In this document: positions 1 to 64,000 of the stretch, piece by piece
How positions within the stretch are numbered: the first letter of the stretch is position 1
Layout: every line of letters starts with the position of its first letter
Sequence record: LC473039.1
From: Escherichia phage L27
Direction: 5' to 3' (one strand)
DNA length: 64,000 nt
Notes under the pieces: model-generated
What the model saw: only the letters and a program-made list of their open reading frames with translations
Database searches by the model: none
Told to the model about the DNA's origin: nothing
Translations under genes and position numbers: made by a program

Positions 1-1
1 G

Positions 2-1651
2 ATTAACGCTCCTACACCTTATTTAAACGGTTTAAGAGCCACCAAGTCAGGCTATGCGTCATGCTGTTTGATTAAGGCAAATGATACTGCTGAGTCTCTC
101 GGTATTGCTGCAAAGGTTGCTTATGATATGACCACAAAGCAAGCTGGTATTGGTATGCTGATGGAGACACGTACTATTGGCGATGGTATCCGTCAAAACA
201 CGATTGAGCACATGGGTAAGCTACCTTATTACAAGCTTGTACGTTCATCTGTAGAGGCAAACAAACAGAAGAGCCGTGGTGGTTCAGCTAATAACTTCTA
301 CACTGCTCTAGACCCGCAGATTGAAGATTTACTGCGTTTGAAGCACCCTACAACGGTTCCTTCTAAACGTATTAATGAGATGGACTACTCATTCGGCACA
401 AACGATTATTTCTGGCAGTGTGTTCAGTATGATACAGATTGGTTGCTATTCTCTTACAAAGATGCACCAAAACTTTATGACATGTTCTACACAGCATCTG
501 CTGATGAGTTTGCTATGGCAGTTGGTCATGCAGTACATTCAGGTGTTAAGCATAGACGAGTCAAGGCTCGTGAAATTGCTAAGCTGTTTATTCAACAGCG
601 TTATGCTACAGGTCGTGTGTATCCGTTCTTCACTAACAATGCAAACACACATACACCATTTAAAGAACCATTGAAGATGTCAAATCTTTGTATGGAAATT
701 GTGTTGCCAGTGTATGGTTTTGAGAAAGAGACAGACCTTTACAGGGACGATGCTGTGAAAGAGGATGGTGAGGTAGCTCTTTGCTTCCTAGCTAGTTTGG
801 TTGCAGGGAGAATTTCAGAAGATGAATACGCTGACGTTGCTTATTATGCTCTTGCAATGGTTGACTCCGTTATTGACCTTATGGATTATCCGTATCCGTC
901 GATGTGTAACCATGTTCAGAAGCGTCGTTCTGTTGGGATTGGCCTTACAAATGTGGCTCATTACCTTGCGAAGAACTACGTGAACTACTCTTCACGAGCA
1001 GGTAAAACGAAACTTCATGAACTTGCAGAGATGCACTCTTACTATCTGCATGAAGCTTCTCTGAGACTTGCTAAAGAGCGTGGCGTTCCAGAGTACATGA
1101 AGTTCACTAAGTATCCTGAAGGCTGGGTTCCTCCGAAGACAGCTAACAAGAAGATTGATGAAAAGCATGATGCAAAACTACGATATGATTGGGATGACTT
1201 AGCACAACGTATCAAAGAAAATGGTGGAATCCGAAACTCTGTATTAGAAGCTTACATGCCTAATGAGAGTTCTTCACTAGCAACTAATACGACAAATGGC
1301 TTGTACCCAATTCGTGACTTTATTTTAACTAAAAAGTCTGCAACTGGTAACGTGCTGTTTATTGTTCCAGATTATGAAGAGTTGAAGTATGTCTATGAAA
1401 TTGCTTGGGATATCGACACCTTTGACATGATTGACTGTTATGCAATTGTTCAAAAGTTTACTGGTCAAGCTATCTCTTCAGATTTCTATGTTGACTATGC
1501 AAAGTCTAAGAAGGTATCATTGGCTCAAGCTCTGAAGTACATGATTTATGCCAACTCGGTAGGTATGAAAACCATGTACTACCTTAACAGTCGCATTGGT
1601 GTAGGTAAATCTGCACTGCAAGATGCTTATTGCGAGGGTTGTGGTGTTTAG
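2..1651 (+). CDS. nrdA: ribonucleotide reductase class I large subunit NrdA, C-terminal part (5-prime partial; reading frame open from window start)
   Basis: Frame open from position 2 with no stop; C-terminal Cys pair (YCEGCGV) typical of class I RNR alpha; directly followed by nrdB. Confidence 0.85.
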   Translation: MNAPTPYLNGLRATKSGYASCCLIKANDTAESLGIAAKVAYDMTTKQAGIGMLMETRTIGDGIRQNTIEHMGKLPYYKLVRSSVEANKQKSRGGSANNFYTALDPQIEDLLRLKHPTTVPSKRINEMDYSFGTNDYFWQCVQYDTDWLLFSYKDAPKLYDMFYTASADEFAMAVGHAVHSGVKHRRVKAREIAKLFIQQRYATGRVYPFFTNNANTHTPFKEPLKMSNLCMEIVLPVYGFEKETDLYRDDAVKEDGEVALCFLASLVAGRISEDEYADVAYYALAMVDSVIDLMDYPYPSMCNHVQKRRSVGIGLTNVAHYLAKNYVNYSSRAGKTKLHELAEMHSYYLHEASLRLAKERGVPEYMKFTKYPEGWVPPKTANKKIDEKHDAKLRYDWDDLAQRIKENGGIRNSVLEAYMPNESSSLATNTTNGLYPIRDFILTKKSATGNVLFIVPDYEELKYVYEIAWDIDTFDMIDCYAIVQKFTGQAISSDFYVDYAKSKKVSLAQALKYMIYANSVGMKTMYYLNSRIGVGKSALQDAYCEGCGV

Positions 1652-1706
1652 TTTTAACAACTATGAGGGTCGTAAAAGACCCTCTAAAAATAACTTTGGA
1701 GAGACC

Positions 1707-1988
1707 ATGAAAGATTTAATAGAAAAACATGAGCGACCTATATACTTGCTCCACAAGCCTCGGAAAACGATGTACTATGTGAGTAGCACAGATATGATGA
1801 TAAAACAAAAGGATGACTCATGGGTTGCTGGTATCTCTTACATCTCTACAGCAGATGGTAAAATCTACGCAAGACCTTATGAGATGTTCAACAAAGAAAA
1901 TTGGGAAGTTTTAGACAGAAAACAAGCCTCAGAAATGATAAAGAAAGGAGAAATCACACTATGGTTAACCAGCACCCAATCTTTTTAG
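1707..1988 (+). CDS. hypothetical small protein between nrdA and nrdB
   Basis: ATG at 1707 preceded by GGAGAG; ORF-track ORF 1623..1988 trimmed; overlaps nrdB start by 28 nt. Confidence 0.4.
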   Translation: MKDLIEKHERPIYLLHKPRKTMYYVSSTDMMIKQKDDSWVAGISYISTADGKIYARPYEMFNKENWEVLDRKQASEMIKKGEITLWLTSTQSF

Positions 1989-3034
1989 GTGGTGAGAGAA
2001 AAACTTTTGACTCACTTAATAAACACTACCCAAAAATCTTTGAGCTTTATAAACAACAAAAAGCACAAGATTGGTCAGAAGATGAGTTCCCTTTTGAACA
2101 ATCACGTCTTGATTTTGAGAGTGTCCCAGCATCAATGTCAGGTGTAATGCTTGAGATTCTTAAGTGGCAGTGGGAAGCAGATACTCAAGTTGCTAAGAGC
2201 TTGGCATTTGCCTTTGCACCGTTTATCTCTGATGACATCTATGCAACTGCAATTATGAAGCAGTCTGAGATTGAAAACCTACATGCTCTTACTTACTCAG
2301 AGATTGTAAGACAATGTATTAAAAACCCTGAAACAATCTTAGATGAGATTAACCAGAATGTTGCTGTGCAAGACCGATTAAAAACTGTGAATCGTGTTCT
2401 TGAAGAATTACTGGATGAAGGTATAAACTATCGTCTGAGTTATGTGCGTGATTCACTTCTGGACAAAGACCCTTTATACTTCCATAAAGTGATTCTGAAA
2501 GGGCTGTTTGCAGTGACTGCACTTGAAGGTATATCTTTTATGGCATCCTTTGCATGTACTTTTGCACTTGATGCTCAAGATAAATTTCAGGGTATTGCTC
2601 AAGCGGTACAGAAAATTATGCTTGACGAAATCCTTCACACTAAAATTGATATTGAAGTTTTAAAAGAAACTTTAAGGGATGATGAGTGGCAGAAAGCTTT
2701 TCAACAAATTCTTCCAGAGATTAAAGTAATCTTAGATGAAGTAGTTGAAAGTGAAGAGAAATGGTCGTATTATATCTTCTCCGAAGGACGTGCTGTAGTT
2801 GGTTTAAATACAAAGCTTCTTCATGAGTGGGTTTACTATAATGCTGCCCCACTGTATGATATGTTTGGCATTCAAAGAGATTTTGTAGCTCCTAAAGAAC
2901 CACCTTTGAAGTACATGATTAAGAAGATGGAAATTGATAAAGAGCAGAATGCTAATCAGGAGCAACAGAACGGTGCGTACCTATTGAATACTGTTGTAGA
3001 TGATTTGAATAGTGGATTTTTAGAGGTTCCTTAA
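1961..3034 (+). CDS. nrdB: ribonucleotide reductase class I small subunit NrdB
   Basis: ATG at 1961 behind AAAGGAGAAA; ferritin-like motif LEGISFMASFA; synteny after nrdA. Confidence 0.85.
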   Translation: MVNQHPIFLGGERKTFDSLNKHYPKIFELYKQQKAQDWSEDEFPFEQSRLDFESVPASMSGVMLEILKWQWEADTQVAKSLAFAFAPFISDDIYATAIMKQSEIENLHALTYSEIVRQCIKNPETILDEINQNVAVQDRLKTVNRVLEELLDEGINYRLSYVRDSLLDKDPLYFHKVILKGLFAVTALEGISFMASFACTFALDAQDKFQGIAQAVQKIMLDEILHTKIDIEVLKETLRDDEWQKAFQQILPEIKVILDEVVESEEKWSYYIFSEGRAVVGLNTKLLHEWVYYNAAPLYDMFGIQRDFVAPKEPPLKYMIKKMEIDKEQNANQEQQNGAYLLNTVVDDLNSGFLEVP

Positions 3035-3276
3035 TGACTTATGTAATTTACTCCAAAACTGGATGCCCTCAGTGTGAAACTGCAAAGAATTTTGCAAAAG
3101 CTCGTGGTATTGACCACGTTGTGAGAATGTTAGGACAGGATTATGAGCTATCAGAACTAATGGATATTGCACAGATGCCAGTTCGTCAGATGCCATTCAT
3201 CATGAAAACTGATGGACAAAACCTAAAACCTGTTGGGACGCTACAGAATTTTATGGCAGAGGTGAATAATGCTTAA
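3034..3276 (+). CDS. glutaredoxin/NrdH-like redoxin (CPQC active site)
   Basis: 80 aa, N-terminal CPQC motif, start overlaps nrdB stop; RNR electron donor position. Confidence 0.7.
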   Translation: MTYVIYSKTGCPQCETAKNFAKARGIDHVVRMLGQDYELSELMDIAQMPVRQMPFIMKTDGQNLKPVGTLQNFMAEVNNA

Positions 3277-3475
3277 ACGCCTTTGGGAAGGTTTGGTTAT
3301 TGATGCACCAGTTATTGTAATTGGTATGCTTATTGCTAACCTATTTACTGACTTTAAACAAGGTTTGTTGTTTGGAGTCATGTTACTATGGGTTATATTT
3401 GAAATCCTAGAGATACAGTTAGGTATCACTGAAAAACTAAGAGAACTCTTTGCGAAGTTTTCTAAAAAGATTTAA
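3269..3475 (+). CDS. small membrane protein
   Basis: 68 aa, two hydrophobic helices; followed by terminator hairpin. Confidence 0.45.
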   Translation: MLKRLWEGLVIDAPVIVIGMLIANLFTDFKQGLLFGVMLLWVIFEILEIQLGITEKLRELFAKFSKKI

Positions 3476-3482
3476 AATGAAA

Positions 3483-3505
3483 GGGTCTCTTCGGAGACCT
3501 TTTTA
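3483..3505 (+). terminator. Rho-independent terminator (GGTCTC-TTCG-GAGACC + T run)
   Basis: Perfect hairpin followed by TTTTT. Confidence 0.7.
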
Positions 3506-3523
3506 GCATGTAAAGGGGCAATA

Positions 3524-4720
3524 ATGAACAAAGTACAGATTATTAAAAAGAATGGCTCACTCGAAGAACCTGATATCAAAAAAGTTTTAGTAGCAGTCAC
3601 AAAGTCAGCTAATAGGGTTGGGTATAAAGAACTCCCACCAGACGTTACCCAAGCTCTTGAGTCAGCATTTATGAGGATTCTGGTAAAGTCCACTAAGCAG
3701 AATAATTTGCTAATTTCTGTAAATGATATTCACAGTATTGTTGAGGGTGCTTTGGCAGAAGTCAATCACGAGATTTATGAGTCTTACTCAACATATAGAA
3801 ATTACCGTAAAGAAGTTGCTCAAAATTGGGATGAACTCTACCAGAAGACCAAAGATACACTCTTCTTAGGTGACAGAGAGAATGCTAACTTTGACAGCAG
3901 TTTAATTTCTACAAAAGGTTCAATTATTCGTGGTTATCTGACTAAAGAAATCTTTAAACAGTACCATTTAACACCAGAGGAACTTGAAGCCATTGAAAAA
4001 GGGTTTATCTATATCCATGATTTAAGAGACCTAATTTTTGGTGGTATCAACTGTTGCCTGTTTGACATTGGTAAAGTCCTGAAAGGTGGCTTTGAAATGT
4101 CTGGCATCGAATATTGTGAACCAAAGTCTGTGCTGTCGGCCTTACAGGTTATTGGTGACGTAGTTCTTTCAGCAACTGCACAGCAATTTGGTGGCTTTAC
4201 TTTAGCAGAGATTGATAAGGTACTTGTACCGTATGCTAAGAAGTCTCTACGCTATCATGCTGAGAAAGCAGCATCTTATGGTATTCCTAAAGAACATTAC
4301 CACAATTATGTCATGGAGCAGCTACAGATTGAACTGACTCAAGGTTTCCAGTCACTTGAAATGAAACTAAATACTGTACCTTGCAGTCGTGGGGATTTTG
4401 CATTCACAACTTTAACATTTGGTTTACTTGACTCAGATATGTCTAATGAAGATAACCGACTACAATACATGATTGCAAGTACTCTCCTAGATGTTCGTAT
4501 GAATGGACAAGGTAAGAGCAAGAAGCCTGTTGTATTCCCTAAACTGGTTTATATTTATGACCAGAAGAGACACGATGAGAATATCTGTCAAGGACACCTG
4601 TACAGTAAAGCCATTGAGTGTTGCTCTAAAGCAATGTATCCAGATTTCTTAAGTGTATCTGGTCATGGTGCTGTAGCAGAAGCTTTTGAGCGTTCTGGCA
4701 AGGTAATCTCGCCGATGGGT
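3524..4720 (+). CDS. nrdD: anaerobic ribonucleotide reductase NrdD, exon 1 (ATP-cone + N-terminal catalytic region; ends ...ISPMG)
   Basis: ATP-cone-like N-terminus; ORF terminates at TAA immediately after ...SPMG, while conserved continuation CRAFLSP is found in frame at 5037. Confidence 0.8.
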
Positions 4721-5036
4721 TAACAGGCTCTATAGCTCATCTAAAACGTGCCTAAACAGGGAAACTCTACAGATGTAGACAATCCTGTGCTAAATGATGT
4801 ACGATGTAAGAAACTATACAACATAGGAGTCTTACATGCCAAATAACTTCGAATACGAGTTTGAATACATCTAAATGCCGAACGACTAACCGTGATGAAT
4901 GTAGCGGTGTAGGGTCAAGCGACTCGAAATGGTACGCTACTTAGAAATAAGTAGAAGATATAGTCTGGACTTACTGGCGACAGTAAGCAGCTTGAATAAA
5001 GCGGGGTAAGCTTAGCGAACTTACCTGAACAACAAG
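4721..5036 (+). other. group I self-splicing intron interrupting nrdD (ORF-less, 316 nt)
   Basis: Exon 1 ends in T (4720), intron ends in G (5036); joining gives ...ISPMG|CRAFLSPYHNEYGEEFYVGRANIG...; internal CAGGGAAACTCTACAGATG resembles the conserved group I P3/P4 core; no ORF inside. Confidence 0.75.
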
Positions 5037-5984
5037 TGTAGAGCATTTTTATCACCATACCATAACGAATATGGTGAAGAGTTTTATGTAGGTCGTGCAA
5101 ACATTGGTGCTGTATCTTTGAACTTACCAATGATTTACCAGTATTCTAAAGAGAATGGTTTAGATTTCTGGAAAGAGCTTGATAAGTACCTAGAGATGAT
5201 TCGTAGTTTCCACAAGAAACGCTACGAAATGATTGCTAATATGCCAGCAAGTTCTAACCCTCTTGCATTCACACAAGGTGGTCTGTACAAAGGAACTAAA
5301 AAATCCACCGACAAGGTTGGTTGGGATATCTTGAAGTCCTTCACAGCTTCTTTTGGGGTTACTGCGCTTGATGAGTTATCTGTTCTTACTGAGGGTAAAC
5401 GACTTCATGAAGTTGGAAGCTCTAGTTTTGCATACGATGTTCTGGCATACATTAACATGAAAACTGAAGAGTTTAAGAATGAGGATGGCTTCTTGTATGC
5501 GGTATATGGTACTCCAGCAGAGTCATTGTGTGGAACTCAGCTAAAACAGTTCAGAGATATGTTTGGTGTTATCAAAGGCGTTTCTGACAAGGAATACTTT
5601 ACAAACAGTTTCCATATGAATGTTGCAGCAAACATCTCACCATTTGAGAAGCAGGACTTAGAAGAACCATTCTTCCATATCTGTAGAGGTGGCAGAATCC
5701 AGTATGTAAGGGTAGCTAACCCAGAAAACTTAACAGCACTTAAAAGTTGTATTACAAGAGGGATGTTGAAGGGTTTCTATCAGGGGCTTAACTTTGACTT
5801 AGCAATCTGTGAACATTGTGGTAACAGACCAAAGGCTGACGTTGAAGAATGTGAGGTTTGCCATTCACATGATATCTCTGTGATTAACAGGGTGTGTGGG
5901 TACTTGTCATTCACAAAAATTAAAGGCCAGTCTCGAATGAATGACGCTAAGATGGCAGAAATTAAGGATAGAGTTTCTATGTAA
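5037..5984 (+). CDS. nrdD: anaerobic ribonucleotide reductase NrdD, exon 2 (glycyl-radical domain)
   Basis: In-frame open from 5016; C-terminal glycyl radical motif RVCGYL and Zn ribbon CEHCGN...CEVCHS. Confidence 0.8.
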   Translation, partial: CRAFLSPYHNEYGEEFYVGRANIGAVSLNLPMIYQYSKENGLDFWKELDKYLEMIRSFHKKRYEMIANMPASSNPLAFTQGGLYKGTKKSTDKVGWDILKSFTASFGVTALDELSVLTEGKRLHEVGSSSFAYDVLAYINMKTEEFKNEDGFLYAVYGTPAESLCGTQLKQFRDMFGVIKGVSDKEYFTNSFHMNVAANISPFEKQDLEEPFFHICRGGRIQYVRVANPENLTALKSCITRGMLKGFYQGLNFDLAICEHCGNRPKADVEECEVCHSHDISVINRVCGYLSFTKIKGQSRMNDAKMAEIKDRVSM

Positions 5985-5994
5985 AACTTGACAA

Positions 5995-6035
5995 GGTGAT
6001 GTGGGTCTTGATAGGCTTACATCACCTTTTTATTT
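5995..6035 (+). terminator. Rho-independent terminator after nrdD
   Basis: GGTGATGT...ACATCACC stem followed by TTTTTATTT. Confidence 0.6.
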
Positions 6036-6046
6036 GGAGTTACATT

Positions 6047-6382
6047 ATGGACTTGTGGCTTTATGTAGCAGTTTGTGGGATTGTATGTCTGATAATCTTA
6101 TTTATTCTTGGAGTAATGCGATTTAGAGACATCATACAGTCAGATTTTTTGCCTGAGTTTGCCATGATAGTTGGGGTTATTGCCCTTTGTGTCTTGGCAG
6201 TGTTCTATTCATACAAAACTGTGATATGGATGGAGGCAAACAATTGTGTAAAAACTCATCAGCATCGTGAGGTTACTCATTTTGTGAGTGTACTTAGTGG
6301 TAGCACCACTATACTTGTCCCACAAACTTCTGTAGAATATCTTTACACATGTGATAATGGTAAAACTATATGGTGGAATTAA
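6047..6382 (+). CDS. hypothetical membrane protein
   Basis: ATG at 6047 behind GGAG; two predicted TM helices. Confidence 0.45.
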   Translation: MDLWLYVAVCGIVCLIILFILGVMRFRDIIQSDFLPEFAMIVGVIALCVLAVFYSYKTVIWMEANNCVKTHQHREVTHFVSVLSGSTTILVPQTSVEYLYTCDNGKTIWWN

Positions 6383-6384
6383 CA

Positions 6385-6585
6385 ATGACAACACTCTTAA
6401 AAGTATTGATACCCACACTACATATAGCAGTCTTCTTCTTTGGTGTTAGTGTTATGGTATGGGGATTTTCAGACCCACAATGGAGTTTCTCATATCATGG
6501 TCAGATGGACTTATGGTCATGCTTCAAACCATTTTTAGGGTTAGCTATAGCATTCAGTGCATTACCAACTAAGGTGAAATTATGA
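6385..6585 (+). CDS. hypothetical small membrane protein
   Basis: Hydrophobic 67 aa ORF, tightly packed with neighbours. Confidence 0.4.
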   Translation: MTTLLKVLIPTLHIAVFFFGVSVMVWGFSDPQWSFSYHGQMDLWSCFKPFLGLAIAFSALPTKVKL

Positions 6586-6977
6586 TTAAGTTGAACCAAA
6601 AACAGTTAGAGTGGCTTAAAGATTACGCCTCAGAGTGTGGCTCTTGCGAAAAGAATCACGTAAAATGCTCAACATTTCATACAACCTTCACATTGTATAT
6701 TGACGACAACGTTCTAAGTGATTCTGTAGAAGATGGTGTAGCATTACCTAATGAATTGCTTGACAAGTTAGCTGTAGTCACTGGAACTTGGTCTGAAGAA
6801 GATGGTCACGAATTATCTGACGATGTTGTCTTCTACACCCTTGAAAACATCATGAATCCAGAGTACATTATGCTAATGACTTGCGCGCAAGACTGTGTTC
6901 CATTACAAGACTTTATTAAAGAGCACTGTGAAGAGTTTATTACTAAACAGGTTCCTTGTGAGGTGGTGTTTGAATGA
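6582..6977 (+). CDS. hypothetical protein (Cys-rich, acidic)
   Basis: 131 aa ORF, start overlaps upstream stop. Confidence 0.5.
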   Translation: MIKLNQKQLEWLKDYASECGSCEKNHVKCSTFHTTFTLYIDDNVLSDSVEDGVALPNELLDKLAVVTGTWSEEDGHELSDDVVFYTLENIMNPEYIMLMTCAQDCVPLQDFIKEHCEEFITKQVPCEVVFE

Positions 6978-7026
6978 GCAAAACAATTCGAAGAAAAGGT
7001 TTGAATAATATTGGTGAGGTAACTAG

Positions 7027-7512
7027 ATGAATTACATGGAGATTCTACCATTTGACACAGCTAATGGTGAAGGGGTTCGTGTAAGCCTCTTCGTAGCTGG
7101 TTGTAAGCATCACTGTGAAGGCTGCTTTAACAGGGAGTCTTGGAAGTTTAATGCTGGTAAAGAGTTTACTTATGCAAACCTATACGGAATCATCCAGCTA
7201 ATGGGTGATAATGCTGTCAGTGGGTTATCAATACTTGGTGGAGAACCTCTGGATGATAGAAATATTCAGGAGGTCACCAACATATGCAAACGTATTAAAA
7301 CTATTTATCCAGAGAAGTCTATATGGCTCTGGACAGGTTTTCAGTTACACGAAAAAATTCACCTAGATGTAATGAAATATGTTGACGTGGTGATTGATGG
7401 TAAGTATGATTCATCTAAACCAACAGTTAAACCATATCGTGGTTCTGATAACCAAAACCTCTGGAGAAAAGAGTATGGGTGGCAAGGCGATTGTCAATGG
7501 CGAGCAGAGTGA
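7027..7512 (+). CDS. nrdG: anaerobic RNR activating enzyme NrdG (radical SAM)
   Basis: CKHHCEGCFN = CxxxCxxC radical-SAM cluster motif near N-terminus; ~160 aa; follows nrdD. Confidence 0.8.
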   Translation: MNYMEILPFDTANGEGVRVSLFVAGCKHHCEGCFNRESWKFNAGKEFTYANLYGIIQLMGDNAVSGLSILGGEPLDDRNIQEVTNICKRIKTIYPEKSIWLWTGFQLHEKIHLDVMKYVDVVIDGKYDSSKPTVKPYRGSDNQNLWRKEYGWQGDCQWRAE

Positions 7513-7750
7513 TTATTCTGGCAAGTGGACTTATGACATCAACAAGTTAGATGCCTGGATGATTTATACGAGAGAAAAATTTGGTGCACGTTCATTATGT
7601 GCTCTTGCAACGATGGTGAAGAACGTTACCTTTGACATTCATGAATCTGATAAGTTTGGAGACTTCTACAGGATTCAAAACATCAGAGAAGGTATAACTC
7701 CAATTGGTATCACTGAAGAAGAACTTCATAAGTTCTGTATCAAACTTTAA
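7475..7750 (+). CDS. hypothetical protein
   Basis: ATG 7475 behind GGAGAAAAGAG; overlaps nrdG 3-prime end in another frame. Confidence 0.4.
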   Translation: MGGKAIVNGEQSDYSGKWTYDINKLDAWMIYTREKFGARSLCALATMVKNVTFDIHESDKFGDFYRIQNIREGITPIGITEEELHKFCIKL

Positions 7751-7765
7751 TGAGTGAGACTAAAA

Positions 7766-8032
7766 ATGGGAATTTTAGGTAATATGAAAGCTGGCTTCTT
7801 GAAGGCACTGGCAAAAGCAGCAGCAATCATTTCTATGACTGGAAAGCAGGTTGGTGTGGATGCTTCAGCAATTGCACAGGTTCTTGCAAGCCAAATTGAA
7901 CAACAGCCTTACATCCACGTTGGACGTGGTAAAGGTGGTAAAAAACAAGCACATCGACCAACTGGTGCAGCAGCAATTAAACGAGCAGCTAAGAAAGCTC
8001 GTAACCGTAAACGTAATAAGAAGGTTAAATAA
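7766..8032 (+). CDS. hypothetical protein with highly basic C-terminus
   Basis: ATG at 7766; C-terminal KKARNRKRNKKVK. Confidence 0.45.
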   Translation: MGILGNMKAGFLKALAKAAAIISMTGKQVGVDASAIAQVLASQIEQQPYIHVGRGKGGKKQAHRPTGAAAIKRAAKKARNRKRNKKVK

Positions 8033-8034
8033 TC

Positions 8035-8355
8035 ATGAGCAAAGTTTATAACACTCGCAAATTACAGATTTTCGTACTGTGCCAGTTTATGGCTAAAGAG
8101 TACAACTTCTACTATTGTGGTACAGGTTTTATTAGCGATGATGATGGCTCATACCTACCATTTAAAGAGGCTGTGAAGCTCTTTAATGAAGAGAAAAGCT
8201 CTAAGAAAGATATTGAAAAGGTTAAGCTAACTTACAGCAAGAAAGATAAGAAGATTATCTGCCTAGATAACTTTGTAAAAGTTACTGGAGAAGCAAAAGA
8301 GTTTATGGATGAGAGTGAGATTTCATTCACAAGCATCTTGAAAGTAGCTGAGTAA
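8035..8355 (+). CDS. hypothetical protein
   Basis: 106 aa ORF followed by terminator hairpin. Confidence 0.5.
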   Translation: MSKVYNTRKLQIFVLCQFMAKEYNFYYCGTGFISDDDGSYLPFKEAVKLFNEEKSSKKDIEKVKLTYSKKDKKIICLDNFVKVTGEAKEFMDESEISFTSILKVAE

Positions 8356-8367
8356 ACAGGTACTATA

Positions 8368-8397
8368 AGGGGACTTTAAAGGTTCCCTTTTTATTTT
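8368..8397 (+). terminator. Rho-independent terminator
   Basis: AAGGGGAC...GTTCCCTT hairpin + TTTTTATTTT. Confidence 0.6.
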
Positions 8398-8480
8398 GGA
8401 GATGTTATGTATCTGCCAAACATAAAACGTTCTGCTGCAATGGCAGTAACAAACGTAACTTTTGATTGAGAGAGAAAACT

Positions 8481-9362
8481 ATGAAAACATCTATCCGTGT
8501 TACAGTTCATTCACCAACTAAAGGGACTCATGAAGAAGAGTTTAACATCATCCAATTTCCTTCTGGTGAGATTGGTGGCCACTTTTCGCCAGAGTTTGTT
8601 GATTTTACTGCTTATGCTGCATCATCCATCAACAACGTGATTATGATTGTAAAGGGTTATGACAAAGACACATTATTTGCTGTGGCACTTGCTAAAGAGG
8701 CAATTGATGATTTAGTACCTCATAAGTTTGCTATGAAGACTGCTATCTTTTACTATTTGCCAAATGCACGTTACGACCGTCACATGTTTAAAGGTGATGC
8801 AGCAGCTTTGAAAGTGTTTGCACAACAGGTTAATGCAATGGGTTTTGATGCAGTCTGTGCAGTTGACCCTCACAGTTATGTACCAGATAACCTGTTTAAC
8901 TGCTTCCAGAGTATTCCTCAAAAGGAAATTGCAGTCCACTATGCAAATGACCCACTGGTTGATTACTTAGTCGCCCCAGATGCAGGTGCTGCTAAGAAGA
9001 TTGCAGAGACCGCTAAAGAGGTGGATAAACCATACATCACAATGTCTAAAGTACGCAACCTGAAGACTGGTGAAATCACTGGTATGCGAATCCTTGACGA
9101 TGTTGATTTGACAGATAAAACTGTCATGATTCTTGATGATATCTGTGATGGTGGTCGAACCTTCGTAGAGGCAGCTAAACACCTACGTGAAGCAGGTGCA
9201 AAACGTGTGGAACTCTATGCAACTCATGGTATTTTCTCTAAAGGTGTTGAAAACTTACTTGACAATGGTATTGCCCACATTTACACTACAAACTCTTTAG
9301 GCGAAGCTAAAGACCGTGGCTTAACACATTATGGTCAAGTTACTGTAGCAAACCTTGATTGA
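8481..9362 (+). CDS. ribose-phosphate pyrophosphokinase (Prs)-like enzyme; candidate ADP-ribose pyrophosphokinase (Adps) of a NARP1-type NAD+ reconstitution pathway
   Basis: Prs-family motifs: AVDPHSY, VAPDAGAAKK, PRPP-binding loop MILDDICDGGRTF, GAKRVELYATHGIFS; ATG 8481 behind GAGAGAGAAAA. Confidence 0.75.
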   Translation: MKTSIRVTVHSPTKGTHEEEFNIIQFPSGEIGGHFSPEFVDFTAYAASSINNVIMIVKGYDKDTLFAVALAKEAIDDLVPHKFAMKTAIFYYLPNARYDRHMFKGDAAALKVFAQQVNAMGFDAVCAVDPHSYVPDNLFNCFQSIPQKEIAVHYANDPLVDYLVAPDAGAAKKIAETAKEVDKPYITMSKVRNLKTGEITGMRILDDVDLTDKTVMILDDICDGGRTFVEAAKHLREAGAKRVELYATHGIFSKGVENLLDNGIAHIYTTNSLGEAKDRGLTHYGQVTVANLD

Positions 9363-9370
9363 AAGTTTAT

Positions 9371-9393
9371 AGGGGCTTGAAAGCCCCATTTTG
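9371..9393 (+). terminator. hairpin terminator between Prs-like and NAMPT-like genes (probably partial)
   Basis: GGGGCTT-GA-AAGCCCC + ATTTT. Confidence 0.5.
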
Positions 9394-9407
9394 AGAGAGA
9401 TTAAAAG

Positions 9408-11189
9408 ATGACTAAATCACTTTATGCAGTACCAGCAGGTCTTAATGCAGATGCTTACAAGGCATCACATGTATATCAGTATCCAGATGCTACGCAATAT
9501 CTTATGTTGAACCTGACACCACGTAGTGATAAATGGTTTAACAGTCCTTTAGCAATTGACGGTGTAGTGGCTTTTGGTATTCAACGTTTTGTTAAAGATT
9601 ACTTAATAGACCACTGGAATGCCACTTTCTTTGAACGTGATAAAAAAGAAGCAATTGACGAAATCTTAGAAGTCATGAACGGTGTTCTGGGTAAAGATTC
9701 TATCGGTCGAGAGCATTGGGAAGCACTTCACGACTTAGGTTATCTACCAGTTGAAGTATACGCTGTAGAAGAAGGTACAGTTGTCCCGATGCGTGTCCCG
9801 ATGATTGTCTTTCAGAACACTGTTTCAGGTTTCCATTGGGTAGCAGGATATCTGGAAGATGCTTTCTCTGCTGAGATTTGGAAGGCTTGTACCATTGCAA
9901 CTATTGCATTGCACTACAAACGTATCTGTAAGAAGTGGTCTGACCTTACTTGTGACAACGACTTGCATTTGCCTTATCAGTGTCATGACTTTGCTATGCG
10001 TGGTATGTCCGGCTTTACTGATGACGCATTTAACGCTGTAGGTCACTTAACCAGCTTTAAAGGAACTGATAGCTTCCCTGCTGTATACACGGCTAAACGC
10101 ATCTATGGGCAGTCTTACCCAATCTCTGATATTGGTAGCTCTGTACCAGCCACTGAACACTCTGTAATGTGTGCAAACATTGCTTGGGAAGGCGGTAATG
10201 AATTGATTGAAGAAGAAAGACGATTTAAAGGTGAGTTGCAAACCTTCCGTCGTTTCTTAACAGAAACTTACCCAACTGGTATTGCAAGTATTGTTTCAGA
10301 TACTTATAACTTCTGGAGAACTGTGTCAGAAATCTTACCAGCACTCCGTAAAGAAATTATGGAACGTGATGGTAAACTGGTAATTCGCCCTGACTCTGGA
10401 GACCCTGTACATATTGTCACAGGTTATAAAGCAATCCACTTAGAGTGTGCTAAAAAGGCTTATTACGAGCACCTAAGCAAGCTGGAAGCCAGTGACACAA
10501 TGTTGAATGCTGTTCTGAACATGAAGCTTGAAAACATCAACTATGGTATTGCTGGATGGCTACTGTCAGAAGGCTACGAAATGGTTGTTGACAGAGAAGA
10601 CTTTGAAGTTGCTGACACAGTGATGTTGAAAAATGCTTATATGGTTGGTTCTGCAAACGTTGTAACACGTCCTGTAGCTGAGATTGATGGAGCTATTAAG
10701 ACACTGTACAACATCTTTGGGGGAACTATTAACTCTAAAGGGTTTAAGGTACTGGATGAGCACATCGGTCTTATCTATGGTGACTCTATCACGCTGGAAC
10801 GTGCAAACGAAATCCTGAAGCGTTTGTATGAAATGGGTTTTGCAAGCTCTAACGTAGTGTTTGGTGTAGGCTCTTACACTTACCAGTACATGACTCGTGA
10901 CACCTTTGCATTTGCTGTCAAAGCAACTCTTGCAAGCATTGGTGGTAAAGAGATTATGCTTGCAAAAGACCCTAAAACAGATAGTGGTGTTAAGAAATCT
11001 GCCTTTGGTGGTGTAGCACCTATGTGGGATGGTGATAAGCTGAAAGCTGTAGATGGCTATGGATTCCAGAGTTTTGCAGACGTACTTGACCACCCAGCTT
11101 GTGCTTTACGTTTAGTCTTTAGCGACTCTGAGCAGTTCGGTTACACAACTCTTGGTGATATTCGAAACAATATTGACAAGCAGCTTTAA
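9408..11189 (+). CDS. nicotinamide phosphoribosyltransferase (NAMPT/NadV)-like enzyme; candidate nicotinamide ADP-ribose transferase (Namat)
   Basis: 593 aa; NAMPT-like core (FGVGSYTYQYMTRDTFAFAVK, GLIYGDSIT); immediately downstream of Prs-like gene. Confidence 0.75.
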   Translation: MTKSLYAVPAGLNADAYKASHVYQYPDATQYLMLNLTPRSDKWFNSPLAIDGVVAFGIQRFVKDYLIDHWNATFFERDKKEAIDEILEVMNGVLGKDSIGREHWEALHDLGYLPVEVYAVEEGTVVPMRVPMIVFQNTVSGFHWVAGYLEDAFSAEIWKACTIATIALHYKRICKKWSDLTCDNDLHLPYQCHDFAMRGMSGFTDDAFNAVGHLTSFKGTDSFPAVYTAKRIYGQSYPISDIGSSVPATEHSVMCANIAWEGGNELIEEERRFKGELQTFRRFLTETYPTGIASIVSDTYNFWRTVSEILPALRKEIMERDGKLVIRPDSGDPVHIVTGYKAIHLECAKKAYYEHLSKLEASDTMLNAVLNMKLENINYGIAGWLLSEGYEMVVDREDFEVADTVMLKNAYMVGSANVVTRPVAEIDGAIKTLYNIFGGTINSKGFKVLDEHIGLIYGDSITLERANEILKRLYEMGFASSNVVFGVGSYTYQYMTRDTFAFAVKATLASIGGKEIMLAKDPKTDSGVKKSAFGGVAPMWDGDKLKAVDGYGFQSFADVLDHPACALRLVFSDSEQFGYTTLGDIRNNIDKQL

Positions 11190-11203
11190 AAGTATATGAT
11201 AAG

Positions 11204-11227
11204 AGGCTCCTACGGGAGCCTTTTTAA
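11204..11227 (+). terminator. Rho-independent terminator (GGCTCC-TACG-GGAGCC + T run)
   Basis: Perfect hairpin + TTTTT. Confidence 0.7.
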
Positions 11228-11242
11228 TTTCTGGAGAAGATT

Positions 11243-11578
11243 ATGAAAATCAAAGAGATGAACATCAACATTGTCTTAGAAGAACGTTGGGAGAACATCA
11301 AGAAGCCTGAAAATGGTCATAAGTTCCTCAACAAAATCTTAGTAGCAGCTAAAGAAGAACTGACTGGCAAGGTTGCAGCAGCAATCACAATAAAGGTCTG
11401 TGTAAAAGGTCTTCCAGACAATCACCAATTTGCACTTGACGAGTTTAAAGAGAGCTTCTACAATCCAAACAAACAGATGCTTGAAAGTAACTTTGCAGTA
11501 TCTACAAGTATCGTTCATGACAGAAGCTTTATCCTTTACAAAAATATGAGAGGTGAGTCATGCAAGCATATTGGATAG
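11243..11578 (+). CDS. hypothetical protein
   Basis: 111 aa ORF with RBS GGAGAAGA. Confidence 0.5.
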   Translation: MKIKEMNINIVLEERWENIKKPENGHKFLNKILVAAKEELTGKVAAAITIKVCVKGLPDNHQFALDEFKESFYNPNKQMLESNFAVSTSIVHDRSFILYKNMRGESCKHIG

Positions 11579-11736
11579 AAATTTTACTGTCACTTGGTAG
11601 TGTAGCAGTGTTCGTTTACCTTCTTTGCAAGTACTATGCAGAACACAAAAAATGTGACTTCTGTAATGGGGAAGGGTATACAAGAGCAGGTTGTTGCCCT
11701 ATGTGTGGCGGTTCTGGTAAAATGTTTAATAAGTAA
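11560..11736 (+). CDS. small membrane protein with CxxC-x11-CxxC zinc-ribbon tail (not in ORF track, 58 aa)
   Basis: ATG 11560 behind GAGGTGAG; N-terminal TM helix then CDFCNGEGYTRAGCCPMCGGSG. Confidence 0.4.
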   Translation: MQAYWIEILLSLGSVAVFVYLLCKYYAEHKKCDFCNGEGYTRAGCCPMCGGSGKMFNK

Positions 11737-11764
11737 TTTAACAGTAAACTAAGAGGAAAGTATT

Positions 11765-14131
11765 ATGCGCATGGTAAATGACCACGCAGAAGTGATTAAG
11801 AGTTCAACTTCTTTGGAGACATCTCAAGCACAGATTACAATGACACCTGAAATGTTCAGTCTTCTGAGTTCTGGTGTATACACGTTTAAAGAGCGAGCAG
11901 TGATTCGTGAACTGTCATGTAACGCAGTAGATGCTCAGAAAGAAGCTGGAAAAGAGAACATCCCATTCCATGTGCATTTACCTACTCGTTTTGAGCCTTA
12001 CTTCGAAGTTCGTGATTTTGGAACTGGATTGACTCATGATAAAGTTATGAGTTTGTACCTAAACTACGGCGCTTCTACGAAGAATGACTCTAATGATTAC
12101 ATTGGTGCAATGGGTATCGGTTCAAAGTCACCGTTTGCAATTGCTCAGTCATTCACAGTGTCGAGCTACGTTGATGGTGTTGTTAATAAATACTCTGTTT
12201 ATCTTGAGAATGGTATACCTCAAGTAACTAAGCTGACAACTAACCCAACAAAAGAACCTAATGGTTTAGCTGTACGTGTGGCAGTTGCTGACCACCGTAT
12301 CTCAAAGTTCTTTGAAGAAGCTGGGAATGTGTACTCATACTTTGCTGTAAAACCAGAAAGCAATATTGTATATGATGACGTGTTAGCAGATATGAACGTC
12401 ATTGCTCGTGAAGAAGGTGTTTATGACGCTATGATTCACAAGCAAAGCTGGCGTTCTAGTGGCAACAGGACAGAGTTTAATGTGGTGATGGGCAATATTG
12501 CCTATCCAGTTAATATGGAGGCATTACTTGGTGATGATTTCTTCAAAGTGTTGCCAGAATTTTTCCGTAGGAGCGTAGACCTTGTAAACATCTACATGCC
12601 TATTGGTGCAGTTGCTATTGCAGCTTCTCGTGAAGCATTGCAGATGAATGATACGACAAAAAATGTTATCATCGAGGCTACCAAAAAGATAACTGAAGCA
12701 ATTACAAAGGATGTTATCAAGAAAGTTAATAGCCAACCTACACTCATGGATGCTGCACAGGCTTATGCAGAGCTACGTTTGAACTCACGAGAAATGTTTA
12801 ACGCTGTGTGTCCAAAGCTAGAGTGGGGAGGTGTCAAGCTTGACTCTTTGGAAGAAGAATTGCTAAACATTCGTCGTGGGATTATCTACGCAGAAGACGG
12901 CTCAGTCATTTATGAACGTGACGGTAAAGGTAATATTAAGGTTGATAGGAACGGAAACAACATCCCTAAAGTAGATTATCTTTATAACCCAGTTGCTTAT
13001 GTCAAGTTCAACTCTTTAGAGAGTAAGATTCGTGCAACAGCACTTTCCTACACTCAAGAGGCAAGTATGTTCAATATCTTTGGCGCAATGCGTAAAAGCC
13101 AAATTGAACAGTTTTTGTTCGTGATTAATGACCGTCGCAATAAAAACGGTACTGAGAAGACTGTAGGCCGCAATCAGATTCTGCGTGGTGCATGTCGAGA
13201 CTACGCTAACGAGTCAAGTCTGTTCCACAGATACAATGGTATTGTGTTTGTATTCTCAACTGAAAAAGAGTTGGATGATTTAATCAATCTACACAAACTT
13301 GATAAAAGCTTGTTAAAGATTGTGAAGATGTCTGATAAGGAACATCACTATCAGCGTAAAGAAGCTGTAAGAGGTGTTGTAAAACTCTGGAAAGCTGTTC
13401 CAGCAGAAGGTGTAGCTTCCTATAAAGAGGTTTCAGAGGACTTTGATACAATTGAAGAACCTCAGCTTTACATTAAGGCAGTTGGTGACACAGTTGATGG
13501 CGAATGTTTTTGCTCATCTCCAGAAGATGTAGCCAAGTCAGTTGCTAATGTTACAGGGAAGACAGTCTATGTTTTCCGAAAAGCAAATTGGAAAAAGATA
13601 CCAGAAGACTGGATTGAAGTAGATGAGAAACTCTTGAACGACAGCTTAACTGATGTTCATTGGATTAATCATAACAGGTATATGACACGTATCTGTATGC
13701 GTGGTGTCCTTAACCTTACAAGCTGTTGGATTATTACCAGAAACTTTACGTTCAATAACAGGAAGATTTCTGATGGTTATTGCTATTCACGGGACACAAA
13801 CAAAACTATCTTCCTAGAAGGTAATGAAGATGCTGTTGAGGCAATGTTCGGTAAAATCCAATACGTTGCTGCACAATTTGCATACACTTACACTATTAGT
13901 GTGTTGCAAGATTTGAAAAGGTGTCTTGATAATGATACAAAGCTTTACAAGAAAATTAAGAAAGCTGGTGACCGTATGTTTATTAAGGTGACAAACTACT
14001 TCTCAAAAAGAAAACAAGAAAACTTCTTGCTTTCTCATTTAGATTGGAATAAAGTGTCACCCATTGAAGTGAGTAAGTTCTTGGGCTTTGATGTGAAGTG
14101 TGTTCCAGAAGGGACTACAATTTACGATTAA
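11765..14131 (+). CDS. rIIA: rIIA-like protein (GHKL-type ATPase fold N-terminus)
   Basis: N-terminal Bergerat-fold boxes (RELSCNAVDA, RDFGTGL, GAMGIGSKS) as in T4 rIIA; 788 aa; followed by rIIB-sized gene. Confidence 0.75.
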   Translation: MRMVNDHAEVIKSSTSLETSQAQITMTPEMFSLLSSGVYTFKERAVIRELSCNAVDAQKEAGKENIPFHVHLPTRFEPYFEVRDFGTGLTHDKVMSLYLNYGASTKNDSNDYIGAMGIGSKSPFAIAQSFTVSSYVDGVVNKYSVYLENGIPQVTKLTTNPTKEPNGLAVRVAVADHRISKFFEEAGNVYSYFAVKPESNIVYDDVLADMNVIAREEGVYDAMIHKQSWRSSGNRTEFNVVMGNIAYPVNMEALLGDDFFKVLPEFFRRSVDLVNIYMPIGAVAIAASREALQMNDTTKNVIIEATKKITEAITKDVIKKVNSQPTLMDAAQAYAELRLNSREMFNAVCPKLEWGGVKLDSLEEELLNIRRGIIYAEDGSVIYERDGKGNIKVDRNGNNIPKVDYLYNPVAYVKFNSLESKIRATALSYTQEASMFNIFGAMRKSQIEQFLFVINDRRNKNGTEKTVGRNQILRGACRDYANESSLFHRYNGIVFVFSTEKELDDLINLHKLDKSLLKIVKMSDKEHHYQRKEAVRGVVKLWKAVPAEGVASYKEVSEDFDTIEEPQLYIKAVGDTVDGECFCSSPEDVAKSVANVTGKTVYVFRKANWKKIPEDWIEVDEKLLNDSLTDVHWINHNRYMTRICMRGVLNLTSCWIITRNFTFNNRKISDGYCYSRDTNKTIFLEGNEDAVEAMFGKIQYVAAQFAYTYTISVLQDLKRCLDNDTKLYKKIKKAGDRMFIKVTNYFSKRKQENFLLSHLDWNKVSPIEVSKFLGFDVKCVPEGTTIYD

Positions 14132-14142
14132 AGTGTTTGACA

Positions 14143-14162
14143 AGGGGCTTCAAAGCCCCTTA
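14143..14162 (+). terminator. hairpin (GGGGCTT-CA-AAGCCCC), weak T tract
   Basis: Perfect stem, downstream TTAGAAT. Confidence 0.4.
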
Positions 14163-14210
14163 GAATAGCCTCACAAAATGATTTATTAACTAACAAGAGA
14201 GAGTAATAAG

Positions 14211-15320
14211 ATGACTACTAAAACTAAAGCACAGATTGACGCAGAAATTTACAAACTGGTTAAAGAAGGTAAGCTGACTAAAACAGCTATTGCACAGAAA
14301 TTTAACACCTCAACCCGTTCAGTCGGTCGTGCTGTAGAGCGTCATGAAGCAACCTTAAAAGGTAAGAAAAAGGCAACTTCTACACCAGCTACGAAGACTT
14401 TGAAACAAGTTGCTAAGACCTTTAAAAAGAAAGCTAACAAGCCAGTTAAAAAGGCTGTTAACGAGGATGTACAGAAAGCTCCGGTAAATAAACTGCATGA
14501 AGCTATGCAGAATGGCAACCAGATTGAGTACATGATTACTGGCGACTCTGTTATCATGACTTTCGGTGCAGATTCTGAAATCGTTGAATCTACCCATCCG
14601 AACTACAAAGAAATCGTGATGGCTGTTGTATCTGGTGAGTATAAGAAAGCTTTCGAACTGATGAACATTCGTAAGTCTATCGAAAACTTCACTCAGGGTG
14701 CTATCACCATCAAAGGTGACAAGTTATTCTACGGTGCTGTTGAGATGCGTTCTACTCTGGTTGACCGTATTCTTCACATGATGAAGACTGGAGATAAAGG
14801 TTTTGAACGACTTGTGATGTTCTTCGAAAAACCGATGGAAAACCCATCTAAAGACTCTGTAGAACAACTTTGGGGCTTCGTATCCCACCTTGATGTTGAA
14901 ATCGACGAAGAAGGTTACATCATTGGTTGGAAGAAAGTATCTACTCGTGAAGGCAAGTTGGTTGATTCTCATACCTACAGAGTACCCAATGATTTAGGTA
15001 ACGTTGTAGAAATGCCACGTTGGATGGTTGATAATAACCGTAACGTGACTTGCTCTCAAGGTCTTCACGTTGGTGCTTGGGATTATGTTCGTTACTTCTC
15101 AGGTGATACAATTCTGAAGGTTCGTGTCCATCCACGAGATGTTGTATCTGTTCCAACTGATTACAACGATATGAAGATGCGTTCGTCTCGTTATGAAGTT
15201 GCAGCAATCGTTGATAACCAACGTAAAGTGCTGAAAGAATGGGATGGCAAGACTGAAGCTTTGCATGTCATCGTTGGCACTGCTGGAGAACTTATCTCCC
15301 AACGTAAACGTGAAATCTAA
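14211..15320 (+). CDS. rIIB: rIIB-like protein
   Basis: Assigned by size and position immediately after rIIA; no motif recognised with certainty. Confidence 0.55.
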   Translation: MTTKTKAQIDAEIYKLVKEGKLTKTAIAQKFNTSTRSVGRAVERHEATLKGKKKATSTPATKTLKQVAKTFKKKANKPVKKAVNEDVQKAPVNKLHEAMQNGNQIEYMITGDSVIMTFGADSEIVESTHPNYKEIVMAVVSGEYKKAFELMNIRKSIENFTQGAITIKGDKLFYGAVEMRSTLVDRILHMMKTGDKGFERLVMFFEKPMENPSKDSVEQLWGFVSHLDVEIDEEGYIIGWKKVSTREGKLVDSHTYRVPNDLGNVVEMPRWMVDNNRNVTCSQGLHVGAWDYVRYFSGDTILKVRVHPRDVVSVPTDYNDMKMRSSRYEVAAIVDNQRKVLKEWDGKTEALHVIVGTAGELISQRKREI

Positions 15321-15335
15321 TAAGTAATTTCTTAA

Positions 15336-15362
15336 AAGGCTGCTTCGGCGGCCTTTTTTATT
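15336..15362 (+). terminator. Rho-independent terminator
   Basis: AGGCTGC-TTCG-GCGGCCT + TTTTTTATTT. Confidence 0.7.
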
Positions 15363-15420
15363 TGTATTTTGTGCAGAGTGCTGTATAATTGTTGTCACGA
15401 TAAACTAAACAGGAGAACCA

Positions 15421-15969
15421 ATGAAGAAATTGATTCTAGGTTTGTGCTTAATGTTTACAGCACACTTATCTTATGCAGTTGACTGCCCAGAGCTATCAAT
15501 TAGCCAAAAAGTAAACATGTTAAAAGCTTACCAGTATGGTGAGAATAACATGGGTAAGGGTTGGGGTATCACTCTAGCTGCTATAGCCTTACAAGAGTCA
15601 GAGTTAGGTCTGAAGGTAGAGAATAAAAAGACACACGACTATGGTATTTTCCAGAATCACTTGAAGACTGTTGTAAAGCGTAACAAAATTAGCCCTAATG
15701 TGGCTAAAAAGAAACTCTTAAAAGACTTTGACTATGCTGCGAAGGAAACGCACAAAGAGCTTGAGTTTTGGACAAAGGTACATGGTCAGCCAAAGTCAAA
15801 GAAGACTTTACAAAAAGTTTTAGCATCATATAATGCTGGGTATTCGTACAGAATCCCTAAAGCTAAGAAATATTCTCAAGATGTCTATAACAACATGAAA
15901 GTTATTGCTCAATGTGAATTTGCAACAAACATTTCTAAGGTAAACCATGAAAAAATTAAGAAAGTTTGA
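15421..15969 (+). CDS. secreted lytic transglycosylase (SLT domain)
   Basis: Signal peptide MKKLILGLCLMFTAHLSYA; SLT motifs ALQESELG (catalytic E-S), YGIFQ, LASYNAGYS. Confidence 0.65.
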   Translation: MKKLILGLCLMFTAHLSYAVDCPELSISQKVNMLKAYQYGENNMGKGWGITLAAIALQESELGLKVENKKTHDYGIFQNHLKTVVKRNKISPNVAKKKLLKDFDYAAKETHKELEFWTKVHGQPKSKKTLQKVLASYNAGYSYRIPKAKKYSQDVYNNMKVIAQCEFATNISKVNHEKIKKV

Positions 15970-16642
15970 TGAAGTACTGTGTCATGCTTATGACTTACAC
16001 CCTCATGAGTTAGGTCTTGATTCCGGTGTATGGACTCCAGAACAGTGTAGAGATTTTGAAGACACAGCAAGAGAAGTTGTATGTTCACTTGAAGAGTTCC
16101 ACACATCAGAGCCAATTGTGAATGTTGTAGATAAAGAGACTGGACAGATTATAGGTGTAAGGCGTGATAGTTTAGTCATAGTCAATAAAGACCTTGTAGA
16201 AAAAGGTAACCTCATCTTAGCAGATATTGATGGCGTTCTTACAAATTTTAATCACGAAGATTGCTCAACGGAATTGACTGACGGTTCATTTTCACAGTAC
16301 ACTAATCTTCTTGACTCTGTAAGAGCAAAACCAACGTATGTTTTCAATATCATTGATGCAATTGCTAATCATGCTGCCGTTGGACTCTTGACAGCGAGAG
16401 GCGAATCTCAGAGAATACCTACTGAGATGTTTTTAAGGCATAACACAGAGCATGACTACATGCTTTTTATGCGTGGTTTTGGGACTAACTCTATAAGTGC
16501 AGAAAGTTTGAAAGTGAGGATGATTCAGTCTTGCATTCTGCCTTACTTTAATATAGTATGTTTTATAGAAGACACAGAGAAGAATGCGCAGAAGGTGAAC
16601 AGAATCCTTCCACACATCAAAACCATGTTAGTTAAACATTGA
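15947..16642 (+). CDS. HAD-superfamily hydrolase-like protein (possible nucleotidase)
   Basis: Motif ILADIDGVL (DxD), GLLTARGES, FIEDTEKN. Confidence 0.45.
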   Translation: MKKLRKFDEVLCHAYDLHPHELGLDSGVWTPEQCRDFEDTAREVVCSLEEFHTSEPIVNVVDKETGQIIGVRRDSLVIVNKDLVEKGNLILADIDGVLTNFNHEDCSTELTDGSFSQYTNLLDSVRAKPTYVFNIIDAIANHAAVGLLTARGESQRIPTEMFLRHNTEHDYMLFMRGFGTNSISAESLKVRMIQSCILPYFNIVCFIEDTEKNAQKVNRILPHIKTMLVKH

Positions 16643-16652
16643 GAGAAAACTT

Positions 16653-17117
16653 ATGAACAATATCATTACGGTAGCACTGGACGTTACGGCAAACAAATCT
16701 GAAGTAGTTCGCAACATTATCAAGAGCAACTTTGAGGGTAAAATCTTCCGTGCTGTCAATGTAAAAGCAGACGGTAACATCCGGGAGTATCGTGCTCTCT
16801 TAAATGTTAAGAAACACGTAAAAGGTTCTGGCTCAACGACAGCACACAAAGAAAACCTGATGACTATCTATGATATGGGGATGGCTTCAGAATTAGGTGC
16901 TGAAGGTATCGTTAAAGAAGGTGCTCCGTATCGCTCTTTCAATCTGGAAACTGCTCTTATGCTTTCCTTTACAAGTGGTTCTAAAACAACTACTTATCTC
17001 TTTACTGATGCTGCAACGGTATCTGCTATCAAGGATAGCACTGTCAAAGCTGGGGTAGCTGCTGCTGCAAAAGCTTCTTCGATGGCTGCAAATGTCCTTG
17101 CTAAAGTCCTCGGTTAA
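16653..17117 (+). CDS. hypothetical protein
   Basis: 154 aa ORF, followed by terminator. Confidence 0.5.
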   Translation: MNNIITVALDVTANKSEVVRNIIKSNFEGKIFRAVNVKADGNIREYRALLNVKKHVKGSGSTTAHKENLMTIYDMGMASELGAEGIVKEGAPYRSFNLETALMLSFTSGSKTTTYLFTDAATVSAIKDSTVKAGVAAAAKASSMAANVLAKVLG

Positions 17118-17128
17118 GGTTAAGATAC

Positions 17129-17152
17129 AGGCTCCTTCGGGAGCCTTTTTCA
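17129..17152 (+). terminator. Rho-independent terminator (GGCTCC-TTCG-GGAGCC + T run)
   Basis: Perfect hairpin + TTTTT. Confidence 0.7.
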
Positions 17153-17169
17153 TTTCAGGAGATTGTTAA

Positions 17170-17517
17170 ATGACATTTAAAGAGTTCTGTCAAGCTACTT
17201 TCATAATTGTTTTCTTAGTTGGGGCAGGTGTCTGGGGAGGATACTCTTACAGAGACTATCAAGTTGCTGAAACTGAGCTAAACAATCAAAAGCTCATAAG
17301 TGTTGCTAAAGATGCTTATCAGGAAGGATTAGTCACACTGAGCACCAATTACAAAAATGATTTGAAAGATGTGCTTGCTAAGAATAAGCATACAAAAGAG
17401 GTACTAACATATGAAAAAACTAAGCCAGAGTTTTATAATGTTTGTGTTACTGATAACTATGTCAGGGTGTTCAACGAACAAAGTGAACAGTACATTCAAA
17501 AACTCCCAAGTAAGTGA
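17170..17517 (+). CDS. candidate i-spanin (Rz-like, N-terminal TM anchor)
   Basis: Type II membrane topology: N-terminal TM helix then soluble helical domain; o-spanin-like lipoprotein ORF overlaps its 3-prime end. Confidence 0.4.
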   Translation: MTFKEFCQATFIIVFLVGAGVWGGYSYRDYQVAETELNNQKLISVAKDAYQEGLVTLSTNYKNDLKDVLAKNKHTKEVLTYEKTKPEFYNVCVTDNYVRVFNEQSEQYIQKLPSK

Positions 17518-17680
17518 GAGTGATAAGTACACTCAAGAAGAATCACGGTATATCATCAAAGGCAACACAGGCAGCGATGTAGCAGCAGCCCTTGAGTTCT
17601 ATCGTGACGGCTTTTACCAGTGCACAATCAAAGCTAATAACCTTATTGATATGATTTTATTAGGGAATAAGCAGCAATGA
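17411..17680 (+). CDS. candidate o-spanin (Rz1-like outer-membrane lipoprotein)
   Basis: Lipoprotein signal with lipobox ITMSGC; starts inside the previous gene in +1 frame; RBS AAGAGG. Confidence 0.4.
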   Translation: MKKLSQSFIMFVLLITMSGCSTNKVNSTFKNSQVSESDKYTQEESRYIIKGNTGSDVAAALEFYRDGFYQCTIKANNLIDMILLGNKQQ

Positions 17681-17946
17681 CAGAGAATGAAGATACTTTT
17701 TACGTAGAAGGGTACTTACTGTTGCCACGACCAAAAGAAACTTATATGCGAATTGATTTCTTACCAACCATTATGGATAATGTTATGTGTCATATCTTTA
17801 TGCAAGGTGTCACAGCACAGCTTAAGTATGTTGGTAAAGAGTGCAAAATAAAGGTTGACACTCATCCAGAAATCAAAGAGAATCACTACACATGGTTCTT
17901 ACCAGATTCTAAAGAAATCTTAGCAGTTCTTAAAACGAGGAAGTAA
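17677..17946 (+). CDS. hypothetical protein
   Basis: 89 aa ORF, translationally coupled. Confidence 0.5.
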   Translation: MTENEDTFYVEGYLLLPRPKETYMRIDFLPTIMDNVMCHIFMQGVTAQLKYVGKECKIKVDTHPEIKENHYTWFLPDSKEILAVLKTRK

Positions 17947-17948
17947 CT

Positions 17949-18272
17949 ATGCAGATTAATGGAAGAGACTTTGTAGCTGTTTACTACGAGAAAGGTAAAG
18001 AGGTTGGTGTAGCACAAGTAACTTATGGCAATGGTAAGTGGCTATATGGGACAATTGCAGTAGTCGGAACAAGGAGTGATACAAAAACCTTTAAAGATTG
18101 TGTTGACCTTCTTGAAGAATCCATCCATAATCATTGGTGTCTGATATGGATGACTGATAACGAAGTGAAGGAACGTTTCAAAAAGATTGATATCAACATT
18201 GATAGTATTGAGCATGTTGATTTATATGAACTAACCGAAAAGGTAAGCTATGAAAGCTCTAGAGGTAATTGA
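17949..18272 (+). CDS. hypothetical protein
   Basis: 107 aa ORF. Confidence 0.5.
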   Translation: MQINGRDFVAVYYEKGKEVGVAQVTYGNGKWLYGTIAVVGTRSDTKTFKDCVDLLEESIHNHWCLIWMTDNEVKERFKKIDINIDSIEHVDLYELTEKVSYESSRGN

Positions 18273-18477
18273 CAAAGATACTGGAGAAGTCACATCAGCA
18301 TGTGTTTTCGTGAGTCACGACACAGTGATACCATTTTACAACCTCGATAGTTTTAGTTTTACAGGGATAACTCCAGAAGAATACTTTGAAGACCTCACCT
18401 TTGCCAGAATCTCTATAGACACATTCTATAAATGTTTCTATGATGAAGGTAAAGAATTACGAGAAACCGAACTATAA
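18250..18477 (+). CDS. hypothetical protein
   Basis: 75 aa ORF. Confidence 0.45.
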   Translation: MKALEVIDKDTGEVTSACVFVSHDTVIPFYNLDSFSFTGITPEEYFEDLTFARISIDTFYKCFYDEGKELRETEL

Positions 18478-18489
18478 GGTGTATATTAT

Positions 18490-18690
18490 ATGGCTGACTT
18501 CTGCAAAGACTGTTCTATCGAAATGTTCGGACGTGATACAGGTGACTTAAAAGGTCTCGTCACTGAAGATGACTTTAAAGCTGGTTATGCGATTCCAGTA
18601 ATCTGTGAAGGCTGTGGGTGTATCTGGGTAGACCACGAAGGGCAACGTGTAAAGCCTTCAGAAGATAAAGAATCTTGGGAGAGATGTTAA
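18490..18690 (+). CDS. hypothetical Cys-rich small protein
   Basis: CKDCS ... CEGCGC pairs suggest zinc ribbon. Confidence 0.45.
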   Translation: MADFCKDCSIEMFGRDTGDLKGLVTEDDFKAGYAIPVICEGCGCIWVDHEGQRVKPSEDKESWERC

Positions 18691-27677: not shown

Positions 27678-28271
27678 TTAAATCAGGTTTTCTAAAACTG
27701 TTTTTAGTGATGACTTGGTTGTCTGATAAAAATGAGTAAACCTATTGTTGTTATCGAATATCTGCATCATAACAGCATCTCCCTTGATTGGGTACACTCG
27801 GATATCATAGTGAAACCCATTAAAGACAGCAGAACCATTACAGAACACACTGAAATCATCCACTGAGATATACTCTTCATGCCCTGTGATTTTTATACAG
27901 ACACCTTTACTCGGTCTCTTAGGGTTGGTATCTTCCATCACAGACATGCTCTGTCCACCAAGAGATACCATCGTGACCACTTTACGGTTCTTCTGTTTAA
28001 AGTACATTTTAACTTTCTGTAAAGTGTCTTCATAGAACGGATAAGACCTCTCTACAAAGATTCCTTCTAATGGCTCTTTACCATTTTCAACTTCTCTGTT
28101 ATGTCGTACTGCAAAGATAATTTGTTCGAACCAGTCAAGATTTTCTTCGGAGAGTGCTTCTCGAATATCACTCCAGTCAAGGACTAGGTAGTTACCTTCA
28201 ACTTCTTTTAAGTTATCTTTTTCCATAGCTATCACACCATTATCGTAAAACTTGATAATCTGGTACTGCAA
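27678..28271 (-). CDS. hypothetical protein
   Basis: 197 aa ORF. Confidence 0.5.
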   Translation of the reverse strand: MQYQIIKFYDNGVIAMEKDNLKEVEGNYLVLDWSDIREALSEENLDWFEQIIFAVRHNREVENGKEPLEGIFVERSYPFYEDTLQKVKMYFKQKNRKVVTMVSLGGQSMSVMEDTNPKRPSKGVCIKITGHEEYISVDDFSVFCNGSAVFNGFHYDIRVYPIKGDAVMMQIFDNNNRFTHFYQTTKSSLKTVLENLI

Positions 28272-28704
28272 ACTTGTTGTTATTGTTTTTAATGAGGTCT
28301 TCTTCTGTTACTAAGAATGTAAGACCACACAAGTGTGTATAGTGGCTATCATACTCAAATATTTTAAGTAGGTATTTACCATCATGATAAACAAACTCTA
28401 CAACACCTTTTGCAACAATCTTTCCAGTCTTGAAGTCTTTAAGGTGGTATACATTACCAACTTTAGGGACTGTTTTCACTTCAGGTTCTTTTAGTTTCTC
28501 ACCAACTTCTACATCACCTAGTAAGTGAGAACTTTCAAACGCTACATATTGCATATAAGCTTCTGAGCATTCCCAGATAAAACAATGTACAAGAACCTTA
28601 GCAGCATGTCTTGAGCAATTCAACTTATCACAAATATCTTTGTACATTTCATCTTTAGTTGAGTTGTCAAGCATTGCTTTTTGGACTACTTCTTTAATTT
28701 TCAT
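28240..28704 (-). CDS. hypothetical protein
   Basis: 154 aa ORF. Confidence 0.5.
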   Translation of the reverse strand: MKIKEVVQKAMLDNSTKDEMYKDICDKLNCSRHAAKVLVHCFIWECSEAYMQYVAFESSHLLGDVEVGEKLKEPEVKTVPKVGNVYHLKDFKTGKIVAKGVVEFVYHDGKYLLKIFEYDSHYTHLCGLTFLVTEEDLIKNNNNKFAVPDYQVLR

Positions 28705-28756
28705 TTCGCTACCTTCTAAGTTTCTACAAAGGGGCTATCAAGTAACCCCTAAGTTA

Positions 28757-28981
28757 TTACTCAGACTTTTCAGTCTTCTTATCGGATTTCTTACTAGTCT
28801 TCTTCTCAGCTTTCTGCTCAGGTTCCTTCTCAGAAGTTGCCTTGATAACCATATCAAGAAGCTCTGATAAGTCGCTCTTCAGCAGAGTAACAGGCTGCTC
28901 ATTGTAGAAGTTTTTGTCAAGATAAACTTTAAACTCTTCAATAGAAGGGAATCCAAAAATTGGTACAGGTGTCTTAATCAT
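28757..28981 (-). CDS. hypothetical protein with Lys/Glu-rich tail
   Basis: 74 aa ORF. Confidence 0.4.
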   Translation of the reverse strand: MIKTPVPIFGFPSIEEFKVYLDKNFYNEQPVTLLKSDLSELLDMVIKATSEKEPEQKAEKKTSKKSDKKTEKSE

Positions 28982-29057
28982 TACTTAGTTTCTCCATAGG
29001 CATCTTTTAAGATTGCCTTGTTAATCATTTCAGCGATTGCAAAACGAACACATACAG

Positions 29058-29591
29058 CTATAATTGTAGGTTGCATTCTTTACTTACCTCTTCAAGTTTA
29101 ACCTCAGAATCCTTAAGACGTTTCTTATGAACTCTGAATCTCATTAGTGCGATGATGATACCAACTAAAGGGACAGCATACAAGTACCAAACATCATATA
29201 CCTTTGCAGTAATCTGTGTAATGGTTAAGTCTTGAGCTATGGAACTGATTGCTGATACTGCCAGTAACATTACTAAGAAGAACGCCAATACTATAACAAT
29301 ACTTAGGCAGCCTCTGGCATGGTGTTCATGCTTAATACACTTGTTCTTTTCGTCAACAACCCTGTTGTAGTCGTTTGTAAAGTCTCTGTAGAAAGCTTTC
29401 AAGTATTCTTTATTGTAGCCTTCAAAGCAACCTGTACCGTACCAATAATCACCACCAAAATGTGCTATGATACCGGTATCTCCGTTTGGTTTGGTTACTC
29501 TCAAAGAAGTATGATGACGAGTATCCTGATAATCTATCTTATATCTTTCTTCGTAAATCATTTTCCAACCCCTCTCAATCGTTTGTTCCAC
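29058..29591 (-). CDS. hypothetical membrane protein (two C-terminal TM helices)
   Basis: LSIVIVLAFFLVMLLAVSAISSIA and WYLYAVPLVGIIIALMRF hydrophobic segments. Confidence 0.5.
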   Translation of the reverse strand: MEQTIERGWKMIYEERYKIDYQDTRHHTSLRVTKPNGDTGIIAHFGGDYWYGTGCFEGYNKEYLKAFYRDFTNDYNRVVDEKNKCIKHEHHARGCLSIVIVLAFFLVMLLAVSAISSIAQDLTITQITAKVYDVWYLYAVPLVGIIIALMRFRVHKKRLKDSEVKLEEVSKECNLQL

Positions 29592-29776
29592 TCAAGGTCA
29601 ACAAGCCTTTGCAGGACTTTCCCTCTAGGTGTTACACCTTTTAAATCTGCATCATAGCAACGGTAAAAGTCACCTTCAGCGTGTTTACCATAGCATTTTC
29701 TGATATTCTGGCTTCTACGGTATTGTTCTAATAGAGACAGTCTGTAGTAATCTTCAACTGTAGTTAGTTTTTTCAT
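29558..29776 (-). CDS. hypothetical protein
   Basis: 72 aa ORF. Confidence 0.4.
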   Translation of the reverse strand: MKKLTTVEDYYRLSLLEQYRRSQNIRKCYGKHAEGDFYRCYDADLKGVTPRGKVLQRLVDLEWNKRLRGVGK

Positions 29777-29859
29777 TCTTTCACCATGTCTCTTATCTAT
29801 AAACTAAAAAGGGAACTACCTCTCGATAGCTCCCATCATAATCAGTGTTGTATACTTGG

Positions 29860-30441
29860 TCAAGAGTGTTTTTTAGGCAGTAATGCACTGCGCTTGTTGC
29901 TCTCTTCACTCAACAGTGCAATGAAATCGTCACCTTTGCCTTTCCACGGGCTGAATGAAGGGATATGTTCACGGATAGCCTCAATCACTGTTTTAAGTGC
30001 TGTGTTCTTCATCCACCAATCAGAATCTGCTGATGCTACCACGTAGTATCCACCGTCATCAGTTAAAATTGGCTCTGAAATACATGGTGAAATCAAAGTG
30101 GTGATGATTGAACCGTTGTTCATGTAGTATGTGCGTTTCATAACCTTTTCAAGAAGTTTGTGAAGGTCACCAAACAGTGTTACAAGTTCTTTGTGGTCAA
30201 TGTCTTTTTCGAGGTTTGCTCGATACTTCAATAGAGCAGCATCAACCTCTCTGTCATTGAACTTGAAATATTGAACTTCTTCAACAAGGCAAACACTGAT
30301 GTTGTTAACATTCATAGTCAACTTACAAACTTTTGCAGGAGAGTTGATACTTGGTTGAAAAAGTGCAACACACCCTTCAATGTTTCCAAAATGCTGCACT
30401 AATGTCACTTGTGGAGTGATATTCTGTTGCTCTTCTGACAT
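29860..30441 (-). CDS. hypothetical protein
   Basis: 193 aa ORF. Confidence 0.5.
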   Translation of the reverse strand: MSEEQQNITPQVTLVQHFGNIEGCVALFQPSINSPAKVCKLTMNVNNISVCLVEEVQYFKFNDREVDAALLKYRANLEKDIDHKELVTLFGDLHKLLEKVMKRTYYMNNGSIITTLISPCISEPILTDDGGYYVVASADSDWWMKNTALKTVIEAIREHIPSFSPWKGKGDDFIALLSEESNKRSALLPKKHS

Positions 30442-30785
30442 TACAGTTTCCTCATTAAATATTTTTTAAGTTGTGTGTTAGGTTTCTCAAAAACTTCTAT
30501 AGAAGATATCTTAACAGATTCACCACGCATACCAGTATGTTTGAATATGTAATACTCTAACATCCCTATGGACTTTGCTGGTAAGTCATACTTGACATAT
30601 ACCGTCACAGAATCTTCAAACTCAACAACCTTTGTACCATCTTTGTAGTTAAACTCTTTAGGATGGTTGTAGTTGTCTATATCATACATTAAAAAGAGTC
30701 TTTTACGTTGTAAGTCAAGCTTATTTGTTAAAGACTCTTTGACATCTGAGAAGTTTTTGTACACTGTGACATGGAGCTTACTCAT
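30441..30785 (-). CDS. hypothetical protein
   Basis: 114 aa ORF, translationally coupled. Confidence 0.5.
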   Translation of the reverse strand: MSKLHVTVYKNFSDVKESLTNKLDLQRKRLFLMYDIDNYNHPKEFNYKDGTKVVEFEDSVTVYVKYDLPAKSIGMLEYYIFKHTGMRGESVKISSIEVFEKPNTQLKKYLMRKL

Positions 30786-31071
30786 CGTTAAACTCTCTGA
30801 CGAAGAAATAGTTGACTTTGTTATTGCCTACCATAAGGTCAAAGCAGGTATTCTCAAAAGGCTTGTTGTAGGCATCATATGAAACATATGGGTCAGCTAC
30901 TTGCTTAGTGCTTAACTTCTTACTTGATGGTTTTAAGAGGCCACCATACAGCTTCTTGATAGCCTCTTCTACAACAGACCAGATAATTTCGTCAGTAATT
31001 TCTTCGTACAGGTCAAGTTCACGCTCTAGTGAGAAGTCACAAATAGGGAAAACAACCTGTACTTTACTCAT
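30778..31071 (-). CDS. hypothetical protein
   Basis: 97 aa ORF. Confidence 0.5.
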   Translation of the reverse strand: MSKVQVVFPICDFSLERELDLYEEITDEIIWSVVEEAIKKLYGGLLKPSSKKLSTKQVADPYVSYDAYNKPFENTCFDLMVGNNKVNYFFVREFNDE

Positions 31072-31466
31072 TAACGAATAACCTGTGTGACTTGAATTGC
31101 TTCGGTTACTGACAAGTCACCCACTTTCTCTTCTTTGATAAAAGTGAAGGTGAGTTCAACAGGTTCTTGCTCTTCTTGCTCAACTGGAACACCATTAAGC
31201 TCATCAAAGATTGACTGAGTTGTCCAGTCTTCTCCACCATCTGGATAGTGGATTGCATAAAGAGGAAACTCTAAATTATACCAAGCAAAAACAGGACAAC
31301 CGTCGGCATCATCTCGGCATCTGTGGAGATATGTGTTTGTACCTTCAAAATGTAAATGAAGATTACCATTCTTCTCAAATAGAAGAGCATCTTGCAGGTC
31401 TAGCTCCTCATTTTCGCTGTAACGACTAACATCAACTTTAACGTGGATATGACTGTTATTATTCAT
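31071..31466 (-). CDS. hypothetical acidic protein
   Basis: 131 aa ORF. Confidence 0.5.
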   Translation of the reverse strand: MNNNSHIHVKVDVSRYSENEELDLQDALLFEKNGNLHLHFEGTNTYLHRCRDDADGCPVFAWYNLEFPLYAIHYPDGGEDWTTQSIFDELNGVPVEQEEQEPVELTFTFIKEEKVGDLSVTEAIQVTQVIR

Positions 31467-31857
31467 AAAAACCTCTCTCTGCTTGTTCGATTTTTGCTCT
31501 TAAAACTTCGCATCGTTCTATGTGGTATCTGGCCTCATGCTCATGTGTTGCCAAAGTCCTTTCAAGAACTGTTTTATAGTAACTCGCAAGCTGCCCTCTT
31601 GTCAATGGGTGTTCTGAAATAATATCAAGGCCACTTTCCCCTAGAGTATTAAACTGCCCGTGTTCATTTACATGGTAAGTCTCAAACTTGAACAGGCCGT
31701 TGTTAGCAGATTCAATAGGTGAGAGTTCAGCCAACTCAACAGTGAACATTGTGTGCACTCTATCACCAATTGTAACAATGTTGCTCCCAATGATTCTCAC
31801 CATTGAGCCATTGCGAGTGTACTTAAAAGTCCCAAAGTCACTAGCCCAAAGTTTCAT
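31459..31857 (-). CDS. hypothetical protein
   Basis: 132 aa ORF. Confidence 0.5.
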   Translation of the reverse strand: MKLWASDFGTFKYTRNGSMVRIIGSNIVTIGDRVHTMFTVELAELSPIESANNGLFKFETYHVNEHGQFNTLGESGLDIISEHPLTRGQLASYYKTVLERTLATHEHEARYHIERCEVLRAKIEQAERGFYE

Positions 31858-31875
31858 AGTTTTCTCCTTAGAAAA

Positions 31876-31900
31876 TAAAAAAGGCTCCCGAAGGAGCCTA
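31876..31900 (-). terminator. Rho-independent terminator downstream of endolysin (minus strand)
   Basis: GGCTCC-TTCG-GGAGCC hairpin followed by TTTTTTATTTTC on minus strand. Confidence 0.65.
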
Positions 31901-31908
31901 TGAAGATA

Positions 31909-32373
31909 TTACTTTGGATATACGCTGTCAAGATAAATGTCAGCTTCCATTCTACGTCTGTTTTTCAGGCCGTTTGAAGTGACCTTCTTACCTTTGACTG
32001 TAACCTTGTTCCACCACTGCATAGCTTCTGCACAACCGACCTTATTACCATCGTTGTGGCGCTTGATAAATGTAGAGTCCTGCATAGCTGTGATGCCAAT
32101 GTTGTATGTTTCACTTACCAGTGCATCAAACTCATTCTGAGAAGTTGGAACCTTGACGGCTTTGTTCACTGCTGCAACGAACTTCTCAACATCTGCGAGA
32201 AGATACTGTTCAGCTTGTTCAGCGGTAATCTTCATACCCATCTTAACAGGCTTCCCACCAATACGAATTGTCCCATACCCAATTGTGGGGATTCCAGCAG
32301 AATCTTCGTAAGCCTCTAGCTTAAGACCTTCAAAGAACTTAATAGCTTCTAAACCTTTTCTTGAGAGTTGCAT
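31909..32373 (-). CDS. endolysin, GH24 lysozyme (muramidase)
   Basis: N-terminal EGxxLxAYxDxxGxPTIGYG lysozyme signature (FEGLKLEAYEDSAGIPTIGYGT). Confidence 0.75.
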   Translation of the reverse strand: MQLSRKGLEAIKFFEGLKLEAYEDSAGIPTIGYGTIRIGGKPVKMGMKITAEQAEQYLLADVEKFVAAVNKAVKVPTSQNEFDALVSETYNIGITAMQDSTFIKRHNDGNKVGCAEAMQWWNKVTVKGKKVTSNGLKNRRRMEADIYLDSVYPK

Positions 32374-33005
32374 TAGCCCTCCCCTGCTGGGTTAACTGTA
32401 ACTGTTGCTGCATTAGATGTTACAGAACCACCTACACCAGTAACTACACAAGTGTAGCTTCCTGCATCTGCTTGTAGAGCACCAGACTTGCTATAGGTAG
32501 CATTTGTAGCTGAAGGGATGTCAGAGCCATCTTTCTTCCACTGATAACCTGTTGCACCTGTTGCAATAACGCTTAGGGTAAGTGTGCCACCTTCATTTAC
32601 TGTTTGATTGGTTGGTTGCTGGGTGATTACTGGTGGCTTGATAGCATCCTTCAACTTAGCATTCAACATTGAGAATGGTTTAACTCTTGCCAGCCATTCA
32701 CAATAAACTGTATCAACGTCTTTACCATTGATAATTGCATATTGTAAGTCCATGAAGAAGTCAGACGTTCTCATTTGAGCACCAACGCTGTAAAGCAACT
32801 CATCACTAAATGGAACTTTGTAGTCTGGTTTGTAGTCAAACTTCTTAACTTCTGCAATATCAGCTTCAGGCCAATACGAACTATAGGTAAGTGGTAAAAT
32901 AGCCTCTTGATATGTTCTAAAATCATATCTCTTACCAGCCTTTACATTCGCAACGAAGCCCTTCACAAACTCTTTGAAGTCTGGGTAAGTCTTTGCTTTA
33001 ATCAT
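32373..33005 (-). CDS. hypothetical protein with C-terminal Ig-like domain; N-terminal domain paralogous to next gene
   Basis: C-terminal NQTVNEGGTLTLSVIATGATGYQWKK...GSYTCVVTG resembles Ig-like repeat; N-terminal ~110 aa aligns with 33002..33373 product. Confidence 0.55.
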   Translation of the reverse strand: MIKAKTYPDFKEFVKGFVANVKAGKRYDFRTYQEAILPLTYSSYWPEADIAEVKKFDYKPDYKVPFSDELLYSVGAQMRTSDFFMDLQYAIINGKDVDTVYCEWLARVKPFSMLNAKLKDAIKPPVITQQPTNQTVNEGGTLTLSVIATGATGYQWKKDGSDIPSATNATYSKSGALQADAGSYTCVVTGVGGSVTSNAATVTVNPAGEG

Positions 33006-33373
33006 TTCTTTTTAGCCTCTAAATGTGCGTTTAGTCTAAAATAACCTTTGTGATGCGGAGATACATCACCAACAACAATACCTTTAACCTTATAACCTTT
33101 ACCAATTACATACTGGATATCCATAAGGAATCTTCCAAGACCAACAATATGGAACATTGGGTATAATAGATTCTCAGAATCTGGAATATTGATTTCAGGT
33201 TTGTAGGTACACTGTTCGCTTGTTGGTGTAATATCTTCTTCAGGCCATTTGCTGAGTCTCCATGTCAAAGGTGTTGGGATAACATCATTAAGGTTGTACC
33301 TTTCACCATTTTTCACGGAATTGATATAGGATTGTAGGAAGCAATAAAAGTCTTTTGCACTCTTAGCTTTCAT
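33002..33373 (-). CDS. hypothetical protein, paralog of N-terminal domain of 32373..33005
   Basis: Shared blocks KAK..DF...V..G.RY, WPE.DI, YKP.....D.E.LLY, F.MD.QY.I..G, LNA.L. Confidence 0.5.
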   Translation of the reverse strand: MKAKSAKDFYCFLQSYINSVKNGERYNLNDVIPTPLTWRLSKWPEEDITPTSEQCTYKPEINIPDSENLLYPMFHIVGLGRFLMDIQYVIGKGYKVKGIVVGDVSPHHKGYFRLNAHLEAKKK

Positions 33374-33420
33374 TAAATATCCTTATAAATAGTTAAAGGG
33401 GCTGATGCCCCTATCCACAC

Positions 33421-34011
33421 TTAAGCTTTGGTCTTAAGTAGGTTCTTAAGTTTTTTAAGATTCATACTCTCATCAAACTTAAAACCAAATCCATTGACAT
33501 AATCAATGAAATCGGATTTCTTACTGAGTGACAATGCGTAACTCATATCAAAGTTCTTACTTGTTTCTGCGTCTGGACTAGAGTTCACATCAAATGAAAT
33601 TACTGTAGGCTCTTGCTTACTTTTTCTCATATTATCAACCAACAAACATGTATAGTTTGCTGGATAGAAATTTACACTACCGTCAACGTAGCTGTACTTA
33701 TTATTATGGATAAGATTGGAAAATACCTTAAGGAATGTTTCTGAGTCGTGGCAAACAAGTTTGAATTGGCTGCTCTCTCCAAGCGCAACTAATGAGTACG
33801 GACTTTCACTATCGAAGTCATAGTTTGGATTCGATGTCGTCACTGTTACACGCATCAAGTTATTAGCAATAGTCTTCTGTTTAAAGGAATTTGGAACATA
33901 GTGAAGACCTCTATCACACTGATTAACTAATTCTTTCAATAGGTCATTTGCATATGGTGAGTTAATTGATACAGAGCCATCACTATTGTAATTAAAACTT
34001 ACTGTTAACAT
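33421..34011 (-). CDS. hypothetical protein
   Basis: 196 aa ORF. Confidence 0.5.
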   Translation of the reverse strand: MLTVSFNYNSDGSVSINSPYANDLLKELVNQCDRGLHYVPNSFKQKTIANNLMRVTVTTSNPNYDFDSESPYSLVALGESSQFKLVCHDSETFLKVFSNLIHNNKYSYVDGSVNFYPANYTCLLVDNMRKSKQEPTVISFDVNSSPDAETSKNFDMSYALSLSKKSDFIDYVNGFGFKFDESMNLKKLKNLLKTKA

Positions 34012-34238
34012 TTTTCAGTTCTCCTGCGGTTTATAATTTTGCTGCAATAGAGAAACGAAGTAAACTCACTGGAAGAAACCATTAAGTGTTGTTCACTAGA
34101 TTGAGCCATTGCCCTGAAATACATTCCAGTCAAAGCATCATAGTGACTATTCTTTCCAATTGAGGTTATATAGCCATGACTCTTTGCAGTTTGATATAAA
34201 TCTATAATATCTGCGATTTCTAATTGGGAACTACACAT
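34005..34238 (-). CDS. hypothetical protein
   Basis: 77 aa ORF, first gene of minus-strand block. Confidence 0.4.
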   Translation of the reverse strand: MCSSQLEIADIIDLYQTAKSHGYITSIGKNSHYDALTGMYFRAMAQSSEQHLMVSSSEFTSFLYCSKIINRRRTEKC

Positions 34239-34480
34239 AGATAATCCTCTTGTCTTCTGTAATTTTGAAAGAACAGGTACAGACCAATTTCAGAGGACGA
34301 ATAGTAGATTAATTCTACCCTTTTTGATTCCTTACAGTGATTGGTATTCTTACCTTTCTTCGGTTTATTTGATTTTCTCATTAAGTCTCCTTTGTAGAAC
34401 AAGGCAGACCTACAGCTTTAAGTAAGATGGTACAGTAATCCATACAACAAGTCAAGAACTATTGCAAGTTAAAAAAGTTG

Positions 34481-34521
34481 TTGACAAAGCACTTGACAAG
34501 GTATAGGCTTATAAATACTTA
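34481..34521 (+). promoter_or_regulatory. divergent promoter region; tandem TTGACA boxes for plus-strand transcription
   Basis: AAAAAAGTTGTTGACAAAGCACTTGACAAGGTATAGGCTTATAAATACTT; downstream inverted repeat AGATATC-N6-GATATCT at ~34563-34582. Confidence 0.45.
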
Positions 34522-34630
34522 GAAGATAACTTAAAAGGTTCCTCTAAAAAGGCTATTTAAACAGATATCTTTCTGGATATCTATCTTTTATCTTAAAAGC
34601 CTTTTAAGAGGTCTTATAAGAGGCATACCA

Positions 34631-35002
34631 ATGAAAAACAGAACAAACAAAGGCCAGTTTAAAAAAGGCCAGTCTGGAAACCCATCTGGAAGACCAAAAG
34701 GCTCTCGTAACAAAAGCTCACTCGTAAAAGCTCAACTGACCATTGATAATTCTGCTGAGTTCGCTGCAAAGCTGTTTGAGGCGATTGTTACAAGGGACGC
34801 TGCTAAGCTTGCAGAGTTCGGTTTGACGACTGACGATGTAAACCTGAAGTCGATGATGGAAGCTGGTAAAACTATCATGACCCACTCAGCAGGTGAGATG
34901 AAAGCGATTGCAGCAGACACTAAGAAGACCCCTGATAATGGTGGTCAACAACAGACAGATAACAAACCAACGTTCTCTGCTGTAGCGACTCTCAAAAAAT
35001 AA
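34631..35002 (+). CDS. hypothetical protein with basic N-terminal GNPSGRPKG motif
   Basis: 123 aa ORF; RBS AAGAGG. Confidence 0.5.
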   Translation: MKNRTNKGQFKKGQSGNPSGRPKGSRNKSSLVKAQLTIDNSAEFAAKLFEAIVTRDAAKLAEFGLTTDDVNLKSMMEAGKTIMTHSAGEMKAIAADTKKTPDNGGQQQTDNKPTFSAVATLKK

Positions 35003-35014
35003 TTTTAAAAGGTG

Positions 35015-35044
35015 TTGACAGACTCTACAAAGTTGCTCTAAAGT
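35015..35044 (+). promoter_or_regulatory. sigma70-like promoter (TTGACA-N17-nTAAAG) embedded in 9-bp inverted repeat TGACAGACT/AGTCTGTCA
   Basis: GGTGTTGACAGACTCTACAAAGTTGCTCTAAAGTCTGTCAC. Confidence 0.45.
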
Positions 35045-35082
35045 CTGTCACATCAAACAACAATGAGAGAAGAGAGTAAAAT

Positions 35083-36498
35083 ATGAGCGAGTTATTTAAA
35101 CATGCGCACCTTCATGCAGGTCGAACTGAAAATGGTGCTGTAAACCATACTTCATCAATGTCTGCTCTGGTAGACTTCTACAAAGCCGCTGGCTCAAGCC
35201 GTAGCAATGTAGAAATCTTACCAGACCTGTTCTACAAAGCTTTGCGTGAGGATGTTGATGTTGCAGTTCGTATTTTACTGCATATGCGAGATGTACGAGA
35301 AGGTATGGGTGAGCGTAAAGCTTTCCGAACTGTTTTACTTCAAGCGATTGAAGATAAGGTTTTAGAACCTACACAGGTTCTTCGCATTATGGATAAGATT
35401 GCAGAACTTGGTCGTTTTGATGACTTCAAAATCTTCGTAGGTACTCGTTTCGAGACAGATGCCTTCAAACATTTAGAAGCAGCATTACTAGACCCTGCAA
35501 CAGCAGGTTTAGCAGCTAAGTGGTTGCCACGAGTAAAACCACGCCACAAACAGTTTGTAAAACGTTTCTGTAAGTTTGCAAACTTAAGCGAGAAGGAGTA
35601 TCGCACACTGCTATCTGCACTGTCTGATACGGTTGAGCAAAAAATCTCTGCTAATGAGTTTGGTAAGATTGACTACAGCAAGATTCCTTCACTCGCTGCT
35701 GCACGTTACCAAAAGCTCTTTAACCGTAAAGATGGAGAGCGTTACAAAGCTTACATCGAATCATTATCAAAGGGTGAGGTTAAGATTAATGCTGGTGCTG
35801 TTTACCCATATGATGTGATTAAATCTATTAAGTATGGTAATGCAGATGTTGCTAATGAGCAGTGGAAAGCACTTCCAAACTGGATGGCAGAAGGTGAAAA
35901 CATCTTGTGTATGACTGATGTTTCAAGCTCAATGTCTTGGGTGAATCTTGGTTCAATCACTGCCCTTGATATTGGTGTATCACTTGCCTTGTATGTAGCA
36001 GAACGCAATACAGGTTGCTTTAAAGATGAGTTAATGGTCTATTCAACAAACCCTCATTTCATTGAACTGAGTGGTGATTTACGAAACCGTCATCGTCAGG
36101 TAATGCGTCATGTTGAATATGGTTCAACTAACTTACAAGCAGCTTTTGACCGTATTCTTGAGGTAGGTAAGAGAAACAACTTGACTCAGAAAGATATGCC
36201 AAGTAAGCTTATTATCTTCTCTGATATGGAGTTTAATCAGGTTGATGGTGCAAATGGTCGTACAAACTTTGAAGCAATTCAGAGTAAGTACAAAAAAGCT
36301 GGATACGAAATGCCACAACTAGTATTCTGGTACTTAGCAAACCGTAATGGTACTTGCGAAGTATCTGTTAAGGATAATGGTGTAGCAATGGTATCAGGGT
36401 TCTCTCCAGCCACTTTAAAAGCTCTGCTTGGTGGTGAGAAGTTTGACCCAATCAGTGTAATGCTCAAAGCGGTAATGATTGACCGTTATATCTGGTAA
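35083..36498 (+). CDS. von Willebrand factor A (vWA) domain protein with MIDAS motif; N-terminal domain of unknown family
   Basis: MIDAS D-x-S-x-S in MTDVSSSMSW, downstream TNLQAAFD and IIFSDMEFN; 471 aa. Confidence 0.55.
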   Translation: MSELFKHAHLHAGRTENGAVNHTSSMSALVDFYKAAGSSRSNVEILPDLFYKALREDVDVAVRILLHMRDVREGMGERKAFRTVLLQAIEDKVLEPTQVLRIMDKIAELGRFDDFKIFVGTRFETDAFKHLEAALLDPATAGLAAKWLPRVKPRHKQFVKRFCKFANLSEKEYRTLLSALSDTVEQKISANEFGKIDYSKIPSLAAARYQKLFNRKDGERYKAYIESLSKGEVKINAGAVYPYDVIKSIKYGNADVANEQWKALPNWMAEGENILCMTDVSSSMSWVNLGSITALDIGVSLALYVAERNTGCFKDELMVYSTNPHFIELSGDLRNRHRQVMRHVEYGSTNLQAAFDRILEVGKRNNLTQKDMPSKLIIFSDMEFNQVDGANGRTNFEAIQSKYKKAGYEMPQLVFWYLANRNGTCEVSVKDNGVAMVSGFSPATLKALLGGEKFDPISVMLKAVMIDRYIW

Positions 36499-36516
36499 AA
36501 AGTTTTAAAAAGGGTA

Positions 36517-36545
36517 TTGACAATGTGTTTGATACCCTTTAATAT
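36517..36545 (+). promoter_or_regulatory. sigma70-like promoter (TTGACA-N17-TAATAT) upstream of tRNA cluster, flanked by inverted repeat AGGGTAT/ATACCCT
   Basis: AAAAAGGGTATTGACAATGTGTTTGATACCCTTTAATATG. Confidence 0.55.
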
Positions 36546-36607
36546 GTTCTACATAGAAACGAAACGAGAGCTTTTCTAAGATACTGAAAAATATTTTAAA
36601 AAAGTTC

Positions 36608-36636
36608 TTGACAATCACTAAAAAATAATGTTAAAG
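36608..36636 (+). promoter_or_regulatory. sigma70-like promoter (TTGACA-N17-TTAAAG) immediately upstream of first tRNA
   Basis: AAAGTTCTTGACAATCACTAAAAAATAATGTTAAAGTGG. Confidence 0.5.
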
Positions 36637-36663
36637 TGGTTACATAGAGTTTGAAAAGTTTAT

Positions 36664-36740
36664 CTCTGTTTAGCTCAGCTTGGTAGAGCGTTCCGTTTGG
36701 GGCGGTAAGGCCGGAGGTTCAAGTCCTCCAACAGAGACCA
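36664..36740 (+). tRNA. tRNA-Pro (anticodon TGG)
   Basis: Manual fold: acceptor CTCTGTT/AACAGAG, D-arm GCTC/GAGC, T-arm GGAGG-TTCAAGT-CCTCC, CCA encoded. Confidence 0.75.
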
Positions 36741-36747
36741 AATTAAT

Positions 36748-36825
36748 GTTCCAGTAGACAAAATGGTATAGTCACCACTCTTTCAAAGTGGATATTTGAG
36801 GGTTCAAATCCCTTCTGGAACGCCA
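36748..36825 (+). tRNA. tRNA-Glu (anticodon TTC)
   Basis: Acceptor GTTCCAG/CTGGAAC, anticodon arm CCACT-CTTTCAA-AGTGG, T-loop TTCAAAT, CCA. Confidence 0.75.
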
Positions 36826-36916
36826 GTTTTGACAGAAGACCAATTACAGCAAACTTAATCTTATTCATCTGAAGGTAAATCGGACAAAGAAGAGACTTGG
36901 TCTGGTCATTAAGAAT

Positions 36917-36993
36917 TGCGGGTATAGAGAAAGGGCGTCTCACATGTCTCATTAGCATGGTATCGGCAGGTTCGACTCCTGCACCCGCCTCCA
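36917..36993 (+). tRNA. tRNA with CAT anticodon (Met / fMet / Ile-lysidine)
   Basis: Anticodon arm CATGT-CTCATTA-GCATG, T-arm GCAGG-TTCGACT-CCTGC; possible 1:72 mismatch; CCA. Confidence 0.65.
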
Positions 36994-37077
36994 AATTTAC
37001 AGAAGACCGTTTACAGCAAAATTGAATGAAATTTTTAGCGGAAAAATTGAAAGATACGGTCTGGTAATACTAAACAT

Positions 37078-37151
37078 GGTTAGGAAGCACATAAGGTATG
37101 TGCGGTCGCCTGTTAAGCGAATGGCACAGGGTTCGAATCCCTGACTAACCG
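37078..37151 (+). tRNA. tRNA-Asn (anticodon GTT)
   Basis: D-arm GCAC/GTGC, anticodon loop CTGTTAA, T-arm CAGGG-TTCGAAT-CCCTG. Confidence 0.7.
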
Positions 37152-37163
37152 CAAAATTTAAAT

Positions 37164-37251
37164 GTGTCGTTATCCCGTAGATGGTAGCGGTGGGGACTGT
37201 AAATCCCTTGTCATTGAGACTCGGTAGGTTCGACTCCTACACGGCACACCA
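37164..37251 (+). tRNA. tRNA-Tyr (anticodon GTA), long variable arm
   Basis: Acceptor GTGTCGT/ACGGCAC, anticodon loop CTGTAAA, T-arm GTAGG-TTCGACT-CCTAC, CCA. Confidence 0.75.
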
Positions 37252-37273
37252 ACACTTAGCGAGATACTTAGTT

Positions 37274-37702
37274 ATGAGAGATGAAGTATACAAATCACAA
37301 CTTGGTATGAGTTTGGGAACTGCACAAAACAGACTAGTAAAAGATTTGCTATTCGATTTTATATGTAAGACAAATCAAAATAGATGTTTTCAGTGCGGAA
37401 AAGAAATGACTAGGGATGATTTCTCTATCGAGCATAAGATTCCGTGGAGACATAGTGAGAATGCAAAAGAGCTTTTCTTTTCACTAGATAATATTTCTTA
37501 TAGTCATCTTAAATGTAACATGAAAGCAGCAAGACCAGCACAGATAAGTGAAAGAAAACATAAAACAATTAAACACGGAACTGCGTATAGTTATTTTAAA
37601 GGCTGTAGATGCGATGAGTGTAGGTTGGCTAAGAATGCTGAGAGTAGAAGAAACTATAGTCCAGAAAGACGTAGGAAGAAGTATCTAAGAAATGGCACAT
37701 GA
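37274..37702 (+). CDS. HNH homing endonuclease (tRNA-cluster embedded)
   Basis: HNH core SIEHKIPW...SHLKCN; C-terminal YFKGCRCDECR; ORF-track start 37181 overlaps tRNA-Tyr, ATG 37274 used. Confidence 0.7.
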   Translation: MRDEVYKSQLGMSLGTAQNRLVKDLLFDFICKTNQNRCFQCGKEMTRDDFSIEHKIPWRHSENAKELFFSLDNISYSHLKCNMKAARPAQISERKHKTIKHGTAYSYFKGCRCDECRLAKNAESRRNYSPERRRKKYLRNGT

Positions 37703-37705
37703 ATT

Positions 37706-37781
37706 TGGGGTATTAGTTTAGACGGGTAAAATACGGGATTGTCTCTCCTGAGCCGCGAGTTCGATTCTCGCATACCTCGCC
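37706..37781 (+). tRNA. tRNA, anticodon GTC (Asp) or TGT (Thr) depending on fold
   Basis: Acceptor GGGGTAT/ATACCTC, T-arm GCGAG-TTCGATT-CTCGC, CCA; anticodon loop ambiguous. Confidence 0.6.
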
Positions 37782-38212
37782 AATTTTGAGAGGGCTATTT
37801 AGCCCCTCCCTTAAAGGGTTCTTACGAGTATCTTTTAAAGGAGCAGAAGACCAAATACAGCAAGAACGTATGAAAATTTCAAGCCAATTTAATTTTGAAA
37901 AATTTAAAACTTGGTCTGGCTCAACAAATTTACAGAAGACCGTTTACAGCAAAACTTAAACAATCTATTTCTCGGTAAAGAAAAGGCGAAGGTTCGATTC
38001 CTTCACTCGGCAGATGTCGAGTTGGTGTAATGGTAGCACTTAAGATGATAAACAACGGTCTGGTAATTATCTTTGTAGATAAGTTATTAAGCTTACCTGT
38101 GAGTATGCGACCACAAAGGGTGAAAGGGTAAATTCTAGATTTAAACCCAACAAGGCACATCGCTACAGACCTTAAGCAAGTCTGGGTAGCTTATCTACAA
38201 AGATAATTTAAT

Positions 38213-38288
38213 GGAAGTGTAGCAGAATGGTGATGCGGTAGACTTTTAATCTGACAGGCGATGGGTTCGAATCCCTCCACTTCTACCA
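38213..38288 (+). tRNA. tRNA-Lys (anticodon TTT), atypical T-stem
   Basis: Acceptor GGAAGTG/CACTTCT, anticodon loop CTTTTAA, T-loop TTCGAAT, CCA. Confidence 0.55.
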
Positions 38289-38292
38289 AAAT

Positions 38293-38369
38293 GGTTCAGT
38301 CGCAGATAAGGTAATGCAAGGGTCTCATAAGCCCTATGAATGTGGGTTCGATTCCCATCTGAACCTCCA
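38293..38369 (+). tRNA. second tRNA with CAT anticodon (Met/Ile2)
   Basis: Acceptor GGTTCAG/CTGAACC, anticodon arm AGGGT-CTCATAA-GCCCT, T-loop TTCGATT, CCA. Confidence 0.7.
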
Positions 38370-38377
38370 ATTTATAG

Positions 38378-38872
38378 GTGATACTTATGATTTGTGCCAA
38401 CAAAGATTGCAGAAATGAAGCCGTTAAAGGTGGAAAATTTTGCTCACGCTCTTGTTCTGCAAAAGTGAACAACAAGAAACACCCAAAGAGAAGTCAGGAA
38501 GGCTCTTGCCATTCATGCGGAAAGGTAACGCCAAAAGCGAGAAAATACTGTGACGAATGTATTGCAGGTGGAGTCATGAAAAAACATAAGACCCATCATG
38601 AAAAAAGCAAAGCCAAATCACTGCACGTTAAAAAGTCTCGTGACAGACTGAAGAAGGCTTTAGTTGATTACAAGGGTGGTTGTTGTTCAATTTGTGGTTA
38701 CAATAGGTGCATAAAGGCTCTAGAGTTTCACCACTTAGACCCTAAGACAAAAGACTTCACAGTAAGTAAAAAACACTACTCACTGGCTACAATGCAGTCT
38801 GAAGTTGATAAGTGTGTCTTGCTTTGTGCAAATTGCCACAGAGAAGTACACGAAGGGGTAACAATGCTGTGA
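38378..38872 (+). CDS. HNH homing endonuclease (zinc-binding)
   Basis: Multiple CxxC pairs and HNH motif EFHHLDPKTKD...CANCHREVH; RBS AGGTGA. Confidence 0.7.
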   Translation: MILMICANKDCRNEAVKGGKFCSRSCSAKVNNKKHPKRSQEGSCHSCGKVTPKARKYCDECIAGGVMKKHKTHHEKSKAKSLHVKKSRDRLKKALVDYKGGCCSICGYNRCIKALEFHHLDPKTKDFTVSKKHYSLATMQSEVDKCVLLCANCHREVHEGVTML

Positions 38873-38941
38873 AAGCACATATGGATGTGCATTCGGCTGA
38901 TAACCGAAAGGCAGAAGGTTCAAATCCTTCTCACAGTACCA
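38866..38941 (+). tRNA. tRNA-Ile (anticodon GAT)
   Basis: Start overlaps HNH stop codon; D-arm GCAC/GTGC, anticodon arm TTCGG-CTGATAA-CCGAA, T-arm GAAGG-TTCAAAT-CCTTC, CCA. Confidence 0.75.
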
Positions 38942-38956
38942 ATTTCAATAAAGTTG

Positions 38957-38985
38957 TTGACATTGAGATGTGACTACTTTATAGT
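38957..38985 (+). promoter_or_regulatory. strong sigma70 consensus promoter (TTGACA-N17-TATAGT) inside tRNA cluster
   Basis: GTTGTTGACATTGAGATGTGACTACTTTATAGTAACC; ~200-nt untranslated leader before next tRNA. Confidence 0.6.
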
Positions 38986-39189
38986 AACCTTAGTTTTCGT
39001 TGCGTAGCGTCTATTTTGCAAATTTAAAATAAATGCAAACGACAATGTTTTTCTGGCAGTAGCTTGATAGGCTAAACACCAGTGAGGTCTTCCAATCCCT
39101 CATCAAAGAATTTGGCGTACTCGCCCACGGTATGATTAATAAGGTGGGCATCTTTAAGGGCTTTCTAAGAGAGTCTTTAAAGATAATTA

Positions 39190-39271
39190 CGGGGCGTATC
39201 TCAGCGGTCTTCTAAACCGCCGTTAACCGAGTAAGTGGAGTATGCGGGTTCGAGTCCTGCCGCCTCGACCA
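39190..39271 (+). tRNA. atypical tRNA-like gene (possible tRNA-Arg, anticodon TCT; D-arm not resolvable)
   Basis: Good acceptor CGGGGCG/CGCCTCG, T-arm GCGGG-TTCGAGT-CCTGC and CCA; perfect stem-loop GCGGT-CTTCTAA-ACCGC but spacing non-canonical. Confidence 0.4.
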
Positions 39272-39414
39272 ATTTAGTTAGCAGATTACTTAGACGACCT
39301 AAGCGGGTCTTCCTGTAGGGAGGTGGTCTGTATCTCATGTTTTCCAGAACATGTAAATAATCTGAGAAGGGGCTTTACAGTGTTGAGATAATACGGTAAG
39401 CTTCGAATTATAGT

Positions 39415-39497
39415 ATGGGACGATGTTAAGACTCTAAGGCATGAGCAACGGCTTCCAACACCGTTTCAAAGGGGTTCAACTCCTCCGTCCCATGCCA
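39415..39497 (+). tRNA. tRNA-Trp (anticodon CCA) candidate with enlarged D region
   Basis: Acceptor ATGGGAC/GTCCCAT perfect, anticodon region ACGG-CTTCCAACA-CCGT resembles Trp arm, T-loop TTCAACT, CCA. Confidence 0.5.
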
Positions 39498-39510
39498 AAG
39501 TCTTATTAGG

Positions 39511-39600
39511 GGTAGGTAGCGGCTAATGGTAGCCAAACAGTCTTGAAAACTGTTGCCACTGTAGAGATACGGTGAGGGTTCGACTCCTTTACTTACCGCC
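39511..39600 (+). tRNA. tRNA-Ser (anticodon TGA), long variable arm
   Basis: Anticodon arm ACAGT-CTTGAAA-ACTGT, variable arm ~20 nt, T-loop TTCGACT. Confidence 0.7.
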
Positions 39601-39854
39601 TAATAAGATTTTACACCGTCCATGCTTGCTCGCATTTTCGGTTTATCCCTCGTGTATTGTCGTACACTGATAAAGCACCTAGTAGGTGTCACGGAGAAGA
39701 GATAATATCAAGCTCTCCAAAGGTTCTAGTCACCGGATTAAACAAGACTATGCAAAGACCAAATTAGGTCTTTTTAGAGGGCTTCTAAGGTTATTACAGC
39801 TTGTTGTGGAACCTTGTTGCTTAGGTTCTTAGAAGTTCTCTAAAAAGATTTAAT

Positions 39855-39932
39855 GGGAGATTGACGGTAATTGGTAAACCTATCTCGCTTAGAACGAGAT
39901 GTTTGAGGGTTCGAATCCCTTGTCTCCTACCA
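39855..39932 (+). tRNA. tRNA with anticodon TAG (Leu) but short variable arm
   Basis: Anticodon arm TCTCG-CTTAGAA-CGAGA, T-arm GAGGG-TTCGAAT-CCCTT, CCA. Confidence 0.55.
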
Positions 39933-39939
39933 AATTAAT

Positions 39940-40015
39940 GCAGGTGTAGCAAAATGGTTATGCGGCTGACTCTTAATCAGTAAGACGATGGGTTCAATTC
40001 CCTCCACCTGTACCA
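39940..40015 (+). tRNA. tRNA-Lys (anticodon CTT), atypical T-stem shared with Lys-TTT
   Basis: Acceptor GCAGGTG/CACCTGT, anticodon arm GCTGA-CTCTTAA-TCAGT, CCA. Confidence 0.55.
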
Positions 40016-40021
40016 GACATT

Positions 40022-40097
40022 GGGGATGTAGTTTACATGGTTAAAACATAAGTTTTGCAAACTTAAGTACAGGGTTCAATTCCCTGCTTCTCCACCA
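40022..40097 (+). tRNA. tRNA-Ala (anticodon TGC)
   Basis: D-arm GTTT/AAAC, anticodon arm TAAGT-TTTGCAA-ACTTA, T-arm CAGGG-TTCAATT-CCCTG, CCA. Confidence 0.65.
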
Positions 40098-40103
40098 ATT
40101 AGT

Positions 40104-40178
40104 GCATCCATAGTTTAAACGGGAAAATTGCAGTCTTCCAAACTGAGGTTGAGGGTTCGATTCCCTCTGGATGCTCCA
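40104..40178 (+). tRNA. tRNA-Gly (anticodon TCC)
   Basis: Acceptor GCATCCA/TGGATGC, anticodon loop CTTCCAA, T-arm GAGGG-TTCGATT-CCCTC, CCA. Confidence 0.7.
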
Positions 40179-40184
40179 AATAAA

Positions 40185-40261
40185 GCTGCTTTCGTATAAT
40201 TGGCTATTACACATCCCTTGTAAGGATGGAAATGCAGGTTCGAGTCCTGTGAGCAGCACCA
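40185..40261 (+). tRNA. tRNA-Thr (anticodon TGT)
   Basis: Anticodon arm CATCC-CTTGTAA-GGATG, T-loop TTCGAGT, CCA. Confidence 0.75.
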
Positions 40262-40356
40262 ATTCAGAGGTCAAGTGAAAGACCGCTGGTGTCAACTGAA
40301 GACCGTAACAAATTCCACGGAGTTGAGTTAGCGGCACAACTTCAGACCTCTTTCAC

Positions 40357-40431
40357 ACTCGCTTAGTTTATATGGTAAAACATCACCCTTACAAGATGAA
40401 GAAAAAGGTTCAAGTCCTTTAGTGAGTACCA
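40357..40431 (+). tRNA. tRNA-Val (anticodon TAC)
   Basis: D-arm GTTT/AAAC, anticodon loop CTTACAA, T-arm AAAGG-TTCAAGT-CCTTT, CCA. Confidence 0.65.
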
Positions 40432-40432
40432 T

Positions 40433-40510
40433 GTTCCAGTATCCCAATTGGCAGAGGATGCAAGCTCAAACCTTGTATTAGTGACGGTTCGAATCCGTCT
40501 TGGAACACCA
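40433..40510 (+). tRNA. tRNA with anticodon CAA (Leu) but short variable arm
   Basis: Acceptor GTTCCAG/TTGGAAC, anticodon arm GCAAG-CTCAAAC-CTTGT, T-arm GACGG-TTCGAAT-CCGTC, CCA. Confidence 0.55.
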
Positions 40511-40529
40511 ATTTTAAGAGGCTATTTAG

Positions 40530-41087
40530 ATGAGATATTTGAAGTATGCTTCATGGATTTTCCTAGCTTTACTAGAGCCATTTGCAGCAACCCTAGCAGT
40601 CATCTTAGCACCTTTCGTAGTCCCATTCTACAGTGAGAAGAAAGGGCATCTACCTTTTGGATTCAGATGGATGGAGACCTATGACAACCCGATTGATGGT
40701 GATGAAGGCCACGTTAAAAGATGGGCTAAGATTAGAAAGATTGGTAAGCTGGGTGTCTACATGCAGAGAGTTGGGTGGCTCTGGAGAAACAAAGCTTATA
40801 ACTTCTCTTACCATGTATTAGGAAGAGATGTAAAAGATGTTACTAAGTGGAAAGGTAATATCAACGTAAGTTCTAACCCTGAAGATAATCAAACAGGTTA
40901 TCTCCTAATGTGGAACAGAAATGCTTGGGGTTTATTTGCTTTTATCCCATCAATTAAAGTCTTTGGTAAACAGTTTTACTGGAGAATTTATATTGGATGG
41001 AAACTAAAAAGTGTTGTCCCAGAAGAAAGAGCATTCTCAAGGGAAAGAGTTATGTTGGCATTCTTTATTCATCCACTGAGAAAGTAA
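40530..41087 (+). CDS. hypothetical membrane protein encoded inside the tRNA cluster
   Basis: 185 aa, N-terminal TM helix, Trp/Arg-rich; no overlap with tRNAs. Confidence 0.45.
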   Translation: MRYLKYASWIFLALLEPFAATLAVILAPFVVPFYSEKKGHLPFGFRWMETYDNPIDGDEGHVKRWAKIRKIGKLGVYMQRVGWLWRNKAYNFSYHVLGRDVKDVTKWKGNINVSSNPEDNQTGYLLMWNRNAWGLFAFIPSIKVFGKQFYWRIYIGWKLKSVVPEERAFSRERVMLAFFIHPLRK

Positions 41088-41095
41088 AGATTTAA

Positions 41096-41171
41096 AGGGG
41101 ATTAGTTTACAAGGTTAAAACCTCGGTCTTTGAAATCGAAGAAGTTGGTTCAATTCCAACATCCCCCGCCA
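41096..41171 (+). tRNA. tRNA-Gln (anticodon TTG)
   Basis: D-arm GTTT/AAAC, anticodon arm TCGGT-CTTTGAA-ATCGA, T-arm GTTGG-TTCAATT-CCAAC, CCA. Confidence 0.65.
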
Positions 41172-41173
41172 AT

Positions 41174-41252
41174 GCTCCATTACTCCAATTGGCAGAGAGG
41201 CCAGACTTAAAATCTGTGTTATGTATCGGTTCGAATCCGATATGGAGTACCA
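41174..41252 (+). tRNA. tRNA with anticodon TAA (Leu), short variable arm
   Basis: Acceptor GCTCCAT/ATGGAGT, anticodon loop CTTAAAA, T-arm ATCGG-TTCGAAT-CCGAT, CCA. Confidence 0.55.
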
Positions 41253-41257
41253 AATTT

Positions 41258-41333
41258 AGCGGTATAGCATAACTGGCAATGCAGCAGTCTCTGAAGCTGT
41301 CCTATTAAGGTTCAAATCCTTATGCCGCTGCCA
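41258..41333 (+). tRNA. tRNA-Gln (anticodon CTG)
   Basis: D-arm GCAT/ATGC, anticodon loop CTCTGAA, T-arm TAAGG-TTCAAAT-CCTTA, CCA. Confidence 0.65.
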
Positions 41334-41364
41334 CTTCTAAGGGTTCTTACGAGAGTCCTTAAAT

Positions 41365-41440
41365 GTGGCCTTATCATAAATGGTAATGACCCATGCTGTG
41401 AACATGGTCTATACGGGTTCAAATCCCGTAGGTCACCCCA
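41365..41440 (+). tRNA. tRNA-His (anticodon GTG)
   Basis: Anticodon arm CCATG-CTGTGAA-CATGG, T-arm ACGGG-TTCAAAT-CCCGT, CCA. Confidence 0.75.
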
Positions 41441-41445
41441 ATTTA

Positions 41446-41521
41446 TAGTCCAAGTAGCTTATATGGTAAAGCGCGTGTCTGAAAAACATGAGAAGAGGGT
41501 TCAAATCCCACTGGACTACCA
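41446..41521 (+). tRNA. tRNA-Phe (anticodon GAA)
   Basis: D-arm GCTT/AAGC, anticodon arm CGTGT-CTGAAAA-ACATG, T-loop TTCAAAT; acceptor pairing imperfect in manual fold. Confidence 0.6.
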
Positions 41522-41537
41522 ATTTCAAAGGTGCTTA

Positions 41538-42272
41538 ATGAAAGAGATGACAGAACAAGGTAAGGAGATTTTTAATCTCTTAAAAACCGGTAAAGGGTTT
41601 TCTAACCCACTTATTACTGGTGCAGCAGTTCTCGGTGGAACCGTAGCTGCCTCTACATCACTTGTAAACTCTATTAGTTCTGTAACAGACCCTACAATGA
41701 AGGATAAACTTGTTGCTGCTGGACTTACAACAGTCCTTCTAAACAGCTTTACAACAAGCCTTACAAGCACTACAGCAACTACTAAGACCCTAACAGACTA
41801 CGGTCAAAAGTCTATTGATGAGTTTTCATCACGTATGCAGGTAGCAAAGGGATACTCCAATGTTATGGGTGCAGCAGGAGAACAAGTTGGTTGTACACCA
41901 TTCAGTGGTATTATGGGTGTTGCTACAGAGTATGGTCAAAAAGCTATTGACACGATTAACAGTACACTGGATAGTGTTAATGATGTGTTAAGTGACTTAC
42001 AAGATGCTATTGATAAGGGTCTTGATACTGTTTCTGATTTAGCTAACCAAGCTGTAAGTAAAATTAATGAAGGTATTTCAAAGATTACAGCTTATGCAGA
42101 TGAAGTTGTGCAGATGATTGAAGAAGAAGCTGCACTTATTGCAGAGTACCTTAAAACGAATATCAATGGGTTCTTAGCAGGTATCTTACCAGACTGGTTT
42201 GATGATGCTTGCAAAACTGGTGTAATTGACACTATTGCAACACCAGAAATGAAGAACGCATTACAGAAATAA
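41538..42272 (+). CDS. hypothetical Ser/Thr-rich protein (possible virion-associated)
   Basis: ATG 41538; ORF-track start 41322 overlaps four tRNAs and is rejected. Confidence 0.5.
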   Translation: MKEMTEQGKEIFNLLKTGKGFSNPLITGAAVLGGTVAASTSLVNSISSVTDPTMKDKLVAAGLTTVLLNSFTTSLTSTTATTKTLTDYGQKSIDEFSSRMQVAKGYSNVMGAAGEQVGCTPFSGIMGVATEYGQKAIDTINSTLDSVNDVLSDLQDAIDKGLDTVSDLANQAVSKINEGISKITAYADEVVQMIEEEAALIAEYLKTNINGFLAGILPDWFDDACKTGVIDTIATPEMKNALQK

Positions 42273-42273
42273 T

Positions 42274-42366
42274 GGAAGATTAACCCTAAAAGGTAAGGGA
42301 GCAGTTTGCTAAACTGCCAGTAGCTGAGAAATCGGTGTACCAGTTCAAGTCTGGTATCTTCCTCCA
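42274..42366 (+). tRNA. tRNA-Ser (anticodon GCT), long variable arm
   Basis: Acceptor GGAAGAT/ATCTTCC perfect, anticodon arm GCAGT-TTGCTAA-ACTGC, T-arm ACCAG-TTCAAGT-CTGGT, CCA. Confidence 0.75.
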
Positions 42367-42370
42367 ATTT

Positions 42371-42446
42371 GAATCCGTGACAGAAATGGCTATGTGCCTG
42401 TCTGCAAAACAGGTTTATAAGGGTTCGAGTCCCTTCGGATTCTCCA
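42371..42446 (+). tRNA. tRNA-Cys (anticodon GCA)
   Basis: Acceptor GAATCCG/CGGATTC perfect, anticodon arm CCTGT-CTGCAAA-ACAGG, T-arm AAGGG-TTCGAGT-CCCTT, CCA. Confidence 0.75.
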
Positions 42447-42477
42447 AGTTATTTTACTCTCTCTCAATTAAAAATAA

Positions 42478-42550
42478 TAATAATGCCCTGCTATCAGTAT
42501 TCTTCCTTTCGCTACCGAAGAGTATTTTTAGACAGGGCTTTTTTACAGAG
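42478..42550 (+). terminator. Rho-independent terminator after tRNA cluster
   Basis: GCCCTG...CAGGGC stem with inner stem-loop, followed by TTTTTTAC. Confidence 0.6.
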
Positions 42551-42669
42551 TTATACTTTATAAGAAGCCTTATACAGTATGTCTCTGACGTACATTGTGG
42601 TTTCTCCTTGACGGTCTCTGTACCGTCTTTTTTAAGGGGAAACATGATTAACTATTTGGAGAAAACATA

Positions 42670-42870
42670 ATGAGCGAGACCGTTTATAAAGAACTTTATG
42701 AAGCTAATAAGAAGCTAGAATTTATGCAGAATACTATCATGGCAATTGCAGACAGATTGTCTGTAGCAACAGGTATTGATATTAAAGAAGCATCTATGGA
42801 TGCACTTCTTGATGCTGTTGATGCAAAGTTCGAAGTTAAGAAAGAAGAGACTGCTACAGACTCTGAATAA
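42670..42870 (+). CDS. hypothetical small protein upstream of terminase (possible small terminase subunit)
   Basis: 66 aa helical protein; position only. Confidence 0.4.
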   Translation: MSETVYKELYEANKKLEFMQNTIMAIADRLSVATGIDIKEASMDALLDAVDAKFEVKKEETATDSE

Positions 42871-42891
42871 TTCTATTTGCGGAGGCGCTTA

Positions 42892-44493
42892 ATGGACTTA
42901 AATGCTGTTAAGCAGAAGCGAGTGGAAGATGTTAGGAAAGTCCTAGCTGGAGAGTTGGGGCTTTCTGATGAAGTAAAAGAAATTATCAAATCATTCGGTA
43001 AAGACCCCTCTAAATTCCTTCCAACTCAAATTCTGACTTTATTAAGATACACACCAGACCAAGTTAGACTTATCTTCAAATTGATGACTGATAAGAACTA
43101 TGTAGCCCCTCAGCCGGGTTCTCAAGAGGTCTTTTTAAATACTAATGCTGACTTGGTTCTCTATGGTGGTGCTGCTGGTGCTGGTAAAACTGCTGCATTG
43201 TTAATGGACTCTTTAAGATTTATTGAAGACCCTAACTATAATGCTGTATATTTCCGTCGAAATACAACACAGTTACAAGGTGGTTTATGGCCTGCTGCAA
43301 AGAAACTGTTTGGTAAGTTTGGTGGGATTCCTCACGAGCAGAAAATGACTATCACATTCCCTTCTGGGGCAACTATCAAGTTTACCTACCTAGAACTTGA
43401 AAAGCACGCTGAAGGTCATCAGGGTATTGAATACTCAGCTATTTACTTTGACGAAGGTACACACTTCTCTGCTTCACAGATTTCATACCTACAGACTCGT
43501 CTGCGTTCTGGTGCTGAAGGCGACTCATACATGAAGATTTCCATGAACCCAGACAGAGACCACTTTATTTATGATTGGGTAGAGCCATTCTTAGATGAAG
43601 AAGGTTACCCAGACCCTGAGAAGTGTGGTCGTATCCGTTGGTATGTTATGAATGATGGTGTGATGGTTTCTGATTGGGAGAGAGACAAGATTCTTGAAAT
43701 GTTCCCTCTTGAGATTCCTCAAACATACACCTTCATCTCTGGTACGATTGATGATAACCCAATTCTTGACTTCTTAGAGCCAAAGTATCGCGGTAAGCTT
43801 GAAAACAACACTCCTGTAAACGTTGCAAGACTTCGTTTCGGTAACTGGAAGGCTCGTGCAGAAGGTTCAAACTACTGGCAAAGACAATGGTGTGAGATTG
43901 TTGATTCACTCCCAGAAGATGTATTCGATGTTAGAGCATGGGACTTAGCAGCAACTTTACCATCTGAGATTAACCCTAATCCAGACTGGACAGCAGGTGT
44001 TAAGATGGGTAAATCTAAAAAAGACGGTTGCTATTATATCATTGATGTAGTAAGATTTAGAGATAGACCCTCTGGAGTCGAAACACAAATTAATTTGACT
44101 GCTGAAAGTGACGGTAAGCGAACTGGTATTTTTATCCCTCAAGACCCAGGCGCTGCTGGTAAATCCTACGCAACATCCCTCATCAGGAAACTTGCCGAGA
44201 AAGGTTATCGCGCAAGAGCTAAACCAACAAATAAAGATAAAGTTACCCGCTTTGCGGGATTTTCTGCTGCTTCTGAAGCTGGACTTGTAAAAGTCTTGAG
44301 AGGTAGTTGGAATGAAGCTTACTTCCAAGAGCTTGAAGGCTTTTGTGGTGATGGCAAAACTAAAGATGACCAAGTGGATGCTACCAGTGATGCTTTCAAC
44401 AGTCTTAACGAAGTTAAATTATTCAAGCCACCATCAATGGGTGCTCACACAGACTTAGTGAGAGGAAACCCATATGAGGGGCTTAGACGTTGA
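42892..44493 (+). CDS. terminase large subunit
   Basis: Walker A LYGGAAGAGKTAA; ATG 42892 behind GGAGG; ~530 aa; followed by portal-sized gene. Confidence 0.8.
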   Translation: MDLNAVKQKRVEDVRKVLAGELGLSDEVKEIIKSFGKDPSKFLPTQILTLLRYTPDQVRLIFKLMTDKNYVAPQPGSQEVFLNTNADLVLYGGAAGAGKTAALLMDSLRFIEDPNYNAVYFRRNTTQLQGGLWPAAKKLFGKFGGIPHEQKMTITFPSGATIKFTYLELEKHAEGHQGIEYSAIYFDEGTHFSASQISYLQTRLRSGAEGDSYMKISMNPDRDHFIYDWVEPFLDEEGYPDPEKCGRIRWYVMNDGVMVSDWERDKILEMFPLEIPQTYTFISGTIDDNPILDFLEPKYRGKLENNTPVNVARLRFGNWKARAEGSNYWQRQWCEIVDSLPEDVFDVRAWDLAATLPSEINPNPDWTAGVKMGKSKKDGCYYIIDVVRFRDRPSGVETQINLTAESDGKRTGIFIPQDPGAAGKSYATSLIRKLAEKGYRARAKPTNKDKVTRFAGFSAASEAGLVKVLRGSWNEAYFQELEGFCGDGKTKDDQVDATSDAFNSLNEVKLFKPPSMGAHTDLVRGNPYEGLRR

Positions 44494-44509
44494 TAGCTAG
44501 GTGAGAAGA

Positions 44510-45976
44510 ATGGCAGATATTACAGAAACACAAGAAAGCTTACCACCATTTAGAATGGGTGAAGTAGGCTCTTTGGGTCTGAAGGTTAAGAATGGAAGAA
44601 TCTATGAAGAACCTCGTCAGGCACTAAGGTTCCCTGAAAGTATTAAAACTTTCCAATTAATGATGCGTGACCCTGCTGTAGCAGCATCTGTAAATATTAT
44701 TAAGATGTTTGTCAGAAAAGTCAACTGGAGATTCGTACCTCCAAAGGGAAAAGAGCAAGACCCTAAAATGCTTGAAAGAGCAGACTTCTTTAATTCTTTA
44801 ATGGATGACATGGAGCATGATTGGGCAGATTTTATTAATTCTGTAATGTCATTCTGCACTTATGGGTTCTGTGTTAATGAGAAGGTTTATAAGAAACGTC
44901 AGGGTAAAAAAGGAAAGTACCAGTCAAAATTTGATGATGGTCTAATTGGATGGGCTAAGTTACCAATCAGAAACCAATCAACACTTGATAAGTGGTATTT
45001 TGACGAAGACTTTAGAAAAGTTACTGGTGTCAGACAGAATCTGAGAAATGTTTCACATATTGCTGGAGCAATTAATCTTGGAGAAAGACCACTAACAAGA
45101 AAACTTCCACGAGCTAAATTCATGCTGTTTAAGTATGATGATGAATATGGAAACCCAGAAGGTCGTTCACCATTACTCAATGCTTATGTACCGTGGAAGT
45201 ATAAAGTTCAGATTGAAGAGTACGAAGCTGTTGGTGTCTCAAGAGACTTGGTAGGTATGCCAAAGATTGGTTTACCACCAGATTATCTGGATGAAAATGC
45301 AGAACCTGAAAAGAAAGCTTTCGTACAATACTGCAAAACTGTTGTTAATGATATGATTGCTAACGACAGAGCAGGTTTAATCTGGCCTAGATATATCGAC
45401 CCAGATACTAAAGAGGATATCTTTGAGTTCTCATTAGTTTCTAGACAGGGTGCTAAAGCATATGATACAGGTTCTATTATTGACAGATATTCTAAGCAGA
45501 TTATGATGGCATTTATGTCAGATGTTCTTGCTATGGGTCAGTCAAAATATGGTTCATTCTCTCTTGCAGATTCTAAGACAAGCTTATTAGCAATGTCAGT
45601 AGATATTCTGCTGAAGCAAATTAAGAACGTAATTAACCGTGACTTAGTTGCACAGACTTATGCTCTTAATATGTGGGATGATGAAGAACATGTGCAAATC
45701 ACATATGATGATATCGAAACCCCAGACCTTGAAGTAATTGGTTCTTATATCCAGAAGACTGTTGCAGTAGGTGCTTTGGAAGTTGACAAAGAGCTATCTA
45801 ACAAGCTTAGAGAGCATATTGGTCTTCCTCCTGCTGATGAGTCTCAGCCAGTATCTGAAAAGCTTTCTCCAAATAGCCAAAGCCGCTCAGGAGATGGTTA
45901 TAAGACCGCTGGAGAAGGTACTGCAAAGACACCTTCAGCGAAAGACCCAAGCACAGCAAATAAGGCAAATAAATAA
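44510..45976 (+). CDS. portal protein (probable)
   Basis: ~490 aa gene directly after terminase; acidic/polar C-terminal tail; assigned by synteny. Confidence 0.6.
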   Translation: MADITETQESLPPFRMGEVGSLGLKVKNGRIYEEPRQALRFPESIKTFQLMMRDPAVAASVNIIKMFVRKVNWRFVPPKGKEQDPKMLERADFFNSLMDDMEHDWADFINSVMSFCTYGFCVNEKVYKKRQGKKGKYQSKFDDGLIGWAKLPIRNQSTLDKWYFDEDFRKVTGVRQNLRNVSHIAGAINLGERPLTRKLPRAKFMLFKYDDEYGNPEGRSPLLNAYVPWKYKVQIEEYEAVGVSRDLVGMPKIGLPPDYLDENAEPEKKAFVQYCKTVVNDMIANDRAGLIWPRYIDPDTKEDIFEFSLVSRQGAKAYDTGSIIDRYSKQIMMAFMSDVLAMGQSKYGSFSLADSKTSLLAMSVDILLKQIKNVINRDLVAQTYALNMWDDEEHVQITYDDIETPDLEVIGSYIQKTVAVGALEVDKELSNKLREHIGLPPADESQPVSEKLSPNSQSRSGDGYKTAGEGTAKTPSAKDPSTANKANK

Positions 45977-46476
45977 TGGCTGAAGTTATCTCTATTTCAA
46001 ATGCTACACGAGTGCATTCGTATAGGGGTGTCCTTATCATTACTGATAAGTTATCTGTAGAGGCTGGCTCAAGGGTCAGCCTTTCAGGTTATGTTAGTGA
46101 TGGTGGAATCTCTGACGTTTTCACTATTTGCAGGTTACTTGATGCACCAATGAGTGGAAAACCGTTTATTTCAGGAAATTGTAGTGAAATTGTTAAAATT
46201 CCATTTGACAGTTCATGCCTTTTGGGTGTAAAGTTATATAACTGCGAGAATAAACGTGTCAATGTTAATAGCATTGAAGCCGCTTTCATTACCCTCGATA
46301 CTGCATTTCAATCTCCAATGACAGTTAATAAAGAAACAAACAGACTTGAATACATTTTTTCACAAAATGATTACAAAGTACTTGTCAAAGGTAAAGTATA
46401 TGATATGATTGTAAATGTGGTAGATGAATCTGGTAACCATTCAACAGTCCTTAAACAAAAAGTAAGGTTTAATTAA
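45976..46476 (+). CDS. hypothetical head-module protein
   Basis: 166 aa ORF, translationally coupled. Confidence 0.5.
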   Translation: MAEVISISNATRVHSYRGVLIITDKLSVEAGSRVSLSGYVSDGGISDVFTICRLLDAPMSGKPFISGNCSEIVKIPFDSSCLLGVKLYNCENKRVNVNSIEAAFITLDTAFQSPMTVNKETNRLEYIFSQNDYKVLVKGKVYDMIVNVVDESGNHSTVLKQKVRFN

Positions 46477-46808
46477 TGGGAACATTAACTATTGATGGTA
46501 AGAATAAAATCCTCGCCACGCTAACCCCAACGACTATTATTTTACACAATGTAGACCCAACGGCAGACCCTACAGCAAATAAGGTTACTCAGCCAGTGGC
46601 TATTTATTTTTCTGAACCGGATAATGGCTTAATTGCCTCAGAAGACACAGTTAATATTACTGTTCCAGCTTCTGCAACGGTCTCACACTATAGCTTGTGG
46701 GATGCTAACGATAAATGCGTGGCAACTGGTGCTCTTAGCAAACCTCAATTCTTTGCTGAAGAAGGTATCTATGTTATCTCTTCAGTCTCTGTAGATTTAA
46801 ACAAATAG
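46476..46808 (+). CDS. hypothetical head-module protein
   Basis: 110 aa ORF. Confidence 0.5.
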   Translation: MGTLTIDGKNKILATLTPTTIILHNVDPTADPTANKVTQPVAIYFSEPDNGLIASEDTVNITVPASATVSHYSLWDANDKCVATGALSKPQFFAEEGIYVISSVSVDLNK

Positions 46809-46819
46809 GGTGAGTAAAA

Positions 46820-48166
46820 ATGAGTTCGAATATCTTCAGACTTGCTGATAGATTATTCAACCAACCTTTACTAGCCACTGAATCATTAGCTCACTCAGCA
46901 GCAACTTATGTGAATAACAGATTGCTGGGTGATGTCCAAGCAGCAGTAAACTTTGATAAACCCAAAGGTGAAGCAAGAAGTCTTTTAAAAGTAAAAGATG
47001 ATATTGCTATTATCCCTATTATGGGTGGTTTAACCCATCGTATGACATTCATTGATGCAATGTGTACTGGTGGTTTAAGCTCTTATGAAGGTTTACGTAG
47101 AGGCTTTGACGAAGCTTTAGCAGATGAGTCAATCAAGACTATTGTTCTGCATATTGATTCTGGTGGTGGTGAAGCTTCAGGTTGCTTTGAATTAGCACGT
47201 CACATTATGGCTTCAAGAGGCCAAAAGAAAATTATTGCTTATGTAGATGAGTTCGCTTGTTCCGCTGCATATGCTCTTGCATCTTCTGCTGAAGAAATTA
47301 TTGCATCACCAGATGCAGATGTTGGTTCTATCGGTGTAATCATGGTTCATCAGGAATTAACTAAGGCATTTGAAAAGAATGGCGTGACAATTAACGTCAT
47401 CAAAGCTGGTGAGTTTAAAGGTATGGGTTCACCATTCCAAGCACTTTCAGAAGAAAGCAAAGAAAGACTTCAAAAGAGAATTAATGATACCTACGCAACC
47501 TTTACAGGTTTTGTAGCTGAATCTCGTAATCTCTCTGAAGAAGCTGTAAAGAATACTGAGGCGAATGTTTATTCTGCTCAGGAAGCTCTTGAACTTGGTT
47601 TAATTAACTCAATCATGTCTCAAGATGATTTCTTAAATTACTTACAAGGTTCTGAAGAGGCTCCTGTAAGTTTAAACGTTAACAATTCAGGTGAAGAAAT
47701 GACTGAACAAGAAAAGCAAGAACTAGAAGCTTTGCGTCTTCAGGTTGCTCAAATGAAAGCTAAAGAACAGGAAGCTGCTTTGTCAGATTTGACTAATAAG
47801 ATTTCTGCTTCTGCTGAAGCTTTTGGATTTGATGCAAAAGAAGCTGCAACGACTATTTTAGGTGCTGGTCTTGATAACCCTCTGAGTGTTCTGTTTATGA
47901 ATGCTATGGAAGGTGCTAACCAGAAACTTAATGAAACTATCGCGTCCCACGCTTCTGCAATGGAAGAAAAAGAATCAGAAATTACCAAGCTGAAAGAAAC
48001 TGCTGGTGCTGTTCTTGAACATTCCAACGCTATGGAAGAAATGGGTAATGACGGCGAAGCTGATTTGGTTGAAGAAGAAAAAGAACCAGCTAAGAATGCT
48101 TCCGAAGACACCGCTGAACAACGCAAACTGGCTCTCCAGAATGCTCTAAAATCTCTTATCAAATAA
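46820..48166 (+). CDS. prohead protease (S49/SppA-ClpP-like) fused to C-terminal scaffolding-like coiled-coil region
   Basis: S49-type core IVLHIDSGGGEASG ... DEFACSAAYALASSA ... GSIGVIMVHQ; C-terminal Glu/Ala-rich helical segment. Confidence 0.7.
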   Translation: MSSNIFRLADRLFNQPLLATESLAHSAATYVNNRLLGDVQAAVNFDKPKGEARSLLKVKDDIAIIPIMGGLTHRMTFIDAMCTGGLSSYEGLRRGFDEALADESIKTIVLHIDSGGGEASGCFELARHIMASRGQKKIIAYVDEFACSAAYALASSAEEIIASPDADVGSIGVIMVHQELTKAFEKNGVTINVIKAGEFKGMGSPFQALSEESKERLQKRINDTYATFTGFVAESRNLSEEAVKNTEANVYSAQEALELGLINSIMSQDDFLNYLQGSEEAPVSLNVNNSGEEMTEQEKQELEALRLQVAQMKAKEQEAALSDLTNKISASAEAFGFDAKEAATTILGAGLDNPLSVLFMNAMEGANQKLNETIASHASAMEEKESEITKLKETAGAVLEHSNAMEEMGNDGEADLVEEEKEPAKNASEDTAEQRKLALQNALKSLIK

Positions 48167-48177
48167 GGAACACAATA

Positions 48178-48555
48178 ATGGCATATCAAGGTTTTACTAA
48201 GTTAGGTAAAAGAGAACCTCTGAATGATATCATTCTTTGGGAACAGGTTACCCCAACAGGCCACTCTCGTAAAGAGTACACTCCACAGGCATCTACAGAA
48301 TATCGTGTAGGTGAAGTTCTGAAAGCAGATGGTACTAAAGTTGCAGCAGGGGAAGAAGCTCAGGCTGATTCTGTATGTATCGTTAACTTCTATGCAGACC
48401 TACAACTGTCTTACCACGGTCAGTTGAAAGTTGTTGGTATTTACCGTGATGCAGAACTAAAAGACCTGCTTACTCTTGAGTCAGGTGTTGATGCTGCCGC
48501 AGTCAAGAAAGCTCTGGCTGCTAAAGGCATTGATTTCGTACCAACTGGCCTGTAA
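48178..48555 (+). CDS. head decoration protein (lambda gpD-like position)
   Basis: 125 aa gene between protease/scaffold and major capsid gene; strong RBS. Confidence 0.45.
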   Translation: MAYQGFTKLGKREPLNDIILWEQVTPTGHSRKEYTPQASTEYRVGEVLKADGTKVAAGEEAQADSVCIVNFYADLQLSYHGQLKVVGIYRDAELKDLLTLESGVDAAAVKKALAAKGIDFVPTGL

Positions 48556-48588
48556 TAACAATAATAAGACATTCTGGAGAATTTTACA

Positions 48589-49692
48589 ATGTTGACTAAT
48601 TCTGAAAAAAGCAGATTTTTCCTTGCTGACCTGACTGGTGAAGTCCAGTCTATCCCAAATACTTATGGGTATATTTCCAACTTAGGTCTGTTCCGTTCAG
48701 CACCAATCACCCAAACTACTTTCCTTATGGACTTGACTGATTGGGATGTTAGCTTGCTTGATGCGGTAGACCGTGATAGCCGTAAAGCAGAGACTAGCGC
48801 ACCTGAGCGTGTTCGTCAAATCAGCTTCCCAATGATGTACTTCAAAGAAGTTGAAAGCATCACTCCTGATGAAATTCAGGGTGTACGTCAGCCAGGCACT
48901 GCAAACGAACTGACTACTGAAGCAGTAGTACGTGCTAAGAAGCTGATGAAGATTCGTACCAAGTTCGATATTACTCGTGAGTTCCTGTTTATGCAAGCTC
49001 TGAAGGGTAAAGTTGTTGATGCTCGTGGTACTCTGTACGCTGACCTGTACAAGCAGTTCGACGTTGAGAAGAAGACTGTTTACTTCGACCTTGACAACCC
49101 TAACGCTGACATCGACGCTTCTATTGAAGAACTGCGTATGCACATGGAAGACGAAGCTAAGACTGGCACTGTAATCAACGGTGAAGAAATTCACGTAGTT
49201 GTTGACCGTGTGTTCTTCAGCAAACTGGTTAAGCATCCTAAGATTCGTGACGCTTATCTTGCACAGCAGACTCCGCTGGCTTGGCAACAGATTACTGGTT
49301 CTCTGAGAACTGGTGGTACTGACGGTGTTCAGGCTCACATGAACACTTTCTACTACGGTGGTGTTAAGTTTGTCCAGTACAACGGTAAGTTCAAAGACAA
49401 GCGTGGTAAGGTTCACACTCTGGTGAGCATTGACAGCGTAGCAGACACTGTTGGTGTTGGTCATGCTTTCCCTAACGTTTCTATGCTGGGTGAAGCAAAC
49501 AACATCTTCGAAGTTGCATATGGTCCATGTCCTAAGATGGGTTATGCAAATACACTTGGTCAGGAACTGTACGTATTCGAATACGAAAAAGACCGTGACG
49601 AAGGTATTGACTTTGAAGCTCACTCTTACATGCTGCCATACTGTACTCGTCCTCAGTTGCTGGTAGATGTTCGTGCTGACGCCAAAGACTAA
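48589..49692 (+). CDS. major capsid protein (lambda gpE-like position)
   Basis: 367 aa, codon usage typical of highly expressed genes, follows protease and decoration genes. Confidence 0.7.
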   Translation: MLTNSEKSRFFLADLTGEVQSIPNTYGYISNLGLFRSAPITQTTFLMDLTDWDVSLLDAVDRDSRKAETSAPERVRQISFPMMYFKEVESITPDEIQGVRQPGTANELTTEAVVRAKKLMKIRTKFDITREFLFMQALKGKVVDARGTLYADLYKQFDVEKKTVYFDLDNPNADIDASIEELRMHMEDEAKTGTVINGEEIHVVVDRVFFSKLVKHPKIRDAYLAQQTPLAWQQITGSLRTGGTDGVQAHMNTFYYGGVKFVQYNGKFKDKRGKVHTLVSIDSVADTVGVGHAFPNVSMLGEANNIFEVAYGPCPKMGYANTLGQELYVFEYEKDRDEGIDFEAHSYMLPYCTRPQLLVDVRADAKD

Positions 49693-49713
49693 TATTCTTA
49701 AGGAGGGTTATTA

Positions 49714-50163
49714 ATGTGTTATACAGGCGACCCAGCCAATAACCCTCTTGATAGAGTAAGAATCCTCTGCACAGACACTAATAATGATGAAATTCTTATT
49801 GAACAGTCTGTGCTAGAGTGGTTCTATCTAGAATCTGGAAAGGATGAAAAGAAAGCAGCCATCAAAGCTCTTAAATATTTACTCTTTCAAGTAGCCAAGA
49901 TGGGAGATGAGAAGGTTGGTGGTGTTTATTTACGTAACTCTTCCAGATTCAAATCTCTGAAAGCTGTTTATGACGACCTTGTTAAAAGCTCTGTTTCAGG
50001 ACTACCCTATGCAGGTGGTATTAATCAGTGCGACATTGATATGCGTCGTCAGAATCCTTGCTCTGTCAAGAAATACACAGAATATGGTGATGCTGCCAGA
50101 TACGAAGGCAGAGATTACTGCAACCGTGTTAATGGCGTATTTATTATCGAGCGAGATGAATAA
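49714..50163 (+). CDS. hypothetical head-tail joining protein
   Basis: 149 aa; position. Confidence 0.45.
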   Translation: MCYTGDPANNPLDRVRILCTDTNNDEILIEQSVLEWFYLESGKDEKKAAIKALKYLLFQVAKMGDEKVGGVYLRNSSRFKSLKAVYDDLVKSSVSGLPYAGGINQCDIDMRRQNPCSVKKYTEYGDAARYEGRDYCNRVNGVFIIERDE

Positions 50164-50645
50164 TGGTTAAAAGGGTTATTCACCCCGCTAGAGCAAAATT
50201 AGTCGGGGCTATGAAGAACTTGCAAACGGCTAATGCTCAAGTTGGGTATTTTCAAGAACAAGGTCAACATAGCTCTGGTTTTTCTTATCCTGCTTTAATG
50301 TATTTACAAGAAGTTATTGGGGTTCCTTCAGCTTCTGGTAAAGTATATCGTAGGTTGTTTGAAATCACTATGATGCTAAACAAACAGACCTTGTTAGAGC
50401 AGACTAAGAAGAATCTATATAAGCAACTTAGCAGTCTCAACACAGACCCTTCAAATACCTTAGAAGCATTTGCAAAGAATACTCAAAAGGTAATTAAAAG
50501 AGGTTTTGGTAATTCTGCTATTCTCCCTCCTAACGCACCTTCCACAGTCAAGAAAAAAGGCTTTAACGCACCTCTTGTTGAGACAGGTGACTTAAGGGAT
50601 AACCTTGCTTATAAAATTTCTACTAAGAAGGGTATTAAGAAATGA
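50163..50645 (+). CDS. hypothetical head-tail joining protein
   Basis: 160 aa; position. Confidence 0.45.
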   Translation: MVKRVIHPARAKLVGAMKNLQTANAQVGYFQEQGQHSSGFSYPALMYLQEVIGVPSASGKVYRRLFEITMMLNKQTLLEQTKKNLYKQLSSLNTDPSNTLEAFAKNTQKVIKRGFGNSAILPPNAPSTVKKKGFNAPLVETGDLRDNLAYKISTKKGIKK

Positions 50646-51043
50646 GACTCTTAAACAGACACAGCTTTGTAGTAAAGCGTAAAGTCTCTGAAGACGGTTA
50701 TTATAACGATGATGGTGATTGGGTAGCTTCACAAGATATTGTAGAGGTTAACTGTAAAGGTAATATTCAGCCATATATCAAAGGTTCTGTAAAGAATGGT
50801 ACACAGATTGCTTTACCGGAAGGTATCAGGCTTACCGATACAAGAATCCTGTATACCACATATAAACTTAGAACTTCAGATGATGTAGAGTGGAATGAGT
50901 CTGACATTGTTATGATTGATGGTCATGAGTATGAAGTATTTATGACTATGGATTGGTCACAGCAATTAGCCCATACGTCCCATTATGAATATATCATTAT
51001 TAGAAGGGATAAAATGAATGCAGTTAGAAACAGCAGAACTTGA
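50642..51043 (+). CDS. hypothetical tail completion protein
   Basis: 133 aa; position. Confidence 0.45.
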   Translation: MRLLNRHSFVVKRKVSEDGYYNDDGDWVASQDIVEVNCKGNIQPYIKGSVKNGTQIALPEGIRLTDTRILYTTYKLRTSDDVEWNESDIVMIDGHEYEVFMTMDWSQQLAHTSHYEYIIIRRDKMNAVRNSRT

Positions 51044-51617
51044 AAAAGGTCTAGTTAGAGCCTTAGTGGATGTTATTGGTCACAGACTAGCTCGTGATAA
51101 GAATAATAGACCAAATGTAATTAGAGCTTACCCTTCTGATAACTCAAATGACAAAGGTTTAAAACCTGACCAACCATTTATCACTGTATATTGTCAAGAT
51201 GCCGCAACACCTTATGGTTGGGTTCTTGATAAGTTTGTTGAGGATGATGTAGTTTGCTACAGAATTGCTTTTCAGATTCCTGTATTGATTACGGTAAATG
51301 GTAAAGGTGCTCACAGTATTATGCTTGAGCTTAAACAACGATTAGAGATGAGTTCAGTCAGAGATTTAATCCTTGAAGAAACAGGAGCTACAGTACTAGA
51401 CACTGGAGCAATCCCAAATGATTACACTTATCTCAATACAGATTTCGAAAATTCTGCGCCTCTTGTTGTAACTCTTGTAAAAAATTCAGTCCTGAAAGAT
51501 GAACGTGGAAGTATTATTGAGCGTGTCATTGTTGATGGCGAGTTGGTTTATGAAGAAGGACAAGAGCCACCAGAATATACTATCCATCTAGATGTAGACT
51601 CCAAAGGGGTAAAATAA
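51018..51617 (+). CDS. hypothetical tail completion/neck protein
   Basis: 199 aa; position. Confidence 0.45.
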   Translation: MQLETAELEKGLVRALVDVIGHRLARDKNNRPNVIRAYPSDNSNDKGLKPDQPFITVYCQDAATPYGWVLDKFVEDDVVCYRIAFQIPVLITVNGKGAHSIMLELKQRLEMSSVRDLILEETGATVLDTGAIPNDYTYLNTDFENSAPLVVTLVKNSVLKDERGSIIERVIVDGELVYEEGQEPPEYTIHLDVDSKGVK

Positions 51618-52970
51618 ATGTGGAATCCAATTGTTAATGTAGATATTACATTGAACACCGCAGGAACTACAAGAGAAGGTTTTGGTTTGCCACTATTCTT
51701 AGCTTCAACAGATAACTTTGAAGAAAGAGTACGTGGCTACACTTCCTTAACTGAAGTTGCTGAAGATTTCGATGAGAGGTCTGCTGCATATAAGGCTGCT
51801 AAACAACTTTGGAGTCAGACTCCTAAAGTAACTCAGCTTTATATTGGTAGACGTACTATGCAGTACACTGTATCAATTCCTAATACTGTTACCGAAAGTA
51901 CAGACTACTCAATTACTGTAGCTGTTGGTGGTGGAATTTCTCAACCATATCAGTACACATCAAAAAGCTCAGATACTGCTGAGAAAGTTTTGCAACAGCT
52001 TAAAACACAGATTGAAGCTGACCCAACAATCAAAGATAAGGTTTCTGTGAACGTAACTGGTAGTGGTGCTTCTGCCACAATGATTATTACCAAAGCTGGT
52101 GATAATGACTTTGTGAAAGTAACAACCACAGCACAGACTGTATATATTGCAAGTACAACTGCCGATACAGCAGCAACTGCTCTGGCAGCTATCGAAGCTT
52201 ACTCTACTGACTGGTATTTCATTGCAGCAGAAGACAGAACTCAACAGTTTGTCTTAGCAATGGCTTCTGAGATTCAGGCTCGCAAGAAAATCTTCTTTAC
52301 AGCTAACTCCGATGTATCAGCACTACAAGGTACAGAATTAAACAGTGCAAACGATGTTCCAGCACAGCTTGCTAAGAGTATGTATACTCGTACAGTTTGC
52401 TTGTGGCATCACGCAGCAGCAGAAGACTATCCAGAGATGGCATACATTGCTTATGGCGCTCCATATGATGCAGGGTCAATTGCTTGGGGTAATGCTCAGT
52501 TGACTGGTGTAGCTGCTTCTCTACAGCCAGCTAATAAGAGACCTCTGACAAGTATTCAGAAGTCTGCTTTAGATGCACGTCACTGTAACTTTATTGACCT
52601 TGATGGTGGTGTTCCAGTGGTTCGTAGAGGGATTACTTCTGGTGGGGAATGGATTGATATCATCCGTGGTGTTGACTGGTTAGAATCAGACCTGAAAACT
52701 TCTCTGAGAGACTTGCTAATTAACCAGAAGGGTGGTAAGATTACTTATGATGATACTGGTATTACCCGTATTCGTCAAGTCATTGAAACCTCTCTGCAAA
52801 GAGCAGTCAACAGAAACTTCCTGTCATCTTACACAGTTAATGTTCCTAAAGCCTCTCAAGTTGCTTTGGCAGACAAGAAAGCTCGTATCCTGAAAGATGT
52901 TACCTTCGCAGGTATCTTAGCAGGGGCTATCTTGGATGTTGACTTGAAAGGTACAGTGGCTTACGAATAA
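51618..52970 (+). CDS. tail sheath protein (probable)
   Basis: 450 aa gene followed by ~150 aa tube-sized gene, two small chaperone-sized genes and tape measure (P2-like order). Confidence 0.55.
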   Translation: MWNPIVNVDITLNTAGTTREGFGLPLFLASTDNFEERVRGYTSLTEVAEDFDERSAAYKAAKQLWSQTPKVTQLYIGRRTMQYTVSIPNTVTESTDYSITVAVGGGISQPYQYTSKSSDTAEKVLQQLKTQIEADPTIKDKVSVNVTGSGASATMIITKAGDNDFVKVTTTAQTVYIASTTADTAATALAAIEAYSTDWYFIAAEDRTQQFVLAMASEIQARKKIFFTANSDVSALQGTELNSANDVPAQLAKSMYTRTVCLWHHAAAEDYPEMAYIAYGAPYDAGSIAWGNAQLTGVAASLQPANKRPLTSIQKSALDARHCNFIDLDGGVPVVRRGITSGGEWIDIIRGVDWLESDLKTSLRDLLINQKGGKITYDDTGITRIRQVIETSLQRAVNRNFLSSYTVNVPKASQVALADKKARILKDVTFAGILAGAILDVDLKGTVAYE

Positions 52971-52985
52971 TAGAGGTAAATTGGA

Positions 52986-53432
52986 ATGGCTATGTATCAG
53001 CAATATTCCCCTAAAGACGTTGTGTGTAGCTGGAACGGCATTGCTATTGAAGGCTTTGCTCCAGATTCATTCTTACGTCTACAGAGAACATCACCACTTA
53101 TTACACCAGTTGTAGGTGCAGGTGGTCAGGTTGCTCTGACAAGAAATGCAGACAAGACAGGTACTATTGAGATTGAGCTAATGCAGACTTCTCTCTCTAA
53201 TCAGATGCTTTCTGCAATTCAAGCTAAACAAGACAATATGGAACTTGAAGAAGATATCTCTTCTAACTTCGTAATCTACGACCCATCAGGCTCTGTTCTG
53301 GCAACTGGTATTAATGCTTGGTTGCAGGAATTACCACAGATTGAACTTGGTCGTGACCAGAACTCTAAAACTTGGATTTTTGGTTGTGAGAAGCTAGACT
53401 ACACTTCTACAATTCCAGCGTCAAGTGTTTAA
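52986..53432 (+). CDS. tail tube protein (probable)
   Basis: 148 aa, follows sheath; followed by terminator. Confidence 0.5.
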   Translation: MAMYQQYSPKDVVCSWNGIAIEGFAPDSFLRLQRTSPLITPVVGAGGQVALTRNADKTGTIEIELMQTSLSNQMLSAIQAKQDNMELEEDISSNFVIYDPSGSVLATGINAWLQELPQIELGRDQNSKTWIFGCEKLDYTSTIPASSV

Positions 53433-53443
53433 TAAATCCTATA

Positions 53444-53478
53444 AGGGGGAGACTTTAAAAGGTCTTCCCCTTTTTTGT
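53444..53478 (+). terminator. Rho-independent terminator after sheath/tube genes
   Basis: GGGGGAGAC-TTTAAAAG-GTCTTCCCC + TTTTTTG. Confidence 0.7.
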
Positions 53479-53505
53479 TTCTTTTAAAAGTATTAAGGAA
53501 TCACA

Positions 53506-53904
53506 ATGAAAACAGAATCTAGAGTAATTAATGGCAAGAAAGTAAATATCGTTCTGCTTGGGGCAAGAGATGGTATTAAGATGTCTATGAAGTTGGGTAA
53601 GATTGTTGTTCCAACTTTTGCACAGATGCTGTCAAGTCTGACTGACAAGGGTAAGAAAGAAGCTCCAACGGTTCCATTTAAAGAACTTGTTGAAGCTTGT
53701 TTTGACAGAATTGAAGAAATTAACCTTGAAGAAATGGCTACCCTGTTATTTCAAGGGGCAACTGTTGATGACTTCCCACTTAATATTGATACGTACTTCC
53801 AAGCAAACTATGGTGAATTTATTGATTACTTAGCATTTGCGCTGGAGGCAAACTTCGGAAGTTTTTTCGAAGCAAGCATTTTCAAAAGCCTAACTTCTCA
53901 GTAA
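53506..53904 (+). CDS. tail assembly chaperone (probable)
   Basis: 132 aa gene immediately upstream of tape measure. Confidence 0.45.
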   Translation: MKTESRVINGKKVNIVLLGARDGIKMSMKLGKIVVPTFAQMLSSLTDKGKKEAPTVPFKELVEACFDRIEEINLEEMATLLFQGATVDDFPLNIDTYFQANYGEFIDYLAFALEANFGSFFEASIFKSLTSQ

Positions 53905-53906
53905 AC

Positions 53907-54145
53907 ATGGGTAACACTCTACAGACACCACTAACTGATGCTGCTGTAGAGGCAACCTATGAAGAAGCAGACGAGATGAAATTTGTGCTTGCTATTTATG
54001 GTATGGAAGGGTGTAAAGAAACACTTGACCAACTCTTTGCTATGACATTCTCTGATTTATTATCATTGAGACAATTTCTTGAGATTCAGAGGTCGTATAA
54101 AGAGGAAATCGCTTACAACGAACTTAGAAGAGCAGGAAAAATGTA

Positions 54146-54146
<1 letters not shown>
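53907..54146 (+). CDS. tail assembly chaperone, second ORF (possible frameshift extension)
   Basis: 79 aa ORF adjacent to previous. Confidence 0.4.
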
Positions 54147-62141
<7,995 letters not shown>

Positions 62142-62143
62142 TA

Positions 62144-64000: not shown

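What the first reader, a model, noticed from the sequence alone, without database searches (positions are those of the whole stretch)
36660..42450. tRNA cluster (~26 genes) with two HNH endonucleases, an internal promoter and recurring spacer motifs
Tandem tRNAs mostly with encoded CCA and 5-7 nt spacers. Two HNH endonuclease genes sit between tRNAs, one overlapping the start of tRNA-Ile. Longer spacers repeat the element ACAGAAGACC-N3-TACAGCAAA ... CTTGGTCTGG (36832, 36999, 37845, 37934, 40298), able to form AGACC/GGTCT hairpins. These may be processing signals or remnants of endonuclease-mediated insertions.
Basis: partly seen in the sequence, partly recalled or inferred. Interest (0 to 1): 0.5.

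Follow-up and report, generated by a model that had tools for sequence, protein, structure and literature searches.

The report
Phage Y-like RNAs inside tRNA array
The repeated "spacer motif" in this Felix O1-type phage tRNA cluster marks four small structured RNA genes, one a tRNA mimic, of a widespread, apparently undescribed RNA family that sits beside genes for a Ro60-like RNA-binding protein in many unrelated phages.

Summary
The window is a Felix O1-like phage (95-97% identity). The observation largely holds: 24 tRNAs (22 with encoded CCA), two HNH genes (one overlapping tRNA-Ile by 7 nt), and an 11/12 promoter match. The motif is real but has four copies, not five (0.22 expected).

Each copy is a stem-closed RNA: AG-N5-N-UACAGCAA ... 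N5'-CU-G. Stems differ between paralogs by compensatory changes.

The gene just upstream (35083-36498, DUF2828+DUF7788) has a Ro60 fold (AlphaFold pLDDT 90; top 12 PDB matches all Ro60/TROVE).

In 78 unrelated phage loci carrying this gene, TACAGCAA is the most enriched 8-mer beside it. A covariance model built only from those loci ranks E1-E3 as the top three hits in the 64-kb window. All 65 of its hits elsewhere lie on the gene's strand, 55 within 500 nt. Two relatives without the gene have tRNA arrays but no elements.

E4 carries a T-arm / closed acceptor stem / D-arm module in YrlA order.

Best reading: Y-RNA-like partners of a phage Ro60-like protein, matured with the tRNAs. Binding is inferred, not shown. 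The core resembles Dictyostelium Class I RNAs but scores below Rfam's threshold.

The parts
35083..36498 (+). Gene for a 471-aa Ro60-like protein (Pfam DUF2828 + DUF7788; vWA MIDAS motif D279-S281-S283), the proposed protein partner of the RNAs
   Evidence: Pfam and PHROG 850 'RNA-binding protein'. AlphaFold2 with 61 homologues gives pLDDT 90.1 and pTM 0.89. The top 12 Foldseek PDB hits are all full-length Ro60/TROVE, E=7.5e-8 to 2e-6, TM up to 0.66. The Bas63 homologue gp130 was reported as Ro60-like and as a counter to the Ppl defence system.
36517..36637 (+). Two sigma-70-like promoter matches (36517-36545 and 36608-36637) between the Ro60-like gene and the first tRNA; the first lies inside a terminator-like hairpin (36509-36540)
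   Evidence: Consensus scan. The same hairpin-embedded TTGACA layout is seen after the homologous gene in L005 and L090. Consensus matches only.
36664..42446 (+). tRNA array: 24 canonical tRNA genes, 22 with encoded CCA
   Evidence: ARAGORN, Rfam, CCA and spacer table. The gene order is the same as in Felix O1.
36830..36908 (+). E1: small RNA between tRNA-Glu and tRNA-Met. Core 36836-36903 = AGACCAA-U-UACAGCAA...UUGGUCU-G; outer 4-bp stem UGAC/GUCA across an AGA/G internal loop
   Evidence: Fold, strict descriptor, model R1 29.3 bits, E=8e-5, the best hit in the window.
36997..37067 (+). E2: small RNA between tRNA-Met and tRNA-Asn. Core 37003-37062 = AGACCGU-U-UACAGCAA...ACGGUCU-G; outer stem UUAC/GUAA
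   Evidence: R1 26.1 bits, E=4.8e-4.
37841..37922 (+). E3: small RNA after tRNA-Asp. Core 37847-37917 = AGACCAA-A-UACAGCAA...UUGGUCU-G; outer stem GAGC/GCUC
   Evidence: R1 23.9 bits, E=1.7e-3. An orthologue is kept in L088, whose protein is 62% identical. The outer stem covaries.
37930..38066 (+). E4: long paralogue with a tRNA-like interior. Core 37936-38061; extra hairpin, T-arm 37988-38004, loop-closed acceptor-like stem 38005-38022, D-arm 38024-38040
   Evidence: The unconstrained minimum-energy fold gives this layout. Rfam gives a partial tRNA T-arm hit at 37984-38004. The acceptor-like stem has three different sequences in the window, Mijalis and KMM2, all paired. The same architecture in Klebsiella phage FBKp34 scores 39.6 bits against Rfam YrlA.
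37274..37702 (+). HNH endonuclease gene 1 (between tRNA-Tyr and tRNA-Asp); an insertion that Felix O1 lacks
   Evidence: Pfam HNH and PHROG 23251. Tyr and Asp are adjacent in Felix O1. Only 21 records cover at least 80% of the 36826-38212 query.
38378..38872 (+). HNH endonuclease gene 2, whose 3' end overlaps tRNA-Ile by 7 nt
   Evidence: PHROG 2255 E=2.4e-36; coordinates; same arrangement in Felix O1 ORF44.
38957..38985 (+). Internal sigma-70-like promoter match TTGACA-17-TATAGT
   Evidence: 11 of 12 positions; conserved in phage KMM2. Consensus match only.

Best explanation
E1-E4 are genes for small non-coding RNAs of about 60-135 nt. They are the RNA partners, in the sense of Y RNAs, of the Ro60-like protein encoded just upstream at 35083-36498.

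Architecture. All four share one core. The RNA ends pair in a 7-bp helix that starts with A-U and G-C pairs. The helix is followed on the 5' side by single-stranded (N)UACAGCAA and on the 3' side by an unpaired G. In this phage the helix is extended by an AGA/G internal loop and 4 more base pairs. Three copies have short variable interiors. The fourth, E4, replaces the interior with a tRNA mimic made of a T-arm, a loop-closed acceptor stem and a D-arm. That is the layout of bacterial YrlA.

Proposed mechanism. The RNAs are transcribed from the sigma-70-like promoters after the Ro60-like gene as part of the tRNA precursor. They are released by the nucleases that cut out the flanking tRNAs (RNase P at the downstream tRNA 5' ends, 3' trimming upstream). 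The protein then binds them through the helix and the UACAGCAA motif. By analogy with Ro60/Y RNA particles, the variable modules would gate the protein ring or tether it to other factors such as exoribonucleases or tRNA-recognising enzymes, acting in RNA surveillance or counter-defence during infection.

Shown: the RNA family, its structure, its tight genomic linkage to the gene, and the protein's Ro60 fold.

Inferred: expression, processing, physical binding and the downstream function.

The tRNA array and the two HNH genes are ordinary, already known features of Felix O1-type phages.
For: Protein. The AlphaFold2 model has pLDDT 90.1. The 12 best PDB matches are all full-length Ro60/TROVE, including a Thermus phage Ro60; the next hits are isolated vWA domains. 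Mycobacteriophage homologues (33% identity) are annotated 'Ro-like RNA binding protein' and are also DUF2828+DUF7788.

Paralogue covariation. The outer stems are UGAC/GUCA, UUAC/GUAA and GAGC/GCUC, and the inner stems end in ..CCAA/UUGG.. or ..CCGU/ACGG... In Mooglevirus the variants AGGCC and AGACU against GGUCU are compatible with G.U pairs only on the + strand RNA.

Linkage across unrelated phages. In the 800-nt flanks of the gene in 78 loci, TACAGCAA is the top-enriched 8-mer (63 observed, 3.4 expected). TACAGCA on the gene's strand occurs 73 times against 9.8 expected (P about 4e-38), and 9 times on the other strand. The stem descriptor is met by 33 of 73 near-gene instances and 6 of 118 controls.

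Independent model. Model R1 was built only from non-Felix elements. Its top three hits in the whole window are E1, E2 and E3. In 81 loci that carry the gene it gives 65 hits in 44 loci, all on the gene's strand. Of these, 55 lie within 500 nt of the gene and 14 lie within about 70 nt upstream of the estimated start codon.

Natural knock-outs. Pectobacterium phage Arno18 (8-kb locus examined) and Erwinia phage phiEa21-4 (whole genome examined) keep the tRNA array and the neighbouring DUF5681 gene. They lack the Ro60-like gene, have no R1 hit and have no motif in the tRNA region.

tRNA-like subclass. It recurs beside the gene in Klebsiella phage FBKp34 (Rfam YrlA 39.6 bits, E=2e-5), a mycobacteriophage and three metagenomic phages. 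The E4 acceptor-like stem covaries.

Literature. YrlA has the T / acceptor-stem / D order between the strands of a terminal stem (PMC4201824). Bas63 gp130 is Ro60-like, counters the Ppl defence, and its authors guessed that some downstream 'tRNAs' might be Y RNAs. Thermus phage Ro60 binds two phage Y-like RNAs and host PNPase (PMC12135203).
Against: There is no expression, end-mapping or binding data.

The window's elements score nothing against Rfam YrlA. The family lacks the sequence of the canonical Ro60-binding helix.

The protein is not detectable as TROVE by sequence: the profile against PDB sequences gives E=0.86.

Fold z-scores of E1-E4 alone are weak, -0.5 to -1.8.

Stem statistics on alignment A2 are partly circular, because its members were chosen by a pairing descriptor.

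Only 44 of 81 gene-bearing loci have a model hit. Some related phages carry diverged motifs (UUCAGCAA, UACCGCAA) or only one element.

In many phages an element lies within about 70 nt upstream of the gene's estimated start codon, which also fits a purely cis-regulatory role.
Confidence: 0.68

Rival explanations
1. The elements are cis-acting RNA signals rather than trans-acting partner RNAs. They would be binding sites through which the Ro60-like protein, or a host factor, controls translation or stability of its own mRNA and of the tRNA precursor, for example by autoregulation or by processing and stability determinants.
For: 14 of 65 model hits end within about 70 nt upstream of the DUF2828 start codon, some directly abutting the Shine-Dalgarno sequence. 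In the window they lie inside a polycistronic tRNA precursor.
Against: In the window they lie 340-1,570 nt downstream of the gene, separated from it by promoters and tRNAs, so they cannot regulate its translation in cis. There are several tandem paralogues with variable effector-like interiors, one a tRNA mimic, as with YrlA and YrlB. The family also occurs where no tRNA lies within 11 kb. This reading still implies protein binding and overlaps with the best explanation.
Confidence: 0.17
2. One reading: the repeats are scars or target sites left by HNH homing-endonuclease insertions, or generic RNase processing signals of the tRNA cluster.
For: HNH genes are presence/absence polymorphisms in the spacers of this array. 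The elements lie in the longer spacers.
Against: The elements are present and conserved where no HNH gene is nearby, in Felix O1, Mijalis and KMM2. They are absent from the tRNA arrays of Arno18 and phiEa21-4, although Arno18 has ORFs between its tRNAs. They are linked to the DUF2828 gene in tRNA-free loci. They show RNA-type covariation and strict strand bias.
Confidence: 0.03
3. The elements are decayed tRNA genes or fragments (pseudogenes) with no function of their own. The shared ends would reflect recent duplication.
For: E4 contains a T-arm and a D-arm. The array also holds atypical or degenerate tRNA-like genes at 39190-39268 and 39415-39498.
Against: The T / acceptor / D order is circularly permuted relative to a tRNA and cannot arise by simple decay. 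The module is conserved with compensatory changes. E1-E3 have no tRNA features. The same core recurs in phages of Aeromonas, Klebsiella and Mycobacterium and in marine and other metagenomes, with entirely different stems.
Confidence: 0.04
4. The motif acts at the DNA level, as a phage-specific promoter, operator or replication/packaging site.
For: The motif is a conserved 8-9-mer with fixed neighbours. Some copies sit just upstream of a gene.
Against: All 65 hits lie on one strand relative to the gene. A distant complementary strand is always present and its sequence covaries, including G.U pairs. Copies lie both up- and downstream of the gene, and between tRNAs.
Confidence: 0.03

Closest known systems
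Bacterial and phage Ro60 (Rsr) with Y RNAs YrlA/YrlB (Rfam RF02553; Chen et al. 2014, PMC4201824; Thermus phage phiLo Ro60 with Yrl1/Yrl2, PMC12135203)
   Same: A Ro60-fold protein (HEAT ring plus vWA) is encoded next to several small RNAs whose 5' and 3' ends form a stem. One RNA carries a tRNA-like domain in the order T-arm, loop-closed acceptor stem, D-arm. Shorter paralogues lie alongside, comparable to YrlB.
   Different: By sequence the protein belongs to DUF2828/DUF7788, not Pfam TROVE. The RNAs carry a different conserved element, single-stranded UACAGCAA beside an AG...CU-G helix. The window's RNAs do not match the Rfam YrlA model. They are interleaved with tRNA genes in one array.
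Dictyostelium Class I RNAs (Rfam RF01414; Kjellin et al. 2021, PMC7919456)
   Same: Length 42-65 nt. A 6-bp terminal stem of variable, covarying sequence. The motif (C)CUUACAGCAA directly 3' of the 5' strand. A conserved 5' G and 3' CUG. A variable A/U-rich interior. RF01414 is the family with repeated sub-threshold hits on the phage elements: 7 hits of 15.5-30.7 bits.
   Different: They are eukaryotic nuclear genes with their own DUSE promoter and a known RRM partner (Rnp1A), and were reported as restricted to Dictyostelia. The phage RNAs stay below the gathering score of 41.5. The Felix O1 versions are longer, have an extended bulged stem, and do not hit RF01414 at all. Homology versus convergence is open.
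Felix O1 / T5-type phage tRNA clusters with free-standing HNH homing endonucleases (Felix O1 genome NC_005282; from my own knowledge, the T5 tRNA-region endonucleases F-TflI to F-TflIV)
   Same: A dense same-strand tRNA array with encoded CCA. HNH genes are inserted between tRNAs and vary in presence between close relatives.
   Different: Nothing material. This part of the finding is already known biology; it is annotated in Felix O1 RefSeq.
Small stable RNAs co-transcribed in the phage T4 tRNA cluster (species 1 and 2, rnaC/rnaD; from my own knowledge, not tested here)
   Same: Non-tRNA small RNAs are embedded in a phage tRNA operon and are presumably released by tRNA-processing nucleases.
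   Different: No sequence or structural comparison was made. T4 is not known to encode a DUF2828 or Ro60-like protein. This is a lead only.

Membership tests
Ro60 / TROVE-vWA protein family (for ORF 35083-36498) | Full-length fold: alpha-helical HEAT-repeat ring followed by a vWA domain | tested here: met
   The AlphaFold2 model has pLDDT 90.1. The Foldseek top 12 PDB hits are all Ro60/TROVE over about 520-565 aligned columns, E=7.5e-8 to 2e-6, TM 0.46-0.66.
Ro60 / TROVE-vWA protein family (for ORF 35083-36498) | Sequence match to the Pfam TROVE domain or to solved Ro60 sequences | tested here: not met
   Pfam gives only DUF2828 and DUF7788. A 61-sequence profile against PDB sequences gives Ro60 at E=0.86 and TROVE at E=2.1, around the vWA MIDAS motif only.
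Ro60 / TROVE-vWA protein family (for ORF 35083-36498) | vWA MIDAS motif DxSxS | tested here: met
   D279, S281 and S283 are invariant in 61 homologues and align with the Ro60 MIDAS motif.
Y RNA / YrlA (RF02553) (for E4) | Encoded next to a Ro60 orthologue, with 5' and 3' ends forming a terminal stem | tested here: met
   E4 starts about 1.4 kb downstream of the Ro60-fold gene on the same strand. It has a terminal 8-bp plus 4-bp helix.
Y RNA / YrlA (RF02553) (for E4) | tRNA-like domain in the order T-arm, closed acceptor-like stem, D-arm (T-loop UUCGA, D-loop GG) | tested here: met
   The minimum-energy fold gives this layout. The T-arm matches the Rfam tRNA model. The acceptor-like stem covaries between the window, Mijalis and KMM2. 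The order agrees with Chen 2014.
Y RNA / YrlA (RF02553) (for E4) | Score at or above the Rfam gathering threshold (69 bits) | tested here: not met
   There is no YrlA hit in the window even at E up to 10. The homologous element in phage FBKp34 scores 39.6 bits.
Y RNA / YrlA (RF02553) (for E4) | Physical binding to the Ro60 protein | not testable with these tools
   This needs a pull-down or gel-shift experiment.
Dictyostelium Class I RNA (RF01414) (for E1-E3 and the phage family) | Short terminal stem plus the CCUUACAGCAA motif next to the 5' strand; conserved 5' G and 3' end; 42-65 nt | tested here: inconclusive
   The phage family has AG-N5-N-UACAGCAA...N5'-CU-G. The 23 short members (70 nt or less) used to build the model are 38-66 nt. 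The window's copies are 60-71 nt (E4 is 126 nt) with an extended stem. The features resemble Class I RNAs, but the linker and first motif bases differ.
Dictyostelium Class I RNA (RF01414) (for E1-E3 and the phage family) | Score at or above the Rfam gathering threshold (41.5 bits) | tested here: not met
   The best phage hit is 30.7 bits. There are none in 14 loci at the gathering threshold and none in the window.
DUF2828-associated UACAGCAA stem RNAs (family defined here, model R1) | Match to a covariance model built only from elements of unrelated phages | tested here: met
   E1 scores 29.3 bits, E2 26.1 and E3 23.9, the top three hits in 64 kb on both strands. E4 matches only in its 5' half (13.2 bits) because of its long insert.
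DUF2828-associated UACAGCAA stem RNAs (family defined here, model R1) | Same strand as, and close to, a DUF2828 gene; absent when the gene is absent | tested here: met
   65 of 65 hits lie on the gene's strand and 55 are within 500 nt. There are no hits in Arno18 or phiEa21-4.
Phage tRNA gene cluster | Tandem same-strand tRNA genes recognised by standard predictors | tested here: met
   24 by ARAGORN and 21 by the Rfam tRNA model above its gathering score, plus 2 best matched to tRNA-Sec. The region is 95-97% identical to the Felix O1 region.
HNH homing endonuclease | HNH catalytic motif, and presence/absence polymorphism between close relatives | tested here: met
   Pfam and PHROG hits. HNH#1 is missing in Felix O1. 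Felix O1 carries two other HNH genes that are absent here. Cleavage activity was not tested.

The most novel reading that the evidence does not exclude
The UACAGCAA stem RNAs and DUF2828-type Ro60-like proteins form an old, previously unrecognised ribonucleoprotein class shared by phages and eukaryotes. On this reading the orphan Class I RNAs of Dictyostelium, reported as unique to social amoebae, would be its eukaryotic members. They would then be Y-RNA-like ligands of a DUF2828 protein (from my own recollection, the Pfam entry for DUF2828 lists eukaryotic as well as viral members) or derive from a viral source.
Probability: 0.18. Interest if true: 0.85.

Novelty: new variant of a known kind. 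Interest (0 to 1): 0.66.

Why it matters
Ro60/Y-RNA particles are known from animals, some bacteria and a few phages. The DUF2828 proteins, present in at least 709 sequenced phage genomes, had no known RNA partner.

A 2024 preprint showed that the Felix O1-type homologue (Bas63 gp130) counteracts a bacterial defence system. It only guessed that Y RNAs might hide among the tRNAs.

This work names candidate RNAs with exact coordinates and a simple sequence rule, AG-stem-UACAGCAA...stem-CU-G, plus a tRNA-mimic variant. That makes the hypothesis directly testable by pull-down, deletion and RNA sequencing.

It also provides a search model that finds such RNAs in roughly half of the gene-bearing phage loci examined.

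It raises a testable link to the long-unexplained Class I RNAs of Dictyostelium.

The tRNA array and the HNH genes themselves are ordinary.

Tried and rejected
- Single-sequence AlphaFold2 failed (pLDDT 44). It was repeated with an alignment.
- Sequence searches of the protein against PDB, NCBIfam and Pfam TROVE gave nothing significant.
- Rfam does not place the window's elements in any family. At the gathering threshold it found no Class I or YrlA hits in 14 loci.
- The claimed fifth motif copy at 40298 was rejected.
- The weak model hit at window 8223-8289 lies inside a 106-aa ORF and is taken as chance.
- My first loose stem test (5 bp or more, G.U allowed) did not separate real instances from controls. 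It was replaced by the stricter descriptor.
- I tried to find out whether Dictyostelium encodes a DUF2828 protein or pulled one down with Class I RNA. The AlphaFold DB library is not installed, the Avesson 2011 paper is not held, and literature searches on DUF2828, UCP015417 and Dictyostelium+Ro60 were uninformative.
- A literature search for the motif string returned only primers and the Fragrep paper on the Dictyostelium motif.
- The supplement of Chen 2014 listing phage YrlAs is not held. I therefore cannot say whether any DUF2828-linked tRNA-like RNA, for example in cluster-L mycobacteriophages, was already counted there.

Full report
**What the window is**

The region is 95-97% identical to Salmonella phage Felix O1 and its relatives (Felixounavirus, Ounavirinae). 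The Felix O1 RefSeq record shows the same layout: a DUF5681 gene, an 'RNA-binding protein' gene, a tRNA array with HNH endonuclease genes, a DUF7217 gene and the terminase.

**Check of the observation**

- tRNAs. ARAGORN tRNAs, all on the + strand, at 36664-42446. Rfam agrees and adds one marginal tRNA hit at 39190-39268 (31.7 bits).
- CCA and spacers. 22 of 24 tRNAs end in encoded CCA, and twelve junctions have spacers of 1-11 nt.
- HNH genes. Both are real. The second ends 7 nt inside tRNA-Ile.
- Promoter. An 11/12 match to the sigma-70 consensus lies at 38957-38985. Promoter-like sites as a class are not above chance here.
- Motif. CAGAAGACC-N3-TACAGCAA occurs four times, at 36833, 37000, 37844 and 37933, against 0.22 expected. 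Each copy has a downstream GGTCTGG.
- Fifth copy. The copy claimed at 40298 does not match. That spacer folds into a different hairpin.

**Anatomy of the four elements**

Unconstrained folding closes all four elements in the same way:

- an outer 4-bp helix: UGAC/GUCA, UUAC/GUAA, GAGC/GCUC and UUAC/GUAA;
- an asymmetric internal loop, AGA opposite G;
- a 7-8-bp helix, AGACC(AA or GU)/(UU or AC)GGUCU;
- single-stranded (U/A)UACAGCAA directly after the 5' strand.

The differences between the paralogues are compensatory. In Mooglevirus phages two copies read AGGCC or AGACU opposite GGUCU, which gives G.U pairs only in the + strand RNA.

E4 is longer. Its interior folds into an extra hairpin, a T-arm (GAAGGUUCGAUUCCUUC, 37988-38004), an acceptor-like stem closed by a loop (38005-38022) and a D-arm (GUGUAAUGGUAGCAC, 38024-38040). 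This T / acceptor / D order between the strands of a terminal stem defines bacterial YrlA Y RNAs (PMC4201824).

In an alignment with Felix O1, Mijalis, KMM2 and a more distant relative, the acceptor-like stem has three different sequences and all of them pair.

**The neighbouring gene**

ORF 35083-36498 (471 aa) matches Pfam DUF2828 and DUF7788 and PHROG 850 'RNA-binding protein'. Sequence searches do not reach solved structures.

An AlphaFold2 model built with 61 homologues is confident (pLDDT 90.1, pTM 0.89). Its twelve best PDB matches are all full-length Ro60/TROVE proteins: Thermus phage phiLo, Xenopus, human and Deinococcus (E=7.5e-8 to 2e-6, TM up to 0.66). After those come only isolated vWA domains.

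Homologues occur in 709 phage records. They include cluster-L mycobacteriophages, where the gene is annotated 'Ro-like RNA binding protein' and is also DUF2828+DUF7788.

**Linkage of the RNA and the gene across phages**

Klebsiella phage FBKp34 encodes a protein 52% identical to the window's. The 480 nt between that gene and its tRNA array hold three elements of the form stem-UUACAGCAA...stem-UG.

- The third has a T-arm, a closed acceptor stem and a D-arm. It scores 39.6 bits (E=2e-5) against Rfam YrlA, below the gathering score of 69.
- The short ones give sub-threshold hits to Rfam Dicty_Class_I_RNA. So do elements beside the gene in Aeromonas phage LAh_6.

I then fetched 80 viral-contig loci carrying a homologue and analysed the 78 loci held so far whose protein is less than 80% identical to the window's.

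- TACAGCA on the gene's strand occurs 73 times within 800 nt of the gene against 9.8 expected (P about 4e-38). It occurs 9 times on the other strand.
- TACAGCAA is the most enriched of all 8-mers there (63 against 3.4).
- The sequences share the pattern AG-N5-N-UACAGCAA, a variable stretch, then N5'-CU-G. They often come as two tandem copies about 60 nt apart.
- A strict descriptor is met by 33 of 73 near-gene instances and 6 of 118 controls. In the window it is met by exactly E1-E4, against 0.093 in shuffles.

A covariance model (R1) was built from 23 short elements taken only from non-Felix loci.

- In the whole window, on both strands, it ranks E1 (29.3 bits), E2 (26.1) and E3 (23.9) first.
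- Over 82 loci searched (81 of them carrying the gene) it gives 65 hits in 44 loci. All are on the gene's strand, 55 lie within 500 nt, 42 are not training sequences, and 14 lie within about 70 nt upstream of the estimated start codon.

Two Ounavirinae lack the gene at the syntenic position: Pectobacterium phage Arno18 (only the 8-kb locus was examined) and Erwinia phage phiEa21-4 (whole genome checked). Both keep the tRNA array but have no model hit and no motif in it.

More distant relatives that keep the gene keep elements at the same array positions, with different but still complementary stems. An example is AGAAUC/GAUUCU with UUCAGCAA in L090.

The tRNA-like subclass recurs in a mycobacteriophage and three metagenomic phages.

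**Interpretation**

Taken together, these results show a conserved, strand-specific, structured RNA family that is co-inherited with a Ro60-fold protein gene.

The most economical mechanism is that these RNAs are the protein's Y-RNA-like ligands. In this phage they would be made as part of the tRNA precursor and freed by tRNA-processing nucleases. The protein would bind the helix plus the UACAGCAA motif. The variable interiors, including the tRNA mimic, would act as effector modules.

Binding, processing and function are inferences. The position of some copies just upstream of the gene's start codon in other phages suggests autoregulation through the same site. That also argues for direct protein recognition, but it leaves room for a partly cis-regulatory role.

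- The elements do not depend on HNH genes.
- They occur where there are no tRNAs.
- They are missing from tRNA arrays that lack the gene.
- tRNA order is unchanged relative to Felix O1. Only the HNH genes and one tRNA-Arg differ in presence.

**Comparison with what is known**

The system works like Ro60/Y RNA (YrlA/YrlB), but it fails two membership tests: the protein is not TROVE by sequence, and the RNAs do not reach the Rfam YrlA score.

The core closely resembles Dictyostelium Class I RNAs. Those are 42-65 nt, with a 6-bp covarying terminal stem, the motif CCUUACAGCAA beside the 5' strand and conserved ends, and they were reported as unique to Dictyostelia (PMC7919456). The phage RNAs score at most 30.7 bits against a gathering score of 41.5. 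I could not check whether Dictyostelium has a DUF2828 protein.

I found no description of this RNA family in Rfam 15 or in the searchable literature.

**Verdict**

The tRNA array and the HNH genes are known features. The spacer motif is real and marks a new variant of the Ro60/Y-RNA theme that is widespread in phages and directly testable.

Noticed in passing
window 38063-38211: An RNA hairpin of about 145 nt with a 24-bp stem lies directly after E4. It is very stable (z = -5.7) and is conserved in Felix O1, Mooglevirus and a relative whose protein is 62% identical, with at least 8 compensatory pairs and a variable interior. Function unknown; no Rfam match.
   Followed up: partly
window 39190-39268: A marginal tRNA (Rfam 31.7 bits; not called by ARAGORN). 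Alignment with Mooglevirus suggests a deletion hybrid. The anticodon arm of tRNA-Arg(UCU) appears fused to the T-arm and 3' acceptor strand of a downstream tRNA-like element. The acceptor stem still pairs (CGGGGCG/CGCCUCG), but there is no D-arm.
   Followed up: partly
window 39415-39498: A conserved tRNA-like element that no predictor calls. It has an 8-bp acceptor stem plus GCCA, a T-arm, and an anticodon-like stem (AACGG/CCGUU) that covaries in phage KMM2 (GUAAG/CUUAC). Its loop has 9 nt, CUUCCAACA, containing CCA. It may be a non-canonical tRNA-Trp; the array otherwise lacks Trp.
   Followed up: partly
window 37808-37840 and 41335-41364 (compare 39150-39184): A second repeated spacer element: short hairpins with the conserved loop GGUUCUUACGAG(A/U)(G/A)U. 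The 18-mer occurs twice in 64 kb against 0 expected. It is also conserved upstream of E3 in relatives. Role unknown.
   Followed up: partly
window 38999-39150: A conserved non-coding stretch after the internal promoter. It contains a hairpin whose stem covaries between the window (GUGAGG/CCCUCAU) and Mooglevirus (GCAGGG/CCCCUGU) around the loop UCUUCCAA. There are only weak tmRNA-like Rfam hits.
   Followed up: no
window 40262-40356: The Thr-Val spacer folds into a 95-nt hairpin (z = -3.0). It shares GAAGACCGT with E2 and E4 but has neither UACAGCAA nor the GGUCU partner. It may be a decayed relative or unrelated.
   Followed up: partly
L005 8003-8116 (Klebsiella phage vB_KpM_FBKp34): The annotated 114-nt 'tRNA-Asp' carries a 40-nt insert between the D-arm and the anticodon arm. 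The insert consists of a hairpin followed by UUUACAGCA, so it looks like a tRNA carrying the family motif.
   Followed up: no
L014 4276-4371, L015 3133-3233, L019 149-281, L022 1265-1374, L033 4734-4829: A subclass of long UACAGCAA elements shares a conserved internal module, CCUUUCUGGAGGGGAAAGCAAAAACUCGCCAAAA. This suggests a third effector type besides the short and tRNA-like forms.
   Followed up: no
window 40511-40529 versus L001 7034-7109: Felix O1 has a tRNA-Arg between tRNA-Leu(CAA) and the DUF7338 gene. It is absent from the window, where only 19 nt lie at that position. Felix O1 also carries two HNH genes (ORF45, ORF47) that are absent here, and it lacks the window's HNH#1.
   Followed up: partly
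L091/L092 (Erwinia phage phiEa21-4): This Ounavirinae phage lacks the Ro60-like gene and the elements, but it encodes a tRNA nucleotidyltransferase and a polynucleotide kinase. This may be a different solution for tRNA maintenance.
   Followed up: no

Follow-up and report, generated by a model that had tools for sequence, protein, structure and literature searches.

The window analysed here comprises 64,000 nucleotides of DNA from Escherichia phage L27 (record LC473039.1), a Felix O1-like phage. Inside its cluster of 24 tRNA genes lies, at 38991–39189, an element that is preceded by a promoter and followed directly by an atypical tRNA-like gene (Table 1). As judged from the sequence, there is an even chance that this element encodes a discrete non-coding RNA of about 200 nt that pairs with host tmRNA and is a member of a large, as yet unannotated family among Enterobacterales phages.

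Table 1. Coordinates of the features at the L27 locus (positions within the window).
Feature	Position	Strand	Details
Sigma-70-type promoter	38957–38985	+	TTGACA 38957–38962, 17-nt spacer, TATAGT 38980–38985
5' arm	38991–39034	+	ends in A/U-rich AUAAAU just before the resume codon
tmRNA-like tag frame	39035–39070	+	GCA resume-type codon 39035–39037, ten codons 39035–39064, UGA UAG 39065–39070
Helix-5-like hairpin	39053–39082	+	outer CUGG 39053–39056/CCAG 39079–39082; inner UAGC 39060–39063/GCUA 39071–39074
Pseudoknot a	39083–39115	+	stem 1 UGAGG 39083–39087/CCUCA 39098–39102; loop CCAA 39092–39095/UUGG 39112–39115
Pseudoknot b	39116–39149	+	stem 1 CGUACU 39116–39121/GGUAUG 39129–39134; stem 2 GCCCAC 39123–39128/GUGGGC 39144–39149
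Conserved joining loop of pseudoknot b	39135–39143	+	AUUAAUAA(G)
17-bp 3' hairpin closing the RNA	39150–39184	+	AUCUUUAAGGGCUUUCU / AGAGAGUCUUUAAAGAU
Atypical tRNA-like gene	39190–39271	+	not counted within the element

Organisation of the locus

In a first-pass annotation the locus had been described as a consensus promoter followed by a leader with a simple hairpin but neither tRNA nor ORF, which could be a small non-coding RNA or a processed leader of the downstream tRNAs. Our analysis partly supports this interpretation: a promoter-driven, structured non-coding RNA is what the sequence argues for. The tmRNA-like tag frame, the two pseudoknots and the 5' arm antisense to host tmRNA had not been noticed.

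Scans for tRNAs and with Rfam agreed that no tRNA is present within 38945–39189. The tRNA-like gene expected downstream is found at 39190, but it is a weak and atypical tRNA that scores 31.7 bits in Rfam and is missed by ARAGORN. It possesses a 7-bp acceptor stem, a G3-U70 pair, A73, an encoded CCA end, a T-arm and an anticodon-like loop CUUCUAA, and it has no D-arm. Cleavage by RNase P at the 5' end of this gene probably sets the 3' end of the RNA. In phage MET-P1-301 a normal tRNA-Arg(UCU) replaces the gene, and beyond the Felix-type phages the sole gene with G3-U70, A73 and CCA found near the element was an ordinary tRNA-Ala.

The 471-aa ‘RNA-binding protein’ encoded upstream raised the idea of a Y RNA/Ro system, which was rejected: no match to a Y RNA family was listed for the cluster. 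For the protein itself Pfam gave only DUF2828 and DUF7788, and in many other phage lineages no gene of this type adjoins the element.

Promoter and 5' end of the RNA

The promoter TTGACA-N17-TATAGT had already been annotated with exact coordinates and spacing, and its conservation now backs this assignment. It matches the consensus at 11 of 12 positions and is the top site of the 8 kb that were scanned. Promoter-like sites as such were not enriched in the same 8 kb (16 found versus 17.4 expected from shuffles), so the credibility of the promoter derives from conservation and not from site statistics. This promoter is also found in further Felixounavirus genomes. Outside them, in five unrelated lineages, namely swi2, pIS4-A, a Jedunavirus, Erwinia phage Hena2 and SSU5-like plasmids, a sigma-70-like promoter with 8–10 of 12 consensus matches ends 6–12 nt upstream of the conserved motif GUUUUCG. 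For L27 the transcription start is predicted near 38991–38993. The recurrence of the promoter in six lineages places the 5' end of the RNA at the antisense arm described below.

Distribution of the element

The core of the element is 71–83% identical in unrelated phages. Carriers include Kuttervirus, P1, Jedunavirus and N4-like phages, lambdoid prophages and SSU5-like phage-plasmids, among them pMT of Y. pestis. Database matches amounted to 595 and 757 phage records and 757 plasmids, in which the element was almost never annotated. Among 5426 E. coli genomes 338 contained it, in prophages whose Q and holin genes flank the element; in phage P1 the copy lies in the leader of the ban operon. That the element is a copy of a host gene was ruled out: it does not belong to the core genes of E. 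coli and was seen in prophages and phage-plasmids only.

A covariance search against Rfam, which had been suggested as a check in the first-pass annotation, returned no family match at the gathering or E-value threshold for this window and 20+ related loci. It yielded sub-threshold matches of the tmRNA type only, with 16 bits compared to a gathering score of 47. Likewise, no published description of the RNA was found in Rfam or in the searchable full-text literature, queries with the tag peptide sequences included.

Folded structure

The 198-nt RNA folds better than 200 out of 200 shuffled sequences (z = -4.3). Downstream of the 5' arm, the predicted fold consists of a hairpin resembling helix 5 of tmRNA, two consecutive pseudoknots and a closing 3' hairpin. 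The loop of the helix-5-like hairpin holds the stop codons of the tag frame. Its stem covaries from CUGG/CCAG to CUGA/UCAG, with 97% and 85% of the cells paired.

For stem 1 of pseudoknot a, five versions with compensatory changes are known from the family (UGAGG, CAAGG, CGGGG, UAGGG and CGAGG). The helix between its loop and the downstream sequence shows double changes in three of four pairs, with 96.6% of the cells paired. The observed covariation score was reached by none of 500 shuffles. In the tmRNA model for beta-proteobacteria, pseudoknot a corresponds by alignment to pseudoknot 2. Stem 1 of pseudoknot b is paired in 98.9% of the cells, including changes from C-G to U-A and from C-G to G-C/U-A. 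Its stem 2 is found in six different compensated sequences among the family, where the variants in relatives include GCCC/GGGC, GGCGGGAG/CUCCCGUC, GCCCUGA/UCAGGGC and GUCCCG/CGGGGC. This stem is the one previously annotated as a simple hairpin: the positions of GCCCAC and GTGGGC were exact and their pairing is backed by covariation in relatives, but it forms part of an H-type pseudoknot rather than a plain hairpin.

At the position of the 3' hairpin, relatives carry long ‘scaffold’ stems with variable inserts, which in Felix O1 amount to about 55 nt. The Pollock copy, which has no tRNA directly downstream, carries a terminator-like GC hairpin of its own and, behind it, a run of U.

Tag reading frame

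The tag frame has the context AUAAAU|GCA AAC GAC ... GCU UGA UAG. It contains no start codon and encodes ANDNVFLAVA followed by stops, compared to the tag ANDENYALAA of tmRNA. The features of an mRNA-like domain are found together: a resume codon without a start codon, the upstream context, and a short tag whose last residues are Ala-rich or hydrophobic, followed by a stop. The AUA at -6 to -4, with U at -5 and A at -4, is common to host tmRNAs, and the tmRNA and permuted-tmRNA models of Rfam align at the tag frame.

The frame is constrained in a manner typical of coding sequence. All 20 distinct variants of the family possess ten codons and a stop (UGA, UAA or UAG) at codon 11. Codon differences between variants were synonymous/nonsynonymous in 280/642 cases in the tag frame, compared to 19/837 and 61/769 in the other two frames, which corresponds to synonymous shares of 30% versus 2% and 7%. 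With respect to the frame of the host, the phage frame differs at codons 4–9. The phage tags resemble ClpXP degrons (FLAVA, YLAVA and VLMAA versus the consensus [LFYW][LAR]LAA and FKLVA). Since they are thus still degron-like, swapping tags would bring no obvious benefit.

Complementarity of the 5' arm to host tmRNA

The arm opens with the motif UAGUUUUCGU at 38991–39000. Its 8-nt core GUUUUCGU is present in 34 of 38 family loci, the four exceptions carrying GUUUUCGC/GUUUUCGG; further along the arm follows GCGUCUAUUUU at 39007–39017. Over its first ~28 nt (38991 to ~39018) the arm runs collinearly with antisense tmRNA of the host, nt ~76–107, a segment made up of the linker, the resume codon and tag codons 1–6. 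In most other members the match extends back to nt ~56–64, into pseudoknot 1. In the family as a rule, the first ~40 nt are antisense to host tmRNA nt ~64–107, from the 3' side of pseudoknot 1 through codons 1–6.

Local alignment of the L27 arm to the antisense of E. coli ssrA gave a score of 28, compared to a mean of 14.6 and a maximum of 21 for shuffles. The family arms scored 22–36 against antisense ssrA nt 68–106, with two exceptions (20 and 16) and a shuffle mean of ~14.5. Against the sense strand of ssrA the scores of 12–19 were close to the shuffle mean, revealing no homology in the upstream 44 nt. The 5' motif was also rejected as a homologue of the D-loop-like sequence GGAUUCGAC of tmRNA, as the sense alignment was no better than that of shuffles.

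Predicted duplex energies gave a similar picture. For most members the duplex with ssrA reached -36 to -42 kcal/mol (z = -3 to -6.5) and none of 100 shuffles was as good. The L27 arm is of a weaker type (-27.3 kcal/mol, z = -2.5, 2 of 100 shuffles as good), and the SSU5-like arms fall even below it (z = -1.2 to -1.7). The duplexes nearly always end at ssrA nt 104–108. A short 5' seed alone was rejected as the pairing element: 18-mer duplexes with ssrA were not above shuffles, and significance requires the full arm. In these comparisons the complementarity to host tmRNA appears extended, position-specific and beyond what base composition provides.

Two other partners for the arm were considered. 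Pairing with the tag region of the RNA itself was rejected on the basis of near-background scores and a lack of co-variation with the variable codons, and no complementary partner carrying ACGAAAAC was found in the phage DNA.

Regarding specificity, the arms prefer tmRNAs of the ANDENYALAA type and discriminate against those of the ANDSQYE(S/P)AALAA type. The pMT arm fits the E. coli-type tmRNA better than the ANDSQYESAALAA type of some Yersinia; as the tmRNA of Y. pestis itself lay outside this comparison, the match weighs neither for nor against targeting. The target segment is nearly invariant across the sampled tmRNAs of Enterobacterales, such that covariation between arm and host is uninformative. 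A point against targeting is that the arm might simply be left over from a captured piece of ssrA that was duplicated in inverted orientation.

Proposed mechanism

Trans-translation by tmRNA and SmpB is the main ribosome-rescue pathway of bacteria and an antibiotic target. The reading that we put forward, and to which we assign a probability of one half, is that the phage RNA pairs with host tmRNA, masks the tag template and may substitute a tag of its own. According to this model, the RNA would be transcribed from the sigma-70 promoter and would accumulate with a 3' end made by RNase P at the tRNA-like gene. Its architecture corresponds to a tmRNA minus the tRNA-like domain, with the antisense arm at the place of helix 2, pseudoknot 1 and the acceptor strand. 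In the course of lytic growth, this arm would anneal to host tmRNA, thereby burying the host resume codon and tag template in the duplex. Annealing would also tether the phage resume codon and template to the alanine-charged tRNA-like domain of the host and to SmpB. On rescued ribosomes, host tagging would then stop or the phage tag would be read instead (‘tag swap’). The pairing would break host pseudoknot 1, and an intermolecular duplex of ~40 bp beside the decoding site may not allow resumption on the phage frame.

Whether translation would in fact proceed on the phage template is a narrower claim, which we advance only tentatively and consider rather less probable. As a parasitic tag template acting in trans, the RNA would cause ribosomes to add AANDNVFLAVA-type tags in place of AANDENYALAA, using the borrowed host domain and SmpB. 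Another use of the template is suggested by analogy to phage-encoded tRNAs standing in for host tRNAs that defence nucleases have cleaved: as a kind of ‘spare part’, a template differing at codons 4–9 might evade a nuclease that targets the host tag template. If either reading is true, phages would reprogram or repair ribosome rescue by means of an RNA that combines an antisense tether with a replacement template, a mechanism for which no earlier description is known.

Alternative explanations

The alternative that survives best, although we regard it as unlikely, holds that the RNA is purely an antagonist of trans-translation. It would anneal to host tmRNA with its own tag frame never being translated, possibly triggering cleavage by RNase III or RNase E and/or soaking up factors that bind the template region, for instance ribosomal protein S1. 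The antisense complementarity fits this explanation equally, as does the missing tRNA-like domain in cis. Synthetic anti-tmRNA reagents, which feature in work on assays of in-vitro translation and trans-translation (PMC3384345, PMC7038980), provide a precedent. For a fragment in phage DS6A, inhibition of tmRNA through titration of SmpB has been proposed (PMC4131195). An antagonist of this kind leaves unexplained, however, why the tag is constrained like coding sequence, with ten fixed codons, a stop in 20 of 20 variants and 30% synonymous differences, and why the AUA(-6 to -4)/GCA context and two pseudoknots are kept.

Alternatively, the phage might encode a complete two-piece tmRNA, with the upstream RNA as the coding piece and 39190–39271 as the alanine-accepting piece, both joined after RNase P cleavage. 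The downstream gene has the corresponding properties, i.e. the alanine identity pair G3-U70, A73, CCA and, as in tmRNA, no D-arm. It is apparently co-transcribed with the element, there being no terminator-like site in between, and most Felix O1-like phages carry the two side by side. Viral contigs, moreover, commonly contain natural permuted tmRNAs of the two-piece type. Against this, the complementarity between both pieces is at chance level (-46.1 kcal/mol versus a shuffle mean of -47.5). The upstream RNA is retained by some Felix O1-like phages in which an ordinary tRNA-Arg(UCU) occupies this place, and in the other lineages examined no comparable atypical Ala-type gene was found near the element. 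The antisense arm would also be unexplained. We regard this solution as improbable.

Even less probable is an ordinary leader or spacer of a tRNA precursor, with a promoter meant for the downstream tRNAs and ~200 nt of processing signals or filler that do nothing in themselves. Its appeal lies in the position within the tRNA cluster, just upstream of a tRNA-like gene and with no intrinsic terminator in between, as well as in the tRNA genes that follow the array in several relatives. Against the idea of a mere leader, raised in the first-pass annotation, speaks the conservation of the element as a unit with its own promoter in six lineages, across unrelated phage families and irrespective of whether a tRNA follows directly (e.g. 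Pollock). Nor would one expect of a spacer that two pseudoknots covary extensively, that a tag frame is constrained like coding sequence and that a 5' motif hardly varies.

Finally, the absence of ORFs claimed for the region was only partly right, since ORFs of 27–53 aa overlap it (38812–38973, 38885–39007 and 39132–39215 on the plus strand, 39011–39151 on the minus strand), of which the last two lie inside the conserved RNA and have no conserved start in relatives. A small protein gene has a negligible probability: the 9-codon AUG frame over the tag, the 27-aa ORF (39132–39215) and the 46-aa minus-strand ORF (39011–39151) are all present in the window, but the first varies from 5 to at least 15 codons with AUG changed to CUG in SSU5-like copies, the second has an AUG start only in the Felix type and no conserved sequence, the third lacks its start in relatives, and the symmetric 2+2 nt indels in stems suit an RNA structure and not a coding sequence.

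Significance

If true, a tmRNA-like RNA with an anti-tmRNA arm would add a new front of conflict or hijacking between phage and host at the level of translation quality control, and it would offer a natural design by which tmRNA tagging could be blocked or reprogrammed. The family would account for an unannotated gap in hundreds of deposited genomes. Its occurrence spans model phages (P1, Felix O1, Vi1-like and N4-like), lambdoid prophages of pathogenic E. coli and the Y. pestis plasmid pMT, and P1 or Felix O1 in combination with standard genetics offer direct test systems.

Comparison with known systems

With one-piece tmRNA (RF00023) the phage RNA shares the A/U-rich context with U(-5) and A(-4), the resume codons GCA AAC GA(C/U), a tag of ten codons (AND...A) with small or hydrophobic residues at its end, and stop codons in a helix-5-like loop that is followed by consecutive H-type pseudoknots. 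It differs by having no acceptor stem, T-arm, CCA, helix 2 or pseudoknot 1, by possessing two pseudoknots after the tag as compared to three in E. coli tmRNA, and by a 5' end that is antisense and not homologous to tmRNA. The Rfam models for tmRNA, permuted tmRNA and beta-tmRNA could be aligned with the resume region, the tag and the first pseudoknot at sub-threshold scores (16–31 bits in all; 16.0 bits for RF00023 and 12.5–31 bits for RF04321, the threshold being 47 for both). ARAGORN reported no tmRNA in the window or in the family loci, apart from one implausible call at locus L131, and in the same run it detected E. coli ssrA as well as many permuted tmRNAs.

The coding piece of two-piece tmRNAs (RF04321, RF01849 and RF01850) is likewise a separate RNA with a tag template, and it relies on pairing with an RNA that supplies the aminoacylated end, as we propose from the sequence for the phage RNA. 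The permuted models gave the best sub-threshold matches in Rfam: the St11Ph5 copy reached 31 bits, and the first pseudoknot was placed on pseudoknot 2 of beta-tmRNA. Genuine coding pieces, however, have a 5' acceptor strand and a co-encoded acceptor piece. Neither is encoded for the phage RNA, whose only detectable complementarity is to the complete tmRNA of the host, within the tag-template region.

In having a 5' end complementary to one particular cellular RNA, the phage RNA resembles antisense RNAs that act in trans and synthetic anti-tmRNA oligonucleotides. The latter are directed against the tag-template region, block trans-translation and are known from in-vitro translation and trans-translation assays. 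A natural RNA that targets tmRNA was not found in the literature searched. Ordinary antisense regulators, in turn, have no substitute tag template and no pseudoknots, whereas the phage RNA has both.

Among phages, a survey of 543 RefSeq viruses reported ssrA only in mycobacteriophages and in Bacillus phage G (PMC4131195), which implies that the present family was not recognised there. The closest phage counterpart is found in mycobacteriophage DS6A, whose tmRNA fragment consists of the tRNA-like domain only and has been proposed to inhibit tmRNA via SmpB titration (Hudson, Lau & Williams 2014, PMC4131195). Both are partial tmRNAs encoded by a phage, but they keep opposite halves: the DS6A fragment has retained the tRNA-like domain, the RNA described here the tag template and the pseudoknots that follow it.

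A predicted structured RNA within the tRNA gene cluster

The phage belongs to the Felix O1-like group (Felixounavirus), and its region 38800-39700 matches 265 phage records at 80-99% identity. Its tRNA cluster (36664-42446) comprises 24 tRNA genes, all on the + strand, with putative HNH endonuclease ORFs interspersed. The gap under study spans 248 nt from tRNA-Ile (38866-38941) to an atypical tRNA-like gene. Here the first-pass annotation had described a promoter, a hairpin and a leader containing neither ORF nor tRNA. The promoter TTGACA-N17-TATAGT (38957-38985) was found with an 11/12 match as the top site in 8 kb. Since promoter-like sites in the 8 kb scanned were no commoner than in shuffled sequences, this match alone is little proof. 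The hairpin GCCCAC/GTGGGC is likewise present (39123-39128 and 39144-39149). The gap is free of tRNAs as described, but short ORFs overlap the region; inside the conserved RNA their start is not kept in relatives. For the predicted 198-nt RNA the folding energy is -58.8 kcal/mol, compared to -41.2 ± 4.1 kcal/mol for shuffles.

Features of the window and of related loci
Feature	Sequence	Position	Characteristics
Group I catalytic intron	window	4673-4987	Rfam RF00028, 53.3 bits (gathering score 50)
471-aa ORF	window	35083-36498	directly 5' of tRNA cluster; Pfam DUF2828 + DUF7788, DxSxS (MIDAS-like) motif
ORFs inserted among tRNA genes	window	37181-37702; 38378-38872	
Orphan T-arm-like sequence	window	37980-38004	
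Inverted repeat	window	38065-38086/38187-38208	22 nt, 95% complementarity; directly 5' of tRNA-Lys (38213)
tmRNA-like RNA (predicted)	window	38991-39189 (+)	5' arm 38991-39034; tag frame 39035-39064
Closing hairpin	window	39150-39184	17 bp; 3' end of RNA
Atypical tRNA-like gene	window	39190-39271	7-bp acceptor stem, G3-U70 (alanine identity pair), A73, encoded CCA, T-arm
Second tRNA-like element	window	39415-39497	acceptor AUGGGAC/GUCCCAU, discriminator G, CCA, T-arm, 9-nt anticodon-like loop CUUCCAACA
Inverted repeat	window	39763-39789/39828-39854	27 nt, 85% complementarity; directly 5' of tRNA-Leu (39855)
P1 tmRNA-like RNA	phage P1 (L136)	2405-2690 (record 68472-68757)	tag ANDDLMMVAA
Module arrays (examples)	L005; L131 (swi2); L136 (P1); L034, L038, L093	3880-4330; 1620-1810; 2680-2760; 	

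A tag reading frame resembling that of tmRNA

The element contains the invariant block AUAAAU GCA AAC GAC AAU GUU UUU CUG GCA GUA GCU UGA UAG, which encodes ANDNVFLAVA followed by two stops in a frame that has no start codon. Its counterpart in E. coli ssrA, the host gene for tmRNA, is AAUAGUC GCA AAC GAC GAA AAC UAC GCU UUA GCA GCU UAA UAA (ANDENYALAA). Phage RNA and host tmRNAs share AUA at -6 to -4, positions (U85/A86 in E. coli) that set the resume frame. In an Rfam covariance search the tmRNA, permuted-tmRNA and beta-tmRNA models aligned exactly on the tag block, yet at 16-31 bits, far below the threshold of 47 or more. Every one of the 20 distinct tag sequences of the family is 10 codons long and ends at a UGA, UAA or UAG stop; among them are ANEEMYLAVA, ANDDVVLMAA, ANDTEFLAVA, ANDNTFLAVA, ANDEQFLAVA, ANDDLMLAAA and ANDAQFLAVA. 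The tag of P1 is ANDDLMMVAA. Synonymous changes made up 280/922 pairwise codon differences in the tag frame compared to 19/856 and 61/830 in the other two frames. An AUG frame overlapping the tag varies in length, and its AUG is lost in some copies.

Distribution of the element

With the spacer as query, sensitive BLAST returned 595 phage records. The stretch 39026-39150 is 71-83% identical in unrelated lineages (Kuttervirus (Vi1-like), Jedunavirus, Swiduovirus, the N4-like Pollock and St11Ph5, Aeromonas phage pIS4-A and Erwinia Kolesnikvirus), nearly always without annotation at the match. A related copy as second query gave 757 phage records, phage P1 among them. The P1 copy lies in the ban operon leader, 5' of tRNA-Asn and tRNA-Thr, and starts immediately 3' of the terminator-like hairpin in the annotated 'dicF-like region'. 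The leader is C1-controlled, and P1 would therefore be a convenient genetic system for the element. In E. coli the element occurs in 338 of 5426 complete genomes. Both chromosomal copies inspected (n=2) belong to lambdoid prophages, where they are flanked by the Q antiterminator and holin genes, and the remaining places are mostly plasmid-borne (246/343). The 757 plasmids with the element are chiefly ~110-kb non-mobilizable phage-plasmids, Y. pestis pMT included.

The 5' arm is antisense to host tmRNA

In six lineages (the window phage; swi2; pIS4-A with related contigs; a Jedunavirus; Erwinia phage Hena2; SSU5-like plasmids) a sigma-70-like promoter ends 6-12 nt 5' of a near-invariant GUUUUCG, which we therefore take as the RNA start. 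In other lineages the motif stands directly 3' of a repeat stem or terminator. The ~40 nt that begin with GUUUUCG match the antisense of host ssrA nt 68-106 in collinear order, through the blocks UAGUUUUCGU, GCGAC, UUUGCGG and UUUUUA. Local alignment of arm and antisense ssrA scored 22-36 for every arm but two (20 and 16), where shuffles averaged ~14.5; alignment to sense ssrA or to the antisense of the phage's own tag region revealed no resemblance. For most members the predicted duplex with E. coli tmRNA amounts to -36 to -42 kcal/mol (z = -3 to -6.5, equalled by 0/100 shuffles), and for the window copy to -27.3 kcal/mol (z = -2.5). In nearly all members it ends at ssrA nt 104-108. Among tmRNAs collected via smpB from >50 species, chiefly Enterobacterales, the target cctcgtaaaaagccgcaaaaaatagtcGCAAACGACGAAAACTAC hardly varies. 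Pairing with divergent ANDSQYE(S/P)AALAA-type tmRNAs is predicted to be poor. None of the phages examined encodes a complementary partner of the arm close to the element.

tmRNA-type structure lacking the tRNA-like domain

When 29 distinct sequences were aligned, the loop that holds the stop codons proved to belong to a helix-5-like hairpin. Five compensated versions exist of the hairpin that follows (UGAGG/CCUCA, CAAGG/CCUUG, CGGGG/CCCCG, UAGGG/CCCUA, CGAGG/CCUCG), and its loop sequence, CCAA, CCAG or CCGA, pairs with UUGG, CUGG or UCGG downstream, such that a pseudoknot (a) is formed. Overall, pairing holds in 93.9% of cells, with double changes in 10 pairs, and the covariation score was reached by 0/500 shuffles. 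In a second pseudoknot (b), stem 1 is CG(C/U)ACU/GGU(G/A)UG (98.9% paired); stem 2 is the GCCCAC/GTGGGC hairpin, which has six unrelated yet complementary versions in the family. Due to the stop-loop hairpin and the two pseudoknots, we read the layout as tag template, helix 5, pseudoknot, pseudoknot, as in tmRNA. A tRNA-like domain is absent: ARAGORN made no tmRNA call in the family loci except an implausible one at the swi2 locus. The same run did recognize the ssrA of E. coli and, on other viral contigs, about 25 permuted tmRNAs.

These complete circularly permuted (two-piece) tmRNA genes lie on about 25 IMG/VR viral contigs (L014-L123) that were retrieved by a resume-region 14-mer; their tags include ANDNFAPSELALAA and ANDERFLMAA. 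Mycobacteriophages and Bacillus phage G were the only phages for which an exhaustive survey of 2014 recorded ssrA; the survey also lists, in DS6A, a fragment comprising just the tRNA-like domain (PMC4131195). Phage and prophage tmRNAs thus seem much commoner than this survey indicated.

Neighbouring tRNA-like genes and RNA modules

The atypical tRNA-like gene has 4 nt in place of the D-arm, an anticodon-like loop CUUCUAA (UCU) and a ~20-nt variable region. It scores 31.7 bits with the Rfam tRNA model and was missed by ARAGORN. In phage REP8 it carries the annotation 'tRNA-OTHER', and in MET-P1-301 its place is taken by a normal tRNA-Arg(UCU). The gene product might mimic the tRNA-like domain of tmRNA, act as a decoy or serve as a mis-sense tRNA. 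The second tRNA-like element was reported by neither ARAGORN nor Rfam; the CUUCCAA core of its loop recurs in a hairpin loop of the tmRNA-like RNA (UCUUCCAAUC). The inverted repeats preceding tRNA-Lys and tRNA-Leu resemble the hairpin that closes the tmRNA-like RNA and may be processing or stability elements. The 471-aa ORF, annotated as 'RNA-binding protein' in REP8, may encode a Ro60/TROVE-like protein, which, if true, would suggest binding of some odd tRNA-like RNAs. The Felix O1 homologue of ORF 38378-38872 is annotated as HNH endonuclease, and this ORF ends within the 5' end of tRNA-Ile. Most regional length differences among Felix-like phages are ORF insertions present or absent.

The tmRNA-like RNA can form part of module arrays, as it does in lambdoid prophages, P1, swi2, St11Ph5 and others; tRNA genes often come next on the 3' side of these arrays. 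Modules bounded by complementary repeats, (CACAAC)AGGUAAGAGCAUU ... AGUGCUCUUUCC(GUUGUG), hold variable 'cargo', some with T-arm-like hairpins, and alternate with tRNA-shaped modules UGUGGUG..GCGCAGGCUGAUGCGC..CCGGAG(A/U)UCAGC(G/A)CCGG-CCACCACA. No Rfam family matches these modules. An identical 26-nt cargo, CCCUUAUGGGGCUUGGCUUAAAUGCA, is housed in two unrelated long stems in Felix O1 (L003 1957-1982) and in a lambdoid prophage of E. coli O26 (L005 3892-3917), indicating that small RNA modules are exchanged between unrelated phages.

Interpretation

A phage RNA that anneals to host tmRNA is the model that best fits the promoter-defined 5' end, the arm antisense to the host resume region, the coding-like constraint on the tag, the tmRNA-type downstream structure and the lack of a tRNA-like domain; from these sequence features we infer pairing, translation and benefit. 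Annealing of the arm would, at minimum, mask the host resume codon and tag frame. Since the arm's 3' end leaves the predicted duplex beside host pseudoknot 1, phage linker and resume codon would come to lie at the usual exit of their host equivalents, so that the host tRNA-like domain and SmpB could serve to read the phage tag.

A pure inhibitor or decoy of host tmRNA would account for the antisense arm as well but leaves the coding-like tag unexplained. A two-piece tmRNA with the adjacent tRNA-like gene as second piece is suggested by the G3-U70 pair, A73, CCA and missing D-arm of that gene. However, gene and RNA are not complementary, a normal tRNA-Arg takes the gene's place in some Felix-like phages, and it is missing in the other lineages examined. 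The small ncRNA that the first-pass annotation considered possible is partly supported, by a conserved, covarying structure. A plain tRNA leader is contradicted by covariation and by conservation of the element as a unit where no tRNA follows, and a small protein is contradicted by the ORF comparison among relatives.

No Rfam family matches the element, annotation is nearly always absent, and a full-text search, tag peptides included, found no description in the literature, though its coverage was incomplete and an earlier description is possible. We therefore treat the element as an undescribed variant related to tmRNA. Its tags, with ends such as FLAVA, YLAVA and VLMAA, are still like strong ClpXP degrons (consensus [LFYW][LAR]LAA, top-ranked FKLVA; 10.1101/2024.01.29.576913), so they do not themselves point to a gain from swapping the tag. 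By analogy to phage tRNAs, the element could possibly serve as a nuclease-resistant 'spare' template.

Follow-up and report, generated by a model that had tools for sequence, protein, structure and literature searches.

Element 1, a gene of 79 nt plus an encoded CCA at positions 39190..39271 of Escherichia phage L27 (LC473039.1; the whole 64,000-nt stretch analysed is called the window), is probably a working elongator tRNA-Arg(UCU) on a rewired core, a reading to which we assign a probability of about 0.68 from comparative sequence analysis. Covariation shows a secondary structure in which the anticodon arm is nested in a D-stem-like helix. With somewhat less confidence, we favor the broader view that this scaffold represents a second tRNA architecture on bacterial ribosomes, characterized by a strand-swapped D stem nesting the anticodon arm and a D-loop-like GG-N20 strand. 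It would be specialized for two rare codons ending in A, namely AGA (Arg) and AUA (Ile). Horizontal transfer would have carried it between phages infecting Proteobacteria, Actinobacteria and marine hosts, Felix O1 and phi92 among them, and tRNA finders would fail to see it.

Annotation tools, identity rules and decoding models all presuppose that tRNAs outside organelles have the same cloverleaf. If our reading is true, the L shape is reachable by another chain topology, and the recurrence of a conserved scaffold in hundreds of unrelated phages suggests a second way to build working tRNAs. A literature search of open-access papers and bioRxiv found no published description of the scaffold, although an earlier description elsewhere is possible.

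Secondary structure and family of element 1

Element 1 lies in a Felixounavirus tRNA array, where ARAGORN called 24 tRNAs in the window, none of them for Arg or Trp, and gave no call for element 1. All features described here are on the plus strand. Element 1 is supported by the Rfam tRNA model, our family model R1 and GenBank matches. It scored 31.7 bits with the Rfam model, slightly above the curated threshold of 29, in an alignment that reduced the D arm from 15 nt to 4 nt and placed a 20-nt insertion 5' of the T arm. The outer parts are canonical. The acceptor strand CGGGGCG (39190..39196) pairs with CGCCUCG (39261-39267) in a stem of 7 bp, one of them G.U, and the 3' strand ends with discriminator A39268 and CCA (39261..39271 in all). 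The T arm GCGGG-UUCGAGU-CCUGC (39244..39260) has a 5-bp stem and a canonical loop of UUCRANY type; both it and the acceptor 3' strand are supported by the Rfam alignment and by covariation. The anticodon arm GCGGU-CUUCUAA-ACCGC (39204..39220) carries UCU at 39211-39213. A D-arm hairpin (10-25) is absent, the spacing between acceptor and anticodon stems being merely 7 nt. A preliminary description of the window had reported this acceptor stem, T arm, CCA and UCU hairpin, with no room for a D arm, and our analysis bears it out.

The rewiring concerns the segments between these arms. The acceptor stem is followed by a U8/A9-like UAU linker (39197..39199) found in all family members, where it is partly fixed by the search pattern yet also occurs in BLAST-derived matches. 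The next strand, the D-stem-like CUC (39200..39202), pairs with GAG (39229..39231), forming a 3-bp helix that encloses the anticodon arm. The anticodon stem is connected to GAG by the linker CGUUAACC (39221..39228), with a family consensus CRUUAAYN and a length of 8-11 nt, which was kept also in a pattern scan leaving that stretch free. Its last base (39228) and A39203 form a layer that reads A.C, C.A, C-G or A-U across the family. GAG is followed by the D-loop-like strand UAAGUGGAGUAU (39232..39243), containing an invariant G18/G19-like GG (39237-39238) and an A20-like base (39239), and then by the T stem.

Across 43 family sequences, 99.1% of cells were paired, compared with 69% after shuffling and 34-46% with slid partners. 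Both-sided changes occurred in 16 of the 20 scaffold pairs; compensatory changes were present in 7/7 acceptor pairs and 5/5 anticodon-stem pairs. All four helices covary, while the unpaired segments are near-invariant. The middle pair of the extra helix is U-A in 32 sequences, G-C in 7, A-U in 3 and C-G in 1, and is unpaired in none; its mutual information of 1.46 bits is the third highest among all column pairs, and the top column pairs all coincide with proposed pairs. Thermodynamic folding of the single sequence was unremarkable (z = 0.04) and did not predict the 3-bp helix. RNAalifold recovered three helices and omitted this one, for which the support comes from covariation and mutual information instead.

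Other folds were considered and rejected. A canonical refold with GCGG/CCGC as D stem and the next 23 nt as anticodon arm has the right lengths, with the stem unpaired and U33 absent. Pairing of CUC with a second GAG (39238-39240) was discarded: that GAG never changes, but T, G, A and C all occur in the middle of CUC. The MFE hairpin CCG/UGG (39227-39229/39236-39238) finds no support, since column 39 is often A and its partner G is invariant. The preliminary description had also offered a misfold as an explanation for the atypical genes, and this can be set aside, as covariance models and ARAGORN refolded neither element 1 nor the Trp-like element 2 (below) as a canonical cloverleaf. The extra helix around the anticodon arm, the GG-A strand, the Arg/Ile family and the frequency of short-armed Leu tRNAs in phages do not appear in that description.

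The family, defined in the present analysis, follows the pattern acc7-UAU-CNC-N-[anticodon arm]-8 to 11 nt-GNG-UAAnUGGNGYAU-[T arm]-acc7 with CNC and GNG paired, which element 1 fits; because the search patterns prescribed some of the invariant columns, conservation there is partly by construction. We recovered 147 distinct members from unrelated phages, including Streptomyces phages; members are located within tRNA arrays, and many encode CCA. Model R1, built from 44 environmental members with the Ounavirinae and coliphage rows left out, gave element 1 a score of 95.6 bits (E about 1e-26), compared with 32.3 bits for the best of the canonical tRNAs of the window. Element 1 matches at least 262 GenBank phage records, in which it is unannotated or tagged 'tRNA-OTHER'; the label 'tRNA-pseudo' also occurs in some records. 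A scan for TATCNC...CTTCTAA returned largely chance matches and canonical tRNA-Arg genes, and exposed an Ile(UAU) class beside canonical tRNA-Arg genes. When an Ile-type member was compared with GenBank phages by BLAST, no match was obtained, so this class is known solely from uncultured contigs. Weak Rfam matches to tmRNA, YrlA and miRNA inside the array were rejected as noise, and a PDB sequence search with the upstream DUF2828 protein gave no match.

Amino-acid identity and codon supply

The anticodons of the 147 distinct members are UCU (83), UAU (61), CCU (1), ACG (1) and ACU (1), and the scaffold carries two identities only, Arg (UCU, rarely CCU or ACG) and Ile (UAU). Every member carrying an Arg anticodon has A directly 3' of GG (86/86; in element 1, A39239 with UCU). 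Members carrying the Ile anticodon have U there (60/61), apart from one with GG-G. At the discriminator position, 61/61 Ile-type members have A and nearly all Arg-type members have A or G, and the anticodon loop reads C/U32-U33-NNN-A37-A/C38 in every member. Published determinants are A20, C35, U/G36 and A/G73 for Arg, with A20 the main one for E. coli ArgRS, and D20 and A73 for Ile (PMC9976931). At the sequence level, the base after GG, the anticodon and the discriminator of the family match these determinants (PMC9976931), and element 1 itself has the A20-like base, C35, U36 and A73 expected for ArgRS.

AGA accounts for 42% of Arg codons in the window (17.3 per 1000) and is the commonest Arg codon of the phage. 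In enterobacterial hosts, AGA is rare. In the genome paper on Felix O1, AGA was described as over-used and its matching tRNA as absent (PMC3185647), an example of a real annotation gap that the scaffold fills. The corresponding slot in Ounavirinae is occupied by element 1 (12 loci) or by a canonical tRNA-Arg(TCT) (at least 17 loci), never by both. More widely, loci with the scaffold seldom had a canonical tRNA of identical anticodon as well (4/141 for Arg and 4/84 for Ile). The mutual exclusivity of element 1 and canonical tRNA-Arg(UCU), together with the high AGA demand, points to functional equivalence.

In the secondary structure shown by covariation, the CUC strand after the acceptor stem pairs with the GAG strand 3' of the anticodon arm, and the chain continues via the D-loop-like segment UAAGUGG-A-GUAU directly to the T stem. 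In the mechanism we propose, by sequence analogy, GG may dock on the T loop in the manner of G18/G19, giving an L shape. The A after GG would take the part of A20; in combination with C35, U36 and A/G73, it would allow host ArgRS to charge the RNA, and element 1 would thereby supply AGA decoding to the phage. The sister class (UAU, GG-U, A73) would do likewise for AUA (Ile). The rewired core may be a poor fit for EF-Tu, the ribosome or modification enzymes.

One competing explanation, considerably less probable than simple codon supply, is that the scaffold is a functional tRNA whose D region was selected for a special property, either a U34 confined, in the split boxes AGR/AGY and AUA/AUG, to codons that end in A, or escape from a host or phage factor that recognizes the canonical D arm. 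It would account for the restriction of the scaffold to the anticodon classes UCU and UAU, both with U34 and A37 and both reading A-ending split-box codons, and for the persistence of the scaffold beside canonical versions in related phages. D-arm changes alter decoding, as in the Hirsh suppressor. Anticodon-stem changes also do so (PMC13092985), which adds to its plausibility. On the other hand, the AGA/AUA restriction could simply mirror the tRNAs most needed by AT-rich phages.

Somewhat less likely again is a non-decoding tRNA mimic, serving as a decoy or sponge that would occupy ArgRS or a host nuclease directed at tRNAs, or as a regulatory or processing RNA, with the unusual core keeping it off the ribosome. 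The core is indeed non-canonical and its fit to the ribosome presumed, the scaffold is spread over phages of widely differing hosts, and evasion of tRNA-targeting host defenses is put forward in PMC10264068 as a role of phage tRNAs. A mimic does not readily explain why element 1 and canonical tRNA-Arg(UCU) exclude each other in one slot of a phage with high AGA demand, why the anticodon loop retains all decoding features (C/U32, U33, A37), why the synthetase identity bases follow the anticodon, or why the 7/5 acceptor branch recognized by EF-Tu is intact; a decoy would also have to explain the Ile(UAU) sister class.

As a working tRNA, the rewired scaffold would provide a natural test case for the D-region needs of ArgRS, IleRS, EF-Tu, RNase P, modification enzymes and the ribosome, and a compact scaffold for tRNA engineering. 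Its gene-for-gene alternation with canonical tRNA-Arg(UCU) in sister phages offers a ready comparison for experiments.

The Trp-like element 2 and the Leu and Lys tRNAs

Element 2 (39415..39497), found in Ounavirinae only, most likely represents a non-canonical tRNA-Trp(CCA) specific to that lineage, judging by its conserved pairing and determinants. The acceptor stem ATGGGAC/GTCCCAT (39415-39421/39487-39493) is followed by G73 at 39494 and CCA. An invariant 7-nt insert, AUGUUAAG (39423-39430), precedes the D stem CUC/GAG (39432-39434/39443-39445), and the anticodon stem AACGG/CCGTT (39447-39451/39461-39465) closes the 9-nt loop CUUCCAACA (39452-39460), with CCA at 39455-39457; the loop can also be drawn as 7 nt closed by C.A. 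The T stem has 4 pairs plus A.C (39471-39474/39482-39485). G39422-C39486 can form an 8th acceptor pair with a 4-bp T stem, and this pair never varies. A1-U72, G73 and the CCA anticodon are Trp determinants, and all are present; A.C oppositions at 10:25, 31:39 and 49:65 are conserved. The Trp-like CCA arm, 9-nt loop and oversized D region had been described beforehand and were recovered here, with 26 nt separating the acceptor and anticodon stems.

Neither ARAGORN nor the Rfam tRNA model detected element 2, the best Rfam match being tRNA-Sec (16.9 bits, E about 1). Among 13 variants, which represent few independent events, 98.8% of cells were paired and compensatory changes were seen in 8/20 pairs; 3/13 carried a disruptive substitution, breaking one pair each. 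In a motif scan of IMG/VR, every match outside Ounavirinae was a chance match in coding DNA, and a structure-aware scan over all phage loci collected found no further members. In wV8-type phages, a different tRNA-Trp(CCA) occupies the slot.

A role for element 2 as a variant tRNA-Trp that reads UGA or shifts frame is improbable. An anticodon loop of 9 nt, or one closed by a mismatch, would suit such a role, and a precedent exists in tRNA-Trp(CCA) that can read UGA when its anticodon stem is altered (PMC13092985). The known cases are open at 27:43, whereas element 2 is Watson-Crick there and mismatched at 31:39, and TGA terminates an unremarkable 15 of 68 ORFs.

The least probable reading, raised in the preliminary description, is that both elements are decaying pseudogenes (a tRNA-Arg minus its D arm plus junk, and a tRNA-Trp with insertions): the missing ARAGORN calls, the marginal or absent Rfam scores, the 'tRNA-pseudo' and 'tRNA-OTHER' labels on element 1 and the disrupted variants of element 2 would fit, but for element 1 it is refuted by the comparative data (147 distinct sequences in unrelated phages, four covarying helices with almost invariant unpaired segments, the R1 score, and the gene-for-gene swap with canonical tRNA-Arg(UCU)), and for element 2 it is unlikely given the level of pairing and the 8 compensatory pairs, all four helices (4/4) being kept by compensatory changes in Felixounavirus, Mooglevirus, Suspvirus and Pectobacterium phages. 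The remaining proposal of that description, non-canonical tRNAs, is supported. Conservation with compensatory changes shows that neither element is a product of chance.

The same description had listed three Leu and two Lys tRNAs as atypical. All five were found by ARAGORN and Rfam. The variable regions of tRNA-Leu(UAG) (39855..39932), tRNA-Leu(CAA) (40433..40510) and tRNA-Leu(UAA) (41174..41252, with a C27.U43 mismatch) measure 5, 6 and 7 nt, respectively, in agreement with the reported lack of a long variable arm. These tRNAs are 78-79 nt long with CCA, with A73 and a Leu-like D loop (AAUUGGYARA). A short variable region was present in 53/123 distinct Leu tRNAs of the phage loci collected and is thus common in phage arrays. 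Because E. coli LeuRS can dispense with the long variable arm, the three are probably ordinary LeuRS substrates. The weak T stem attributed to both Lys tRNAs is real: tRNA-Lys(UUU) (38213..38288) and tRNA-Lys(CUU) (39940..40015) have the identical irregular stem GA(U)GGG/CCCUC, which can be drawn as 3 Watson-Crick pairs with A.C and U.U, or as 5 pairs with a bulged U. The covariance-model scoring suggested in that description, run here with Rfam, upheld the atypical status of element 1 (matched with its D arm deleted) and element 2 (unmatched); the Leu and Lys genes were called by ARAGORN.

Comparison with known systems

The Leu tRNAs of the window share the Leu-like D loop and A73 with the class II tRNA-Leu of bacteria, from which they differ in having 5-7 nt in place of an arm of 13 nt or longer. 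Element 2 resembles the tRNA-Trp(CCA) whose anticodon stem has 4 bp (PMC13092985) in its imperfect anticodon stem. That class is open at 27:43, whereas in element 2 the irregularity is C.A at 31:39, replaced by C.C in the Pectobacterium phages, and 26:44 contributes an additional Watson-Crick pair; in every variant, positions 27:43 and 26:44 both hold Watson-Crick or G.U pairs.

Element 1 is closest to the canonical elongator tRNA-Arg(UCU) of bacteria and phages, for example that of REP7-type Felixounaviruses (L034:340-416) or host argU, with which it shares the CUUCUAA anticodon loop, the 7/5 branch, the T loop, the encoded CCA, GG-A in a D-loop-like context and the A/G73 discriminator; with the REP7-type gene it also shares the slot. 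It differs in lacking the D hairpin, in having D-stem-like strands that flank the anticodon arm at a three-way rather than four-way junction, and in carrying the 8-nt CRUUAAYN linker and a 12-nt strand instead of a D loop and variable loop.

D-armless mitochondrial tRNAs, such as metazoan mitochondrial tRNA-Ser(AGY), likewise have no D hairpin and an extended anticodon-side helix. Those RNAs are about 55-65 nt long, have degenerate T and D loops, and depend on specialized mitochondrial factors. Element 1 is not of this truncated type (<70 nt, with lost D/T-loop motifs): it is full length, keeps the T loop and GG, and would need the bacterial machinery. In the circularly permuted tRNA genes of Cyanidioschyzon merolae, segment order also differs from the canonical one, and the mature tRNA is canonical after circularization and processing; we know of no such processing pathway in bacteria, and the pairing of element 1 indicates that the mature RNA itself would be rewired.

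The allo-tRNAs and other (8/4) or (9/3) tRNAs of bacteria and phages are non-canonical cloverleafs that standard tools miss or mis-score (PMC5389517). For element 2, an 8-bp acceptor stem and a T stem of 4 bp can be drawn as in that group, with the long arm absent and an 8th pair that is invariant. The variants of that group alter the acceptor/T split, mostly together with a long variable arm (PMC5389517), whereas element 1 retains the 7/5 division and alters the D/anticodon branch.

Element 1 in the phage tRNA array

The window derives from a Felix O1-like myovirus (Felixounavirus), with positions 38900-39900 showing 95-98% identity to Felixounavirus records and phage NBSal004 as the top match. 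ARAGORN called 24 tRNA genes at 36664-42446, all on the plus strand and covering 18 amino acids, with tRNAs for Arg and Trp absent among the calls. Two unannotated tRNA-like stretches are flanked by tRNA-Ile (38866-38941) and tRNA-Ser (39511-39600): element 1 (39190-39271, plus strand), which resembles a tRNA-Arg(UCU) gene, and element 2 (39415-39497, plus strand), which resembles a tRNA-Trp(CCA) gene. A near-consensus sigma-70 promoter (TTGACA-17-TATAGT, 11/12 matches) is located at 38957-38985, ~205 nt upstream of element 1, and a promoter is annotated at the equivalent position in the phage ASO1A record.

Several other features accompany the array. A 471-aa ORF directly upstream (35083-36495, plus strand) contains Pfam DUF2828 and DUF7788, and its counterpart in phage REP8 is annotated as 'RNA-binding protein'; a PDB sequence search gave no match. 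Being adjacent to an array that includes non-canonical tRNAs, this ORF may deserve attention. Two small plus-strand ORFs lie within the array, one with a Pfam HNH endonuclease domain (37265-37699) and one Cys-rich with no Pfam match (38387-38869). Some relatives, in which the match to 39150-39520 splits in two, have an HNH endonuclease gene annotated there. An AT-rich inverted-repeat motif (AAGGGYTTTCTAAGAGAGTCTTTAAAG-like) precedes the first tRNA in several sub-clusters by a few bases (37813-37835, 39156-39178, ~39778-39850 and ~41340-41364), with two matches at ≤3 mismatches versus 0.04 expected and two further copies, with small indels, found by eye; candidate functions are a processing site and a phage promoter or terminator. 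An orphan T-arm-like hairpin, AGGCGAAGGTTCGATTCCTTC, occupies 37984-38004 in the 430 nt separating tRNA-Asp from tRNA-Lys, with no matching acceptor strand nearby. It aligns with positions 43-63 only of the Rfam tRNA model (14.9 bits) and may be a tRNA remnant or a piece of another RNA.

Element 1 reads CGGGGCG-UAU-CUC-A-GCGGU-CUUCUAA-ACCGC-CGUUAACC-GAG-UAAGUGGAGUAU-GCGGG-UUCGAGU-CCUGC-CGCCUCG-A-CCA. A preliminary description had noted its acceptor stem, T arm, CCA end and TCT hairpin and the lack of room for a D arm, and both the sequence and the Rfam model agree. Acceptor stem, anticodon arm and T arm align with the Rfam tRNA model at 31.7 bits (threshold 29), which requires deletion of the D arm (4 nt instead of 15) and insertion of 20 nt ahead of the T arm; no canonical fold was obtained. 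Element 1 was not called by ARAGORN in the window. Its secondary structure is a three-way junction, in which one arm is the canonical 7/5 acceptor/T branch and the other is an extra helix, CUC (39200-39202) with GAG (39229-39231), enclosing the anticodon arm. The 3' side carries an 8-nt linker, CRUUAAYN; a 12-nt strand, UAAnUGG-N-GYAU, runs into the T stem.

The data demonstrate this secondary structure. For the three-dimensional arrangement, we infer by analogy a strand-swapped D stem. GAG followed by UAAnUGGA would correspond to the D stem 5' strand and D loop (A14, R15, ..., G18, G19, N20), with CUC standing in for the D stem 3' strand from the opposite side of the anticodon arm. The roles of U8 and U48 could fall to the UAU after the acceptor strand and to the last U ahead of the T stem.

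Spread and covariation of the element 1 family

BLAST of the region recovered element 1, conserved at 82-90% identity, from phages that are not relatives of Felix O1. Copies are present in the T5-like Klebsiella phage Sugarland, jumbo phages Ecwhy_1 and PBECO4, Proteus phage Mydo, Klebsiella mydoviruses, phi92, PD06, Serratia and Vibrio phages, and Streptomyces phages Genie2 and Yaboi. The 262 matching GenBank records nearly always leave it unannotated or list it as 'tRNA-OTHER'. In a six-copy alignment the stems vary by compensation while unpaired stretches are nearly invariant, and the Streptomyces phage copy has CGC...GCG in place of CUC...GAG.

Scanning IMG/VR, GTDB genomes and JGI metagenomes with sequence patterns enlarged the family to 147 distinct sequences, of Arg and Ile types. 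Across 43 members, 99.1% of cells in the four-helix structure are paired, versus 69% after shuffling and 34-46% with partners slid, controls that do not give probabilities because the sequences are related. Both-sided changes were found in 16 of 20 pairs, and the middle pair of the extra helix (UA 32, GC 7, AU 3, CG 1) is never broken. All top-ranking column pairs in a mutual-information scan are proposed pairs, with an extra-helix pair at rank 3 (1.46 bits). The single-sequence folding energy of element 1 is unremarkable, and RNAalifold did not predict the 3-bp extra helix.

Since the search patterns had fixed some invariant columns, inflating their apparent invariance, an independent covariance model was built from 44 environmental members, with Ounavirinae and coliphage rows excluded. 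In the window it scored 39190-39268 at 95.6 bits (E ~1e-26), compared with 32.3 bits for the top canonical tRNA of the 64 kb. Element 1 is almost certainly a selected structured RNA of this family.

Family members sit in tRNA arrays, at a median of 206 nt (Arg-type) or 11 nt (Ile-type) from the nearest tRNA, and 138/141 Arg-type and 79/84 Ile-type copies go uncalled by ARAGORN. Truncated Arg-type copies that keep the 5' part were observed in a Neisseriaceae MAG (L141:~1458-1520), diverging after the T stem 5' strand, and in an IMG/VR contig (L172), diverging after GCG-UAAU; these may be disrupted genes or recombination junctions.

Predicted synthetase identity and AGA decoding

Only two kinds of anticodon were found among the 147 members, Arg (UCU 83, CCU 1 and ACG 1, plus ACU 1) and Ile (UAU 61). 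The base following GG is A in 86/86 Arg-type and U in 60/61 Ile-type members, and its association with anticodon class is the strongest non-pair correlation of the alignment. All 61 Ile-type members have A as discriminator, and Arg-type members mostly have A or G. E. coli ArgRS relies mainly on A20, along with C35, U/G36 and A/G73, and IleRS recognition depends on the anticodon, A73 and D-loop positions, D20 among them (PMC9976931). The family pattern agrees with these rules, and the correlation would be hard to explain unless synthetases read the GG-N segment as a D loop.

The Ile-type sister class (anticodon UAU, for AUA; GG-U rather than GG-A; always A73; linker 8-11 nt) was recovered only from uncultured, largely marine contigs (L177:9333-9417, L192:9943, L194, L236, L240 and many metagenome loci among L262-L341). 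Members often lie a few bases downstream of a canonical tRNA-Arg(UCU), and BLAST against GenBank phages returned nothing.

Among Arg codons in the window ORFs, AGA is the most frequent (282/673, 42%; 17.3 per 1000). The Felix O1 genome paper noted that AGA is over-represented and that a tRNA for it would be expected, with none among the 22 tRNAs given by tRNAscan-SE (PMC3185647). In Ounavirinae, the slot ~225 nt upstream of element 2 is filled by element 1 in 12 loci and by a canonical 77-nt tRNA-Arg(TCT) in at least 17, with no locus carrying both, and the homologous flanks indicate gene-for-gene replacement. A canonical tRNA of the same anticodon lies alongside in only 4/141 Arg-type and 4/84 Ile-type loci. 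From codon usage, the Felix O1 gap, the slot exchange and the array context, we read element 1 as the phage's putative AGA decoder. That it is a charged, ribosome-active tRNA is probable on this sequence evidence, at roughly two chances in three.

Neighbouring atypical tRNAs and known systems

Element 2 has the acceptor ATGGGAC/GTCCCAT, G73-CCA and a 5-bp stem around the 9-nt loop originally described, CUUCCAACA, with 26 nt between acceptor and anticodon stems. No Rfam tRNA model was significant, the best being tRNA-Sec (16.9 bits). The element is restricted to Ounavirinae (Felixounavirus, Mooglevirus, Suspvirus and Pectobacterium phages). Across 13 variants, 98.8% of cells in the drawn structure are paired, with compensatory changes in 8/20 pairs; independent events are few, and three variants each carry one disruptive change. 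Replacements include A-U/U-A by G-C/C-G at acceptor pairs 1:72 and 2:71 and G-C by U-A at T-stem pair 50:64; D-stem pair 12:23 alternates between U-A and A-U, and the anticodon stem occurs as ACGG/CCGU, UAAG/CUUA and UAGG/CCUA. An invariant insert, (G)AUGUUAAG, separates the acceptor and D stems. A.C oppositions are conserved at 10:25 and 49:65, and the C.A at 31:39 (C.C in Pectobacterium phages) makes the loop appear 9 nt long. An 8/4 acceptor/T split is possible; the pair concerned never varies.

Element 2 carries A1-U72 (G1 in some variants), G73 and a CCA anticodon, and A1-U72, G73 and CCA are the bacterial Trp determinants. Our reading is a non-canonical tRNA-Trp confined to this lineage, whose activity is uncertain. 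It falls outside the known UGA-reading tRNA-Trp class with a 4-bp stem, in which the top pair is open (PMC13092985). In wV8-type phages its slot holds a different, very compact 71-nt tRNA-Trp(CCA) (L007:3161-3231 and L009:3161-3231), called by ARAGORN, in which the D and anticodon stems appear to overlap. Elements 1 and 2 have a local module in common: GUUAA, two bases, a 3-nt D-stem strand and UAA(N0-2)GG.

The Leu tRNAs at 39855, 40433 and 41174 do lack the long variable arm, being 78-79 nt with variable regions of 5-7 nt; A73 and a Leu-like D loop (AAUUGGYARA) are retained in all three, which score 44-47.5 bits. E. coli LeuRS can dispense with both the anticodon and the long arm. Orthologues in phage Sf14 score best as Leu with tRNAscan-SE isotype models (PMC12482277). 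Short Leu tRNAs (<80 nt; 74-79 nt, without the long arm) are common in phage arrays, accounting for 53 of 123 distinct ARAGORN Leu calls from diverse phage contigs, while Ser tRNAs in the same loci are nearly all ≥85 nt and keep the arm, in a sample biased towards loci retrieved for other reasons; we found no paper on the subject. In tRNA-Leu(UAA) (41174-41252), a C.U mismatch at 27:43 leaves a 4-bp anticodon stem. The T-stem irregularity reported for both Lys tRNAs (38213 and 39940) is real, GA(U)GGG/CCCUC in each; the two genes score 51-57 bits and represent minor variants.

Permuted tRNA genes exist in a red alga. These, D-armless mitochondrial tRNAs and the (8/4)/(9/3) allo-tRNAs of bacteria and phages (PMC5389517) are the known kinds closest to element 1, whose wiring differs from that of all three. 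Rfam holds no dedicated family for the scaffold, and open-access papers and preprints gave no published description, an earlier report elsewhere being possible. Element 1 is classed as a tRNA with a new core topology.
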